Source: Setoptus koraiensis
Lineage: Eukaryota; Animalia; Arthropoda
DNA: 63,869 bases
Reading direction: 5' to 3'
Assembly (NCBI GenBank): GCA_048013815.1
Contig: CM106586.1
Span: 2,294,132-2,358,000 of the forward strand
The notes beneath the pieces were generated by a model that searched no databases, was not told the DNA's origin, and saw nothing but the letters and a program-made list of their open reading frames with translations. The translations under genes and the position numbers were made by a program. Of this stretch, positions 1 to 63,869 are shown one piece after another. Positions within the stretch are counted from its first letter, which is position 1; the number at the start of each line of letters is the position of its first letter.

Positions 1-3000
1 AAGTCTCATCAAAACCATGACTTTTTCACCATGCACGTTTGTTTGGCCCATGCACCCACTGCAACACGCACTGGCACTGGCACTGGCACACAACAGCCAA
101 CAATAGGCAATACCGGTGCTAGATGGCATCTAATCTGGGCTGGCACTAGCTGAAAAATGATCCCATCAGGCGCCCCCTTTTCTCATGCCTTCTCTCGCTC
201 CTCACATAGTAGAAATAATAAATGAATGAATGAATTTGCCATCTCGCTGGCTCTCAAATGAGCGAATGAGTTACCAGAGTCACCCTACAGAGAGCAATTG
301 ACTTGTGGGACCCAGACTGAAACTCGTGGCGCAAGTGGTGCCATGCTAACTTGCGAAAACGCCAACTTGAAGCCTTCTTTTCTTTTTCTAGTTTCATATT
401 TTCATATTATCGAATTATTTTATATTTGATGCGCTAAAAGAAGAGAACGATAAAAGATGCTGGGCGAGAACAGAAATGGATATATGCTGAAATGGCCTTT
501 CAGATATTGAAACCGGCTCGCAAAAACTATGAGAAAACTCGATAGCAGTTGAGCAAAGTTAAGCTGAGCAAACAATAACAAGCTGCCAGCTTGGATGACT
601 TAATATATCATATTAATTTCAAATGTCATCTTTCTCGAGGTGAAAGAATCGATAGGAGGCCGAGCTGCCTACTCACAGTTCACGCAACCAAAACACTTGG
701 CTTTCTCGACGACATCCCTTTTAACCTTTGGCGAGCCTCTTATATTTCGCTCATTTAGTTTTATCTATATTATCTATCTTACTCGATCATTCTAAAACTT
801 CTATCGTCAGACTCTAGTTGAACCAATATAAACTTTACATAACTTTACATAATACAATCATCTGCAAATTTGATTGATCACCGACAAGTATCTTTCGTGC
901 TCATATAAACAACTATTTTTCTGAATAAAACATTCACCTATCATCGTTGTCGATCACATGAGCTCGCAGATCATTCTATCTCATCTCATCTTGCTCAATG
1001 CCACCAAATGTAGACGATCGTTTATCGCGTCTGCACACTGTCTGTTCATTTTTGCATTCTTAGAAAAGAAAACTTTGATGCAAGATGGAATAAAATGTTT
1101 ATGTACTACGTCATTGGATAATTTATTCACCTTTAAAAACTTTTCTCCACTAGTTTACATAAGAATAAAAGTAAACATTCAACAACAAACGACACAATAA
1201 TTGGTGATGATGATATCCATTTAACTATTCGAGAAAAGGGCAAGACATTTTTAGGGACCAAAATTGAACGTCGATTGTACGGTATTGGGTAAACGACAGC
1301 ACGTTGTGTTCAAGTTAAAAGTTGCAAGAGAAAGATTTTGTGTAGAGTGGCCAACTACAATAGAGCCTCTATAATGGGGGCACGTCACCAGTGAGATTTC
1401 TTCTCGTGAGAAATCTTACGAAACATAATTGGCTTCGGGTCTTTAGTAATTGCGCAACTATCGGTTCTCATGACATCGCATGCTCGCAAACGTGCTGTTA
1501 GATCCTTTTTTCTATATCTATTGCTATTGAGTTTGATTCAAGCTGATGTTATATTTGGTTGACCTATACAAATACCTAGGGCAATTTGTAGAATGGTTTG
1601 CCACTATGCGAGCGTGGCTGACTTTTTTTAAGAAACGGACAATGACCATTGTGAGGGACACAGGAAACTTTTCCTTTGTGATTGGGTGGCCTACAAAATG
1701 ATCTTGTGCAATGGTGGTTCCCATTGCAAGACCAACGGGAATCAAGTTGGATTATTTTGTCAGTGGGGACGAGCAATCGTATTTGCAATTATTCTATCTG
1801 CTTTTCTATCACCGGTATTTGGTGTCTGGTGTAATTGACACGCAGTGAACAACAATAAGGCATCAGGACAGATTTGAATCAATTATGTGCAATCAATTAT
1901 TTATTGATCACAGTGTGTGAATGTCAGGTATTTGTGTTGTGTTTTTGTAGTAGTTAGTTAGGTATAAGTTGGGCGTTAGTTTAGGCGAGTTTAGTAGAAA
2001 CAATTGATGATGGATGACAGATGAGGGCTGCCAATGGAAGATAAAAGATTAACATGGGAGCAGGTTGAATAGAAAAGAGATTGATTCATTTACTTGTGTG
2101 GTATGTAGTATGTGGTATAGAGGGGGATTTGGACAAAATGTTTGTGCATCGATCACTAGTACCACCGAACTTGTAACGTTGATATCAAAAGAGATCAGCG
2201 AGACAAGATGAGAGTAAAATGAGTGTAAGATGAGTGTACACTGGCTACAAACAACAACATATCATGTATTATGTAACAAACATACACATAAACTCGATAG
2301 TTGCAGACAACACGAAAAAAAGGGAACCAATGATGCAACCGATTGGAGACTGTTGAGATGTTGTTTGGATGCTGTTTTGGTTTGGAACGTGCACCATGAG
2401 AGCAGCCACTGATAAAACTAATGGCCCATGCAAATGATGAAAGCGAGTAAAATATATACTGTGTATATAACTGTGGATAAATAAGTTAACTCGCTATTAT
2501 AGATGTTTGTCCATGATAGTGTTATTAGCTCTTTGTCTTTGTCTTTGTCTCAGTCTCTCTCGTGATGTGCCCAGACCGAGCAAGACAATTGGCAATTGAA
2601 TTCGCTAGCCATACAATGAGGCCCAACCAGCGAAACAACATTAGCAGTGATGATAGTAGTTGTATAAAGAGTAGATGGCAAAAAGATTGCAATGGAGTCA
2701 AGGCGAACCGAGGCGACTCGAAACGACTCGAAACGACACACACACACACACAACAAAACAAAACCAAACCAAACAAGAGAAAACAAAACTGGCCAACAGA
2801 AAAGAACATAAGAGGACTAGAGAAAACTAAACAGAACGGAAGTTTCAGTGATCTCCGATCAATCACGTTGGTGTTGTATAGTTAGCCTAATCTAGCTAAT
2901 AAGATGCTCTTATCGCTTCAACTACTTTGGGCCAGATTATATATAGAATATATCATCGGGCCGATGCACATTACTGGGCACAAAATGTGTGACAATTTGC

Positions 3001-3933
3001 ATGCTATTGGGCATGCATTGCGTTCGTGTCAAACACTGAATAAATGTAAAATAAAGTTATACACAGCAAGAGGGAGAGAGAGAGAGAAGTGTCATCTAGT
3101 TGACACACACAACCATTTGTGTGTCATATTCATATTGCCAACAAGCTATGTTGTAATCGAATGAGTGATGTTATCAGAGTGTTAATGTTGCATGAGGAGC
3201 CTCATTAGTAATTGATTCGTATCCAAAAACATAACCAACTACGACGAAGAGAATTAATGAGCGCTAGTAATTGATTAATCGAGCTAATTAAATACGCAAC
3301 TTGCTATACGATATCGCGTCGAAAAGTGCCACCAGTAGCAACACCAATAGTGACACCAATATCAATGACTGATATCACGCAAGATGAAAAGCAGATAAAT
3401 GTATAAATTGGCTATTCTCCAAGCAACAGAGGTAACTACTTTACTTTGGTTAGTTGGTTGTGTTATATGATCGAGTCATGCGGCTGCTGTTGATATTACG
3501 TGTTACAGCAGCCATGTTTATATCACGTATAGTCAGCGTATGATTATTATGGTATGAAGATGTGAATGAATGAGATATTAAGGAGATCTTAAGAAGGCAA
3601 CAGCGAACCAAAGCGAGCGAATGTGTGAGGGCCGGCAGTTGTTGTGATTGTGCCACAATGTCACTATGTAATTATCATGGTGATGATAGTGGGAGCCACT
3701 GAACTTGATGACGCGCCGTAATATTAATATTATTTTTATCATCACACACTGATGAAGACACATTGTAGTAGCGAATGGTAGTGGTAGTGGTATTACGTAA
3801 CATGGATATAAACAATAGCATGGCAGAGATGGCAGTATAAATAATGATAATAACAATAACATAAGAACAGAAATATTATGTAATGTTATGTTATATCATA
3901 TTAATTATCCTCACCGCACACATCATTATCATC

Positions 3934-3935
<2 letters not shown>

Positions 3936-3976
<41 letters not shown>
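3936..3976. repeat. (TG)n microsatellite
   Basis: About 20 uninterrupted TG units. Confidence 0.95.
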
Positions 3977-3979
<3 letters not shown>

Positions 3980-4263
3980 TTATGACTCTTGCCTCTGAGG
4001 TCTAGTTACCAAGTGTAACACTGATATAAGTTTAAGCTCTCGCATCGCACAACACTCAAACAGTGCTCAAATGCTACTCAAACAATACACCAACAACAGT
4101 CGGCTCTGCAGCTAATTGCACAATTTATTTAATTATTATTATTATTTGTTCGTTGATCGCTTTTTGTGACATCATTGCACGCAAATACTTGAAAAAACAA
4201 TAGATGGACACATCTTTGCATGCGCAAATCAATTCAAAATCAATTATAGGGGCAAGGACTTAC

Positions 4264-4365
4264 CTATCACAGGAAATGGCAGTTAGTGTGAACACGCTGG
4301 CAGAAATGGATAATATTGCAATAAAGTTTGATATTCTGCAGTAAAATGGACCGAATGGCCAGTGG
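4264..4365 (-). CDS. TkR99D: Tachykinin-like receptor, exon 2 (ECL1-TM3 up to the DR of DRY); later exons not found in the window
   Basis: Not in the ORF track; read by hand. Acceptor aaacag|, translates (S)HWPFGPFYCRISNFIAILSISASVFTLTAISCD(R), donor AG|GTAAGT. Phases are consistent with exon 1. Confidence 0.9.
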
Positions 4366-4467
4366 CTGTTTGTTGATAGAGTAATAGAAATGGAAATGAT
4401 TTTAATAATCAATTACAATGACGACCGGTCAATAGTAAATAATTAAATTAAATTAAATTGTAGTTAC

Positions 4468-4832
4468 CTGTTCAACATGCTAATAAAGTTGAATATTACA
4501 TTTAATGTAGACACCATTGTATCGGCAAAGCTGAGATTGACTAGAAAATAATTTGTCACTGATTTCATCTCACGATTGGCTATAACTGTATAAATAACAA
4601 TAGTGTTACCTCCGGCAGCAACAGCAATCATAGGCAAGTATATTGATATCCAGAAGAGCTCCTCTTCAAATGATAACGAAGTGAACACTTCCTCTAGTTC
4701 GCCATTGAGGCCAGTGCTGGTATTTTGCTGTAAATTGATAGGAGTCACTGGTGACAAAGTGGCGGCCTCCATCACGCTAGCGTTGTCTATAGCATCATCA
4801 AAAGTTGAATTGAAAATATTGTTTTTATCCAT
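4468..4832 (-). CDS. TkR99D: Tachykinin-like peptide receptor (class A GPCR), exon 1: N-terminus, TM1, TM2
   Basis: ATG at 4832. GN..V in TM1 and VTNYFLVNLSFADTMVSTLNVIFNF in TM2 are typical of tachykinin receptors and closer to recalled TkR99D than TkR86C. Donor AG|GTAACT, intron 4467-4366. Confidence 0.85.
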
Positions 4833-6892
4833 ATTTCATGTGAGCAATTTCATGTGTGTGTATGTGACGAGCAATTTGACGACGACGAGTTTTCTAAAAA
4901 GTTTGCATTATTTTTTCTGTCTTCATTAACTGTACATTGAACTATCTACTAACTAACTAACCAACTAACTAACTAACTAACTGATGTGATGCTATTACCA
5001 TTATTGATGAATGATTTGACTTTGGTGCCACTAACAAGTTTGAGCGAGCAGCTTCAATTGATTCAATTGGTTGACGACCACGACCACGACGACGTCTAAC
5101 AAATAAATGCGACTCAACTGCGCCAGATGCATAATCATCGAGCTGCGCAGTGCGCACTAATCTAGCTTGCCAAAATATATTAGAGGCACAGTGACGAGTG
5201 ATTAATGTGGCGCAGCTTCATCAATTGCTCGCTTGCTCGGAGTAAGCGTGCAAATGGCAACAGCGGCCAGATATATTTCAATACAATAACTAGCTCCAAT
5301 GGGCAACTGAAACCAGAAGTGAGAGCCAGAAAAAAAGCTAAACTAACTAACTAACTTTCAACTCTTGCTCTTGCTCTCGTGAATGCCTCTGCTCATGCCA
5401 AATGGCGCCAAACTTCCTATTTTGTGTACAGCCAAAACAGCGAGCACCTAGCGACAACTTTGCGACTTACTGAAGCTGGTAACCGGTTCAGTGCTGCCAT
5501 CTAGTAGCAATAGTTCTCTTACAAATATGTTATGAGGGAATGGAATAATAAGACAGTTGCAGAGAATATACACGAATATTTTTCTATTTTTATTTTTCAC
5601 TCACTGACAATCTGTGAGAGATGCTTCAGTAACTTGCAACCGAATACACTATACTATAGATTATATATTGAACAAAGAATGAATCAGACATTTAATAGAC
5701 AAGACCAGCCATCTCGATGATAGAGAAACAACATTAAGACGTTTCATATGATACTCGCATATGATATCGCACACACTAGATTCACTGTAGTCTGTAGTGG
5801 AAAAAAAAGAATCTTAAAGGAAGTGTCTCGCAAAGTTGGAAGTAATGGATTAGTGATTATAAGAGTGTTGCACAAGATGTATAGAGAGCTCGAAGAAATG
5901 TTCATAATCTTTTGTAGCGTAGTGTTGCAATGGAATAGAATGGAGTGAAGTGGAGTTAAGTCAAGTGAGCTGTCACCAGCCAAGTGAATAGTCACCAAGC
6001 GGCAAGTTTTAATAGATAAAGATAGATATAAGAGCATTGGTTATCGAGCTAAAGAAGCGGCCGCTTGTCCTCATTACATGTTATTCGATTCGACGAGGCA
6101 GCCGATAGCAAAATGTCGCTGCTGTCGCTTCTGTCGCTGCTGTCGCTGTTGTCGCTGCTGTTGTCATTGTTGCATAGGAACATACTTTTTATGTAATAAT
6201 AGCACGTTGGCGCGCTTGGCATAAACGAACAAATGTAAAAGTGCAATTGTTCATTTGTTGTTGAACGACAACAACAACAACAGAATAAGTGCACAGCGAG
6301 AAAATTAATCATTCATTACATTAGATATTCATCGAATGGTTTAATTGTTAACTCTCACCGCTTCAGCATTCATCAATTCGTGAACTTTTCATTATTTCAT
6401 GTCACGTGAAACTGCTTGAAATTATCTTAGCTTACAATTGTTAGCCTAGAGGCATATGTTTGAAAAGGTATTCATCGAATGGTTGTTAACTCTCAAATGT
6501 AAATCAGCATATTATCATCTGCACCACATAATGAAGCTCACAGGGAATGAATAATTGATTAGTTGATTGGTTGTGCTAACATTTTATTCTGGGTGCAAAT
6601 CTGCCAATGTCTTGTTGGGCCGAAGTTATACAAAAAGACGCGAGGGGCGCTGGCAATGTAACAGCATGCGATAAATGGGCGCCAAATAAAATGAAAAATT
6701 GATCGTGTCAGAGCGATTGTTGCCCACTCCCCAATAAGGCCACAAGTTGTGGCCATATTGGGAGTGGCAACGAGAATGCGATGCGCTGTAACAAATAACT
6801 CCACGCCGGATCGTGAAAATGTCCGCCAGGGCGGCGCTGCACTGCCTATTGCCTATTGCCTATTGCCCGAATGGCAATAAGGGCAATAACAC

Positions 6893-7027
6893 AGTGAGGG
6901 AGTGAACGGGAGGACATGGGAGATGATGGGAGACAATGGGAGCGGCGTTCCGGCAGCCTGTCCCGCGGCTTCTCTCCCCACCATTCTCTCCCATGTTCTC
7001 CCATGTCCTCCCGTTCACTCCCTTACT
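6893..7027. repeat. Inverted repeat (foldback) with 31-bp arms and 10-bp-phased GGG runs
   Basis: 6893-6923 is the reverse complement of 6997-7027 with 1 mismatch. GGG at 6898, 6908, 6918, 6928 and 6938. Confidence 0.9.
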
Positions 7028-7210
7028 GCCTTACTGCCACTATTGCCGCTATTGCCCGCACACTAGCAAAATGTGATCAGCGCCTCTGTTGGATATTTCA
7101 TGAAACATCGGTGCACGTTGAAATCAGCGCGCACTGTTTGTGTGCAGAAAATGCACTGTGGAAGGCAGCGTAGCATAATCTGTACTGCAGATTGTGTGGC
7201 TGTCGCTCCT

Positions 7211-7216
7211 TATAAA
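7211..7216 (+). promoter_or_regulatory. Candidate TATA box of beta-tubulin
   Basis: TATAAA 125 bp upstream of the ATG; position only, no TSS data. Confidence 0.4.
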
Positions 7217-7335
7217 GCAGTTGGTTTTACACAATACAGATTACAGTACAATACATTTTATCACAGTAATAATAAATTTAATAATAATTCTATCAATTAA
7301 ATCGTCGTCAATTTAAGAGCTAAAAATTAATAAAA

Positions 7336-8673
7336 ATGCGTGAAATAGTTCACATTCAGGCCGGCCAATGCGGCAATCAAATCGGAGCAAAATTTTGGGA
7401 GGTGATATCAGATGAGCACGGCATAGACCCCACTGGTGCGTACCACGGCGATCACGAATCTCAACGGGAACGACTGAACGTCTACTATAACGAATCGTCG
7501 TCGGGCCACTATGTGCCGAGAGCCATTTTGTTGGACTTGGAGCCGGGCACCATGGATTCTATTAAATCTGGACAATTTGGTGCCATCTTCAGGCCAGACA
7601 ACTTCATATTCGGCCAATCCGGTGCCGGTAACAACTGGGCCAAAGGTCATTACACGGAGGGGGCCGAACTAGTAGACACTGTACTAGATGTTGTTCGCAA
7701 AGAGGCGGAGGGATGTGATTGTCTACAAGGCTTTCAATTGTGTCACTCACTAGGAGGTGGAACAGGATCAGGTATGGGCACACTGCTAACGTCGAAAATC
7801 AGAGAAGAATATCCAGATAGAATGATGGTAACATTCAGTGTTATGCCATCTCCCAAGGTGTCTGACACAGTTGTTGAGCCTTATAATGCAACATTATCTG
7901 TACATCAACTTGTTGAAAACACAGACGAAACATTTTGTATAGACAACGAGGCTCTCTATGACATTTGCTTCAGAACACTGAAGTTATCTACGCCCACTTA
8001 CGGCGATTTGAATCATCTTGTCTCAATGACAATGTCTGGCGTAACAACATGCTTTAGATTCCCTGGTCAATTGAATGCTGATCTGAGAAAGTTGGCAGTC
8101 AACATGGTGCCTTTTCCGCGTTTACATTTCTTTATGCCTGGATTCGCCCCTTTGACATCGCGTGGTATGCAATCATACAGAGCTGTTACAGTGCCTGAGC
8201 TTACCCAACAGATGTTTGACGCCAAAAATATGATGGCTGCTTGTGATCCGCGACAAGGAAGATATCTGACAGTAGCTACAATATTCCGTGGATTGATGTC
8301 GATGCGTGAAGTAGACGACCAGATGATGAACATCCAAAATAAATACAGCTCTTATTTTGTTGAATGGATACCAAACAATGTCAAGACTGCTGTATGCGAC
8401 ATTCCACCTAGAGGTCTCAAGATGTCTGCTACATTCATTTGTAACTCAACCGCTATACAACAGCTTTTCAAGCGCATTTCGGAACAATTCACCGCTATGT
8501 TCCGTCGTAAAGCTTTCCTTCACTGGTACACTGGCGAGGGTATGGATGAGATGGAATTCACAGAGGCTGAATCCAACATGAACGATCTAGTGTCAGAATA
8601 CCAGCAGTACCAAGAGGCCACTGTCGACGACGAAGGAGAATATGATGAAGAGGAACAATCGGAAATGGCATAA
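7336..8673 (+). CDS. betaTub: Beta-tubulin, intronless, divergent paralogue (445 aa)
   Basis: MREIV start, GGGTGSG GTP-binding motif, [11 protein letters not shown], acidic tail [15 protein letters not shown]. Confidence 0.99.
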
Positions 8674-8759
8674 GTATTCAGTAATACGGGAACGCATGAG
8701 GATCTCAAATGATTAGCTTATTATATCATTGTATCACTGTTTTTATGATCTTTGTTGTA

Positions 8760-8768
8760 TTTAATAAA
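8760..8768. terminator. Overlapping poly(A) signals: AATAAA (+, 8763-8768) and ATTAAA (-, 8760-8765)
   Basis: TTTAATAAA lies in the 147-bp gap between the convergent beta-tubulin and RMND1 stop codons. Confidence 0.55.
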
Positions 8769-8820
8769 TATCATATTATTGGATCACGCCAAGGGGCGTT
8801 CAAATTCTGTTTACTACACA

Positions 8821-9792
8821 CTACATAAAGTGCGCAATTTCAAAGAGAACCTCAATCATAATTAAAACTATTATCATCCATTCCAACCTAACATGATGAT
8901 TGTCATTCATGTGTGACGATAGTAGGTCCATCAACTCATAACAATGATTCAACTTTTCATTCATGACAGAGGTGCGTTTTCTCACATTCATGTAGGATAT
9001 TGTTTTGATGAATATATCTTCAAGATCTTGTCTATCCCAATAAAAATCTGGAGTATCGAGGAGATCAGAATTCAGATTCAGCTGGTGTTTCAATTCGAAC
9101 AACTCCCCGGTCTTCCTAAACACCTGATCACGGGTAAGATTGATCTTACTTCCCGATTTCATGCAGTTCGTAACCCAACCGATAGATTGGATGTAATCAT
9201 CTAGTAGAGATTCCCATATACCCAATTTTACCGACAGGGCTATGGCATGCGAAAAGGCAAATTGTTCCAATTGCCTGGCCGAAATGTTTGAGCTCAGTAC
9301 TATGTTACCCTTTAAAAGTTTGCTTTTTTCAATTTCATCATCATATTTATAATCGAGCTGTTCGCTTTCCTCGGCAATGATTGCACTTGAGTAAGGATGG
9401 ACTTTCAATGGATCCAAGGCAGACAAAATTTTTTGTTGGTCCTCGTTAGAGACATTCCAAAAGACAGCTGAACCTTTATCGAATAAAAAAATATCCTGAC
9501 TAAGATTTGATTTGGCTTGCAAATGAACCACTTGATTCATAGAGTCCGGTGGCAGTGTGATATTGTGATATGGTTTGAGCGAGGCCAATACACTCGACAA
9601 TCTGTCTAATCTCAATTCCTCGCAAACATTGAATGCATCCACTGACAAGTATTTGCTCTCCTCATCTCTGAACCCGTACTTATTCCATTTCCTTCTGCGT
9701 GAGATCTCTGTTGGCACATCATTGAAAGAAGAGAATTTTCGAAGCGTTCCAGGTGCCAGTAGACTTTTGATAATAAATCTAACAGATTGCAT
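8821..9792 (-). CDS. RMND1: RMND1-like (DUF155) mitochondrial protein, intronless, 323 aa from the first ATG
   Basis: FLFDKGSAVFWN, AFSHAIALSVKLGIWE, DTPDFYWD and C-terminal RLEWMIIVLIMIEV match the RMND1/Sif2 family. The ORF track starts at a TTG (9825); the first ATG is 9792. Confidence 0.9.
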   Translation of the reverse strand: MQSVRFIIKSLLAPGTLRKFSSFNDVPTEISRRRKWNKYGFRDEESKYLSVDAFNVCEELRLDRLSSVLASLKPYHNITLPPDSMNQVVHLQAKSNLSQDIFLFDKGSAVFWNVSNEDQQKILSALDPLKVHPYSSAIIAEESEQLDYKYDDEIEKSKLLKGNIVLSSNISARQLEQFAFSHAIALSVKLGIWESLLDDYIQSIGWVTNCMKSGSKINLTRDQVFRKTGELFELKHQLNLNSDLLDTPDFYWDRQDLEDIFIKTISYMNVRKRTSVMNEKLNHCYELMDLLSSHMNDNHHVRLEWMIIVLIMIEVLFEIAHFM

Positions 9793-10225
9793 TATTGTAG
9801 ACGACGATGACACAGACAAACGCAATCAAAACAATTGATTACACTGATTACAATTGGAACGAAATCAGGTGTACACTGCAACAACTGCACAATGAAATTG
9901 ATCAGCTGATGCGGTGCTCATGCGCAAATCAAGTCTGCTGCAGTGAGGGAATAGGTTACCTCTATCGTTCGCTTATGGTTGTGCGGTGTTATACGCATAG
10001 GAATACGCACACACCAATTATCTTGTAGCTACCTAATTTGCCGCACACAGTTAGACTTTGGTCATTGCGCATCGCTGCGGCGCGCATATCCACACGATGT
10101 ATTTATTGTTGTTGTTGATGCTTCTGCTGATGCTGCTGTTAGCCTCGCTTTTCTATGGCCTCTTACTGTATATACTGTAAATGGGCATGGCGATCAACAC
10201 AACCATCAACAGAAACCAAATAGCC

Positions 10226-10414
10226 GAACGAACGAACGAACGAGCGAACGAACGAGCGAACGAACGAACAAGCGAACGAACGAACAAGCGAACGAACGAA
10301 CAAGCGAACGAACGAACAAGCGAACGAACGAACGAACGAACGAACGAACGAACGAACGAACGAACGAACGAACGAACGAACGAACGAACGAACGAACGAA
10401 CGAACGAACGAACG
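10226..10414. repeat. (GAAC)n tetranucleotide array with GAGC/AAGC variants
   Basis: About 190 bp of GAAC units; source of the RSFV/TNER ORF artefacts. Confidence 0.97.
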
Positions 10415-13400
10415 CAAGAGAAGAAGCAAAGAACAACGACTGGGCTGTAGACTGCAGGCTGCTCACTGGCAGGCAAACAGGCTGGCAAACAACAAGGGTA
10501 TTAGTTGTCGGCAATGGAGAAGTGCTGCACAAATATATTAGATAGTAGTGAATAGTGTGTACGAGAGTGTCTAAAGTTGCGAATAGAATGAGAGGGGAAG
10601 AGAAGAAAAAGAAGCAGCAACTCTGTGGAAAGTAGCACCACCATCACGACGACACAAGCGAACGCGTTGATCTGGTGCTGCCGCTGACTGAATCTATCAC
10701 CACAAAGAAACAAACTAAACAAGCAAACAGCTTCACTTTTATTCATCATATTCATACATGTGAGAATCGTATACGTACAGATGGATATTTAGATATATAG
10801 TCGCACTTGCACACACCATTGCCATTATACTTGTTCCTGTTCCATCACACACACACAAATTACACACATTTCACATTCGTCTTACCACCACGTCACATTC
10901 GAACCAACAACAACAACAACAACAACAACAACATCAAATCATATAGCACGCCGGAAATATTGATAAAGTCAAATTGTAAATTAACACAACAACAATCAAT
11001 AATTAACAATCACTCTATTGCATGGTCGTAAATCACCAGAGATATACTCATTGGAGCAAATATTAAGTAAGGTAAGTTGAGCGCCAGATTGTGTCATCTT
11101 TAATAAAACTACCTCGAGTAGTTTTATAGTTATAACACCGTCACAGCATTCGGATAGTTTAAACAATCGCTAATTCGCAATGCAAATGCAATTGCACACG
11201 AAGCGACACTAGTGACCATAAAACACGCAATGTCTATCGCATTGAACGTAACTAATTGTTGTGAAACAAGTAAAAGTGATAGAGCAAAGCTCAAGATTAA
11301 TTAGCTTTTAAATTGCTTTTGTACGGTACCTCTGATCAATTAAATTCAATTTGAATAGATCTAAACATTTTCAGATCAAACTGATAAAAGATGATGGTTG
11401 GTATTGATTAATCATTGTCTAGTCACACGAGCATCATATTTATCTCACTATTATATTTACTATATTTATGGACTGTCCATAAATTGGTGCAACTGTCCCG
11501 TTCATGGCTTTTGTATGATGAATCTGTTGTGACTCACAACTTGTGAGTGAAACATGAAACAAATTGTGAATATCGGACAAATGGAGTGAAAAGCAAACAC
11601 CTTATTGCATGTGCCTCTCTCTTGTCAGTCACCTTTGGTGCAATGTGACTCTCTGGTGCAACACCTGAGCTAAACTTGCCTAGCTCACAAGTTGTCAGGT
11701 CTCATAGGCCACACCCATGCAATGCCATGATAATTGATAGCGAGAAGAGAGCGTGCTCCCGATTCTGTGCCCATAATTTATGTTCAATCTGTGGCAAAAT
11801 GGGCCAAAATGGTAACAGTTATAACAGGCATTATAGAGGGTGATGCGTTCAATTTAAAAGCGATTGCTGTGCCTGGCAGCACAGTGCCAGTAGTGGTGTC
11901 ATTTGTGATGGTGTGCCTGTGCCCAAGTTGATCAACATTATTGTGGTTGGCAGTATAGCGAGCATAGTTATATAGAGCACACCAAGCAACAATACAATGG
12001 ACACAAGGAGACAGCGTGGACCAGCAAGCAAGACGATGGTCAGTTGTTTGTCTCTTGTTTGGCGTGGCGTGTTTGTGTGAGCGTGCTTATTTTGTTATTT
12101 TTGCGCTTGTTTCACCATCGGCGACTCGATGAAGCGAGCCGACATCAATCGGAATGGAGCAGCAATCGGCCAATTGGTGTAACAATAATCAAGAGACCAG
12201 AGACCAGAGACTGTGTGTGTGTTGAGATGCAAGTTGAAATTATTTGGCACAAGTTGAGCAGTGTCTCAATGTTGTGCGTATGTGACTAATCGAATGCTAA
12301 TCGTCACTAATACTCGTCAGTGGTTCTTTTATATTGGCTACCTCTGCACTGTTTAATCTCACTAATTTCAAACTCGCTGCAATCATGCCACTGACCAAAC
12401 CAGCCAGCCAGCCGACCAAACTCAACTCACATGGACACAACTAGACACAACTGACCCAACTGACTAAACACACTCAACTGTGCGAATAAAACTCAACGCC
12501 AGCGAACAGACTGCATTTATAGAGAACAAACAAACAAGAATGTTGTTGTCGTTGTTGAATTCTACAAGTTGTTACCATCATCTTCTCAATGCAAACGTCC
12601 TGTCCACAATATCTCATTTGTGTCTGCCTGTGCCTGTGCCTGTGTCTTTATCTTTCGCTTCATCTTGCAAAATAACCAAAATAAACTTACACTTATACAG
12701 TATGCATTTATGCCTCTCCACTTTTAATGGCAAACAACCAACTAAATCAATGTTCGATATGCGCAGATTCTTCTTCAATGCGCAACACACAATTTCTGGC
12801 TTCTCTTTCTCTTTTTGTTCTTTGCTTCTTTGCCTCTTGTTGTTCCATAAGTTCTCTTCGAGATTCCTTATTCGTCGTCTTATTCGTCGTCTTATTCTCT
12901 CAAATATTCTCTGTCTTGTTCTCTGTGTAGCCACTCACGAAACCAAATAAAATTGCAACGTCCTCGCCAACAAACCGCCGCTAACACTGCTGTAATGGCT
13001 ACGCACCAGAGACAGACACACACAGCGATACAAACACCAGACAAAGACGCACACATTTGTGCCTCTGTTAAATTGAATCGAAACTCTCTCCCACTGACAG
13101 TCGAATCGAGCAACGATGAACTCAAGTTGAGATTCAAAAAACAAAATCATTTCACTCTAATAACATTGCATTGCATTAACATTCTAATCTGGTTGCCATT
13201 TTTCTGTCATGAAGCTCACTCTATTAGGTTACTGACTGTGAGTTGTTGGTGCGCATACATCAACAAAACATATGATGCAGCGCTAACAAATTGTAAGAAT
13301 ATTGCTCACCAATGGGTGACAGCACCATTCTTATTACGCCTTCTCTCCGATCCTTCGATGCGCTACATGGGCCATGTGGAAATGGCCCAAGTGCCCCATT

Positions 13401-16016
13401 CACTGTACACACTGTATAATACATATAATTCGCATCACCCAGCCAAGACACGCTTTTGGCTTAGAAGAAATTTCAAAAAATTTGTCTCGCTAGATAGTTG
13501 AAGCTTAGCCTTAACTGGCCATAGCTCACAAGTATTGTCAGCATAAATTCACAAGTATAATCAGTACTTATCGACATCTATCCAATTGCAAGGCAACAAC
13601 TTATCAACTCGCTTTGTGACGGTGCGTTTGTCTTCACCTTACGTTCTCCATCTGCTCAGTATATGTTCATACGCGATCACTGCTTCTATCCGATAAAATC
13701 TATCGTATCGACTAGTTTATTTATCCATACCAATTCCCCATGGGGCCATGAGAGACGTTCAAAGCGCCACCTTGGCCATATTCATACAACTACGCTTGAA
13801 TGTATTTGCAATCGAGCACATCTTGCTAGCTGATAGGGTCCATTAACAAGGAATAGCTTCGTTAGAGACTCGTTAAAGTTGTTTAGACAATGGCCAACTC
13901 TATTGCCGTTTTATATTTCGTTTTCCACACTTGTGCCAATATATGCTTACTACTTATTCATTCACGTCATCCCACAGTGACATTACCACTGGCTACTTGT
14001 GCAACATTTGTGCATTGCGTCTAAAACTGCGTATACAGCATCGCTCTTACAAAGTGTTATGCGCATTCTTTATGCAAAATAACAGATATTTCCGAAGTAG
14101 CATTCAACTGACAAGCCTGCCTAAACCGGCTTCTTTATAACCTGTCAGATCACATATTAACTCAGTCAATTTGACTGTTGGCTAGCCAGGCAGTAAGTTG
14201 CTTTCCTTGTAAGCTAAATATTTCGCATTGTATATGTTGTTTATTGTTGCAGTTTGTAACTAAAACGAACGTCACACATCGAATTATGATCAAGTTGGGT
14301 ATCACAACACTAGCATCAGATTATGACAACAATAAAAGCATATTGCAACTTGCTCACTTGCAAGCTCATGGTATGCGTTATGTGGCATGCTGTTGCGTAG
14401 ATTTGTTTGTATGTTTACAGAAACAGAGACAGAGAGAGAGAAATAATATACTCATTTTACATGGTAACAAGTTGATTAGCATTGTTATTAGCAGTGATTG
14501 ATCATTAGCATTGGTCACAACTAGAATCTAAAGTCAAAAGTCAATGATCGAATGTCGAAAGTCAAAGTTCTCATATAGTAACCAGACAGATACTATGCAT
14601 GGATGATATTGGTTTGGTACAATTTAAATCGATTCCAACTGTTATTATTATTGAATCAGAATTATTGGGATTATCCTTACGGCGCAGGACTTTTCATCAA
14701 TTGGATTGTTGTAACTGTTGTTGAGCAACTCTAATTAGCAGATCTATAATGGAACGATCAATTTGCTGCTACAACGCAAATCACTTTATATCATACTACA
14801 TCAAATCTTTACATCATCAGACGATCAATTCGGCCAGCTATAAAAGGCTGCACAAACTGCTGCATGTCCACAGCGCACTGTTTAATCGCGTGTTCATCCT
14901 CTATGAACCGTGAACGTATATTTTGTGAGGCACGTTGTGCAATAAACTGGTGCAGCCAGATAATGGCAATAGTTGAATTGGTACCATCTGTGCTCGCTTG
15001 ACCCCCATTGTGCCTCAGAGAATATATATTGTGGAAGATTGTTTAAAACTCGTTAGCATACACAGTAGTGAATTGATTGAAACAGAGAATTATAATGAAA
15101 ACTCGCCACTTGAATCACTAGAACACATGGATAATAATATTACCGTTGTTATTGTTCTTTGGTTTTAAACTTTAACGCGAGGGAGGTAATTTGTGCCAAC
15201 ACAGTTCAAATTGGCACTAATCGATGCGCGATGCATTGATTGGGTATGTAAAGGAAGCACGTTCAAGAGTTAAGTGTTTTATGCAGATTTGTGTAAGGAA
15301 TTGAGATGTGCGCAAGTTAAATTGAAAAGTATAGAGAAATGTTGTCCAGTATGCGAGCATAATGTGAGTCGGTGCAATTCACAAAATCAAGGCTCCACAC
15401 CAATAGAGAGTGATAGATTCAGAGTAAGCGAGACAGATGGACAAGGCAAAGGGAGAGGAAGAGGGAGAGGGAGAAAATTACATAACGGTATTGACTGGCA
15501 TTCGTGAGTGTATTTGCTATCATTTGCACGCTTGTTTGTTTGGTGGTGCCATGGTAGTGATGATAGTAGTGGCAGTTGTTTTGGTGGCTGCTCAGTTGAT
15601 AGATGAAATGGATTGGCTACATTAACAACATCACTACAACTATCACTTCAGACAAAATTGAACCGAACCGAACCCAGTCGAATAGTGGAGCCAAGCTGAG
15701 CCAAACTCAAGCGAACAGCAGAATACAAGTTTTCACTTATCCTCGAAGCTCATAGACTAGACTAACCTAGACCATTTTAGAATATCTAATCTAAAATATC
15801 ATGGAAACTGGCCAGTCATACACAGCACTATATGTTAGTAGTATATGTTAGTAGTATATGTTAGCATTGTATATGTTGATATTGGAGTGGAATCAGAGAG
15901 CTGCAGTTGGGGGAGCCAACAACTTAGTCACCATATATATAAATAAACGCGAAATGTACAAAACGAAGGGTCGCACACACAAATTGCACACCGTTGTGTA
16001 CATTCACAGCCACTGC

Positions 16017-16018
<2 letters not shown>

Positions 16019-16070
<52 letters not shown>

Positions 16071-16075
16071 GCGTG
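16019..16075. repeat. (GT)n microsatellite
   Basis: Direct reading. Confidence 0.95.
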
Positions 16076-17529
16076 ATTGACCGAGCAACTCGAAAAGAGA
16101 AAAGCTATATAGCTAGATAGCGAGCCAGGCAACTGAGCAGCAGATGATGATATAACATGATGCTTCACACACTCACAGTCAGTTGATAGTGGGTCTCCTT
16201 TATGTGTGTGTTTGTGTAAGTTTACGCTTACGTTTTTCGTAAGACGACCCATGGTCGCAAACACCGACATCAACAACATTCAGCCACAACAACCAGCAAC
16301 AACCTACAACAACAGCAACAACCAACAGCCACCAACCGGCAACAACCGGCAACGTCCAAAACATATCGAACCAATAGCCAGCAACATGACTGACACAATA
16401 GCGCCAATACACAGCCTGCGCAAAGTATAAACGGTGCGCTTAGGGTGCATGATGGGTGCAGAGGGTGTTGTTTAACTGGGGCCCCGTGTTACCACTGCGG
16501 CTATCAGAGAGGGCGCTGTTACGTGGCAGAGTGTTTATGTGCGTTTGTGTACAAATACACGGAGCAAGCGAGAGAGAGAAAGAGAGAGAGACAAACAAAA
16601 GGTTATGCAGAGAAGGCAAGGGAGGAGAGTGGCAATATTCGTGAGAAATATATCGAACGTTTTTTCGTTCTCTCTGGTAGCACAACTAGTTCCACTTCGC
16701 CTTTTCTCTCTCTCTCTAATTCTAATTCCAATTGCGCAATTCTAGTTTGGCACTGCTAGCCTTTGCTGCAAGTCGCGATGTTTGTAGTAGGCAATTGTCA
16801 GTTTTCCATTTCTTTTCGTCGTTTGTCTTGCTGTGTGTGTGCTCTGGCTTGATATTGTTCTCTTGCGTTGCTTATCAGGCAACCAAGTAAAGCATCACTA
16901 TACTATTAGGACAACAAGTACCATACTATCACTACTATGGACCAGCCAAGAACGTACATGGTGAAGAAGCATTAGAGATTAGGTAGTGGCAATAGTTCAA
17001 GTTAACTTTGAGTTGCCTTTTCCACTACAAATGTCTCAACGCATTACATCTCTCTCTCTAACAGTGACGCTTCTTCTCATATCGTTCTTGCTATGACTCG
17101 TAGGCTACGAGCCATAGCAAGCTGGCTGCTTATATAACAATAGTTATAACGATAGTCAAACGATAGCTATAACGATGGCTATAGCATGAGTGAGCCAGCC
17201 AGCGAACTAGCAACCACTGGCTGGCCCATCATTGCTAGTGATATAATATATGATGATATCACGCTTCTAACGCTAGTAGCTGGTGATGCTTTTCGCTTGC
17301 TCCACAATGCATGCTGATGCTCTAGAAAATTCGCTAGAGTCGTCAGAGTTTTCACAAACACAAGCAAAGTTCACATGCACAATCGTTGCACAGAGAGCGA
17401 GCGACGCGCAAGTCGCTATAGTCACTTCAGTTATTTTTGTTATGCTTGTTGTTGCGTTTGCACGTTAAGCCAGCTACAGCAACGTTAATGTAAGAATATA
17501 TAGAACCAAACACAAACACTCACTTACAA

Positions 17530-17532
<3 letters not shown>

Positions 17533-17582
<50 letters not shown>

Positions 17583-17584
17583 CA
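17533..17584. repeat. (CA)n microsatellite
   Basis: Direct reading. Confidence 0.95.
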
Positions 17585-18223
17585 AAATTGGAAGAGCAGT
17601 GTCATGGAGTAAGCCCGACAACTGTTTAGATAGTCAATCTGGCGCCCTTTTTTAACGCTAGCACTTTCCATTATCCGATCCTATCGACATGCGTGTTGAC
17701 CAGTGTCTGACAGCAATGCAAAGTTTCACCATAAACTTGCTGTCCAGAAATTAATACAGCAGGTACCAGCAGCTTACAGTGTGCAAATCAATTGTACAAT
17801 TTCGTTTGCTCGCTGTAAATTGTTAGTTGACAATTGTGAGTGTCGCAAATACATGCAAAACTGAGAGAAGGTCAGTTTTTTGATGAGACGAATCAACAAG
17901 GAATAAAATCAATATTTTAATTAGATTTGAATATATGTTATCACAATCATGCAGCCACTTTGGGTTCATTTGCTCGCCAATCGTAGCCTCGTTTTCTACG
18001 TTATAGCGAACAGTTTGTTTTAAGATGGACACACACAAACAAGCAGCGACAATGGATCTGGCGCAAACTGGTCACATTGGTCCAGTGACGAAATGGCCCA
18101 CTGCTGAGCCATTTTATCACTTCTTCTCAAGCCAATCCTGTATGTCGCTTCCATTGAACGCACCATCTGTTTATCCATCTAATGCGATCCCTGCCTCCTG
18201 TCTCTGCCACCAACAATGACCAA

Positions 18224-18224
18224 G

Positions 18225-18289
<65 letters not shown>
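18224..18289. repeat. (GTT)n microsatellite
   Basis: About 22 units. Confidence 0.95.
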
Positions 18290-18488
18290 ACCTTGAGTTA
18301 GGGTGAGCCTAGGTGCACTATAAACTGACAGAGAACGGTATAGTTGAGACGTGTGCATGTGCGTCTAGCGATAGAATAAAATAGAATTCTTGGCGCTGTG
18401 CGTTGTTTCTTGCGTATGTAGACAGCAGTAAATACGTCATCGATTGAGACAGCGACGGTCACAGTTGGAACAGTGTGAGCAGTTGCAC

Positions 18489-18630
18489 CGTTCGCAGCGT
18501 TTGCAACGTTCGCAACGTTCGGATTGCTGGCAACGTTCGAATTGTTGGCGGCGTTGGCAGCGTTCGAGCCGTTCGAGCCGTTCGAACTTGGAAGCGCTCG
18601 AAGCGTTGCGAGTGTTCGATAGGTTCGAAA
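18489..18630. repeat. Degenerate 9-bp minisatellite built on CGTTCG
   Basis: Units such as gcaacgttc, cgttcgagc and cgttcgaac recur with roughly 9-bp spacing. Confidence 0.7.
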
Positions 18631-20373
18631 GCTTGGTCGTTGGCATGGCTGTTGGGAACAGTTTGCTCTTTCGTGCAACATACAAAGGCCGTTAGAAGGC
18701 GAAGACGAAGAAGTGGTCACAATCACTATTGTGCAGCACATACTTGCCACTAGTACTATTAGGCCACTATTAGGCATCTAATCTAATGCTCACAGTGTTC
18801 TAATGTTCATGTGGGTATATTCTGGGTGGAAGCCTCGAGAAGTGAATTGTCTCGTCGTGTTGTCTCCTGTGAGCAAGCCGCTTGTTTTGCTATGGGCACA
18901 CACTCGCTGATTTGTCCACTAACGACTGCTCACACAACAAACCCAGTGCTACGTCTAAAACGCTAAGACCGCTACAAAGCAAATGCAATGAAATTACTAT
19001 ACTGCACTCAAAGTTGCACTGTTGCTACTCTAACTGGCTCTCACTGGCTGCTTGCATGCCAGTGAGCCAAACGTGAGCCAAACAAAAGTGAAGAAGAAAC
19101 AACAAATAATGATTGCGTAATAAATGACCACTATAGCCATGGTCAGCATGAGCATTTACTTCTTTAACGGACTCGTTGCACTTACCAAGCTCGCCACTCT
19201 TGCCACTCTTGCCACTCTTGCCACTCTTGCCAGTCCAACAAGCACAACAACAATCCTACTGGGCCGACTCGCTTTTCTTATTATGTAAATTATTTATGTT
19301 TGGCCTATCTCACTCTCGCGCCTATCTATTCCGTTTAGCCGCTTCTCTACTCTATGCTAGCCACTATAATGTACTATAATGTTGTTGAATTGTACTTTGT
19401 ATGTGCACAAACACTACTACTCTTCCACTCTACTCCAGTCTATTATGCCTCCATATACCCGCTCACTCACTCAGCTAACATAATATCTCGTTATTGCATA
19501 TTATATATTGTATATTATACAAGCATATGAGTGGTGCAACCAGCAAATTGCTCATGTTCGATCGGGAATTGATTTGGCCAGAATTGATGAGATCGAAAAT
19601 GGAAACTAGATTAACAATTGACAAGTGCGCCACTCAACATGATGATACTCACTTTTGCATGCTAAAAAGTGCCATGCACTATGCACTTTCACTCTTAACT
19701 TTCAACCGTTTCAACACAACCAGCCAATACATGCAATTGTTATCCTCACATTATTTAACGCCATCAAATTTCGAATCAATTTTCCATTATACATGTACAC
19801 ACAACTCGTTGTGTTTATTTGTCTATCTACTTCTTATTCTTATTTCATAACTAATGTAGAAATGAATGATGAATACTAAATTAAAATTAAAATTGTCCAT
19901 ACGTGCCTGATATGGCACATTTGAGCCTTGAGTTGCACCCAGTGAAATTTGAGCAGCACTCGATCACAGCAAATATATTAGCTGCAACGTTTTTTCGTCG
20001 CTAGATTGAGAAATCAATCTTTTGCTGCGTCAGGCTCATATTGTCGAGATACGTTTGAAGTGGCTGTCAAACAAACAGTGGTTGTCAGACATAATTCACA
20101 AAGATGCTGGCTCAAATCGAGTCGTCGAACTCATCACGTAATCTATGCGTCTTTTCTTTTATCATGAGCATCACCTTGCCGATGAATTATCCATCGTTAA
20201 ATTTATTCTGACTAACTTTTAACCTACTATTCTTTTCTTTTAACTACAAACAAACTTAAATGATATCCAACAGACTTCAGCAAAAATGAACAATACACAG
20301 GTTGAGGGCTAATTTCTGGAATATTTGTTCGTGACATTTACTGAAGACGAAGTATTTGGCAATTTAGATTGCG

Positions 20374-21138
20374 ATGCAATCTGCTTGTCAACAAAATTTT
20401 CAAGAGAAAAAAGAGACAGTTAGATCGTGCCAAACTGAACAAGTTGATTCTCGAAGTAAGCCGAAGAATACAAGAAACAAAAGGCCTCAGAAAAAACAGC
20501 AACAAGTTCAAATTGACCAATCTGGCACCGATACTGAAACAATCCAGGCATGTTCATTATCGTCATTGGATAAAAGCAAACCAAGTTCACCACCAAAGTC
20601 ATATCGACCAACCAGCAATAATGGTAGCTATAGCAAACAGAAACAGTATATATCTGAGCATAGAAATGGTTCTGAAGAAAAGCGCCGCCGAGGGAATGAT
20701 GTTACTATCAATTCCAATAATAATAATAATAAGAAAACAAAAACAAGTCAACCTGTAATGATTGACCTGCCTAATTATTGTGAGCCAAATCCAAAGAAAT
20801 TAACAATGGAGCAACGTCGGCAGACAACAAAACCAACTGAATTGTCACATCAATATCAATTGACCAGTGGTAATTGTGGCACAAATAATAACAACAATAT
20901 GGATCGATCATCTTCAATAAATCACCACTATGGGCCTGTGACTAATTACAACAACAATTTCGATAGACCAAATCAAGTAAGTAACAACATGACATTTGTG
21001 CAGTATTTTTATGACGCAACCGATAGTATTAGTCAAATGTCAGTGAAGAGTGGATATTTAGTTAGATTGGTGGCCGTTGATAATAGATGGCACTGTAAGC
21101 GTGTCTATGATAGCCGCTCTTATAAGGATTTGTTATGA
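20374..21138 (+). CDS. Orphan 254-aa protein: disordered S/Q/N/K-rich body with a degenerate SH3-like C-terminus
   Basis: Longest non-repeat ORF in ~19 kb of otherwise stop-rich DNA, with an ATG start. C-terminal FYDA..QMSVKSGYLVRLV..DNRW resembles an SH3 core. Confidence 0.55.
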   Translation: MQSACQQNFQEKKETVRSCQTEQVDSRSKPKNTRNKRPQKKQQQVQIDQSGTDTETIQACSLSSLDKSKPSSPPKSYRPTSNNGSYSKQKQYISEHRNGSEEKRRRGNDVTINSNNNNNKKTKTSQPVMIDLPNYCEPNPKKLTMEQRRQTTKPTELSHQYQLTSGNCGTNNNNNMDRSSSINHHYGPVTNYNNNFDRPNQVSNNMTFVQYFYDATDSISQMSVKSGYLVRLVAVDNRWHCKRVYDSRSYKDLL

Positions 21139-24100
21139 TGTCTTTCTCGAGCATCATCTCATTTCATTTCATCTTTTCACTCTATTCATGACTCCCGACT
21201 ATACGAAGCCAACAAAAACTGACGAGCTCTGTGTGAGCAGTTGACCGTTATAGTTAGGCTACATGAGCGAGTGAGTGAGTGAGCGAGAAAGAGAGAAGAA
21301 GAATTGAGCCAGCAACAGAAGTAGTAGTAGTAGTAGTAGTTGCTGTTGTTGTTGTTGTTGTTGTTGCATCGAGTGAGGTTATTGTATCGTTGTTGCGGTT
21401 TTTGCAAATGACAAGATGGAGAAGAAGCCAGTTTGACGAGCCAGCACAGCAACACATCAACAACAACAACAGCAGCAACAACAACAGCAACAACAACAGC
21501 AACTACAACAACAACATGGACAGTGTGCTCTGTATCAATAATTTAAGTTTAAGTTTACAATTCTATATATAGTCTAGCCGGCCGGACAACTTGTTGGATG
21601 TTAGCTGTTGATCATTAGTTGTTAGTTGTTTGTTGCAAAGGAGTTAGAATTTAGCAGAGCTAAGAATTAAGAGCCGAGATTCAAAAAGGTTGGCTGTGTC
21701 TTGGCGGTAGTGGCTTCATCAGTCGATGTGTTACTGAGTATATTCCATTTGAATGCTGCTGCTGTTCATGCAACCTGAATGACCACTAATGTTGCACCGA
21801 CCCAACGAAAAAAGATGGACGGTCAAACAATAACCTGCTAGCCAGTACTAGTCAGTACTAGCCATTACTGGCTATTACCACTCACTAGATAGTGCAAAGT
21901 GACTCAGCTATATACCTGTTATTTTACAACAACACCATCTAACCAAAATCTAAATCAAAAGACTACTTCACTTGTATGATGCCAGCTATAACAGTTTATA
22001 CAGGTAGTGATGCTGAGAGACTTGCCTGATATCTTTTAAGGCAGACTCTACGTTGTGTGTCTCAATATATATATTATTATTATTATTATTATTACATGAT
22101 GTACTCCAAATACTACACGATAAATTGACACCTCACACAAACACACTGTTGGAATGTGAACTGTACCCAGTAAAACAGGCCGATCGGTTCTTTTGCCACT
22201 CCCAACGGGCTTACAGGCAAAGCCGCACATGCCTTTCCAGCAATACGCCAGTAAGAGTGCTACTGTCAGAGTCAACTGTCAAAAAATTTTAGATAAAAAC
22301 CAAATATGTGAATATATTATGTCACATTGGAGTCATAATAAGATTATTCGCAAATAGATTATTTTCGAAAAGCAATCATAACGTTGACGCGTTGCAAGAT
22401 TGCATTTGTTGACGGATATATTATTAATTGTCTGCTAGATATTTGTGCGTCTCCGGTGCGTCGCTTGCAGTGTGCAAACTATCCTTCTATATATATAAAA
22501 ATATTAATGGGTCTAGACAGCTTGTTAAGTTGAGGCGAACGAATAAAACGATTAATGTTGCTGCTCTGTGAGATATTTTTTCACCCTTTTCTATATAACT
22601 TTTACACTGACCAGCTATTGTCCAGTAACAACTCAACTATGACCGGTCACTTGACTCAACTGGTGGCTGAACCCTTGAGCTGGACTCAATTATTGGAATA
22701 GTTGACTCAAGTTTGGGTGATAGTTTATGTGTGCTGTTCTGAAGGGTTAGAGTATTTTCAGTTGATCTTGTAACATACAGGTTGTATGAGTAAATCTCAT
22801 TAGTTAGAATGCAACAGAGGCCAACATTAAACGGTGCTTCTCCTGTGCATAGCGGTAGTAATATAGACATATGTACAATTGGAAATACAATAATAATCTA
22901 CTGCTATTATTATATGCAAGTTGCAGTTTGCGTAGTGAGCAATCGAGCTCAATCTTGTTGTTTGTTGTGTCCTTATTGGCCGGTCGTCGTTCGTTGCTAT
23001 TGGCAACAACAACTTACAAACAACAACAATTATACTGTACTATCTAGTGATAGAATAATAATGCTACAAGTGGGAGAGTGCAAACAAACGCCGAGATCAT
23101 TGAGACTATCTAACCTTGTTGCTTCTGTTACACACACACGCACACAAGTCAACCTATAGCCTCTCTCTGCCTCTACCTGTCTCTAGTTGTGATCTAACTA
23201 CTACCAGTAGTACCTCTACTTTGACTTGTCACTGGTTGCAACAACAACTAACAGCAGCACAGGTGAGATACTAGCTGAGACTCGCACAACCATTTACTTT
23301 TATACTTGTACTGCAAGCACATATTTGAGACTCACCATACTTACAATAACAGCTTAACCAAGAGAGATCTAGGCGAAAAATAGTGACTGGCTAGATAAGA
23401 GTTTCTTCTTCTTCTTGCACTTTTTCCAGCGCACACAATACCAGTTGACTTAACAGTGCACATGCTTTAGGTGTTGAGTCCAATTTCTTGCAACTCTGAT
23501 TCTGTTTCTCTGTCTCGATCTCTCAAGTCACAAGCAACAACAACAACAACAGCTGACTTGTGAGAAGCCTTGACCATTAGGGTTGAGTAGTCGGTTGGTA
23601 CGAAAGAGTCGACTTGATTATAAACTAAACTGCCATACTCAAACCGATCACTTCATCTATCGCAATCTGTCATACCTCCAGTTCAAAACAGATTCACTAG
23701 AGGCGCTAGTGACTCAGGAGAAATATGTTAGTCACTTTACATGTCGCTTGTGCACATATCTACAAGTGCCCAGAGTAAATCTAATGCGACGAGCTACGTG
23801 TTTTAGCCAGTTAGTAAGTTGGTTAGTTAGTTAGTTAGTTAACTAACAAAACTAAAAATTGAGCAAGTGCACAAATGATGATGAGTTTGAGCTTAAACAA
23901 TTGGCTGATTTTTCTAGAATGGAACATTCTAATGTTACCAGCTTGTTAACTCTCTCTCTCTCTATACTAACTCTATTCTCGTACGAGGTGTGCATTGACA
24001 CCTGAATAATTACAATCCTAGTTGTTAGCTCGATAAAAGTGGCTCTCTCTTTGATTCCTCACTCTTTACTCTTCACTGTCTATCTGTCTCTTCAACTTGC

Positions 24101-24384
24101 AACAACAACAACAACAACAACAACAACAGTAGGTATAGCAGTTTTATGCCTGGTATTTAATCAGCTGATCAATTTTTATTTGTGTCAGCTTATGCAGGGA
24201 GAGTTGAATCTATGCTATTTAGTATAAACAGTTTATATGTTATATGGTATGGTAAGTTGGGTACAGATAGAAAGATGGAGAGAGAGAGAGAGAGAGAAGA
24301 AGAAGACAAAGCACAAACACATTTTGCATATTCCACTTGAATCTGTTCCATTTTGTAGGCGTTACTCTCGTATTGTTTGAACAG

Positions 24385-24385
24385 C

Positions 24386-24473
<88 letters not shown>

Positions 24474-24526
24474 GCAACAGCAGCAACAACAGCAACAGCA
24501 ACAGCAGCAACAACGACAGCAACAAC
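24385..24526. repeat. (CAA)29 followed by a degenerate CAG/CAA tail
   Basis: Pure CAA from 24385 to 24471. Confidence 0.97.
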
Positions 24527-24713
24527 ATCGGAGTTGCAGCTCGATCAGTGGATAAAAGAGGGGCAAGCTTTTAGTTGTATTGTACAGTTGCCTGATAAAG
24601 CAAGTTGTATGAGCAACTGTAGATGTGCGATCTGTGCGTATGTGTGTGTACATGAAACGAGACGAGACCAAACGCAACAAAACAAAACAAACTCAATGAA
24701 ATCGAATGAAACC

Positions 24714-24798
24714 GAACGAAACGAACGAAACGAACGAAACGAACGAAAAGAACGAAGAGAACGAAACGAACGAAAAGAACGAAGAGAACGAAACGAAC
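24714..24798. repeat. GAAC/GAAAC compound repeat with a duplicated 27-bp higher-order unit
   Basis: gaacgaaac units followed by gaacgaaaagaacgaagagaacgaaac twice. Confidence 0.85.
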
Positions 24799-27700
24799 AC
24801 ATGATGACGAATGCATCTAACGAACATAGAGCGTTTTAACTACTGGCGAACTATAGCTAACTAAAGAACCAATCAAGCAACCAAATAAGCGAACAATATA
24901 CATTCTCTGGCCAGCCATCAGCCATCAGGCAGCAACAACTGTGCTTCTACTGGGCTAGCTAGTCGCCAGTTGCAACTTGCCATTCGATAGCTGGCTGGCT
25001 GACTGACTGACTGGACAAAGCATAAATCTGTGGAAATCGCTGGAGCTACTCTTATTCCGATCGACGTTACAAGAGCTTGCTCGAATCTCAAGCCAACTAA
25101 CACTACCGCTCAAATTTACACTCTTTCGCTTGTTGTTGCCGGCGCTGTTGTTGTTGTTGGCGCTGCTGCTGTTTCTGTTGTGACCAGTTGTTGTTGAAAA
25201 AAAGATAGATAGTCAGAAATGGTTAGTTGAGGCTGCCAGTTGAGCCGTCTGGCCAGGTCAACTTGGGTCGTTAGCATCTCATATGATTCAATTGCCTAAT
25301 ACAACACAACACAACACAACACAACAGCAGACCTCATGTCAACGTAATTCCATCATAAACTATACTGTATATATACAGCGATCTCTATATGGATAGATCA
25401 TACCGAGATACTCATAGTGCACAATACTGAGTGTCAGCAAACCGATAGCTTTGGTCCAGTATCGAATGTCTCATATCAAATGTCCGATTGTTGTAAGAAC
25501 AAGTGGACAATATCACACGAGAATGACAACATAATTGTAATCTATTTGTTTGTGTGTCGGTGAGTGTGCCGATCAATTATTCAATGATCATCACTCACAA
25601 TTGTCAGCCTTATTGGATCAACCAAATTACCATTGGTAGCTGAATTGAGCCGGCTAAACAACCGAACAAACAACCACTCGATCAATATCAACTGTTTTTA
25701 GACAAAATGCCCATGTCATTCTGTCCACTTACCTGTGCTCACTCGCTCCGATACGCACAGCATCCGCTATTAAATATTTACAATATAATTAAGATACGAT
25801 ATTGAAAGAGATAAGGCCCAAGTCGGGTTTAAAGGCATGCATTTGTGCGCTGTTGTTTTGGTAGCTACAATGAAAGACAATGTGAGACAAAGAATACTTT
25901 TTCTTACCCAACATATGTAAAATTAGAGACTTGCTAATAGAATTACTGTGCTCTATAGGCTTGGCTTTACATGCCGAGTTTGTCGCAAAATAACAGATTT
26001 GTGTTCGGTTTTATTTCTTCGCAGCATCAATACGAAACGCACTTGTCCAAGTGTCACTCGAAGAGCAATAAATTCAGTATCATGTGTGTAGGTTACAATT
26101 ACACAAAGTGCTGCTCGGCTATAAGCTATCGCAATGCTAATCGCATCCGACAATTTGTGCATCCCCATCTACGCAAAGTGAATTGGTTAGTTTGATTAAA
26201 AATCAATCAGCAATGGTAACTGTACTTTTGCTTTTCATAATTTATTCCTCGCACAATTGCCAGAAAACAACAAGATTATGCGCAAATGTAGTTACAACGA
26301 GAAGCGTATTTTTAGATTTTAATCTAGATCTTAATCTAGTGGTAACAGATGCTGTTATTGAGTCATGTTTAGTTATTCAAGTAGAACGGTTCGATTTGTT
26401 AGGTTCCTCAGCACTTGCACAATGCAAGCACTACGAGACTGCCCATGGTCAGTTAGTTTGGTGTTTAAATCGGTTTGATTTGATTGTATGCAATTTTTGT
26501 ATCAGACTTTATCATGCTTTTGGCCTTCTCAGCGATTGCTGCATGCTCTCTTTGCTATCACAACACTATCGCTGTATCTTGTATCAACGGGTTAGTGATA
26601 GTGTGACCATAGTAGCAGTCTCACACTCTGCCATGGCGTCGTGATCAGCAGAAATAGACAGAGAATTGCAAATATTGAATGCTAACTAGCCAAGACAGAT
26701 CTGGTTTATATTGAATTATTGCTCTCAACAACCAATAGATTGCCTATAAAGGACCCACTGAATGTATGAAAAGAAAGCGAAAATCGTTATTATTATCATC
26801 TCTTTCTTTTTTGTCTAGAGTCTTGTTGTTGGTGACTCAACAATGAGGTATTGCCAAGGCCAATAAATTAGGTTTATTCAACTGATTGACAATTGTGAGT
26901 CTTTTCGTGTGATTAAACTCAGCTCGACTAATACGCTTTTCACTGTAGATTGTGTAGTTTAGAAAGAGACGGATGCTCACTTGTTATGTGCAATCACTGT
27001 CACGCACAGAAATACGGTCTTGGTGATTTGGGCATGTTTGCATTAGTGCGCATGTATGCTCATTCTGCACAACGTCTATCTATGCTAGCAAGCGTTCGGT
27101 TGTTGGCAATAAGGCGCACCTATGTTTGTTGTGCAATATTCATGCAATGTCTTTGTTTTATTCATGACAATATATAGTGCGTATATGTAAAGCGAACAAG
27201 CCAACATAACAACGCATTAATAGAATATGAAAACGCATGTAATTTATGCCCAAAAAGTTGTCGCTGTCAGCATTGGGATCTTACAGTTGTTAGAGTTAAG
27301 TTAGAGTAAAAACCCTGTACAGAGTTAAAGAGAGTCTAAAAGTCAGCGGCAGTGCGTATAAAATTGAGGTTTCTCTCCTGTCAGTTGTGTGTCATTTAAT
27401 TGTGCACTTGTTCTAGTATCAGCTGATACTGTTTGATCTTTCGCTCATGCGCACTAACAAATAAAATTGTAAATGCATCCAAAGTGTAGTGTTACAACAG
27501 CGAGTGTTTGCTGTGAGTGACACTGGCAAGCTCATCTGGTTTCCCTCTTTTTGAGTCTCATCTCATGTATGTTGAGATTTATTTGTTCCACTTCTGTTGT
27601 TATGTGTGCATTTTTCTTTCCCTCTCTATCTCTTCCCCCTGGAAAAGCAGAATCGACTGGGCATTGTTGTTTTTTTGTTAGGTGAAAAGGGGTTGAGGTT

Positions 27701-29916
27701 ATGATGGGAAAGGGGAAGAGAGGGGCTGCTAGTTACAAGAGAGCAACCTGTTCTGTTATTCCTATATTTCTAAACAACAAACTTATGTGTTCTGTTCTAT
27801 TCTGTTCTGTTCTGTTCTGTGCTCATCTATTCCGCTCACTACTGTTCTGTTCCGTTTCGTTTTACACTGTGCCGTTGTTTCGTGTAAGTGTATCAAAGTT
27901 GGTTAGCTATATGACAGTCATAGTGAATGTTTTAGTGTGAGCAGAGCCAAGAGACACACATTTGGATGGAGATAATTCCAACAAGATTCAATTGAATGTC
28001 TGGCTTATATTTCTATTGGCTAGATGCCGTCTTGCACACTGCATCTGACTGGGTAAGTTTGCTGTTGTTGTGCTTCTTTGATTGCGACTTTATTTGCGAC
28101 TTAACTCGCAACTAACAACAGAAGCACTAGTACTGGCAATCGCCATACCAAATGAATTGTAATAGCGAATATAATATAAAGAGGTTCATCATCCACTACA
28201 CAGCAACAACAGCAACAACAACAACAACGACAACAGCAACAACAACAACAACGACAACAGCAACAACAACAACGGCGGCGGTAACAACAGATAGATAGAC
28301 TAAGTATGGCGTTGGTTGGTAGTTGAATACTAGCCAATTGGTTGAGCACACTGAGCTACACGCAACTCAGTCAGTCAGTGTAGTTTGTGTCTCTGGCGAG
28401 TTGCATAGACGCCAAGCTAGTTAGCTAGACACTCGCCGATACACACAGCAACACACAAACACTCGGAGGGGAGTGTGTGTGTGTGTGTGTTGTTCGTCTA
28501 TTAGTTATCAACAAACAAATGATGAGCCTCAGTGCAACAACCGAACATCATTCTAATATATGTATGAGCATCAAGCTAACAAGCGAGCAACAACAACAAC
28601 TGCTATTACAACCACCAAAAACTGCATCGCATCACCGTTCGTCTCCATCAATAAGCAAATAAGTGAGATACACAAAAAGCGAGAGAGAGAGAGAGAGACC
28701 ATTGAGGTGCATGAGATAGACAGATAATAGAGTCGACGTGGTTGTTGCATATGTTGCAAATATATATTTTATTATCATTGTAATATTTTATCTGTCCAAA
28801 TCAACACACAGTCATGATTGTTGTCAGTTAGCTACAATTAACTATCACTATTTCCACTATTAAGCCAGCTAATTAATAATTTTTCTGTCAGCGTGTACGT
28901 GTTTTGTCCTCTCTCTTTCTCTCTCTCTCTCTCTCTCTTTCTGTTATTGGTGTGTCTCAATAGTTGTCAATAGTTTGCACCACTTTGCAAATGTCTAAAT
29001 GTTTGTTGCGCTTGTGTGTTTAACTTTGCGTTTCCAATGTAACTGCTCTCTCTCTCTCCCTATCTCGCTTGGTTGATGAGTAGTGATTGAATGCACAAAG
29101 AATTAACATTTATTAGTATTATCATTATTGTTATTATTATTATTGCAGCAACCACAAACTAATTTATTTATTTTCACTACAACTAAAGTTGATTATAAGT
29201 CGGGCTAGTCACTAGCTGGTAAATCATCAATTAAAATATATTAAATATTTTGATGAAAGTATAAAGTAGATATTGGCAGAGAGACAAGAGGAGAAAAAAG
29301 AACAAGAGCAAAAAGTGTAACAATCATCACTTATCTCATCTTGCTGACGACTGACAATTAACAAGACAGCCAGTTAACTAATAATAACTAAATAATGATC
29401 ACAAAATCATTGATTTGAAAGCAAGCACTTGTGCATTATTGAGACAGAGCAGAGCAGTAGTAACACGCATTAACAGAGATGTGCGCATGGATGATTAAAT
29501 TAGAAATCAATTAACACACAATCATATCCAGATCATCAATGATATCAATTGAAATAGTGATATAACTATAGTGATAATATTACCAAACATTACTATTGTA
29601 TTGTCTTTATCGAGTGAGTTATATTACATCTAGATGTTATATCTATATATTATTTTGTTAAATATATTGTAAATTATTTTGTACAATCGCTAAGCATTTG
29701 CATTGCTCGAAAGAGATTGCAAGTTAGAGTAAGTTACTCAGCAAATCAACACGTTGCAAACAAGCCTAATTTCATAATTACAAGATATCACAATTAAATG
29801 TAACATTCATTGAGCATTAATTAGATCAAGTTATTAATAAAAATCATGTTTTCTCACTATTTTCTTCTTGCAACACATCAATTGCCAATCAACAATTGTC
29901 AATTGTCAACTATCAG

Positions 29917-31326
29917 CGATTGCCCAAGACTTGTTCGAACAATCAACAAATCAGCAGCTCAAACTCTGTCAGACAAGACCAACAACAAAGTTGCTTTGAT
30001 AATGCATCATCATACAGAACAACTGATAATTGTCAACAACAAACAGGACAACAACAAATCAATTGGCGCAATCGCGACACGCAACAACAATCATCTCAAT
30101 CAAACAATCATCAAACATCTCCAAACCAAAACTTTCATCGACATAATCAATTAGATCACCGATCAGATGGTCCGTATCACCAGCAGCCACAGCAACAACA
30201 GCAACTACCACAAATATCAATGAATCATCATCAATTAGCGCCTTCTATGGAACAAAAGATGATGGGCCAGCATCATCGTGATCAATATGCTTTCTCAGAG
30301 GATACACACAATCAATATCCGCATCATCAAATGCAAAATAGTAATCTCATTATGAATCAGCAGCACGAACAACAACAACAACAACCACAACACATTAATG
30401 GTGGTGATGCACCAGTGCCGCAAACAAATAATTATAATAATAATTATATGCAACAACAAGCTAATTCACAAGTAAGATTAGCTAGATCTCAACAGTCAAT
30501 GCCATTAGTTTATTCTTCTGCTCCTTCCTTAACTGGCCACCATCAATCTCAGCGAATGGACGATAATGTTAATGTTTTAAATACTAATAATAATGTTTTG
30601 ATGAATCAACAGCAACAACAACCAAATAAATTGTATGGATCTCAGCAATCTCAGCAACATCTTCAGCAGCAGTCAGTGGTGGCACCTCCACCTCCGCATC
30701 CCCAACCACCACCACTACAACATCAGCAACTACAAAATAACCATACGATGCACCACCACCAACAACAACAACAACCACCACAACAACAACCCAAACCACA
30801 GCAGCACCAACAGGGATATGTTCAAAATTCTATGAATGAATTAGTGCAACACACAACAGCTAGCACGATGGATGACAACAATCTCGGACAACCTACACCA
30901 ATGCCTGACCCATCAATGCAACAACAATATATGATGCAACAACCAATGGTGCCACAACACAATCACCACCAGCAACAAACATTGAATGGTCTTAACAATC
31001 ATGCACATCTCAATCAACTATCAACTAATAATAAATTGAGCAATAATTATCATCAGCAGCAGCATCAAGTTCAACAACAGCTACAACCAAATCACGTCGG
31101 TTACGCTACTAATAATGCTGTTGGGCCAGTGAGGCAAACTCATCAACCTGTTAGAAACGTGCCCTACACACCAGCCAATCAGCATAGGTCACGACAGCAA
31201 CTGTCAATATCTAGACATCAGGCACCTCAGAATCAGGCACCGACAGGTCCATTTCCAACTGATCAACAGCAGATACCTAACCAACAAGTGATAGTTAATG
31301 CTTGTTCACCATTCGATCAAGATCAG
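29917..31326 (+). CDS. ZMIZ1: ZMIZ/tonalli-like, first visible coding exon (Q/N/H-rich); 5' boundary uncertain
   Basis: Open frame with codon-varied polyQ. Candidate acceptor atcag| at 29916, donor CAG|GTTAGT at 31327. Phase 0 joins the next exon in frame. Confidence 0.7.
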
Positions 31327-31497
31327 GTTAGTACATTTTCTTTCTTATCTTTAGTTGGTCAATTCAATCAGTTGGTTAATTCCGTTTCTAATAATTACTG
31401 AAACTAATTGAATACCTGCAATTTCAAATATATAATATATATATGCTTTTTTATTTGATTGATTCGTTGATAAACAAAAAACAAATACAACATTCAG

Positions 31498-33008
31498 TAT
31501 ACATCACCTTCACCCAATTTTATTCAGAGCAACACAACAAGTCAACCAATTAGAATTGGATCCCGTTCTAATCCATCGATGAATGTAACTTACCAACAGC
31601 AACAATCAATGTTGCAAACTGAATCTAATAATAATGGCAACGAACATCATCAATTTAATAATCAGCAACAATATGATCCACATTTAGATGGCACACAAGC
31701 AATACAACAGCAATCTTATGTGGTTAGTGAGCACTTGAACGTTAGTAATAATAGCAACCAATCATGCTTTGAAAACAATAACAATCTCAATGGACAGCAA
31801 CAGCAGCATATGACGCAATCTCATTATCAACCTTATCAGATGGTTGGCTCTCCAACAGTAGCTAGTCCAATTACGCATACTAATCAACAACAGCCAGTAG
31901 TGCCAGCTCAACATAATTCACATAATGCACAAGCACCACAAATGATGCCAGGAATGATACAACCACAACATTCTACTGGACATCATTATCGCACACAGCA
32001 ACAACAGTATCAACAACAACAACAACAACCACTGCAACCACAGAGGTTTCAAACAAATGCTAATAAGAATAGCATGATTAGAGTTGAGGGTCAACATTCT
32101 TCGCCATCGTCAATAAATAATCATCAACAACAGCATTCATATCGCATGAAAATGATGCAACAACAACAACAACATCAACCACCGCCACCATTGAATGGAC
32201 AATTACCAGTCCAGTCACCTGTTGAAACACAAGCACAAAAACAGCAAATGCAGACCAATTACGGTCAGCATCACCATATGTCACTTCAACAGCAACAACC
32301 TCAATCTCCTTTCAATGGTAGTAGCTTAATAAACAATCAATTGAATGGCCAAAGAGCTCAAACGCAAGGTAACGGTGGCTATTATTCACCTGTTAATAAC
32401 AGCAACAATGTGTCACAACCACCTATAACTACTAATCAGCAACCACCAATGATTGCATCAGCAGCCAACACTAATCAATCAGTGATACACCAATCTATAC
32501 CTGCAGAACAACAACAACAGCCACCAATGACCACTCATAATAATAATAATAATGTTGGTGCTGTGCACAATCAGCCACCATCATCTACAAATGGAATGAT
32601 CACTAATTATGGGACATCACCTGTCGTCAATATTAACCCACCAATACATCATCATCATCAACAACAACAGCAACAACACCACCAACACCAGCAGCAACAA
32701 CAACAACAGTATCAGCATAACCAGCAGCAAGCAACAGGCATTTATAACAGCGCCCACCAACAAATTAACTCTATGCAAACAAACAATCCAACAATCAATC
32801 AACAACATCATCAAGTAATAAGACCAAATAATAATATGATAAAAAGCACGAACAACCATTACATGAACAACAGCAACGGCAATAGTAATATTAATAACAG
32901 CAACAGTAATAGCAACCACCTTCATAATCATCCCAATCCTATTGGTAATCCAACGCCGCCATTAACTCCCACCTCAGGACCTCAACAACGTTTAGATCAT
33001 GTTAATGG
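31498..33008 (+). CDS. ZMIZ1: ZMIZ/tonalli-like exon (Q/N/H-rich, ending PTPPLTPTSG..)
   Basis: Acceptor ttcag|, donor GG|GTGAGT. The PTPPLTP motif precedes the conserved core in ZMIZ proteins. Confidence 0.85.
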
Positions 33009-34496
33009 GTGAGTAATATTGAGATTGACACGATGGAGGTGCACTAATAGACTGCAGATATATATAAACACTGGCCAACAAATCCATTTAGTCTAATAAT
33101 AATAATATTTAGTCTGCTAATAATTATGCGAGCATATATACGTGCATCGATTATACAGCAGTAATAAATATGCAAATGAGTGCAAATATGACGGTGTTTG
33201 TTTGTGTTTATGTACCTATGTTCTTTTTGGTAAATGCAATCATGTCATGTGATCGGACGATCATATGAATAATCACATTGAATAGATTAAACAGAAGAGA
33301 ATCTAGCTAGAATAGAAGCTCTATATTTGCTTAGACCACAAATTCGAATAGACATGACTGACTGGACTAAAGCATTTTCCTTGTATTATAAATAGTGGTA
33401 TAATAAGTTATGAGTATTCTATATTTTGCTAGAGATTCCACTCTATTATCAATATTATTACTACTAGTAGCTGTTGAAGTTACTAGTGTTCAGGTTGTTC
33501 TATTCGCAAATAACAACAACAATTATGTTGACAACATTTTTATTCAATCATTTGATCATGAGTAGTCTTTTATTTCAAAGTAATGATGTTGATAATCGTC
33601 AGACACAATACACAATCATCCCTTCTATACATGATGATTGCGTATGACTTAGGTAGCAACAAATAAATACCCACTATTCGTGACAAACAATCAGCACGGA
33701 GCTGCACTAAAAGTTACCTATTTCAATTTGACGAATCAAGCTGGCACTATGATGATGTTAGTTGTTGATGTTGTCATTTTCATGTTTCTGTTGTTATTTC
33801 TGTTGTTATTGCTGATGTTGTCATCGTCTAATAACTATAGGCTTCATCAAGTTATGAGTTGCTGTTCTTTGTTACTTTCATGTTGTACAAGGTCAATACT
33901 TATTATCTAAACTAGACAAACTTTTTCTCTGACTAACAAATTGAAAAGTGTGTTGATCTAGAACGAGTTTAGCGAGAGAGCGAGCGAGAGAAAGAGTGAG
34001 GACATCGTCAACAACAGTATTGCTACAAGAGTAATAACTTTGTTACTCTTACTGAGTGATTTGATGATTACTTAATAGAAAAGACAATATTTTCCTCATC
34101 TTTCTATCTATTTCCAGCCAACCGATAAATGTATAGATTTTGTTGTCTATATCTGTCAGCATGGTAATAATTGTTTTACTATAATAGGGTGGCTGGAATA
34201 AAATGAAAATTTCGGGTAAAAATTGCAGTTTATGATTATGTGAGTTTTAAAGAGCTAATGTATCGAGAGAATGCTGTACACATAGTGTTCTTCTTTGACT
34301 TCGATACAACAAGATGAGATAGGCTTATGATATGTCAAGCTGGTATAATTTTGAGATTTCAATGGATGCTTATGAATATTTGCAGCTTTATCGTTATATA
34401 CCTTAGAGGCTTATTATAAACTTGTGAACCCTTATCTAAATGATTTTTTCTCCAAATCACTTATTCAACTCTACTATGATCTACAAACTCATGCAG

Positions 34497-34947
34497 GTTG
34501 CCAAATCCAGTCATTCCAGCTGGTGCTTATTTGTCATCGCCAACTAGTATTAATGCCCAAAGACAAGGTGATATATTACAAAAGTCTTTAAGTAGTGAAC
34601 AATTTAAAGGTGATAATTTCGAGCCGACACTGGCCATTGTCAATGATATAATATTAGCTCCATTTAAATTGGACCACGAGGCTCAATATTCAAGTTTCGA
34701 GTTTCATTTGAGACCACAGATTTTTCAATTATTAAAAAACAACGGTCAAGATTATGAATTACAATTCAAAGCTTTTCCAGTTAATGATCCTAAATGTCAA
34801 ACTAATTGGCCGAATGGATTTGAATTAAGTGTCAATCATCAAATAATAGCACCGAGTAGTTATCAATCTAAAAAGCCATTAGATATTAAGACATACTGTT
34901 GCATTGGACAGAATTTGCTTGAATTAACTATCACAGCTTGTTGTTGC
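34497..34947 (+). CDS. ZMIZ1: ZMIZ/tonalli-like exon, conserved pre-RING region ending ITACCC
   Basis: Acceptor atgcag| restores phase 2. ILAPFKLDH, FHLRPQ, TNWP and ITACCC match ZMIZ; donor GTAAGT at 34948. Confidence 0.93.
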
Positions 34948-35064
34948 GTAAGTAGAGCTACTATGATCATATTAGATCATTGATCAAAACTCAAACAAAT
35001 AAAGACAAGCGTGACTAATATGTTTATTATTTATTCTTGTTACATGTAATCTGTTCATACAAAG

Positions 35065-35319
35065 TCGCACTTATTTAGCCTAGAATTTGTTGAAAGACGT
35101 AAAATTAAGTCGATGATGGCCAGAATTATCAGCCAAAATCAATTACCCAGAGACCATTTTATGCAAAGGATCAGGAGAGATTTTAATAGTTTCGCTTGCA
35201 AGAATCAGGATAATTCAGATGGTATAGAACAAACAGCGATCAAAATGACTTTGAAATGTCCGATCACAAAACAAAAAATTCAAGTGCCTGTACGCGGACA
35301 TGATTGCAAACATTTAACC
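35065..35319 (+). CDS. ZMIZ1: ZMIZ/tonalli-like exon, first half of the SP-RING (MIZ) finger
   Basis: SHLFSLEFV..DGIEQTAIKMTLKCPITKQKIQVPVRGHDCKHLT; donor GTAAGT at 35320. Confidence 0.93.
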
Positions 35320-35427
35320 GTAAGTATATTAGAATAATCGATTGAACATACTAATACAGTATAAGAACGTACTAATATAATCTAATTTTTCAACCAACTC
35401 TCTAAACCAACTATTCCATCCAATCAG

Positions 35428-36624
35428 TGTTTCGATTTAGAGCCCTATCTCATGTTGCACGGAGAGAAACCATCAAATGATTGGCGTTGTCCTATCTGTA
35501 ATACATTAGCACCTTATCACAGATTAGAAGTCGATAATTATATTAGATCAATTATTGAGAACAATAATTATTCGTTAGAAATGGATGATGTAATTATAGA
35601 TTCTAACGCGGCCTGGAAGCCCAGTTTTGTTAAGTCTAATCAATTAAACAGCAATAGCTTATTGGCTAGTAGAGGAAATACACCACAGCAACGCCAACAG
35701 GCGGTTAAACAAACAAGTGCAAACAATAGGCAACCAAACACTGTATCCAATTCCAACAATACCTTGACACAGAGTATTGGATCGCCTGCTTTTAGCACCC
35801 ACAATAACATTTGTTTGCCAGTGTTAAGCACTAAACAACCGCCAACGAATAACACTAGTGGATATATTTATGATCCATTACTAGATCGTTCCGATGCAAG
35901 TATCAACAAATCTTGCGATGGTTTAGATCCATTAACAGCCATGGAAAGATCTTTGATGCAACACGAACAACAGATGGGACCACCATTCATTGGCAGCAAC
36001 TTGATGGAGCCAGTAAACCAAGCAACTGCAACCACAACAACATCGACTAACCCAGATAACAACAATTCAATTCAACAATCAGTTACTCCTGTCACAACAG
36101 TGCCAGTTACTCCCATTATAGCGGCACCTGTCACTATAACAAGGAGTTGTACATCAACACCAGCAACTCCATCCTCAACAATACTAGCAAATTGTGGACC
36201 AGAAACACCCGCAACACCTAGCAATTCTGGCAGTCAGCATTGTGGACCACCATCTGTTTCAGGAACTAGTCTACCCTGCACAACAACATCTTCTTCAACG
36301 TCATCGTCATCTGCTTCGCTATCATCGTTATTAGATAATCAGCAACATTCTAATGGGCTATCATCATCTTCATCGTCTTCGTCTTCCATTCAACAAGATA
36401 ATATAATTCATTCTAATCAACAGAATTTCTCAAATAATCAACAAAACCACCAGAACAGAAATGGCGATGATAATTCTCAATTGTCGACTGAACATGATCA
36501 ATTTGTAGTTGATAATAATAATACTAGGTCCAACAGTAGTCGATCGAATGTCACCAACAATGATAAAATTAACAATAATAATGAACACGACCCCAACGAA
36601 CAAAGAGAGCCCGATCCATTGGAT
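35428..36624 (+). CDS. ZMIZ1: ZMIZ/tonalli-like exon, second half of the SP-RING plus low-complexity tail
   Basis: CFDLEPYL..WRCPIC..LEVDNYI; acceptor atcag|, donor GTAAGT at 36625. Confidence 0.93.
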
Positions 36625-36727
36625 GTAAGTGAATGAAATTTCGCGTTATCGTTACTATAATGATTGAGTGCTAATTTTTTCATCTTTTATTAACTCTCCT
36701 TTGATTTGTTTCGTTTATCTGTTACAG

Positions 36728-36847
36728 TTGATGCAAGATGATGGAGTGGATCAGTTGGAATTACTAGACTATCTCAACTCGTCTGATGTTACAGGAAACT
36801 CATCATCCACACCAGATGATGCTATATTGGATCTTTTCAACAACTAG
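36728..36847 (+). CDS. ZMIZ1: ZMIZ/tonalli-like terminal exon
   Basis: Not in the ORF track. Acceptor ttacag|, reads LMQDDGVDQLELLDYLNSSD..DDAILDLFNN*, matching the recalled ZMIZ C-terminus ELLSYL..DDLLSLFENN. Confidence 0.88.
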   Translation: MMQDDGVDQLELLDYLNSSDVTGNSSSTPDDAILDLFNN

Positions 36848-36889
36848 TCAAATATAATAGGGTATCACCTGAAAGCACTGATTTATGTA

Positions 36890-37010
36890 TCAACTTTGTC
36901 CATAGGTTAATACTTGGGAGCAGATCTCACAAACTCTCACAGGTTTTTTAATTTTGAATTTTGTTATCAGTAATTCCTTTGGGGAGCACTTTGCACAAAG
37001 TATTCGGCCA
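36890..37010 (-). CDS. ANKFY1: ANKFY1-like terminal exon, second half of the FYVE finger
   Basis: Not in the ORF track. Acceptor ttttag|, reads (C)GRILCAKCSPKELLITKFKIKKPVRVCEICSQVLTYGQS*. Confidence 0.92.
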
Positions 37011-37120
37011 CTAAAAATGTCAATAATGAAATAAATATATCGTTAATTGTTAGTAAAACTGATTTGTCACATTAACCAAGATTAATTAATGTATACGTGA
37101 CATCATTGAGTGATACTAAC

Positions 37121-38985
37121 CAATGCCTGCAATGATGTTTTCTATTCGTAATGCCAAACTTTGCTTGACATTCAGAACAGTTGTCACCATCTGACCACGT
37201 TGGCTCCTGAGGCAAATAATCTAATAATCGATGAAGTAGATTTTTCGAGGCAACTTGGATATTGAATATATTTGTTCCGTCTCTATTGGATGTACCGAGA
37301 CATGCACCACAGCTAATGAGTGCCCTACATAGATTGGCGTTGCCATTCTTGTAGGCTAAAAGAAGAGGAGTATTACCTTCAGCATCTTGAGTGTTAATTG
37401 GATATTCGGGCATGCATTGAATGATTAATTCAAAGATAGCTGCAGCATTTGCCTTGCCATGTTGAGCAAGCAAATGAACTGCATGTTGACCTCTTAAATT
37501 GAGTGCCTCTGCGTTGATCCGTGATTCGGATAATAGTAATTGACAAGTATTTAAGTTACTATTTTGACATGCCAAATGGAGGGCATTGTTCTTATCTACA
37601 TCAGCAGCATCAAAATTGATATTATTCTCAATTAATACTTGGCAAATAGTATGATGGTCCTTCGAAGCAGCTATATGCAAAGCAGTCTGATTTTGGATCG
37701 TTACATCATTTATATTGGCACCAGCCAATAATAGATTTCTTAATATAAGTTCTGAGCCTGACTCTGCTGCCAAATGTAGCGGACTCATTCTTGATGAGTC
37801 TTGAACTTTTGATTGAATGTTCGCATGGACAGACAATAGAAATAACACACTTTCTATGTCTTTCTTTTGAATTGCCAAGTGCAGAAATGTACGACCTTTA
37901 GCATCATATTTTTCCGCTGCATGACACTCTCTGCCTAAAATGATTTTCGCAGCATCGAAATTCTTTGTTGACATAGCTATTGAGAAAGCATTTTGCCCGT
38001 AATTGTCCTTTAATTTTAAATCTAAATGTGGTTGTGCAATCAACAGAGAAGTAATACTATTATGTTGATTGATAATGGCGATATGTAGTGGCGTTCTGCC
38101 TTCGGAATCCTGTGAGTTAATATCGGCTTGGTGTTCTAACAATGTTTGCACTACACTTTCCAAGGCCCAAGCACAAGCCAAATGAAGGGGTGCTTGCCTT
38201 TCGAATGCTTCGTCATCACCGACGCCATTAGATAACGGCAAACGAGGCGATTCACAATCGCATCCACTTCTAATCAAGAAACAAGCGGCCTCCTCATCGT
38301 TGATGTCTAACGCTTTGTGCAATAAATTCTGTTTGTATTTTGAAGTTTCCTCCTCCCAAGAGTTTGTGTCGCATCCATGCTCAACAAGAATTGAAGCGAT
38401 ATCATGATAGCCTTCGACCAAGGCCAGCCACAAAGGCGAGGAGCCATTAGAACATTTGGTGTCGATTTGATTTGGTTTCTTTTTACATATCATTCGCACG
38501 ATATCAGGCGAATGTGCACAAATAGCTAGTTCTAATGGAGTTTTTTTGTCTGGGGTGCGAATCTCAAAATCGGCATGATCTAAAAGGAACTTGGCACCTT
38601 CTTCGTCTTTTTTCATGATTGCCAGATGTAACAATGTTTCGCCGGCGTCATTCAATATGTTAATATTTGCATTTATTAGCATCCGGGCAACTTTATCCAG
38701 TCCGTAATTTGGTGCGAGAGATAATAGACATTTGTCGCACAAAAGGTTCAAATTCTTAGCAATAGCGGAGGTGGTGGTGGTGTCGGCCGAGTTTTCTAAG
38801 CTTGTAGGAGTCGGTGGTTCACTTATGGTCTCAGTCGATTCATCCAAGATAGCGGTATTACTACTGCCAGTCGTAGTGGCGGCCGCGATTGAGTCAGGAA
38901 CCTGTTTCGTATCTAAATCTATGAGATGGCTACTATCGAATAGAGTTGTACGACATCGTTGACACTTGAAGAGATTGACTTCCAT
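37121..38985 (-). CDS. ANKFY1: Rabankyrin-5 (ANKFY1)-like exon 1: atypical N-terminal CxxC cassette, ankyrin repeats, first half of FYVE; 661 aa in total
   Basis: Runs such as ACFLIRSGCD, KKDIESVLFLLSVHAN and RNLLLAGA, plus FYVE WxxD..RKHHCRH, match ANKFY1. Donor TG|GTTAGT at 37120. Confidence 0.92.
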
Positions 38986-39981
38986 AATTGATGAAAATTA
39001 TTCTAATGATAATAACGAAAATTTGATAATATGTTGGATGATACCAATAGTATTATTCCTACTCAGATGGCTAAAAATGCTGCAATAGCTATAACATGTG
39101 ATCACTGAACATCCTACACGATTGTGTAATATTCTATAGGGTGTGAGGATCAATTCGTTTAGTTCCTACAGATTAAGCTATGCTGCCTTCCACAGTGCAT
39201 TTTTTGCACAAAAACACTCCTTGCTGATTGAGATTTTTCCAATGCGAACTGATGTTTTATGAAAGATTCACCAGAGGCGCTGGTCAAATTTTGTTCAACA
39301 GAGAGTGCTGTGAAGCGCCGCCCTCGCGGATCTTTTACGAGTCAATGCAGATGCATCAGAAAAACCCTATCCAAGCTGCGCTTTCCTAAATCGCACAGTT
39401 CGTGCGTTAGCAAGATTCTGAGCATGTTTGGCGCCGCCATACATTAGGAACACACTAAGCACTGCGTACTTTCTGTGCTTTTGTGCTGCGCAGGGGACTT
39501 GAGACATCGACGAGTTGATTTTCACACCCTAAAGGGTGTTTCAAACATAGCGCACAACTATAAACTACACTGTGCTGCTCGCTGGCACATATTCTTCCTG
39601 ATCCAGTGATCAAATTAAATTTAGCACAATAAATCAGATGGATTGTGTCGAGGTCAACTAAGGCCCCAATTATTCGGCACAATTATTGCTTTCGCGCTGC
39701 ACACAGCCTCTCTACGCACACTAAAGCTTCCACAGTACATCGACAAATATCGAAAAAAAAGCATTCAAGTGCAGACGGAATGCATGTGTAAAGGGTGTTT
39801 TAAGCAGAGAGTGCAAAAGCATTAATAAGGCTAAGTCTGCCCTCCACAGTGCTTTATTTTTCGCACCAACCGCAACCAACCAACTGAAAAATAATTGTAT
39901 AAATATACATTGCTGTTATATTTATAATAACAGTGATAATAATTATAATTGTGAAAACCATCATTATAACAATCATTAATA

Positions 39982-42900
39982 ATGACCCAACAAATGAATG
40001 AACTTTCTCAAGATGGAGGTTACAAAATTCAAACCTTCTACCCTAACATGGAGCAAATGAAAGACTTCTCAGCTTATATCAAATATATTGAGTCAACTGG
40101 AGCACATAGAGCAGGATTGGCTAAAATTGTCCCACCTGAAGAATGGAAACCAAGGAAAAAAACTTACGAAGATGATGATGTATACAAATTAGTGATACCT
40201 ACACCTATTGAACAAATTGTTAAAGGCGCAAAGGGTCTATACCAGCAATACCACGAGGAAAAAAAGAAAATAACAGTCAGAGATTTCAAGAAGAAGGCTG
40301 AAGAGAGTTACTCCACACCAGAGCACGCTAGTGATGAAGATTTAGAGAGAATTTATTGGAAAAATATCTCATTTAAGCCCTCTATTTATGGAGCTGATGT
40401 TCCTGGTTCATTATATGATGAAGATGTCGATGAATTCAATATAGTCAAACTAAAAACTATTCTAGACGATGTTGTGGGCGATTATAACATTTCTATACAG
40501 GGCGTCAATACAGCATATTTATATTTTGGAATGTGGAAAACAACTTTCTGCTGGCACACAGAAGACATGGACTTATACAGTATCAATTATTTGCATTTTG
40601 GCTCGCCCAAAGCATGGTATTGCATCTCTCCAGAGCATGGCAAAAGATTTGAGAGATTGGCCGCCGGTTTCTTTCCACAATTCCACAAAAGCTGCCGGGC
40701 CTTCCTTCGTCATAAGACAACACTCATCTCACCACAGATATTGAAAAAATATTCTATACCATTCTCTAAAATCGTCCAGAAACAGAGAGAATTTATGATC
40801 ACATTTCCTTATTCATATCATTCTGGATTCAATCATGGCTTCAATTGTGCGGAATCTACTAATTTCGCCATAGAGAGGTGGATAGAGTTTGGTAAATGGG
40901 CTACTAGGTGCGATTGTCACGATTCAGTTAAGATCTCTATGCAAACATTTGTTAAAAAATATCAGCCAGACCGATATGAGAGCTGGTTGATGGGTAAAGA
41001 TATATGCCAAGATCCAAGAGAACTAAAACATCTTGGTCCTTGCCCTAGGCCATCTGATTACGATTTGGATATTCTTGGTCTTGGAAGGAGAGAAGAATTG
41101 AACGGAAAACTTATCGAGATGTCCTCCGAGGATTCTAAATCGGAAGTAGACCAAAATGCTCTCAAAATTAAGACCAAAGCGGCCCTCAAAGCTTTCCCGA
41201 CCTTAGAAGAGACAATCCAAAGATTAAATAAACGCAAACAAAATAAAAATCGTGGCGTGCAACCTCACATAGAAATGCACTCTTACGCTCGATCAACGAT
41301 GATAAGACCACACAAAACTATACTGCCGAGGACGATGGTCCCTATATTAAATCCGCTATCTACAAGTGACGTTGAAGACACGAAAGGAAATTTTCTCTTT
41401 CTGCAACGGAACATAGAGACTTGGAATTTAAATAAATTTAACCCTCTACTGCCCGTCGGTGTTGCACAGAATAATCGACACCAATCTGGTGACAGTAATA
41501 ATAACGAATCATCTGGTAGGAACACAGACGAAGAAGTCATCAAGATGGCGTATTGTTTAAGCGAAGCCAGCAAGACCAAGTGTCCCAAGCCGATTCTTGA
41601 TAGACCAGATAAACGACCTAGGTTTGCTGCAGCAATCACTTCGGAAAGATTTCGATTACTACCCAATGACTGCACTTTCACACAAGAAAAGAGATTTAAC
41701 AAGTGTATGGCATCTCAGCCGCCGCACTGCTCTGTATGTCAATTCGTTAGAGAATTCCCAACCGATGATAAATTTTGGGAACCTGTGTGTTCTTCAAATA
41801 CAGAACCCACCGTCTCACCCCCAACCACTGCACCAGTGTTGATGCCTCACAGTGTATTCAGACAGATAGAGGAAAAGAAGAAAGACGACTCGGCAGGAGA
41901 AACCACAACTGAGACTCCTATTGGCTCTACTTCAAATTCTGCGTCTACAAGTTGCGACATAAATGATGATAGTCATGTTGAAGAATTGCTAAACTGCTCG
42001 GTTTGTACTCTTTGTGTGCATCGGGTGTGCTACGGATTGTCTAGAGCTAAATCAGCAAATGACAAAAAGGATTGGACTTGTGATAGATGCTTGGAGAAAA
42101 ATCGCAGCTTTATTTATTGTTATATGTGTCCCTGCCGTGGAGGGGCGCTCAAAGAAATCCCCAACAACCGTTGGGTTCATATTACGTGTGCTTTATCCAC
42201 TCCTTTTTTCACGATGACTGATCTCAGATTTCCTTGGTCCATACATATAGATGATACTGCTAGAAAAGAGGAGCAGAGGCAACAAGCAGCAGGTGGAATA
42301 ACTTGTCATTTCTGCAAATCAGAACCCAATAGTAACTCTACGTATAAGTCAATATTCGGCTACTATCTTAGATGTGATTTCGAGGAAAATCGCCTCGGCG
42401 ACTGCTCTGATTGCTCTGTATGGTTCCACGCTACCTGCGGTCATAGAAGAGGAGCCATTTTTGAGCCTCGCGACTGGTGCTCAGACCTTGATTATTCTTT
42501 CGAAGCCTATAGAATACCCTTCAAAATCACCTGCCCGAAGCATAACGATCCAGAAAGTGCGGACGAAAACGAAAATCAAGTGTTCAAAAATCATGATGAA
42601 ATTGATGAGACAACCGGGAAGCGAAAATTGCCTAGGATACCTGAAGGAACTCATGTTATCGCTGAGCACAGCGAGGATACATTGTACCACGATGCTATCA
42701 TAGTGAAATACGTTGTGAAAACTTATCACCATGTCTTCTGTGCAGCCGATAACTCAACATGCGAAGTACCCATTGAAGACATTGTGTCGTGCATTTCTGA
42801 GGGGGAAAAGGACACGCGGAAGAGGAACTGGCAAGTAGGTGATAACTTATCTATTAAATATCGCAAGGAAATTCTGTTCGGTAGATGGGTTCGCAGCACA

Positions 42901-43050
42901 CAGGAAGAAGTATATAGGGTAAAGTTTGAGCTCAAGAACGAGAAACCGTACGATCATGTGAAGAGAGAGAATATATATTTGAACGTTAGCGAAATGCCAA
43001 ACCGGTTGTTGAGGAGGTACGAGACGCGTTGCGCAATTTATTACAAATGA
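39982..43050 (+). CDS. KDM4: KDM4/JMJD2 histone lysine demethylase (JmjN-JmjC-PHD-ePHD-double Tudor), intronless, 1022 aa
   Basis: JmjN HRAGLAKIVPP; JmjC FCWHTEDMDLYSINYLHFG and YHSGFNHGFNCAESTNFA with intact HxE..H iron ligands; Cys/His PHD spacing; Tudor EDIVS..VKRENIY. Confidence 0.97.
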   Translation: MTQQMNELSQDGGYKIQTFYPNMEQMKDFSAYIKYIESTGAHRAGLAKIVPPEEWKPRKKTYEDDDVYKLVIPTPIEQIVKGAKGLYQQYHEEKKKITVRDFKKKAEESYSTPEHASDEDLERIYWKNISFKPSIYGADVPGSLYDEDVDEFNIVKLKTILDDVVGDYNISIQGVNTAYLYFGMWKTTFCWHTEDMDLYSINYLHFGSPKAWYCISPEHGKRFERLAAGFFPQFHKSCRAFLRHKTTLISPQILKKYSIPFSKIVQKQREFMITFPYSYHSGFNHGFNCAESTNFAIERWIEFGKWATRCDCHDSVKISMQTFVKKYQPDRYESWLMGKDICQDPRELKHLGPCPRPSDYDLDILGLGRREELNGKLIEMSSEDSKSEVDQNALKIKTKAALKAFPTLEETIQRLNKRKQNKNRGVQPHIEMHSYARSTMIRPHKTILPRTMVPILNPLSTSDVEDTKGNFLFLQRNIETWNLNKFNPLLPVGVAQNNRHQSGDSNNNESSGRNTDEEVIKMAYCLSEASKTKCPKPILDRPDKRPRFAAAITSERFRLLPNDCTFTQEKRFNKCMASQPPHCSVCQFVREFPTDDKFWEPVCSSNTEPTVSPPTTAPVLMPHSVFRQIEEKKKDDSAGETTTETPIGSTSNSASTSCDINDDSHVEELLNCSVCTLCVHRVCYGLSRAKSANDKKDWTCDRCLEKNRSFIYCYMCPCRGGALKEIPNNRWVHITCALSTPFFTMTDLRFPWSIHIDDTARKEEQRQQAAGGITCHFCKSEPNSNSTYKSIFGYYLRCDFEENRLGDCSDCSVWFHATCGHRRGAIFEPRDWCSDLDYSFEAYRIPFKITCPKHNDPESADENENQVFKNHDEIDETTGKRKLPRIPEGTHVIAEHSEDTLYHDAIIVKYVVKTYHHVFCAADNSTCEVPIEDIVSCISEGEKDTRKRNWQVGDNLSIKYRKEILFGRWVRSTQEEVYRVKFELKNEKPYDHVKRENIYLNVSEMPNRLLRRYETRCAIYYK

Positions 43051-43080
43051 TAATATACACAAGACCGTCACTTCGGTCAA

Positions 43081-43089
43081 TTTATTAAA
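43081..43089. terminator. Overlapping poly(A) signals: ATTAAA (+, 43084-43089) and AATAAA (-, 43081-43086)
   Basis: TTTATTAAA lies in the 120-bp gap between the convergent KDM4 and RPN2 stops. A second minus-strand AATAAA is at 43144-43149. Confidence 0.5.
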
Positions 43090-43170
43090 GTAGCAATGAT
43101 TTTTGATGTAGATATACAATTCTTTTTACTGGTGCAAGAGAGCTTTATTCTTTGATGTATTTAATATAAC

Positions 43171-43518
43171 TCAAAATGAATAATATAGCAAGCATGTTAG
43201 TGGAGTAGCGTATTTCAGAGTTGTGAACATGTTAGTACCGAACCAAAAGTTGGCATAAATTGATAATATGCCTGCTAGTGCTAATTGAAAAATTAATCTA
43301 ACTTCTTTCAGGGCAATTTTTTTTGGCCAGAAGGTCCATAAGAAAAATACCGGTGAGGCGACCAACAGAGTGAATATCGAAGTGATGACAAAAGACGGTC
43401 TACTCTCCGGCTTCTTGAATTCATGTTTGATCTCGGGCTTCAAGCATACTGCACAGGTGACACTAATCAGAATGATGACGAAGATGTATATGAACCTAAA
43501 ATGGGCTGGGCTTCCCAT
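43171..43518 (-). CDS. RPN2: Miniature ribophorin II / Swp1 (OST subunit): signal peptide plus C-terminal 3-TM module only, 115 aa
   Basis: KPEIKHEFKKPESRPSFVITSIFT and NMFTTLKY match the recalled RPN2 C-terminus [24 protein letters not shown] and NMFQTLKY. The N-terminal hydrophobic stretch looks like a signal peptide. Confidence 0.85.
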   Translation of the reverse strand: MGSPAHFRFIYIFVIILISVTCAVCLKPEIKHEFKKPESRPSFVITSIFTLLVASPVFFLWTFWPKKIALKEVRLIFQLALAGILSIYANFWFGTNMFTTLKYATPLTCLLYYSF

Positions 43519-43834
43519 GATGGTGAATAAAGTTATATGTCCTTTGTAGAGAAACGATTTAAGTTTAAAATTTGTTTTGAGGGACTGTTGAATTTGTAAA
43601 TGAAAATACTACAGTTCGGCATGTTTAGGTGGCTCATCTAGTGATAATCACTGTAAAGGGATACTCAAATTGTAGTCCAATGAATGGCGCGTGATTTAAA
43701 CAAAAATAAAAATAAACGGACGATTGAGCGATATGCACAAGTCCCCTTCTAAAAGTCAGCTGTGAAGTTCCTGTTCTTGTTCACGTTCCCCCCAGGACGA
43801 GTGCCATGTGTGCTCCGTTGGGAGAACAGACAGG

Positions 43835-43986
43835 GTAAGTAATCTGGAAAGGTGGGAGACGGTGGGAGTGGGTGGTCTCTGAACAGCACAAATTCATTAG
43901 AATTGCTCGCTCGGCCCAGTATCTAAAATATCTCTTTAGAGCATACCCCAATATTTGTCAGAGAGAAGATATAAGATTGTGTTTAG
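43835..43986 (+). other. Probable 5'-UTR intron of cyclin H
   Basis: CAGG|GTAAGT donor and tttag| acceptor 9 nt before the ATG. Confidence 0.5.
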
Positions 43987-43995
43987 GTCATCAAA

Positions 43996-44859
43996 ATGTA
44001 TAGTACTAGTACACAAAGGAAATTCTGGCTCTATAGCAGCAGCAAAAAACTTGAAAAGCTTAGACAGCAAGCAAATGAAGAGTATATCATGAGAAGACAA
44101 ACTCAGGGCCCGATGGTTAATGAGAGTAATTTTTTGACAACAAGAGAGGAATCCTACTACATCAAACACAACTTGAATATTCTTTATGATGTATGTAAAA
44201 AATTCCAACCCACAATGCTCAAATCAGTGATAGGAACAGCGTTTCAATATTTCAAAAGATTCTATCTAACTAATTCTTGTATGGAGTACCTTCCGAAAAA
44301 CATTGCAGTGACATGTTTTTATTTAGCTTGTAAAGTTGAAGAATTCAATGTTAATATCAACCAGTTTGTATCTAATTTGAAAGGCGACGGCGAAAGAGCT
44401 GCAGATATTGTACTCTCGAATGAGCTTCTATTAATGCAAAAATTGAAGTATCACTTGACCGTACACAATCCATATAGATCGGTTGAGGGACTATTAATAG
44501 ATTTGAAGACAAGAGGATCATTTGAATCGGATGATATTGAAGAACTCCGACCCTACATAGACGATTATATTGATAGAGTAATGTTCACAGACGCTTGTTT
44601 CCTATTTACTCCATCCCAAATAGCCCTATCTTCAATACTATTTGGAGCCTCAAAGTACAACTTGAACATTGAACCTTACTTAGCTGATGTTTTGTTCCAT
44701 GATGCACCAGAAAAATTGATCCATATAAAGAATATTAGTGAGGCTATTAACGGACTACTCCAATCACAAGAAAATCCCACAAAGGATATCATAAAGTCTA
44801 TAGATAAGAAATTGAAACATGTTCATCTCGAAATAAAGAATGTTGATCCTCCTGAGTAA
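43996..44859 (+). CDS. CCNH: Cyclin H (CAK/TFIIH subunit), CDS intronless, 287 aa
   Basis: MYSTSTQRKFW start, YFKRFYLTNSCMEYLPK, LACKVEEFNV, LKYHLTVHNPYR, LFTPSQIAL. Confidence 0.96.
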   Translation: MYSTSTQRKFWLYSSSKKLEKLRQQANEEYIMRRQTQGPMVNESNFLTTREESYYIKHNLNILYDVCKKFQPTMLKSVIGTAFQYFKRFYLTNSCMEYLPKNIAVTCFYLACKVEEFNVNINQFVSNLKGDGERAADIVLSNELLLMQKLKYHLTVHNPYRSVEGLLIDLKTRGSFESDDIEELRPYIDDYIDRVMFTDACFLFTPSQIALSSILFGASKYNLNIEPYLADVLFHDAPEKLIHIKNISEAINGLLQSQENPTKDIIKSIDKKLKHVHLEIKNVDPPE

Positions 44860-46397
44860 GAACGTGTGGCAATTAGTCAACTCAGCGGTTGTTTGAAAGG
44901 AATGGATGTAAGAAAAGTCGCTCTATCGCTTTTAACAATTTATCAAGTATGAATTCAACTTTTTTTGTCTACTCAGAGGGCGCATTGATGGAACAGGTGG
45001 CCCAAGTGCCTATAGCTGAATAAACAGCACTAAGTCGCAAAACTAATTGTAGCGTCTCATAAATTATTCGAACCTAAATTGTTCTAACCAACAATGATTC
45101 AGTAATCCTAGCTCCAGCGTCTCTGATGAAACAAAGTGTCCACTCTATGTCATTAATTTATATCCTAATTGTGGTTGGTATCCGTGTACCAAAGCTCTGT
45201 TTGAAAACGAATGTCCAATTGAAATGCCCTAGAAATTAGCTGATGTCTTCATTTATGTTACTACTATCATTGGTAACCATTCGTTGAGTTTACTTAAAGA
45301 CGATACGATGTGTGTATTACGGTAATGTTATATTAAACAGACAAATATAGATCAGTGGTGAATTGATAGGATAAAAATGACCATCAAAGCTTAGTTATTA
45401 AGGCAATTGATGATTGCATTGTAATGCAAGTTAATTCGTATAAGGAACCACAAGTGCGACTTTATTTTTAATTGTATTTGGTATATCCATGTGGCACGCG
45501 CCACTAACGACAACCATCGTGTTGATGAGTGTCACATGTGGTCAGCATATGAGTTTTTTCTGCTCTTTCCTCTTCACTTCACTTGTTTTCTTTTTGTTGT
45601 CTTCCTCATCCTCATCATTCTGGCGACTTGAATAAAATTAGTTTGAGCAATACTGTAGTAATGCGAATAGCGAAGCACATGCTGTTGCTCGCCTCGTTGT
45701 TCTGTTTGTTTGCTTGCTGTTAATTGTGTTGTGCTTGCTCGTTGTCTACATATTTTTTCTTTTTCCTCTTCTTGTACTTATACTGTACTATGATAGTTGG
45801 ATCTGGTCCAAACACAATAATAATAAAGCATACTGAGATTAGCTACAGCGAATCCATGTTGTATGCTTGCATCCAGATGCTGCTTCTTCTTCATCCTGAG
45901 TATAACTTAACAACAATTTCTCTTCTCAAAATGCTAAGTGCGCTGTGTTCTAAATGTAAAATACAATTTGAGTTTGCTTCTTATGTGCCTTGACACCAGG
46001 CTTTAAACTAAGTAAAAATTTGCGCAAAAAGTATAAGACATTATACTGTCGTGATGCACATGCACTACTTTCTGTGCAAAATAGAACAGAAAGAATGAAT
46101 CGCTTACTATTGAATAGCCAATAGTAAGTGCCGCACAACTCTCAGAACAAACAGTTTACTACGGGGAGTGATGATGATGAAGAGCGGCGCGCAACAGTGT
46201 TCAACTAAAAGTAGTATGGCACACAGTATTATCGCACGAGCAAATGCGACACTTTCACTCGCTTCCGATTATTGATACACAGAGCAGTTGGTTATATTTG
46301 CTTCAACTCATTGTTATTATGACTACAATTACGGTACTACTACAATTGTCTTGACTTATAATTTTGTGATAATATTACACAACACTAGAATAGCAAA

Positions 46398-48371
46398 ATG
46401 GATCAACAACAATCAAACTTTATAATTGTATCATTACTGCTCGTGACGATGATTATTATTGTCACTATTCCAACTACTGTTATAACAGTTAAATCAAACA
46501 AATCACGACCACTAACGCGACCCGCTAAAACTTCAACAACCACACCGACACCGCTAACCTCTCTAGTAATTATTCAGAAAATTCATTACGAACACGAAGA
46601 AGTGGAATTGGATTGTGATGCAAGTCAGCAACTTAACATAACCCAATTAAAATCCGTAAATCACACTATTCGATGGAAACATGATGAAACTATTGTGCAT
46701 CGCGTTAACGGTGAATATATCTATTATAAGAACAATAATCTCACATTAAAACTTCCAAATGTTGGACAATCAGACAGTGGTATATATAAATGTGAAATAA
46801 CTACAAGCAAAACTCAAGTTTTAAGCGTCTATGATCTTCAAATCAAAACGCACATATTTCATGATAAACCCCATATAACACACCCACCTACTAATCACTC
46901 TGTGGAACTTGGCGCAAACATCACACTCACTTGTAACCATACTGAAACTAATCTCGTAACACATCTATATTGGTTTAAGATACCCCCTGTTACTGATAAA
47001 AACAAGACAGACTTATTTTGGTCAATTTACAATAATATCTATTATAATAAACGAGGATTATCATCGAATTTTTCTATCGGTGGACAAGACGAGACTCTTC
47101 AGCTCAATAATATCACTCAAGACATGCTTGGCGGTTATGGATGTCATGTTCAAAACGCAATGGGATCCGATGCTAGAATAGGCTACATTACCTTGACCAC
47201 AAGAATTGAACCACTAATCAATGTTCAGCCCGATACAGACTACAAACTACAAACTGCCATAGGTGTGCTATCAGTTGCTTGCATTAGTTCAATACTGTAT
47301 ATATTGTACAAATTCAAAATAACAACTTTGAATCCTACAATCAACAAAGATATTCAAACTAGCGATCTTAAAGACGCAGTCTCCAATTGGACGCCATCAG
47401 TTGACACCAGACTTATATCTATTCAATCATCCATGTATGACTTCTTACCATACACTGACTCTACAGAATGCAATTTCCAGCCGTCGCTCATTTGCAATCC
47501 ATTTTACGGCCAGGTACCAATGACAACTGAATTTGCTGGAAATAAAATCGAATTCCTCAATGTATTAGGTAAGGGTGACTTTGGAGAAGTATGGAAATGC
47601 GTACACCACGCTAGCGATTACACAAGAATAGTTGCTGTCAAACGAATTATTCATCGAGAAGGTTTCGCAACAAAAGAACGTTTAGGTTTGCTGGCTGAAA
47701 TCGAGATTATGAAATTACTAGGCAAGCACCCAAATGTCGTCCAGTTCCATGGTTGTTGTACGCAAGAAGATATGCCAATCTACTTGATTATGGAATTTGT
47801 CGAGAAAGGCGGGCTGATAGACTATCTTCGAAAGAGTAGAACTTACATCAATTTGAGCGATAATTATCTGACCTCTAGAGATTTGATACGTTTCTCATAC
47901 GATATAGCCAAAGGAATGGACTACGTTTCTTCACAAGGAATTGTACACAGGGATCTCGCTGCGAGAAATATTTTACTGTCCGCCAATAACACATGCAAAG
48001 TCGCTGATTTCGGTTTTGCAAGAAAAATTAATGATGAGTGCCCTTATGAGAAAAAATCTGATGACAAAGTTCCCGTCAGATGGATGGCCCCGGAATCGTT
48101 CCCAAACAAAAACATCTACACCACTAAATCAGATGTTTTCTCATTTGGTATACTGGTCTGGGAGATTGTGACCCTAGGCTCGACACCTTATGAAAAGCTA
48201 ACAGCAGGAGAAGTCAGAGAAAAGGTTTGCCTTGGAGAAAGATTGTTACGTCCACAGCACTGCAAAGAAGAGTTGTTTGCAATCATGTTAGACTGCTGGT
48301 CTTCCGAACCAAACAGAAGACCAAGATTTGACGAATTAGCACAGAAATTAGATTCCCTGTCTGCTAGTGCA
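46398..48371 (+). CDS. Receptor tyrosine kinase: signal peptide, two Ig domains, TM, Cad96Ca/Ret-family-like kinase; 3' end lost in the gap
   Basis: Ig motifs (C..W..DSGIYKC and TC..YWFK..GYGC), TM AIGVLSVACISSILYILY, kinase GKGDFG, VAVK, HRDLAARN, DFG, RWMAPE. 658 codons before the Ns. Confidence 0.9.
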
Positions 48372-48871
48372 NNNNNNNNNNNNNNNNNNNNNNNNNNNNN
48401 NNNNNNNNNNNNNNNNNNNNNNNNNNNNNNNNNNNNNNNNNNNNNNNNNNNNNNNNNNNNNNNNNNNNNNNNNNNNNNNNNNNNNNNNNNNNNNNNNNNN
48501 NNNNNNNNNNNNNNNNNNNNNNNNNNNNNNNNNNNNNNNNNNNNNNNNNNNNNNNNNNNNNNNNNNNNNNNNNNNNNNNNNNNNNNNNNNNNNNNNNNNN
48601 NNNNNNNNNNNNNNNNNNNNNNNNNNNNNNNNNNNNNNNNNNNNNNNNNNNNNNNNNNNNNNNNNNNNNNNNNNNNNNNNNNNNNNNNNNNNNNNNNNNN
48701 NNNNNNNNNNNNNNNNNNNNNNNNNNNNNNNNNNNNNNNNNNNNNNNNNNNNNNNNNNNNNNNNNNNNNNNNNNNNNNNNNNNNNNNNNNNNNNNNNNNN
48801 NNNNNNNNNNNNNNNNNNNNNNNNNNNNNNNNNNNNNNNNNNNNNNNNNNNNNNNNNNNNNNNNNNNNNNN
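48372..48871. other. Assembly gap (500 N)
   Basis: Exactly 500 N; the round number suggests a placeholder size. Confidence 0.99.
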
Positions 48872-49475
48872 GTTTTTTTTGTCATCATTCTACTTAAACT
48901 CTGATATAGATTAATAAATGGCTAATCATTCGGTTCTGAATGTTGCTGCTATTTGGGAGCTTGTCGCAAAGTCAGAAGCCAATCATAATACTGGCCCCGA
49001 TTCGAACATACGTATAACTGCGAACGACTACTTTTATCTGCCGGTTGATGGTGTCAGAGACCATGGGCGGCAGGCAATTGTCTTCTTACTCCGACAAATG
49101 AAGATGATAATTATAACGCTATAATATTCATCAATAACAAGCGTTGAGAGATAATAACTTTCGAAATCAATAATGATTGGTCGCTGAATAGTGCGAACTG
49201 GCGCAATGAATATGAACGTTTGACACTTAGATACGACCCAGACATGGAGATGTATAGTTTCAACTATGGAAATGTTACTGCAGAGGACTCTAGTAAGGGA
49301 TCGTCATGTTTTTGGAGCTTGCATCATTATAAACAAGTTATACTGATCATACCAGTATAAGAGCGCTTAATTAATCAAGTTAATGATTTTAGATGTGAAG
49401 ACAGTTTCTAGCGTAGTAATGAGTGGCAGACATCAAAAATTGATTAGACTTTCACAGATTGTGTATGGCACAGTG

Positions 49476-50114
49476 CTAGCTGTCTCTAGAAAGTTTCAAG
49501 AAAATATCCTGGTGAGAACAGGTGGTTGCATGCTCGGGAGGTGGACTGATTGTTAAAGCTAAAACTAGTCCACCTCCCAGGCATGAGTCACCCCACGCTA
49601 TTTGAAATAGGTTTGAAATATTTGATAGGAAATTCAACAGAATATCATAATCCAAAAGTCCTCGTAACTGGTCGTTCTCTTTACTAATTAAATTAATGAT
49701 GCCAAGCCTCTTCCATTTTTTAGCTCCTCCAATCTGCTTGCTTATAGTGAATAACTCAGTTTTAAGAATGTAATCTGCTCTTTCTCCTACATAAATAACG
49801 AATAAGCCGTCTATTACCGAATCCTTGGAAGATTCAACCATAACCACACCATAAGGACGGTTGTCTTTACTTCTCCTACCGACATAAATAAGGACCTCCC
49901 CCGATTCTCCGATAATATTCCTGGAAATACCTGAAAAATGAGTATCCAAGAGATGTATATTATAGCGGCCTTGATTTGCAAAACGACTCCTCAAAATCCT
50001 GGTGATAATAACACGACGTTGGACTTCCATTGTTTCCCTGGAGTAACCAATTAATTATTTTCTTCGATAATAAGATGGATATGGCTGTGATGATTCGATT
50101 AATATAATCTAATC

Positions 50115-50184
<70 letters not shown>

Positions 50185-50682
50185 GCGATCCAGCGGATTA
50201 ATTTTGGACGAGCAGCTGAAACTCTCATCAGAAATTCGAATTTTCAATTCCGAATCGTCACCACCCAACTTCTCACAAATTGACCAAGTCCAATCCCCAC
50301 AGGATAGCATACGAAATATTTTTGAGTGAAGCGATAATAGACAAAGTCCAATCTCTATAGAAATACATGTGTAATGTCTAGCAGGATTCTCACAAATAAC
50401 CAAGTCAAACCACCATAAGATTATATAGTCACGTGAATAAACATAGTCATAATCACCACTCCAATAGCAGCTTAAATAAAATTAAGCGCTAAAAATGCGA
50501 AGTACAGGGAATGAAGTGAATTCTTCGAAGTCAAGTCTCCATAGAGAACAAACTCGAGCAACCGAAGCTAAAGACTTTTGGCGCACCCTATATAAATAAT
50601 TTGCCACCGTTTCTGCCAACATTGGCAGAAAGTCCGTATGGTTAAAACCACGAGTATAAACCATTTCTACCGGCATTTCCAC
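49476..50682 (-). pseudogene. Interrupted coding-like region starting with an F-box-like motif; possible pseudogene or spliced orphan
   Basis: FLPMLAETVANYL..KSLASVARVCSLWR resembles an F-box. The frame continues after one TAA, includes an (AG)n, and is followed by a 184-aa ORF in another frame. Confidence 0.3.
50118..50181. repeat. (CT)32 microsatellite
   Basis: Direct reading. Confidence 0.97.
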
Positions 50683-50943
50683 TTCGTATGAAGCTCACCA
50701 ATTGTTATCACCGATTGTGTGTGGTGCATGTTAGACATCTGGCTACAATGCCCACTATGTGCAATCTCTCTACCTGATGTTTTTTCTCTTATCATTCGGT
50801 CAAATATCGAGCGACACACAACTTGTTGTGTCGCTCTCGGATATACGATTCACTCACAGAAACGGGTAGAAATAACGTCATGAACAGGAGGCCAATCTCG
50901 TCAAGCTGATCGCATCGTAATAAATCGAATTAATACAGTCTTA

Positions 50944-51139
50944 CACTGGTGGAAAGAACAGATTCCGCAGTAAGTATCTCGGCTTCTATAATTGCTAGGA
51001 CTTTGAATTTTTCGCACTCACTTCTTGGTGTACCGATGTAATTTTGTTCAAAATTGGGTTCGAATCTGTTTAGTTTTATTCGAGTTATTTAGAAAAATGA
51101 TACTTTTGGGTTAGGCCGGATGGAAGAAACGAATTCCGC
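50944..51139 (+). repeat. Left terminal inverted repeat (196 bp)
   Basis: Reverse complement of 52292-52487 with 2 mismatches by my reading. Confidence 0.95.
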
Positions 51140-51254
51140 GCTCCAATTATGCATGTGTTCATAGGTCACACGTGTGTTTGTGACACTTTTCTTCGACTTT
51201 ATCGATAAATGATTGATTGATTGATTGATTGGCGAGCTTATTTATTAAAAAAAG

Positions 51255-52247
51255 ATGTATTCTGAAGATTTCAGAGCATTGATCAAAGCTCAATATGAAG
51301 AGCTCAAAAGTTATAGAGCCGTGGCGAGACTGGCCAAAACTGATGACAAAACAGTCAAAAGGATTGTCCACAATATTAGTGACTCCACTGGGAAGAAAGT
51401 TGGGAGACCACCAAAAGTGACGAGGCGCCAGAGGACCCTCATAAAGCGATTTACTCGAACGCTCAAGGCTTCCGGTTCGCGAGTAACTTCTAAAAAAGTT
51501 CATGTTGGTTGCGACTTGGCGCACGTTACTGAGCGGACCGTTCGCAACACTCTCCGATCTCTTCAAATGCAATTCAAGAAGGCCAAAAAAACCATCAAGC
51601 TTACTGCTCAGCAGAGGAAATTCAGGCTCCAAAAAGCGATGGATTGGATAGGTGACTCGCACCCTTGGAACAAGGTTGTTTTCTCCGATGAAAAGCGTTT
51701 TAACCTAGACGGACCTGACTCCTGGAGTTCATGGGCGGATACAAACGAAGATCTGGTGAGAAACAACCGACAACAAGGTGGAGGCAATGTCCAGATATGG
51801 GGTATGTTGACGCCTAATCATTGTTTGGTTGTATTTCAGCTTCATCAGCGATCCAAATCAAAAGATTACATCAAATTCTTGAGAACAGAGATAAAGCCGA
51901 TCTTGGACGCTACTTTTGATGAAGATTACATTTTTCAACAAGACAATGCGACGATCCATGTATCGGCCGAATCGCTTGATTGGATGGACCAAGTCGGGTT
52001 AAGTGTGATGGAGTGGCCATCTAAGAGCCCCGATTTGAATATCATCGAGAACTGTTGGCACATGATCTCTTCAAAAGTGTATGATCGAGATTCATTTGCC
52101 AACAAAAAAGATTTGTGGCTCGCCATCCAAGCGGCGGTCGCAGATATAAATGAGAATGAGAGAGACAAACTAGTCGGTCTAAGAGACTCTATCCCTCGCC
52201 GGTTGTTAGATGTCATCCAGTTGAAAGGAGACATCACTAAATATTAA
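51255..52247 (+). CDS. Tc3-like transposase, 330 aa
   Basis: HTH-GRPP-HTH N-terminus; VFSDEKRFNLDGPD, FQQDNATIHVS, WPSKSPDLNIIEN; 34 residues between the second D and the E. Confidence 0.96.
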   Translation: MYSEDFRALIKAQYEELKSYRAVARLAKTDDKTVKRIVHNISDSTGKKVGRPPKVTRRQRTLIKRFTRTLKASGSRVTSKKVHVGCDLAHVTERTVRNTLRSLQMQFKKAKKTIKLTAQQRKFRLQKAMDWIGDSHPWNKVVFSDEKRFNLDGPDSWSSWADTNEDLVRNNRQQGGGNVQIWGMLTPNHCLVVFQLHQRSKSKDYIKFLRTEIKPILDATFDEDYIFQQDNATIHVSAESLDWMDQVGLSVMEWPSKSPDLNIIENCWHMISSKVYDRDSFANKKDLWLAIQAAVADINENERDKLVGLRDSIPRRLLDVIQLKGDITKY

Positions 52248-52291
52248 AGTTTTGTTGATTTTTTGTTTGAAATTGCTGTCTCAAAGTTCAT

Positions 52292-52487
52292 GCGGAATTC
52301 GTTTCTTCCATTCGGCCTAACCCAAAAGTATCATTTTTCTAAATAACTCGAATAAAACTAAACAGATTCGAACCCAATTTTGAACAAAATTACATCGGTA
52401 CATCAAGAAGTGAGTGCGAAAAATTCAAAGTCCTAGCAATTATAGAAGCCGAGATACTTACTGCGGAATCTGTTCTTTCCACCAGTG
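52292..52487 (-). repeat. Right terminal inverted repeat (196 bp)
   Basis: Pairs with the left TIR. Confidence 0.95.
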
Positions 52488-53133
52488 TAGTGTACTATTC
52501 TATGACGCAATTAGACAGTATTACCAGTTGACTTAAAATACTTTTTTCTGACTCTTTTGCGCCATCGAGCCTTCACCGACAATCGACATGAACTTCGACA
52601 ACATGTTCGTCTACTAAGAGTTTATTCACTGACTCGTCCATTGGTTAGAAAGCACGCATAAACTATGCTTCCGGAAGTAAGCACATTCCCTTGTCAGTGA
52701 GGAAGAAGTGCGTTCAGCTTGACCATGATAACTGATAAGCAAGCCAACTGGCCTTTTATTAATAATGCAAGTCTAACTGTCGGCCGAGCCAGACATTATC
52801 ATTCGATTCAATTCAATTTATGCTTCCATATCTCTCTCTCTCTCTCCCTATCACTTAAATGCACCGACCATGATGCCATGATGAGCTTACGTGCGATGGG
52901 CTGTTGTTGTTGTTGCAACTTAACGCGAGTAATTGAATTTTTCGGCTAGTTGTCGCATAATGCAACTTGAATTGCTTCTGAGCAAGCGATTAAATTGTCG
53001 CACCCAAACGAAAGTTGGGTAGTTGCACAATATATGGCACCACTGAAACAATCACCTGCAATGAGTGAGAATATGCCCAAGCGTCTGTTTGACGTCCGAC
53101 CTAACATGAGGCCGATCGCCATCAGCAACTTAC

Positions 53134-53244
53134 CCCCGTGAGCCTGACACAATAGATTGAGATCGGAGCCCTCGTCGACGGGCCCAACTAGGTCATCTAT
53201 TTGTTCGCCTTTTTCATCACTTATTATCAAATTTGTTGGAGGCA
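53134..53244 (-). CDS. Sidestep/nephrin-family Ig protein, exon starting Ig2
   Basis: aaacag|(V)PPTNLIISDEKGEQIDDLVGPVDEGSDLNLLCQAHG(G)|GTAAGT; phase 1-1. Confidence 0.85.
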
Positions 53245-53425
53245 CTGTTTCCGTTGGATGGGCGAGGTTATTTCCGGTCCAGCGATATGCAGATTTTTCA
53301 TTTAGGCGCAACGCCAATTTAATAGTGGATTATTGAAAATGAGATGTCAGTTCTAAATGAGGTATCCGATTGTTGTTAACTTTTTTTACATTCAATCTGA
53401 GTTGATCAAGCGCGCACAAACTCAC

Positions 53426-53767
53426 CTATTACGAAGAGTATAATTAAAAAGTTTTCCCTTGGCTTGGAATAATAATCAACTCGGCATCTGTATTCACTTT
53501 GGTCTTCTTCTACAATGGTGTCTATTTCCAATTGGGGCGGCATTAACCTTGTGTGAAATCTGGCTCGATCCATATACGAGTCGTGGACATAATGTCGTGC
53601 TTCATCCAATGGCTTATGTCTAGCATCAACAGTATAAATTGGACTTGATTTACTGTTGATGGCGCCCTTGTACCACAGAACCAAACTGACCTGATCGTTT
53701 GACCAGTATGTGGCGTTGCACACTAAGCGAATCCTCGATCCTAGGGGCGCTTTGTAGAAGCTCGTAC
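53426..53767 (-). CDS. Sidestep/nephrin-family Ig protein, V-type Ig1 exon
   Basis: LVC..LVLWYK..PIYTVDAR..DQSEYRCRVDY is the Sidestep-family pattern. Acceptor atag|, donor G|GTGAGT, 342 nt, phase 1-1. Confidence 0.88.
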
Positions 53768-56700
53768 CTATTTGAATAATCAGCAATAATATAATGAATC
53801 GATATTCAAAATATTGGATGTAACAACAATAAAATAGATAGAAGAACAGGGTTAGTTGTTAGTTATGCAAAAATGTTCATCATCAACTGTTCATGTTGTT
53901 AGCTGTGTGTGTTTTCGGAAAAAAAAGTGTTCAAGAGAAAAAATTACAATAAAATTGCCAACTGTCGGCCATTTTTGTGCACATTCGTTGAATATCAGCA
54001 TCGATTATTGCCAGACCCGGGATTCGTGTGGATGCTATATAATTTGGCTTTCGTGTCAGGGCCACTTTAATTCAATTCCAGCCGGTTCGATTCAATTGTC
54101 ACCGGGCGCACTGCTCGGCTGGCGAGCATCACATGCATTCCAACTCAAACTCCAGCCGAAATATTTTGTCGACAAACGCCAACTTAATTAAGTCGCGCCA
54201 ATAGCTGATCGCTAGTCGCCACGTTTTCGCTGTTCGGGGGCGCTGGCTGGTTTGTTGCGACTACTACAGCGACAACAACGCTCTGATCATAATTGTTACT
54301 TTCGTCGTTGTGTCGGCTGTTGTCGCGACAACATTTTGCGAATCACTTCTTGTTGGTGCCGTCGTTGGTTCTTTGGCGCTGTTCGCAGATGGGATAATCT
54401 GATCAAGTGTCTGATCATTGATTATTCAGAAAACACGAACGACGAAGAAGAACACTTGTCACTCACTAGAACGGCGCCATGTACATATTATATGTATACA
54501 TGTAAAAAATTACATAATGTTAGCAAGACAGCACATGTGTGTACCGTTACTTAACTTCAATAACAGCGTACGACAGCGTGTTACAGCGACAGCCCGACGA
54601 TGCAGCTCGCATTAAACTTATGCCAGACCAAATCAATCTCTCCATTCTTATTACGCAACACCACCATTTATCTGCTCCATTAGGACATGAACAGCAGCGA
54701 CTTCTCTCGCCGTCTCACATCATTTAGCCCTAGTCAAATGAGTGTAGACCGTACATCCGTACATGTACCATTTCGTACATGTCATATATATATACCGCTG
54801 TATATGCCGTGTTTGTGACGGAATATCTGCACCCTGATGCCAATATGATGGCCACACTAACTGTTGAAACACAGCGGTTGATACCACGAGTCCCAACTAG
54901 CAGGCCGAAGTCATCTATTTGAGGCCAAACGAAGCCTCTCTTGCACTGGAACGCGCCACAAATCAACACCAGATCTCACAAAGTAGTATGCAGGCTGCAT
55001 AAGAAATCTATTAAACCCAGATATATCATCGAGCGTCTGTTTGAGGAGCACAGCGAACTGTGTTTGAAGCCGCGATTTTCCAAGTTCAACACTCATCGAC
55101 TCTGCGTGCTCGCTAGACCGGAACTGTAACCCGAAAACAATCCGATAGATTACTTTCGCTCTATACTATTCTCCCACTCTCTGTAGATTTTTGCTGAGCT
55201 ACAGATTTTCACCGAGCTTCGGATGGGCGAGCGCGATGAAAAAGCAACGCAATTCGCGATATCTGCTAACCGGTTGGCAGCGATAAATCTTGGAACTGCA
55301 CTATAACTTACTAGATTGCGCAAGCTGTCAATGCAGCAACCAAACAGATAGCAAGTTGTTGGCCAGGCTCGTATGTGTGTGGGCCGGCCATTATTCATTA
55401 AAATGAGTCTGGTCTCACTTGATCCAAGACGCCTCCCGAACGCTCGTTGCTCACCGACACTCCACCTAACTGAGGCACTGTCATTGGGGCCAGCACGGCC
55501 ATTGGAGTGGTCGGTTAATCGTTGCCATATATCTATATGAGTTGTCATCAAGTTTGATGGGCCCACTGGACGTGTTTTGTTGTGTGACAAGTTACTCAAC
55601 GGTAATACTGTCACGTTCAATTGGCCCTTAGTTCAATCGCAACGCCAAAAAAAAAGAAAGAAAGAAAGACAAACACACCTCATGTTTTGCCGTCTGTCTA
55701 TGGCTTGTGTTGGCACTTTGTGTCGACATTACATAACACTTGGCCAGTGCGCCCCTAGTGGCCATTGCACTCAAAACAACTGTCGGCACAACGACAGGCT
55801 CCGGCCAATGGCACGAAAATGGCGGTGCTTTATGGTATCTAGTGGCTGCCTGCAACACTGGCCGGCAGCAGTAACAAGCTGACGCAAGTAGCACCGTCGC
55901 TTCTATCGGCCGGCCCATCGGAGGCAATCATTAATGATGACTCATCGGTGATGCCCACTGAAAAGAGATCGTATCGCTTGGCTGTGACTGGCGTGTTCGA
56001 GCGAGCGAAAATAAATTTGATTGTTTAATTCAATTGGTCGCTGTGTCGGCAGTGCGCGGGCGGCATCGCTCACTGTCCAGTTACGCAACTATAGTGGCAA
56101 AAGATACGCACCCGGTCTAATGAGTGCCGCACCGGTCAAAACTCAATTAGCACACTAGCACCAGCTGATTGCAATTAAGTGCAAGCGAACTCATTTATGA
56201 TGGGAGATGTCGCCGCACCAGCCATACGGCACCACGATTATTTAGCCTCTCTCTCTCTCTCTCTCTTTTTTCCTTCTTTTTTTTCTATCTCTTTTTCGTG
56301 CTCCAATTCTCCGCGTAAGCATGCCCAAAATAGACGCCATGACACCTGTACGGGAAACAACAATTTTCAGCGACGTCATTACACAGACACGAAACGAGCG
56401 TGGTCGCGGTTAGCTCATTAGTTGGTTGACCTCATCTCACTATTTATTCGCGGGCAAATCTCCTGCGCGAACCTTAGCCCCATCGAGTGCCTTACGCAAT
56501 CATTTGCTGGCCAGTCAGCTTATCCGAACTGGCCACTGTGAGCTGGCCATGGGTTCCATCACATGCATTAGTGTGTGTGTGTCGGTCGTAAGCGTCATGC
56601 GACAACCAGCTGAGAGGGCCGCTTTTCAACTAATGGCCAGGCGAGAGAGAGGTGCCCATTTAATTTATGTGGCCCGTAATCAGCTTGATGAGCCAGTTCT

Positions 56701-57191
56701 CTGGATCTCATTTGATCTGGATAAGCGAGGGGCCAGTCACGAGTGAGTGAGTTGCCCCTTCGCCGGCTCATTCCGGCTGATTATTATTTTTGTTTTTTAT
56801 CGATTGCACATAAATTCTATCAATTCATTTCAGCGGCTGGCCCTGACCGGATTGTCGTTGGGCGTCTCCACTTTGGCCGCTTGACCATGCGCCATGCTGC
56901 AGGCCCGAATAAACGCTCGTGGCAAACTGAGCATGATGATGGTGCACGAGTCAATGACAAACTGACGAGGCGACAAAATGACAAAAGATGATATAATCTA
57001 GATTAGAGAGATCAGGTGATCGCAGCCGTCACACGACCAGCAGAGCCCTGTGGTGCTCTGTTCTCATCTCGCTCTGATCACATTGCCAGTCGATGCCATA
57101 CTGTCGATGTGGCACTGGAATTATCCACTTTCTTGCGTAATCTGGGCCCACATTGTGCAGCCCCGATTGTCTTTCGTTGGTTACATTCCTT

Positions 57192-57192
<1 letters not shown>

Positions 57193-57246
<54 letters not shown>

Positions 57247-57257
57247 CACACACACAC
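57193..57257. repeat. (CA)n microsatellite
   Basis: Direct reading. Confidence 0.95.
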
Positions 57258-60200
57258 GAACTATAATTCATTGAACCGCCAGGTAAGTTAAGTAGTGACC
57301 AGTTGTTGTAGCCGCGCGACGATTAGACAGTTAAGATTAGACAGTTAAGTCAACTAGAAAATACCACTCCGACTATTTTTGCTATAGATATAGGCCCGCT
57401 GCCGCTAATGTCCAGTATAAAGTTCACAGACTATTTATGCGCTCGCTCACTTACATACATGCACGATGTACGATATATATATATATATATCAATTTGGGG
57501 ATTTGGCTGAATCGCGGGCCCACTCTCACTTCCAGTCAAGCACTGTGTGTGAAAATTGCAAGCCGCAACGGGGGCCATATTTCACCTAGGCGACCTCACC
57601 ACGAGCCTAGCGTGTTGCTAGTGGTAGCACCGGCGCCAACTGGGCCTCTAATAATTGGTATAACTTATAAGGCTTTGAGATCTCAAGCTCCAAAGTGCAG
57701 AACTGACCTCACTTCGATTGTCCGTTGCTCACTAACCAATGCAACCATTTTGCATGGCTATTTATTAAAAGTGGCCTATGGCCTTACGCCGTGCCTCTGG
57801 CTTGAACAAAGCTAAGCAAATGTGGGCGCATCGCTATAATTTTTCAGATCGAAAGTATAAATTGCCAGCTAAATTGCATTGAACAGCCGTTGGCTCGAAC
57901 TGACCAACAGCAAACAAACTAGTCATGCTTATGATACCAATATATAACCATTGTCTGCTCATTCAATAGCCGACACAAGGATACAGATTTGGTAGGGATG
58001 AAACCAATAATATCTATCTATCTATATATACACTATCTCTCGAGTGGCCGCTTAGACGGTTTCATTTCAAAAGTGTACAAGTGTATGAATGAGAGCCAGA
58101 TTGTGATTTGTTGTGTGTGAAGCCTGGCAATTTGTTAGTTTTGTCAGTTTGAATTTCAAGAAAATGTTGGGCTCCAGTGGAAATTCAACTGCTTGTTTAG
58201 TAACGACAACAGCCTCGAGGGTATTATCATTGGCATGCGATCTAGTGCCGATCTAGTGTTTTGTTTGGGTTTGGGCAGTGAGGTCCGACCAAAAGAAAAC
58301 TAGTGCCCAGTAGGTCACTAGTTGTGTGCGTATGCAGAAAAACAAAGTGCTGATATTGATTGGTTGGCGCTGCCAAATATATTATACTAGATGCATCGTA
58401 CAATATTACGTAATGCCCACAGAGTGGCTGGTGTGCTTTTTGAGACAGAGAGGTGCCGATACAGAGGGGACAGGAAAAAACAAGACCAGCAGCAATGAAA
58501 GAGGCAAAAGAAGAAGCAGAGAAAAAAGCAAAAGCAAAAAGAAGATGCTTCAAGTTTAGTCAACGATGAACCATAAATGCACAATAGCTGCACGATAGCG
58601 CCCAGACTTCATTGGCTAATGTGATGTAATAAGCAGATAAAAAGTGCATAACATTTTTTTGGTGCGTATAAATATTTAGGGCATTTGTATATCTGGGGGT
58701 GAGGCAAGAAAGAGAAGCGACATAGCGACTCTCGTGGCGCGTGTTCGAGATGGAGCCAAAGAGAAAAGGAAAAAATGGCCCGAAAAAAGGTGCTCGTTCG
58801 TGTTGGGTCGTCGTGTCTTGAGACGACGTATAGACAGACACAATGTGCTTGCTTTCTTCGACAGGTGATTCGCCAAAGAACTCTCTTCCTCTCTCGCTGG
58901 CTGGCTGGCTGGCCGGTGTTAGCGTGTGCGACACGAACACCAATGAATATACAATGAATATACGTACAATGTATGATCCACGTCATGATACTCGCACACG
59001 ATGTAAAAAAGCCCGAGCGAGAGGCCCGCTCAAAATAAACTCTTGCCATTGCCAAATGACCGAGAGCGTTATTTGGCAAGGCCAACCGACCACGATATCT
59101 TTTAGAATGGGCGGAGTTTAGTAGACAGGAATATTAATATCTTTGTGCTATACGATGATGCAATTTTATGCGATATCATCTCATATCATATCTAGTCCTT
59201 ATGCTGCCAACAAAACCGGCAACTTGGCCCCCTTCCAACTCTCACCTAAAACAACTGTCAGACTTGGTAAACAACCAAACGGAATTAGTTTATTTGTTTC
59301 CCGCTATGGCGCTCTAAAGTAAGCGCTCAAACACACACACACACTCTCTGGGCATCGCGACCCATCGCTTATCCACAATCCTATAGGAATATTTGCTGAC
59401 CTCAATTTGACGCCCATCAATAAATCGGACAATAGCGAGTTCCATTCTTTCGTTTAGCCTAGGTCTTGTTACTATTGCCCGTTGGCCCATAAGAATTGAG
59501 CAACCGCCGTATCAGCGTTGGCATTGGATATTTTCTGGCCCCTTTTTGGCCTCAATGTGGCCCAATAATAATCAGCGACCACTTAGGCTCCGCTCGAACT
59601 GTGCCTGTTTCGCTGGGCCAGCTTATTTTGGACAGCCCAAAAAGGTCATAATGTAGTTATAATATTGCTGTGGTGCTGTAATGCTAGTGCCTGCTGGGAT
59701 GGCAAACAATTGTCACGTTATTTTGCGCGTGAGGCCACAATTCGGGACGCGAGAATTTCGCTCAAATTAGCCGGTCAGCGGAAGCGTGCGAACGGCACTT
59801 GTTCCGCTGGCTGTTCAGTGGCCAAGTCATATGGCTTGTGAGCGAGCTAAAAACAGAAGCAGCAAATTGATTCGTGAGTTCTTTTTGGGCCAGCACTGCT
59901 CACTCCCACGCAAATCAATCATCCGTCTACCACAAATCTCGTTCTTTCTTTCGTTGAAAAAAAACATGCACAACCAATCTTGTGGTGTACAGAGACCTAG
60001 AGCATGCAGCACACCTAGTACAAGTGTCTAGACATGGGCGCAGTTATCAAAGAAGAGTATTTCGAAAAGAGGAGCTAGTTGAAAGGAAAGAAAAATAATC
60101 ACCACCATGATCAGGTAATCTTCGTGAGATACACGCACACACCATCGGCATAAATTGAATCACTGACTAGAAGTCTAGACTAAAGTCGGTCTCACCTCAA

Positions 60201-63200
60201 AGCCGTCAGATACGGCGACCAACACTGCAAGATAATATGAATTAGTTAACTGCGAGTGCTAAATATGCAAATTATTGTTGCTCCAGATCCTCGAATGTGA
60301 TCACACTCAGACCGTCTGAGTCAGACGGCAACTTGTGTCTGTTTCACGCTCATTCGATTTACCTGACGAAATGGACATTTTATGATGCTCTCTGGCTCAT
60401 TGTTGCCAACAGCAACAACAGTTATTTTGGCTAAATTGACTTTTAAAGGCCATGGCAAAATGACGGGCCAATATGCCGCCCGCTCGTGAGCTTAGCGATG
60501 CAAACGAACGACAACTATAAATTGTCCACACGATTGATCCCTATCCGCTGTTGTGGTTGCAAACCCAGCTCAGATATCAATCACCTCAATCTCGTCAAGA
60601 CCATCTCTTGGGTGGCATCGATCTGCATTCAAAACAGGCAGCTAGTCAGAATATGTGAAGGGAAAACTAGTTTTATCTCTAGTCTTCTTTTTGCTGCATC
60701 ACCACTTTATTTTGTGATCTATGAAGCATAGCCTTCGATCGTCAGACAAGTCGTCTGAAACGCACTGATATTTGTTTACTTTTGAGGACTCTCGATGCTC
60801 GAATAGACGCTAATACACGAGGTGAAACGGGTCAGATTGTGTACCTTCTCGGACAAAATGAGCTAAAAACTTGCGTACAAGGAATTCAATTCATGGAATT
60901 TCCATGTTTTCACATGCTCGCAGACAACCTGAACAGGTTGAGTGGAGATTCGCTGACGAAATTCATTGCACGATTGAGCCAGAGTTCAATCGTGCAATCT
61001 TCACAGGGCAGTGAATCTATTTTATTCGCCAACAATCCTCTGAATCTGGTGCCGGCTACATTGAGCCGGCAGCCGAGTTTTGTTGTGGCCCGAACGACAG
61101 GGAAACTTTGGCACATTCCCGACTTGCATTTATCCGAAATATTTTTAAACTCAGAGCCACACGAGAACGATCGAAAGAAAATTCCGTTCGGTAGATGAGT
61201 GGTTGTTGTTTCGGCAGTTTCAGCGCCTTGAAAATGCAACTGGGCATTGCTCGTTGCTATTTGTTTTGTTCGATTTGTTTCCGAAAAGCGAAGTGATGGA
61301 AATGGGGCCCACGTTGGGAGCTTTCGATTTCTGCAAGAGAGCGTAAACAATTAAAAATTATAATGTGCACGAATGTTTCCCGAGAGGAGGAACGCCGAAC
61401 AATCGTTGAGCTGATTGATGGGCCTTCGACTGAACAATTCCTGACAGAACAATTCCGGCCAGTTGGGCATGGCCCCTCTAGGTGCTCTTGTTTGTGGCGC
61501 CTTTTTTCGCCACTCGATTATGTCACAAACTGAAAAGCCGAATATTTACGCGGCGAATGTGTGTTTAGAGTGCTAAAATAAAGGGGCCAACAAAGATTTG
61601 CCGTTCAATTCGGCCTTCTCCTTGGCTTGGCTGGTAAAAGTTTGGTTTTTCTTGCGCGTCTTCGTTTTCTGGTCGTCGGCGCCATCGTTTCGCCCAGCTG
61701 GATAGCAGTTGGTGATGCGTGTAGTTGCCGACGTACAAGTTTTTGCAACCAATTCGAGGATCCTGAAGCCTAGATAAATAGAGCCTAAGAGAGATATGCA
61801 AATTATTGTTGGCGCGCTATGGTTTGCGCTGGGCAACATTATTAGGATAATAAAGCGGCCAAGAATTTCTTTTGAAGGCTTGCTTGCCTTGGCACAAGCG
61901 AGGCACGTGCACAACGCGTTACGTAACTGTCGGCCCAAATGAATGCTGCCACGTCCATCTACATTTATCTACATGCTGGCTGACGTTCGCGTCGGCACTG
62001 GCAGCTAGAGGCAAGACGAACGAGCCAGCGAGCGAGCGTGATTTCGTTTTTGAAATCACGATAAATATTTGAGGAAGTAGCGAGATGATATAGATCAGCG
62101 AGAGATAAGTTAGATAATAGACAAATTGTGGCACAATTTGTGCTCGCTATTTTGTGCCTGTCGTTGTTGTTGTCGTTGTTGTTGTCGTTGTTGTTGTCGT
62201 TGTTGTTGCTGTTGTTGTTGCTGCTGTCTCTGTTGTTGTTGTTGTTGAGCCTGCGCCAAATCATGTCTATTTGCTTTTTGTTAAACTGGCGTAAAATATT
62301 TGCCTATCACCACACAAACACGTATCTATCAATCTGCATGAGAATATTTGATAATTTTAAATATCGCTCCCCCAAAGTTTGGGGCCTAAACGGTGGATTT
62401 AGATGCGAGTTGTTTGTTTACCACTGACACACTTTGTGAGTGTGGAGGCACGACAACCGGCCCGACGATGTGACAGGCGAGATTATTCTTCTTTGCCCGC
62501 GATAATCGGAGGCTGTCTCGCTGACAATATTTGCGATCTCTCGTTGATGGCCAACAAATGTAAACTATGCACAAAATGAACGACCTTCAAAAATTATCCG
62601 TCCGTTATTGCGCCATTTATTACGTGATTAGTTTGGCCCCAATACGGGCTAATATCACGTGTGTGCCTATTGAGGCCAGCGCAAGTGCCGTGCGAGAGAT
62701 CATGCATACTATAGCATGCATATTATTGTGTCTTGGAGGCTCTCGAAGCGAAAACAAAAACAACCAAACAAAAACAAAGATCAGCTGAGCTGGTGGGCTG
62801 CATATTAGAATTAGTGAGTGGCAGACGAAAAAATTAGACGATCGTGCAAAGCTGGCGCGAGCTCGCATCAAGTTGCGCAATCAATTTGGATTAATGTTAT
62901 TATTGGCCGTTTTGTTATCATTGGCCCAGTGCGCAATGGACGGGAGACTCACAAGCCGGTATTGCACGAGACAGAGGTCAGCGCAAGCTAATGGCACAGG
63001 TGAAGTATGAAGCGGGCATCAGCTTACAGCGGTAGCGATGGTCAGTTGAGCGACGCTTGGTCGGTCTGGCTAACTTGTGAGCGAGACGTGAGCCAAAAAC
63101 AAGGGCTCTAAATTATCATTATTGTTACCATTGTTATGTTATTATAGTTGTTATTGGTGCTATCATGTGTGTAGCTGGCATTAGGTCATTTATTGTGCCG

Positions 63201-63869
63201 CTATGTGTCTCGTGGAGCCGGCCGGCCCGAGTCACACACACATCGGTGGCTTATTGGTTGGCTTTTGGGTTGGCTTGGTGGCGTTGTTGCCGTCGCTGTT
63301 GGTTGGCCGCTCGCTGGTGTTGGCACTAATGAGAGAGCAACAAGAACAAAGCGAAAAATAAAAGTAATGATAATAATGATCACTCTCGTCGTATTTCGTT
63401 ATCTCTCATTGACTATGTGAGTGCCGCTGTGTGTGTGTGTGTGTGCGTATGTGTGTGCGTGTGCGTGGGCGCCCACACCCGATACTTTGCTGTGTGCCAA
63501 CGTATTGCCGCTACGCGTTACGTAATAGATGAAAGCGTGACCGTTGCGCTATGTGTAGTTGTTGCCAAAAAACACAAACTAGACAGAGACAAAGAGACAG
63601 ATTTTGTCGCAACATTTGCGAACATTCGAACTCTGTCGAACTGCATATCCTCTACGCTTGCACCAGCACACAACATATGATATGAGCGCGCAACGAATGA
63701 TGAGATTTGTGCCGGCTGCCAACGGTAAACTTTGCTCTTGTTTTGTGGTGGCGCCACCGGCCGGCCTTTGGCGACAGTGAGCCATTAGCACCAACACAGG
63801 TAACCTGATACATTATCCACAATATTGGCTTATCCGCTGGCCAACACTCATCGAATGTGCCCAAGTCGA

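What the first reader, a model, noticed from the sequence alone, without database searches (positions are those of the whole stretch)
38728..38985. Rabankyrin-5 with its BTB half replaced by a DUSP12/RNF180-like CxxC...CxxC cassette
Knowledge: ANKFY1 is normally about 1170 aa (BTB, ~21 ankyrins, FYVE). Seen: this gene encodes 661 aa. Ankyrin homology begins abruptly at LLSLA (residue 87). Before it are FKCQRCRTTLFDSSHL (C8, C11) and NLLCDKC (C83, C86), which recall YKCRKCRRSLFRSSSI and QLLCPKC of the DUSP12/Yvh1 zinc-binding domain, separated by a T/S-rich linker. No splice site is apparent at the junction. Inference: a deletion-fusion or domain-shuffled chimera giving a new zinc-ribbon-ANK-FYVE endosomal protein.
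Basis: partly seen in the sequence, partly recalled or inferred. Interest (0 to 1): 0.72.

Follow-up and report, generated by a model that had tools for sequence, protein, structure and literature searches.

The report
Endosome protein with a borrowed front end
In this mite the only gene for the endosome scaffold ANKFY1 has lost its usual front part and now starts with about 64 codons copied from another gene, a real but modest case of a gene patched together from two others.

Summary
The minus-strand gene 38985..36890 has one 110-nt intron and encodes 661 aa. Residues 1-86 carry C8/C11 and C83/C86, followed by about 10 ankyrin repeats and an intact FYVE finger.

It is a true chimera. Window 38795-38995, plus a 31-nt patch at 39074-39104, is a 90%-identical copy of the 5' end of a gene 837 kb away on the same chromosome. 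That parent is a 277-aa RING-less protein with the RNF180/DUSP12-type (DSPRC) zinc-binding domain. Two independent DNA assemblies span the junction with no differences. cDNA-type contigs show the gene is spliced and expressed, but they stop at 38596, short of the 5' end.

- The second CxxC (CDKC) is ANKFY1 sequence. The closest relatives read CEKCLLAMAP where this gene reads CDKCLLSLAP.
- Only half of the zinc domain was copied, and its nearly invariant His is Asp here.
- The closest relatives already have a short ANKFY1 of 700-790 aa (BTB, about 10 ankyrin repeats, FYVE). So only about 150 aa of BTB were replaced here.
- No BTB remnant or second ANKFY1 exists in the genome, and no database protein shares this N-terminus.

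The likely role of the copied piece is to supply a promoter, a start codon and a largely disordered tail. Interest is modest.

The parts
39074..39104 (-). 31-nt upstream patch shared with the parent gene's 5' flank. It marks the far end of the copied promoter-proximal sequence.
   Evidence: blastn gives 26/31 identical. The degenerate pattern occurs at only these two places in the 48.7-Mb genome, with 0 in the reversed control.
38986..38998 (-). 5' leader directly upstream of the ATG, copied from the parent (ATTTTCATCAATT ATG G). Kozak-like A at -3 and G at +4.
   Evidence: blastn gives 22/25 identical across the ATG. Parent-type contigs align to 38795-38995.
38795..38985 (-). Codons 1-64. This is the N-terminal zinc knuckle (LFKCQRCRTTLFDSSHLID) and the start of the S/T-rich linker of the RNF180-type DSPRC gene at G000:C2:1.4956 Mb.
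   Evidence: 159/176 nt are identical and 50/60 aa. dS is 0.24 and dN 0.09. D25 replaces the family's nearly invariant His.
38743..38794 (-). Junction zone, codons 65-81 (NSADTTTTSAIAKNLNL). It is low-complexity Thr-rich sequence followed by a possible remnant of the last BTB helix. The breakpoint lies somewhere in here.
   Evidence: There is no significant match to the parent beyond codon 64. tblastn with a relative starts at 38742. AKNLNLL loosely parallels RKFKLTLL of relatives.
37121..38742 (-). ANKFY1-derived part of exon 1. It holds the end of the BTB (LCDKC), about 10 ankyrin repeats and the first half of the FYVE finger (to HHCRH).
   Evidence: It is 63-72% identical to the short ANKFY1 of relatives and 48-58% to named rabankyrin-5 proteins. 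Supported by alignment A2 and Pfam Ank and FYVE hits.
37011..37120 (-). 110-nt GT..AG intron inside the FYVE-coding sequence.
   Evidence: The sequence shows it. Contigs of X7 and X8 skip exactly 37011-37120 with 0 differences.
36890..37010 (-). Exon 2: the rest of the FYVE finger (CGRILCAKCS...PVRVCEIC) and the TGA stop at 36892-36890.
   Evidence: Read directly. It aligns with the C-termini of relatives in A2. It is covered by spliced contigs.
39135..39863 (.). Two dispersed repeat families (about 39135-39531 and 39530-39863) fill most of the gap to the divergent KDM4-like gene. They leave only about 150 nt of unique upstream sequence.
   Evidence: The own-genome DNA search finds dozens of copies at 71-82% identity. 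Contig depth is 230-4000 here against about 109 over the gene.

Best explanation
This is the genome's only ANKFY1 (rabankyrin-5) gene, rebuilt at its 5' end.

The related mites already carry a short ANKFY1 with a BTB domain joined directly to the last ~10 ankyrin repeats and the FYVE finger. In this lineage, the promoter side and the first ~145 codons (essentially the whole BTB domain) were then lost. They were replaced by a ~200-310-nt copy of the 5' end of a gene 837 kb away on the same chromosome. That parent is a RING-less RNF180-type (DSPRC, DUSP12/Yvh1-like) zinc-binding-domain protein.

The copy supplies promoter-proximal sequence, a strong-context ATG, one zinc knuckle and ~40 residues of S/T-rich linker, all in frame with the remaining ANKFY1 body.

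The product most likely still works as a PI3P-binding endosomal ankyrin scaffold through its intact FYVE finger and conserved repeats. It lacks the BTB-dependent functions (self-association, CUL3 coupling). The borrowed N-terminus most likely acts as a start-codon and promoter donor and a largely disordered tail, not as a complete zinc-binding domain.

Shown: the origin of each part, the reality of the junction, splicing and expression of the gene body, absence of a BTB in the genome, and absence of the architecture elsewhere. Inferred: transcription from the copied promoter, translation from ATG 38985, and all functional consequences.
For: Origin of the 5' end:
- Residues 4-73 match a second locus, G000:C2:1495385-1495594, at 74% identity. 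BLASTP gives 50/60 identical for residues 5-64. blastn gives 159/176 nt plus 22/25 across the ATG.
- A 31-nt upstream patch is unique to the two loci.
- Borders are sharp on both sides.

Direction of the copy:
- The parent ORF (277 aa) has the whole domain, and so does its ortholog P0121.
- The parent matches the Yvh1 zinc-binding domain (6n8m_Y, E 1.8e-4).
- Of its 202 profile hits, the best named one is Sarcoptes scabiei 'RNF180'. Long hits carry RING plus RNF180_C.

The ANKFY1 body:
- It is 63-72% identical to the 700-790-aa BTB+ANK+FYVE proteins of relatives and 48-58% to named rabankyrin-5.
- CDKCLLSLAP aligns with CEKCLLAMAP.
- The FYVE motifs WxxD, RKHHCRHCG and RVC are present.

Absences:
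- No second ANKFY1 and no BTB remnant in the genome, the window or beside the ARMC5-like ortholog.
- No protein of 350-1115 aa in 5.8 billion shares residues 1-81.

Reality and expression:
- Independent contigs span the junction with 0 differences. Spliced contigs cover 36850-38096 and 38293-38596.

Translation from ATG 38985:
- There is a stop 4 codons upstream of the ATG, and the frame is open into the repeats.
- omega is 0.38 overall. The 19 knuckle codons have 0 nonsynonymous and 3 synonymous changes.

Not a whole domain:
- The C-terminal half of the DSPRC domain is absent, and the nearly invariant His is Asp25.
- AlphaFold2 gives pLDDT below 50 for residues 1-82.

Rearrangement:
- The neighbours of the gene in relatives (ARMC5-like, AIP) lie 200 kb away and on the other contig here.
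Against: - No RNA contig covers 38597-38985, so transcription of the chimeric 5' end and use of ATG 38985 are not shown.
- The selection signal rests on 22 substitutions and cannot be split between the two copies.
- The exact breakpoint (codons 65-81) lies in low-complexity sequence and cannot be placed.
- The four cysteines (C8, C11, C83, C86) sit with a spacing like that of the two knuckles of Yippee/DSPRC-type domains. Pfam's weak Yippee-Mis18 alignment uses both pairs. A zinc site therefore cannot be excluded, and AlphaFold2 with a 3-row alignment for this part is a weak test.
- The closest relatives are only 72% identical, so when the replacement arose and how widely it is shared are unknown.
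Confidence: 0.75

Rival explanations
1. One reading: the N-terminus is a working new zinc module. C8/C11 of the borrowed knuckle and C83/C86 together bind one zinc. This gives a zinc-ribbon-like clasp in front of the ankyrin repeats with a function of its own.
For: - There are four Cys in two CxxC pairs 71 residues apart, a spacing like that of Yippee/DSPRC domains. Pfam's Yippee-Mis18 model aligns residues 5-86 to profile positions 2-64 (E 0.018 for the whole ORF, 3.6e-4 for the piece alone).
- MAFFT places NLLCDKC on the family's second knuckle, GRLxCPxxKC.
- The knuckle has no amino-acid change against the parent.
Against: - C83/C86 are inherited ANKFY1 residues, and the relatives that share them have no first knuckle. 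C86 is S, F or M in several relatives.
- Everything else in the domain is missing (the ARxGxFxF strand, the CxC, LPxIHIxRSKVD), and the nearly invariant His is Asp25.
- The Pfam score is below the gathering cut-off.
- AlphaFold2 gives pLDDT 26-43 over residues 1-80.
Confidence: 0.12
2. The copied segment serves only as promoter and 5' UTR. Translation starts at an internal Met (for example Met102), so the RNF180-like residues are never made.
For: No RNA or peptide evidence covers the 5' end. The N-terminus is predicted to be disordered.
Against: - ATG 38985 is the first ATG after an in-frame stop and has A-3/G+4, the same context as in the parent.
- The frame stays open for 101 codons into the repeats.
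- Starting at Met102 would drop residues 82-101, the first retained repeat, which aligns with the relatives (CDKCLLSLAPNYGLDKVAR against CEKCLLAMAPEVGLDKVAR).
- omega is 0.38, with 0 of 3 knuckle changes nonsynonymous.
Confidence: 0.1
3. Assembly artefact: two loci that share ~200 nt were joined wrongly, and the true ANKFY1 has a BTB exon elsewhere.
For: A 90%-identical 200-nt repeat sits exactly at the junction. The upstream region is repetitive.
Against: - Contigs from two other studies span 36850-39422 and 38127-39362 with 0 differences. The parent locus appears in the same runs as separate contigs with 19-20 differences.
- No BTB match to ANKFY1 of relatives occurs anywhere in the 48.7-Mb assembly.
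Confidence: 0.02

Closest known systems
ANKFY1 / Rabankyrin-5 (Rab5 effector; BTB, 21 ankyrin repeats, FYVE; PMC514490)
   Same: The C-terminal ~580 aa are orthologous, with 48-58% identity to named rabankyrin-5 proteins. The FYVE finger has its WxxD, RKHHCRHCG and RVC motifs. It is the only such gene in the genome.
   Different: There is no BTB domain, no BACK-like region and only about 10 of 21 repeats. The total is 661 aa instead of about 1100-1170. The BTB is the part linked to self-association and to CUL3 (PMC514490, PMC5703617), so those couplings should be gone.
Short ANKFY1 of related mites (P0001-P0020, 700-790 aa, unnamed Logan/JGI/ENA assemblies)
   Same: They have the same shortened body, with the BTB end joined straight to the last ~10 repeats and the FYVE. 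Identity is 63-72%. They share the CEKC/CDKC-LL-x-x-AP junction.
   Different: They keep a Pfam-recognised BTB domain (PF00651) of about 150 aa with an N/S/T-rich insert. They are single ORFs without the FYVE intron, and they have other neighbours (ARMC5-like, AIP). None has the RNF180-like N-terminus.
RNF180 (Rines) N-terminal DSPRC domain and the related DUSP12/Yvh1 zinc-binding domain (PDB 6n8m chain Y; PMC12052773 citing Ogawa 2008)
   Same: Residues 5-23 are identical to the first knuckle of the genome's own DSPRC-type protein. They fit the family consensus KCRKCRxxLF.
   Different: Only the first ~20 residues of the ~110-residue domain are present. The conserved His is Asp. The second knuckle, the CxC and the LPxIHIxRSKVD strand are absent. 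There is no RING, no RNF180_C and no phosphatase domain.
Chimeric genes formed by 5'-end or promoter capture after partial duplication (a known route of new-gene origin; own knowledge)
   Same: A short partial duplicate carrying promoter-proximal sequence and the first codons of one gene is fused in frame to the body of another. It is recent (dS about 0.24) and lineage-specific.
   Different: Here the recipient is the only copy of a conserved trafficking gene, so the event replaced a domain rather than adding a spare chimeric paralog.

Membership tests
ANKFY1 / Rabankyrin-5 | C-terminal FYVE finger with WxxD, R(R/K)HHCR and RVC motifs | tested here: met
   Pfam finds FYVE at residues 599-621 of exon 1. 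WSD, RKHHCRHCG and RVC are read across the intron. The region aligns with relatives.
ANKFY1 / Rabankyrin-5 | Orthologous ankyrin-repeat body (best hits are rabankyrin-5; single copy) | tested here: met
   Top named hits are rabankyrin-5/ANKFY1 at 48-58% identity, E 1e-160 to 1e-223. The next ankyrin proteins in the genome are only 26-29% identical.
ANKFY1 / Rabankyrin-5 | N-terminal BTB/POZ domain | tested here: not met
   No Pfam BTB hit. tblastn with the BTB parts of 10 relatives finds nothing in the window, the genome or beside the ARMC5-like ortholog. Only the last few residues (LCDKC) remain.
ANKFY1 / Rabankyrin-5 | About 21 ankyrin repeats | tested here: not met
   Pfam gives about 10 repeats. 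Alignment A2 shows that about 420 columns of the full-length proteins P0022 and P0037 are absent, as they are in the short forms of relatives.
ANKFY1 / Rabankyrin-5 | Binds Rab5-GTP and PI3P on early endosomes | not testable with these tools
   This needs pull-down, liposome and localisation experiments.
DSPRC (RNF180 N-terminal / DUSP12-Yvh1 zinc-binding) domain | First knuckle KCxxCRxxLF | tested here: met
   Residues 7-16 are KCQRCRTTLF. C8, C11, R12 and L15 fall in invariant columns of A6. The knuckle is identical to the paralog's.
DSPRC (RNF180 N-terminal / DUSP12-Yvh1 zinc-binding) domain | Nearly invariant His about 10 residues after the knuckle | tested here: not met
   The parent has H28 and the chimera has D25 (CAT to GAT).
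DSPRC (RNF180 N-terminal / DUSP12-Yvh1 zinc-binding) domain | C-terminal half: W..G+L.C(P)..C.AR.G.F.F....C.C....LP.I.I.RS+VD | tested here: not met
   It is present in the parent (residues 202-258) and in P0121, and matches Yvh1 289-350. It is absent from the window gene. The CDKC that MAFFT places on the second knuckle is ANKFY1 sequence.
Yippee-Mis18 (PF03226) | Score above Pfam's gathering cut-off | tested here: not met
   15.7 bits for the whole ORF and 21.1 bits for the 87-aa piece, against a cut-off of 26.6.

The most novel reading that the evidence does not exclude
By accident, the borrowed knuckle (C8, C11) and the retained ANKFY1 pair (C83, C86) recreate a four-cysteine zinc clasp with the spacing of a Yippee/DSPRC site. 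Alternatively, the orphan knuckle docks in trans onto the C-terminal half of the parent DSPRC protein. That protein's own domain is assembled from two pieces 170 residues apart. Either way the chimera would gain a new regulated interaction. It would show a zinc site or a split domain being re-formed from parts of two unrelated genes.
Probability: 0.1. Interest if true: 0.7.

Novelty: new variant of a known kind. Interest (0 to 1): 0.4.

Why it matters
This is a cleanly documented, recent, natural domain replacement in the single copy of a conserved endosomal scaffold. Both parents, the copied segment (to within ~50 nt) and the ancestral state in relatives are all identified.

Together with the short BTB-ANK-FYVE form in related mites, it is a two-step natural deletion series of Rabankyrin-5. 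First ~11 repeats and the BACK-like region were lost, then the BTB. This suggests that the last ~10 repeats plus the FYVE finger are the core an animal cannot lose, and that BTB/CUL3 coupling can be dispensed with in a reduced genome.

It also shows how a half zinc-binding domain can be carried along as a passenger when a promoter and start codon are captured. It does not open a new kind of biology.

Tried and rejected
- Misassembly: rejected, because independent contigs span the junction.
- A hidden BTB exon or a second ANKFY1: none in the genome, in the window, or next to the ARMC5-like ortholog that flanks ANKFY1 in relatives.
- Second CxxC derived from the parent's second knuckle: rejected. 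The parent has KCKKDDC there and DNA homology ends at codon 64. The motif is shared with ANKFY1 of relatives.
- Reverse direction of the copy (ANKFY1 to the RNF180-like gene): rejected. The knuckle is ancestral in the DSPRC family, from Yvh1 to RNF180.
- ESM Atlas search of the parent: no usable hit.
- Profile search of the PDB with A3: no better than the single sequence.
- Word search with residues 1-81: 88 candidates, none significant.
- The bacterial promoter/terminator scan is irrelevant for a eukaryote and is ignored.
- AlphaFold2 of residues 1-260: the ankyrin part is confident and residues 1-82 are not. This is neither support for nor a real test against a zinc site.
- RNA evidence for the 5' end: the cDNA-type contigs stop at 38596, and the only contig over 38882-38995 in X7 is the parent's transcript, with 10 differences and 9 gap letters.
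- Complex prediction was not used, because the report does not claim a binding pair.
- The joined 661-aa spliced protein was not sent to any tool.
Full report
**What is there**

On the minus strand an ORF runs from ATG 38985 to a stop at 37072 (637 aa). The tail of that ORF is intronic. After ...HHCRH the sequence reads TG|GTTAGT...TTTTTAG|T. Removing 37120..37011 (110 nt, GT..AG) continues the FYVE finger (CGRILCAKCS...PVRVCEIC) to a TGA at 36892-36890.

An in-frame TAA lies four codons upstream of the ATG (open frame 641 aa against ORF 637 aa). The ATG has A at -3 and G at +4.

Pfam finds ankyrin families over roughly residues 90-590 (10 stretches of PF00023) and FYVE from residue 599. For residues 5-86 it finds only a sub-threshold Yippee-Mis18 match (21.1 bits against a cut-off of 26.6).

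**Is the junction real, and is the gene used?**

The window is G000:C2:2294132-2358000 of a 48.7-Mb, two-contig assembly. The best named relative of one parent gene is from Sarcoptes scabiei.

Laying public assemblies on 36850-39950 (3101 letters) gave these results:
- A 6762-nt contig of run X2 covers 36850-39422 with 0 differences.
- A 1266-nt contig of run X5 covers 38127-39362 with 0 differences. X2 and X5 come from studies other than the likely source sample.
- Misassembly at 38728-38795 is therefore excluded.
- Contigs of runs X7 and X8 skip exactly 37011-37120 with 0 differences. These runs hold cDNA, the intron is real and the gene is expressed.
- Those low-depth contigs reach only to 38596. 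The chimeric 5' end (38597-38985) is not shown to be transcribed.
- The one X7 contig over 38882-38995 has 10 differences and 9 gap letters. It is the transcript of the paralog described below.

**Where the N-terminus comes from**

Searching the animal's own genome with the protein found no second ANKFY1. The next ankyrin hits are 26-29% identical.

Residues 4-73, however, match a second place, G000:C2:1495385-1495594, at 74% identity. That place is 837 kb away on the same contig, and the ORF there is 277 aa. It begins MGANENLLFKCQRCRTTLFDSSHLIDSH..., continues through a ~170-residue S/T-rich linker, and ends ...WLKGRIKCKKDDCIARIGTFNFINSVKCDCDQYVLPPIQIGRSRVD.

The evidence for its family is as follows:
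- Its C-terminal part matches the zinc-binding domain of yeast Yvh1 (the DUSP12 orthologue) in the PDB (6n8m_Y residues 289-350, E 1.8e-4). Its knuckle lines up with Yvh1 230-246.
- A 254-aa orthologue with the same split layout exists in another assembly (P0121).
- A profile of these sequences found 202 relatives among 1.84 billion representatives. The best is a 129-aa Sarcoptes scabiei protein whose cluster mate is named RNF180. The long hits carry the domain at the N-terminus, followed by a RING finger and Pfam RNF180_C.

So the parent is a RING-less protein made of the RNF180-type N-terminal domain. The literature calls this the DSPRC domain, shared by DUSP12 and RNF180/Rines (PMC12052773, citing Ogawa 2008).

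**Extent and age of the copy**

At DNA level the two loci share the following:
- 22/25 nt across the ATG.
- A 9-nt indel.
- 159/176 nt (90%) up to codon 64.
- Borders are sharp. Parent-type contigs in X2, X5 and X7 align only to 38795-38995.

A further 31-nt patch at 39074-39104, which is 89-119 nt upstream of the ATG, matches the parent's 5' flank 26/31. It occurs nowhere else in the genome (2 hits, 0 in the control). The copy thus carried promoter-proximal sequence, the leader, the ATG and 64 codons.

Nei-Gojobori counts over 64 codons give dS 0.24, dN 0.09 and omega 0.38. The 19 codons of LFKCQRCRTTLFDSSHLID have three synonymous and no nonsynonymous differences. This is weak evidence, based on few changes that cannot be assigned to a lineage. 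It suggests that the frame has been read since the duplication.

**The second CxxC is not part of a cassette**

The closest relatives of the whole protein are P0001-P0020 (63-72% identity over 85% of the query, that is everything except the N-terminus). They are 700-790 aa, and nearly all carry BTB (PF00651), ankyrin repeats and FYVE. All come from unnamed Logan, JGI or ENA assemblies.

Aligned with full-length proteins (P0022 at 1114 aa; Strigamia P0037 at 1098 aa), they lack about 420 columns. That is the region after the BTB plus about 11 repeats. Their BTB end runs straight into the retained repeats...RKFKLTLLITKCEKCLLAMAPEVGLDKVARLL. The window gene reads ...AKNLNLLCDKCLLSLAPNYGLDKVARML.

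- C83 sits in a column invariant from these mites to the full-length proteins (the Cys of '...RCE...' at the BTB end).
- C86 is shared with six relatives in the alignments (P0001-P0003, P0005, P0010, P0017). It is S, F or M in five others (P0011, P0014, P0016, P0018, P0020).
- The parent's own second knuckle is KCKKDDC and was not copied.

In an alignment of DSPRC domains, MAFFT does place NLLCDKC on the family's GRLxCPxxKC. The contiguous match to ANKFY1 of relatives shows that this likeness is coincidental.

The same alignment shows two more things. The family's nearly invariant His after the first knuckle (H28 in the parent) is Asp25 in the chimera. Everything from the conserved Trp onwards is missing.

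**What was replaced**

The loss of half the repeats predates this species, so only the BTB (about 145-150 residues in relatives) was replaced here.

tblastn with P0001 residues 1-215 hits the genome only from residue 150 onwards (window 38742 downwards, 59% identity). The BTB parts of ten relatives find nothing in the window or beside the ARMC5-like orthologue (best E 0.046, scattered).

In relatives the gene is a single ORF flanked by an ARMC5-like gene (divergent, upstream) and an AIP-like or glutamate-receptor gene. Here the ARMC5-like orthologue is 200 kb away and the AIP orthologue is on the other contig. The gene instead sits between a ZMIZ/PIAS-like gene and a KDM4-like gene. The region has therefore been rearranged.

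The ~1 kb between the ATG and the KDM4-like gene is mostly two dispersed repeat families (39135-39531 and 39530-39863, dozens of copies). This leaves about 150 nt of unique upstream sequence, which includes the copied patch.

**Is the architecture known elsewhere?**

No. None of the top hits covers the N-terminus. A word search restricted to residues 1-81 among proteins of 350-1115 aa found nothing. The profile search found no protein that matches only the first knuckle in front of a long body. Because the nearest sampled relatives are only 72% identical, closer unsampled species may share it.

**How it most likely works**

*Shown:*
- An intact FYVE finger and a conserved repeat body.
- It is the only copy in the genome, and it is spliced and expressed.

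*Inferred:*
- It still binds PI3P-bearing endosomes and scaffolds partners through its repeats, as Rabankyrin-5 does (PMC514490).
- It has lost whatever the BTB provides. The literature links the BTB to homo- or heterodimerisation (PMC514490) and lists ANKFY1 among the BTB adaptor proteins of CUL3, which was needed for its endosomal localisation in HUVECs (PMC5703617).
- The new N-terminus is best read as a captured promoter, leader and start codon with a passenger peptide: one orphan zinc knuckle and a disordered S/T-rich tail.

AlphaFold2 on residues 1-260 gives confident repeats from about residue 84, but pLDDT of 26-43 over residues 1-80. The alignment for that part had only three rows, so this is no strong test.

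I put 0.75 on this account. The rivals are:
- A zinc clasp formed by the two CxxC pairs: 0.12.
- Translation from an internal Met: 0.10.
- An assembly artefact: 0.02.

**Comparison and verdict**

The gene is an orthologue of ANKFY1 that fails two of its defining features (BTB and repeat number). It is not a member of the DSPRC family, since only the first of three tested features is met. It works like known cases of chimeric genes formed by partial duplication and 5'-end capture. The unusual point is that the recipient is the only copy of a conserved gene.

- Novelty: a new variant of a known kind.
- Interest: 0.4.
- Together with the short form in relatives, it is a natural deletion series of Rabankyrin-5, but no new mechanism is implied.

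The spliced 661-aa model was never joined for a tool: exon 1 was searched by reference and exon 2 was read directly.

Noticed in passing
relatives: L021 7913-10111, L020 8001-10253; proteins P0001-P0020: A group of related mites has a 'mini' ANKFY1 of 700-790 aa. In it the BTB end is joined in frame to the last ~10 ankyrin repeats, and about 420 alignment columns (the BACK-like region and about 11 repeats) are missing. The BTB carries an N/S/T-rich low-complexity insert.
   Followed up: partly
G000:C2:1494779-1495612 (L002 895-1728, minus strand): The parent gene is a 277-aa RING-less RNF180-type protein. Its zinc-binding (DSPRC) domain is split by a ~170-residue S/T-rich linker between the first knuckle and the rest. 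An orthologue (P0121, 254 aa) has the same layout, while Sarcoptes has a compact 129-aa version. The parent gene is transcribed (X7 contig).
   Followed up: partly
window 39135-39863: Two dispersed repeat families (about 400 nt and about 235 nt plus an inverted ~75-nt end, possibly MITE-like) have dozens of copies at 71-82% identity across both contigs. They fill the divergent intergenic region between this gene and the KDM4-like gene.
   Followed up: partly
window 37011-37120: The 110-nt intron inside the FYVE-coding sequence is absent from the single-ORF genes of the related mites. So an intron was either gained here or lost there.
   Followed up: no
window 35452-36636 (+) and 39982-43050 (+): The neighbours are a ZMIZ/PIAS-like SP-RING protein (convergent) and a 1022-aa KDM4-like JmjC demethylase (divergent). 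Neither flanks ANKFY1 in relatives, whose neighbours (ARMC5-like, AIP-like) lie 200 kb away and on the other contig here.
   Followed up: partly
L002 1729-2028 (upstream of the parent ATG): The parent's 5' flank seems to hold an internal repeat of about 120 nt (TTAGAATAATTTT..CAATTAT occurs twice). This would explain why the shared 31-nt patch lies 207-237 nt upstream of the ATG there but only 89-119 nt upstream in the chimera.
   Followed up: no

Follow-up and report, generated by a model that had tools for sequence, protein, structure and literature searches.

Full-length ribophorin II (RPN2) is the rule in animals, with a lumenal part of about 500 residues, and many RPN2 proteins of 600-700 aa were retrieved in our exhaustive protein search. 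In the oligosaccharyltransferase (OST), RPN2/Swp1 forms subcomplex III with DAD1/Ost2 and OST48/Wbp1 (PMC7226087, PMC9701220). DAD1 is a direct partner of RPN2, and the three helices of Swp1/RPN2 and the helices of Ost2/DAD1 surround the single helix of Wbp1/OST48 (PMC7226087). The lumenal role of RPN2/Swp1 has been described in reviews as 'possibly LLO recruitment', LLO being the lipid-linked oligosaccharide that acts as sugar donor (PMC7226087). An older hypothesis tied the subunit to the selection of glucosylated donors (PMC2064103). The yeast structures of 2022 revealed that the pocket for Glc3 of the donor glycan is formed by WBP1 and OST2, not by Swp1 (PMC9701220).

The length of the lumenal region differs among described members of the family. 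Yeast Swp1 is naturally short, about 285 aa with one lumenal domain (PMC7226087), and its chains in solved structures (283-286 aa; 6EZN, 6C26, 8AGB) have the same C-terminal membrane domain as the protein described here. The RPN2 of Caenorhabditis auriculariae (P0012, 342 aa) keeps Ribophorin_II_3rd as its only lumenal domain. The lumenal region of RPN2 is evolutionarily labile, and an anchor-only form is one step beyond the shrinkage seen in Swp1 and in the nematode, each of which retains one lumenal domain where the mite protein has none.

The window, that is the whole 63.9-kb stretch of Setoptus koraiensis DNA that was analysed, contains an ATG-initiated ORF of 115 codons followed by a TGA stop (43171-43173), at 43171..43518 on the minus strand. 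It is annotated as the complete, single-exon coding sequence of a minimal RPN2/Swp1 homologue, here called mini-RPN2, from the ORF list and from matches to Pfam, to PDB sequences and to a full-length RPN2 profile. The original prediction had placed a 115-aa minus-strand ORF at this position and had read it as a leader running into a juxtamembrane motif and three transmembrane (TM) helices. Both the ORF with its ATG and this layout, the leader, KPEIKHEFKKPESRP and three hydrophobic helices, were found in the sequence. A Pfam search, which had been proposed as a check, recovered Ribophorin_II_C (PF25147) with an E-value of 1.6e-10 and 42 bits against a curated cut-off of 27. The C domain was the only one recovered, the Ribophorin_II N, 2nd and 3rd domains being absent. 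Among PDB sequences, phmmer aligned residues 27-108 with residues 523-610 of human RPN2 (6s7o_F, E 6.6e-10), and the match to yeast Swp1 was much weaker. A full-length RPN2 profile of our own, made from 45 proteins, with 638 positions, and run unfiltered at maximum sensitivity in six frames, matched the window at profile positions 529-619 with an E-value of 3.9e-23. On these matches, the homology to RPN2 is far beyond chance. By its membrane domain and its juxtamembrane motif, the predicted protein belongs to the RPN2/Swp1 family, and it has neither the lumenal domains nor the tail of the family.

Residues 1-25 (43444..43518) form a leader predicted to be a cleavable signal peptide, as judged from its hydrophobic core, where the Kyte-Doolittle mean over 10 residues reaches a maximum of 3.48, and from the (-3,-1) pattern of its relatives. 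The predicted cleavage point lies after A-V-C and before L-K-P-E-I, and the leader is presumably removed by signal peptidase. It is followed at once by the lumenal juxtamembrane segment with its KPEI-H-F-PE-RP motif (residues 26-42, 43393..43443), which corresponds to residues 523-539 of human RPN2 and was delimited in a 58-sequence alignment. The motif, K-P/Q-E-I-x-H-x-F-x-x-P-E-x-R-P, occupies residues 27-41 just before TM1 and pairs with human residues 523-537. E29, I30, H32, F34 and P41 are invariant across the 58 sequences, long forms included, and in this alignment the segment is the most conserved motif of the RPN2 family. TM helix 1 (residues 43-63, 43330..43392) is predicted by AlphaFold2 and aligns to the human RPN2 TM region. 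A short lysine-rich loop, delimited in the alignments (residues 64-71, 43306..43329), connects it to TM helix 2 (residues 72-92, 43243..43305, from AlphaFold2), and a positive-inside reading places this loop on the cytosolic side. It is 6 residues shorter than in human RPN2 and 5 residues shorter than in most mite relatives, as the original prediction of a shortened TM1-TM2 loop implied. The last segment (residues 93-115, 43174..43242) comprises a putative lumenal turn, F-G-T-N, and TM helix 3, for which AlphaFold2 gives a helix at 97-114. The protein stops at the last TM residue, at the membrane edge. The Pfam match spans profile positions 1-84 of 99, and the 15 unmatched positions, 85-99, indicate that the cytosolic tail is missing, in line with the tail-less end that had been predicted.

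The AlphaFold2 monomer, modelled from the 58-sequence alignment, has helices at 4-24 (the leader), 43-63, 72-92 and 97-114, with a mean pLDDT of 88. The best seven Foldseek matches in the PDB were all RPN2/Swp1 chains from human and yeast OST structures, with probabilities of 0.94-1.00 at a poor geometry (TM-score about 0.39, rmsd >8 Å). The low TM-score comes from the packing of the leader against the three helices in the monomer model, and the modelled similarity to solved RPN2/Swp1 chains is weak. Human RPN2 (631 aa; chain F of 6S7O and 6S7T) is the best structural match. Its motif and three TM helices align with those of mini-RPN2, and the predicted topology is the same. Compared with it, mini-RPN2 lacks about 500 lumenal residues (Pfam Ribophorin_II N, 2nd and 3rd) and the tail, and its signal peptide directly abuts the anchor. 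Once cleaved, the protein would have about 90 residues in the normal RPN2 topology, with a lumenal N-terminus and the C-terminus at the cytosolic face. The mature order would be 17 lumenal motif residues, TM1, an 8-residue lysine-rich cytosolic loop, TM2, a four-residue lumenal turn and TM3. If the leader were left uncleaved, the orientation of the remaining protein would be unchanged.

Word-indexed and exhaustive protein searches yielded 41 distinct homologues of 112-136 aa, counted from the start Met. All start with Met, in many cases with a basic n-region behind it, and a hydrophobic core leads directly into [LIMV]-K-P-E-I. The residue at position -1 before this motif is G, A, S or C in 40 of the 41, and the residue at -3 is V, A, T, C or S in equally many, which by sequence is the classical signal-peptidase pattern. 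The abrupt end without a tail is the same in 40 relatives. One member is from the wheat curl mite Aceria tosichella, an eriophyoid (P0293, UniRef, 124 aa), and another, of 123 aa, is a JGI protein called ribophorin II. The Aceria-type proteins resemble the window protein in having the signal peptide directly on the anchor, no tail, and the turn F-W-[FL]-G-T-N-M-F between TM2 and TM3. This turn reads F-W-x-Q-L-N-M-F in long forms. The window protein and its two nearest relatives, P0001 and L009, make up a divergent pair or trio with a loop shorter by 5 residues; identity between this group and the Aceria-type proteins is 42-49%. A maximum-likelihood tree built on the membrane domain unites all 41 short proteins in a single clade (SH-aLRT 92), within which the window protein and P0001 are paired (97) on a longer branch. 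An anchor-only RPN2 is an old trait of the whole clade, Aceria tosichella included, and not a peculiarity of one genome. Three further proteins from Logan contigs, P0007 (100 aa), P0010 (98 aa) and P0313 (105 aa), break after K-F-W of the TM2-TM3 turn and continue with a few unrelated residues. The break suggests an intron at this place in some species; the window gene is uninterrupted.

The gene lies head to head with a cyclin H gene (43996..44859, plus strand; Pfam Cyclin_N and Cyclin_C_2). The distance between mini-RPN2 and the ATG of this divergent gene, at 43996, had been put at 477 bp, which is exact. This spacer (43519..43995), a presumed bidirectional promoter, is interrupted on the mini-RPN2 strand by 6-8 stops per frame and has an A at -3 of the ATG. 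The pairing with cyclin H is kept in five related contigs (L001, L002, L004, L005 and L009). The ATG-ATG spacing is 238-404 bp in these contigs, against 477 bp in the window. The related spacers also contain stops in all frames, and an A stands at -3 of every ATG. A receptor tyrosine kinase gene follows beyond cyclin H in the window and in L004 and L005, the two contigs that reach far enough. Cyclin H has 287 aa in the window (43996-44859), 275-290 aa in related small-genome contigs (e.g., L009:848-1720) and 320-335 aa in other arthropods; from these lengths it looks like another protein shortening in the same lineage. The cyclin H of the window shares about 50% of its residues with the proteins of Tetranychus, Oppia and Halotydeus.

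On the other side, an intronless KDM4-like JmjC/PHD gene of 1022 aa (39982-43050, plus strand) converges on mini-RPN2, with 120 bp between the two stops (43051-43170). Sequence reading of the minus strand identified two AATAAA hexamers as candidate polyadenylation signals inside this gap, at 43144-43149 and 43081-43086, which are 21 and 84 nt past the mini-RPN2 stop. In the Aceria-type relatives, the place of the KDM4-like gene downstream is taken by a gene for a mitochondrial carrier, on the strand opposite to mini-RPN2. Long intronless ORFs and tiny spacers characterize the layout of the window, as published for eriophyoid genomes (PMC7738191; compare a 2026 Floracarus preprint); about 84% of the genes in these lack introns (PMC7738191). 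Judged by its RPN2 clade and by this compact, intron-poor layout, the source would be an acariform mite of the eriophyoid type.

The conservation of the locus was compared on the two sides of the ATG. Against L006, among the closest relatives, DNA identity is 72% in the ORF and 46.5% over the 346 nt upstream, where shuffled sequence gives 47%. On this comparison, conservation begins at the mini-RPN2 ATG. For the mature part, dN/dS was 0.115/0.94 against L009 and 0.124/1.19 against L006, and the neighbouring cyclin H gave 0.068/1.13. These estimates are restricted to the three closest sequences, since dS is saturated for most Aceria-type pairs. With dN/dS of about 0.1, the mature part of mini-RPN2 is, by codon comparison, under purifying selection. 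In the leader, dN reaches 0.47-0.58, a rapid change during which the hydrophobicity is kept. A leader that changes fast yet remains hydrophobic behaves, in this alignment, as signal peptides do.

Searches for the missing part covered the window and related loci. No homology to the lumenal region (profile positions 1-520) was detected in six frames in the 63.9-kb window and the related contigs, nor in the 5-13 kb that surround the gene in seven related contigs. That there is no room for lumenal exons had been argued from the short gap to cyclin H, and the full-length RPN2 profile bears this out, as it finds no lumenal match in the window. A very divergent lumenal remnant could escape the profile, because lumenal domains are poorly conserved.

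No indexed RNA run contains the mini-RPN2 ORF. Four poly(A)/oligo-dT RNA runs (X16, X19, X20 and X21), chosen by a species label that they have in common with some DNA runs containing the locus, gave zero reads on window positions 42500-47500, cyclin H and the kinase gene included. They are no test of expression, because reads are missing even on the housekeeping neighbours, and their species label probably denotes a host or a mixed sample rather than the mite.

Indirect support for a link between mini-RPN2 and OST comes from one of the related contigs. In L007:217-987 (P0300, a Logan contig of SRR30952567), a single 256-codon ORF has mini-RPN2 in frame with DAD1. It comprises a signal peptide, Ribophorin_II_C at residues 48-131, a linker of about 35 residues and Pfam DAD at residues 185-255 (E 7e-13). 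The topology is consistent across the join, since the C-terminus of RPN2 and the N-terminus of DAD1 are both cytosolic. In P0300, seen in one 1028-nt contig of one run, two partners from OST subcomplex III may thus have fused in nature. Among the related loci only L007 has this fusion, and no DAD1 gene was found in the window or in the others. The fusion supports a continued link to OST, and mini-RPN2 most likely still belongs to the complex.

Short RPN2 forms have also been found outside this clade. In the redlegged earth mite Halotydeus destructor, a single-exon gene (L008:10001-10453; GCA_022750525.1, JAIUWE010000053.1) encodes an RPN2 of 150 aa (KAI1299206.1, P0018), in which a signal peptide and a stub of about 25 lumenal residues precede the three TM helices and the canonical basic tail follows them. 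It differs from the window protein in keeping the stub and the tail, and it falls outside the short clade in the tree. The gene has an in-frame stop one codon 5' of its ATG and different neighbours, cyclin H not being among them, and no lumenal homology was present within 10 kb on either side. The protist Colponema vietnamica has a protein of 146 aa (P0148, EukProt), whose ORF is complete on its transcript according to the source name, with a signal peptide, the KPEI motif almost at once and three TM helices. It retains the cytosolic tail and also lies outside the mite clade, which indicates that anchor-only forms arose outside animals too. Both proteins were placed among the long forms, in a part of the tree with weak resolution. 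One full-length RPN2 of 645 aa (P0029, RWS24210.1) is, judging by its accession series only, presumably a trombidiform mite record; in that case the truncation would not extend to all mites. Mini-RPN2 is a variant of a known family, and short mite entries stand in UniRef, NCBI and JGI under automatic RPN2 names. A literature search on ribophorin II in mites found no paper on these short forms, and ribophorin is unmentioned in the Aculops lycopersici genome paper and in 200 of its 225 supplementary files.

The favoured explanation, to which we give a probability of about 0.72, is that the ORF is a complete and functional intronless gene for a minimal RPN2/Swp1, whose lumenal domains and tail have been lost clade-wide in genome-streamlined mites. 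A complete minimal RPN2 had been proposed originally, and it is backed by the 41 homologues of like build, the kept cyclin H neighbour, the conservation boundary at the ATG, the purifying selection and the lack of lumenal homology in the window. In its product, a cleavable signal peptide would directly adjoin the juxtamembrane motif, with the three-helix membrane domain behind it. Neither the cytosolic tail nor the three lumenal domains, which in other animals make up about 500 residues, would have survived in the lineage. Its helices would pack around the OST48 helix beside DAD1 in OST subcomplex III. The mites would have retained exactly the part of RPN2 that holds the membrane subcomplex together and dropped the remainder. 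We infer that the lumenal part was truly lost and not relocated. A form of 112-136 aa that recurs in dozens of mites makes the lumenal part look dispensable in them.

This explanation has to be weighed against readings in which the lumenal part persists, or in which the short protein no longer does the work of RPN2. If the ORF were the terminal exon of a longer gene, lumenal exons would have to lie far upstream, beyond cyclin H, and be spliced to an acceptor just before the ATG. Such a splice is conceivable from the 30 in-frame codons that remain open 5' of the window ATG and from an AG near 43542, but nothing points to the use of this AG as an acceptor, and the open stretch, anywhere between 3 and 63 codons long in the relatives, shows no conservation. 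All relatives begin with a Met and a signal-peptide-like leader, which added exons would bury in the middle of the protein. With no lumenal homology on either strand of the window, an in-frame stop directly before the Halotydeus ATG and a Colponema form that is complete on its transcript, this is the least probable reading, and the ORF is, on the sequence evidence, very probably a complete single-exon gene. In a split gene, this ORF would supply the anchor alone, and a locus elsewhere would encode the lumenal domains as a secreted or ER-resident protein that rejoins OST non-covalently. Nothing direct speaks for it, although the search covered one 63.9-kb window of the genome. Against it stand the lack of lumenal homology in the window, in the 5-13 kb of the seven related contigs and in the 10 kb on both sides of the Halotydeus gene, as well as the precedents of lumenal shrinkage in Swp1 (about 285 aa) and in the nematode (342 aa). 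As the lumenal region is known to shrink, outright loss is simpler, and we regard a split gene as unlikely.

It may also be asked whether the short ORF is a redundant or decaying copy, a retrocopy fragment or pseudogene, while an RPN2 of about 630 aa works elsewhere in the genome. Full-length RPN2 is usual in animals, and the many proteins of 600-700 aa in our searches fit this idea. A decaying copy is hard to reconcile with a dN/dS of about 0.1 at saturated dS, or with a form kept in 41 distinct sequences with its position and neighbour conserved. The long proteins closest to mini-RPN2 in a library of 1.8 billion representatives share only about 40% identity with it and come from unrelated animals and protists. 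Those that could be named are from a choanoflagellate, a sponge, a mealybug and a horsehair worm, none of them a lineage-specific paralogue. A redundant copy is very unlikely on this evidence. Finally, an RPN2 descendant could have been repurposed as a small membrane protein that is no longer in oligosaccharyltransferase. The loss of both the lumenal part and the cytosolic tail, the altered TM2-TM3 turn and the long branch of the short clade would suit such a change. The most conserved motif of the family and the three helices are nevertheless kept under purifying selection, and one relative fuses mini-RPN2 to the OST partner DAD1, so that repurposing is quite unlikely.

A minimal RPN2 that has lost its lumenal domains would have consequences for the understanding of N-glycosylation in these mites. 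We consider it fairly probable that a clade of eriophyoid-type mites N-glycosylates with an RPN2 devoid of any lumenal domain, with no separate lumenal piece replacing it. If this is true, the essential role of RPN2/Swp1 would be that of a membrane module of about 90 residues that scaffolds DAD1 and OST48, and in at least one species this module would even be fused with DAD1 as one polypeptide. A clade that keeps the membrane module alone under purifying selection would be a natural deletion experiment, and it predicts that the anchor is essential. Mini-RPN2 would also offer a 90-residue construct for complementation and structural work. More speculatively, the anchor-only RPN2 that this clade has in common with Halotydeus (Eupodina) might serve as a rare genomic change for placing the eriophyoids among mites. 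For the organisms themselves, mini-RPN2 would exemplify a streamlining at the protein level in the smallest arthropod genomes, beyond the loss of introns and intergenic DNA.
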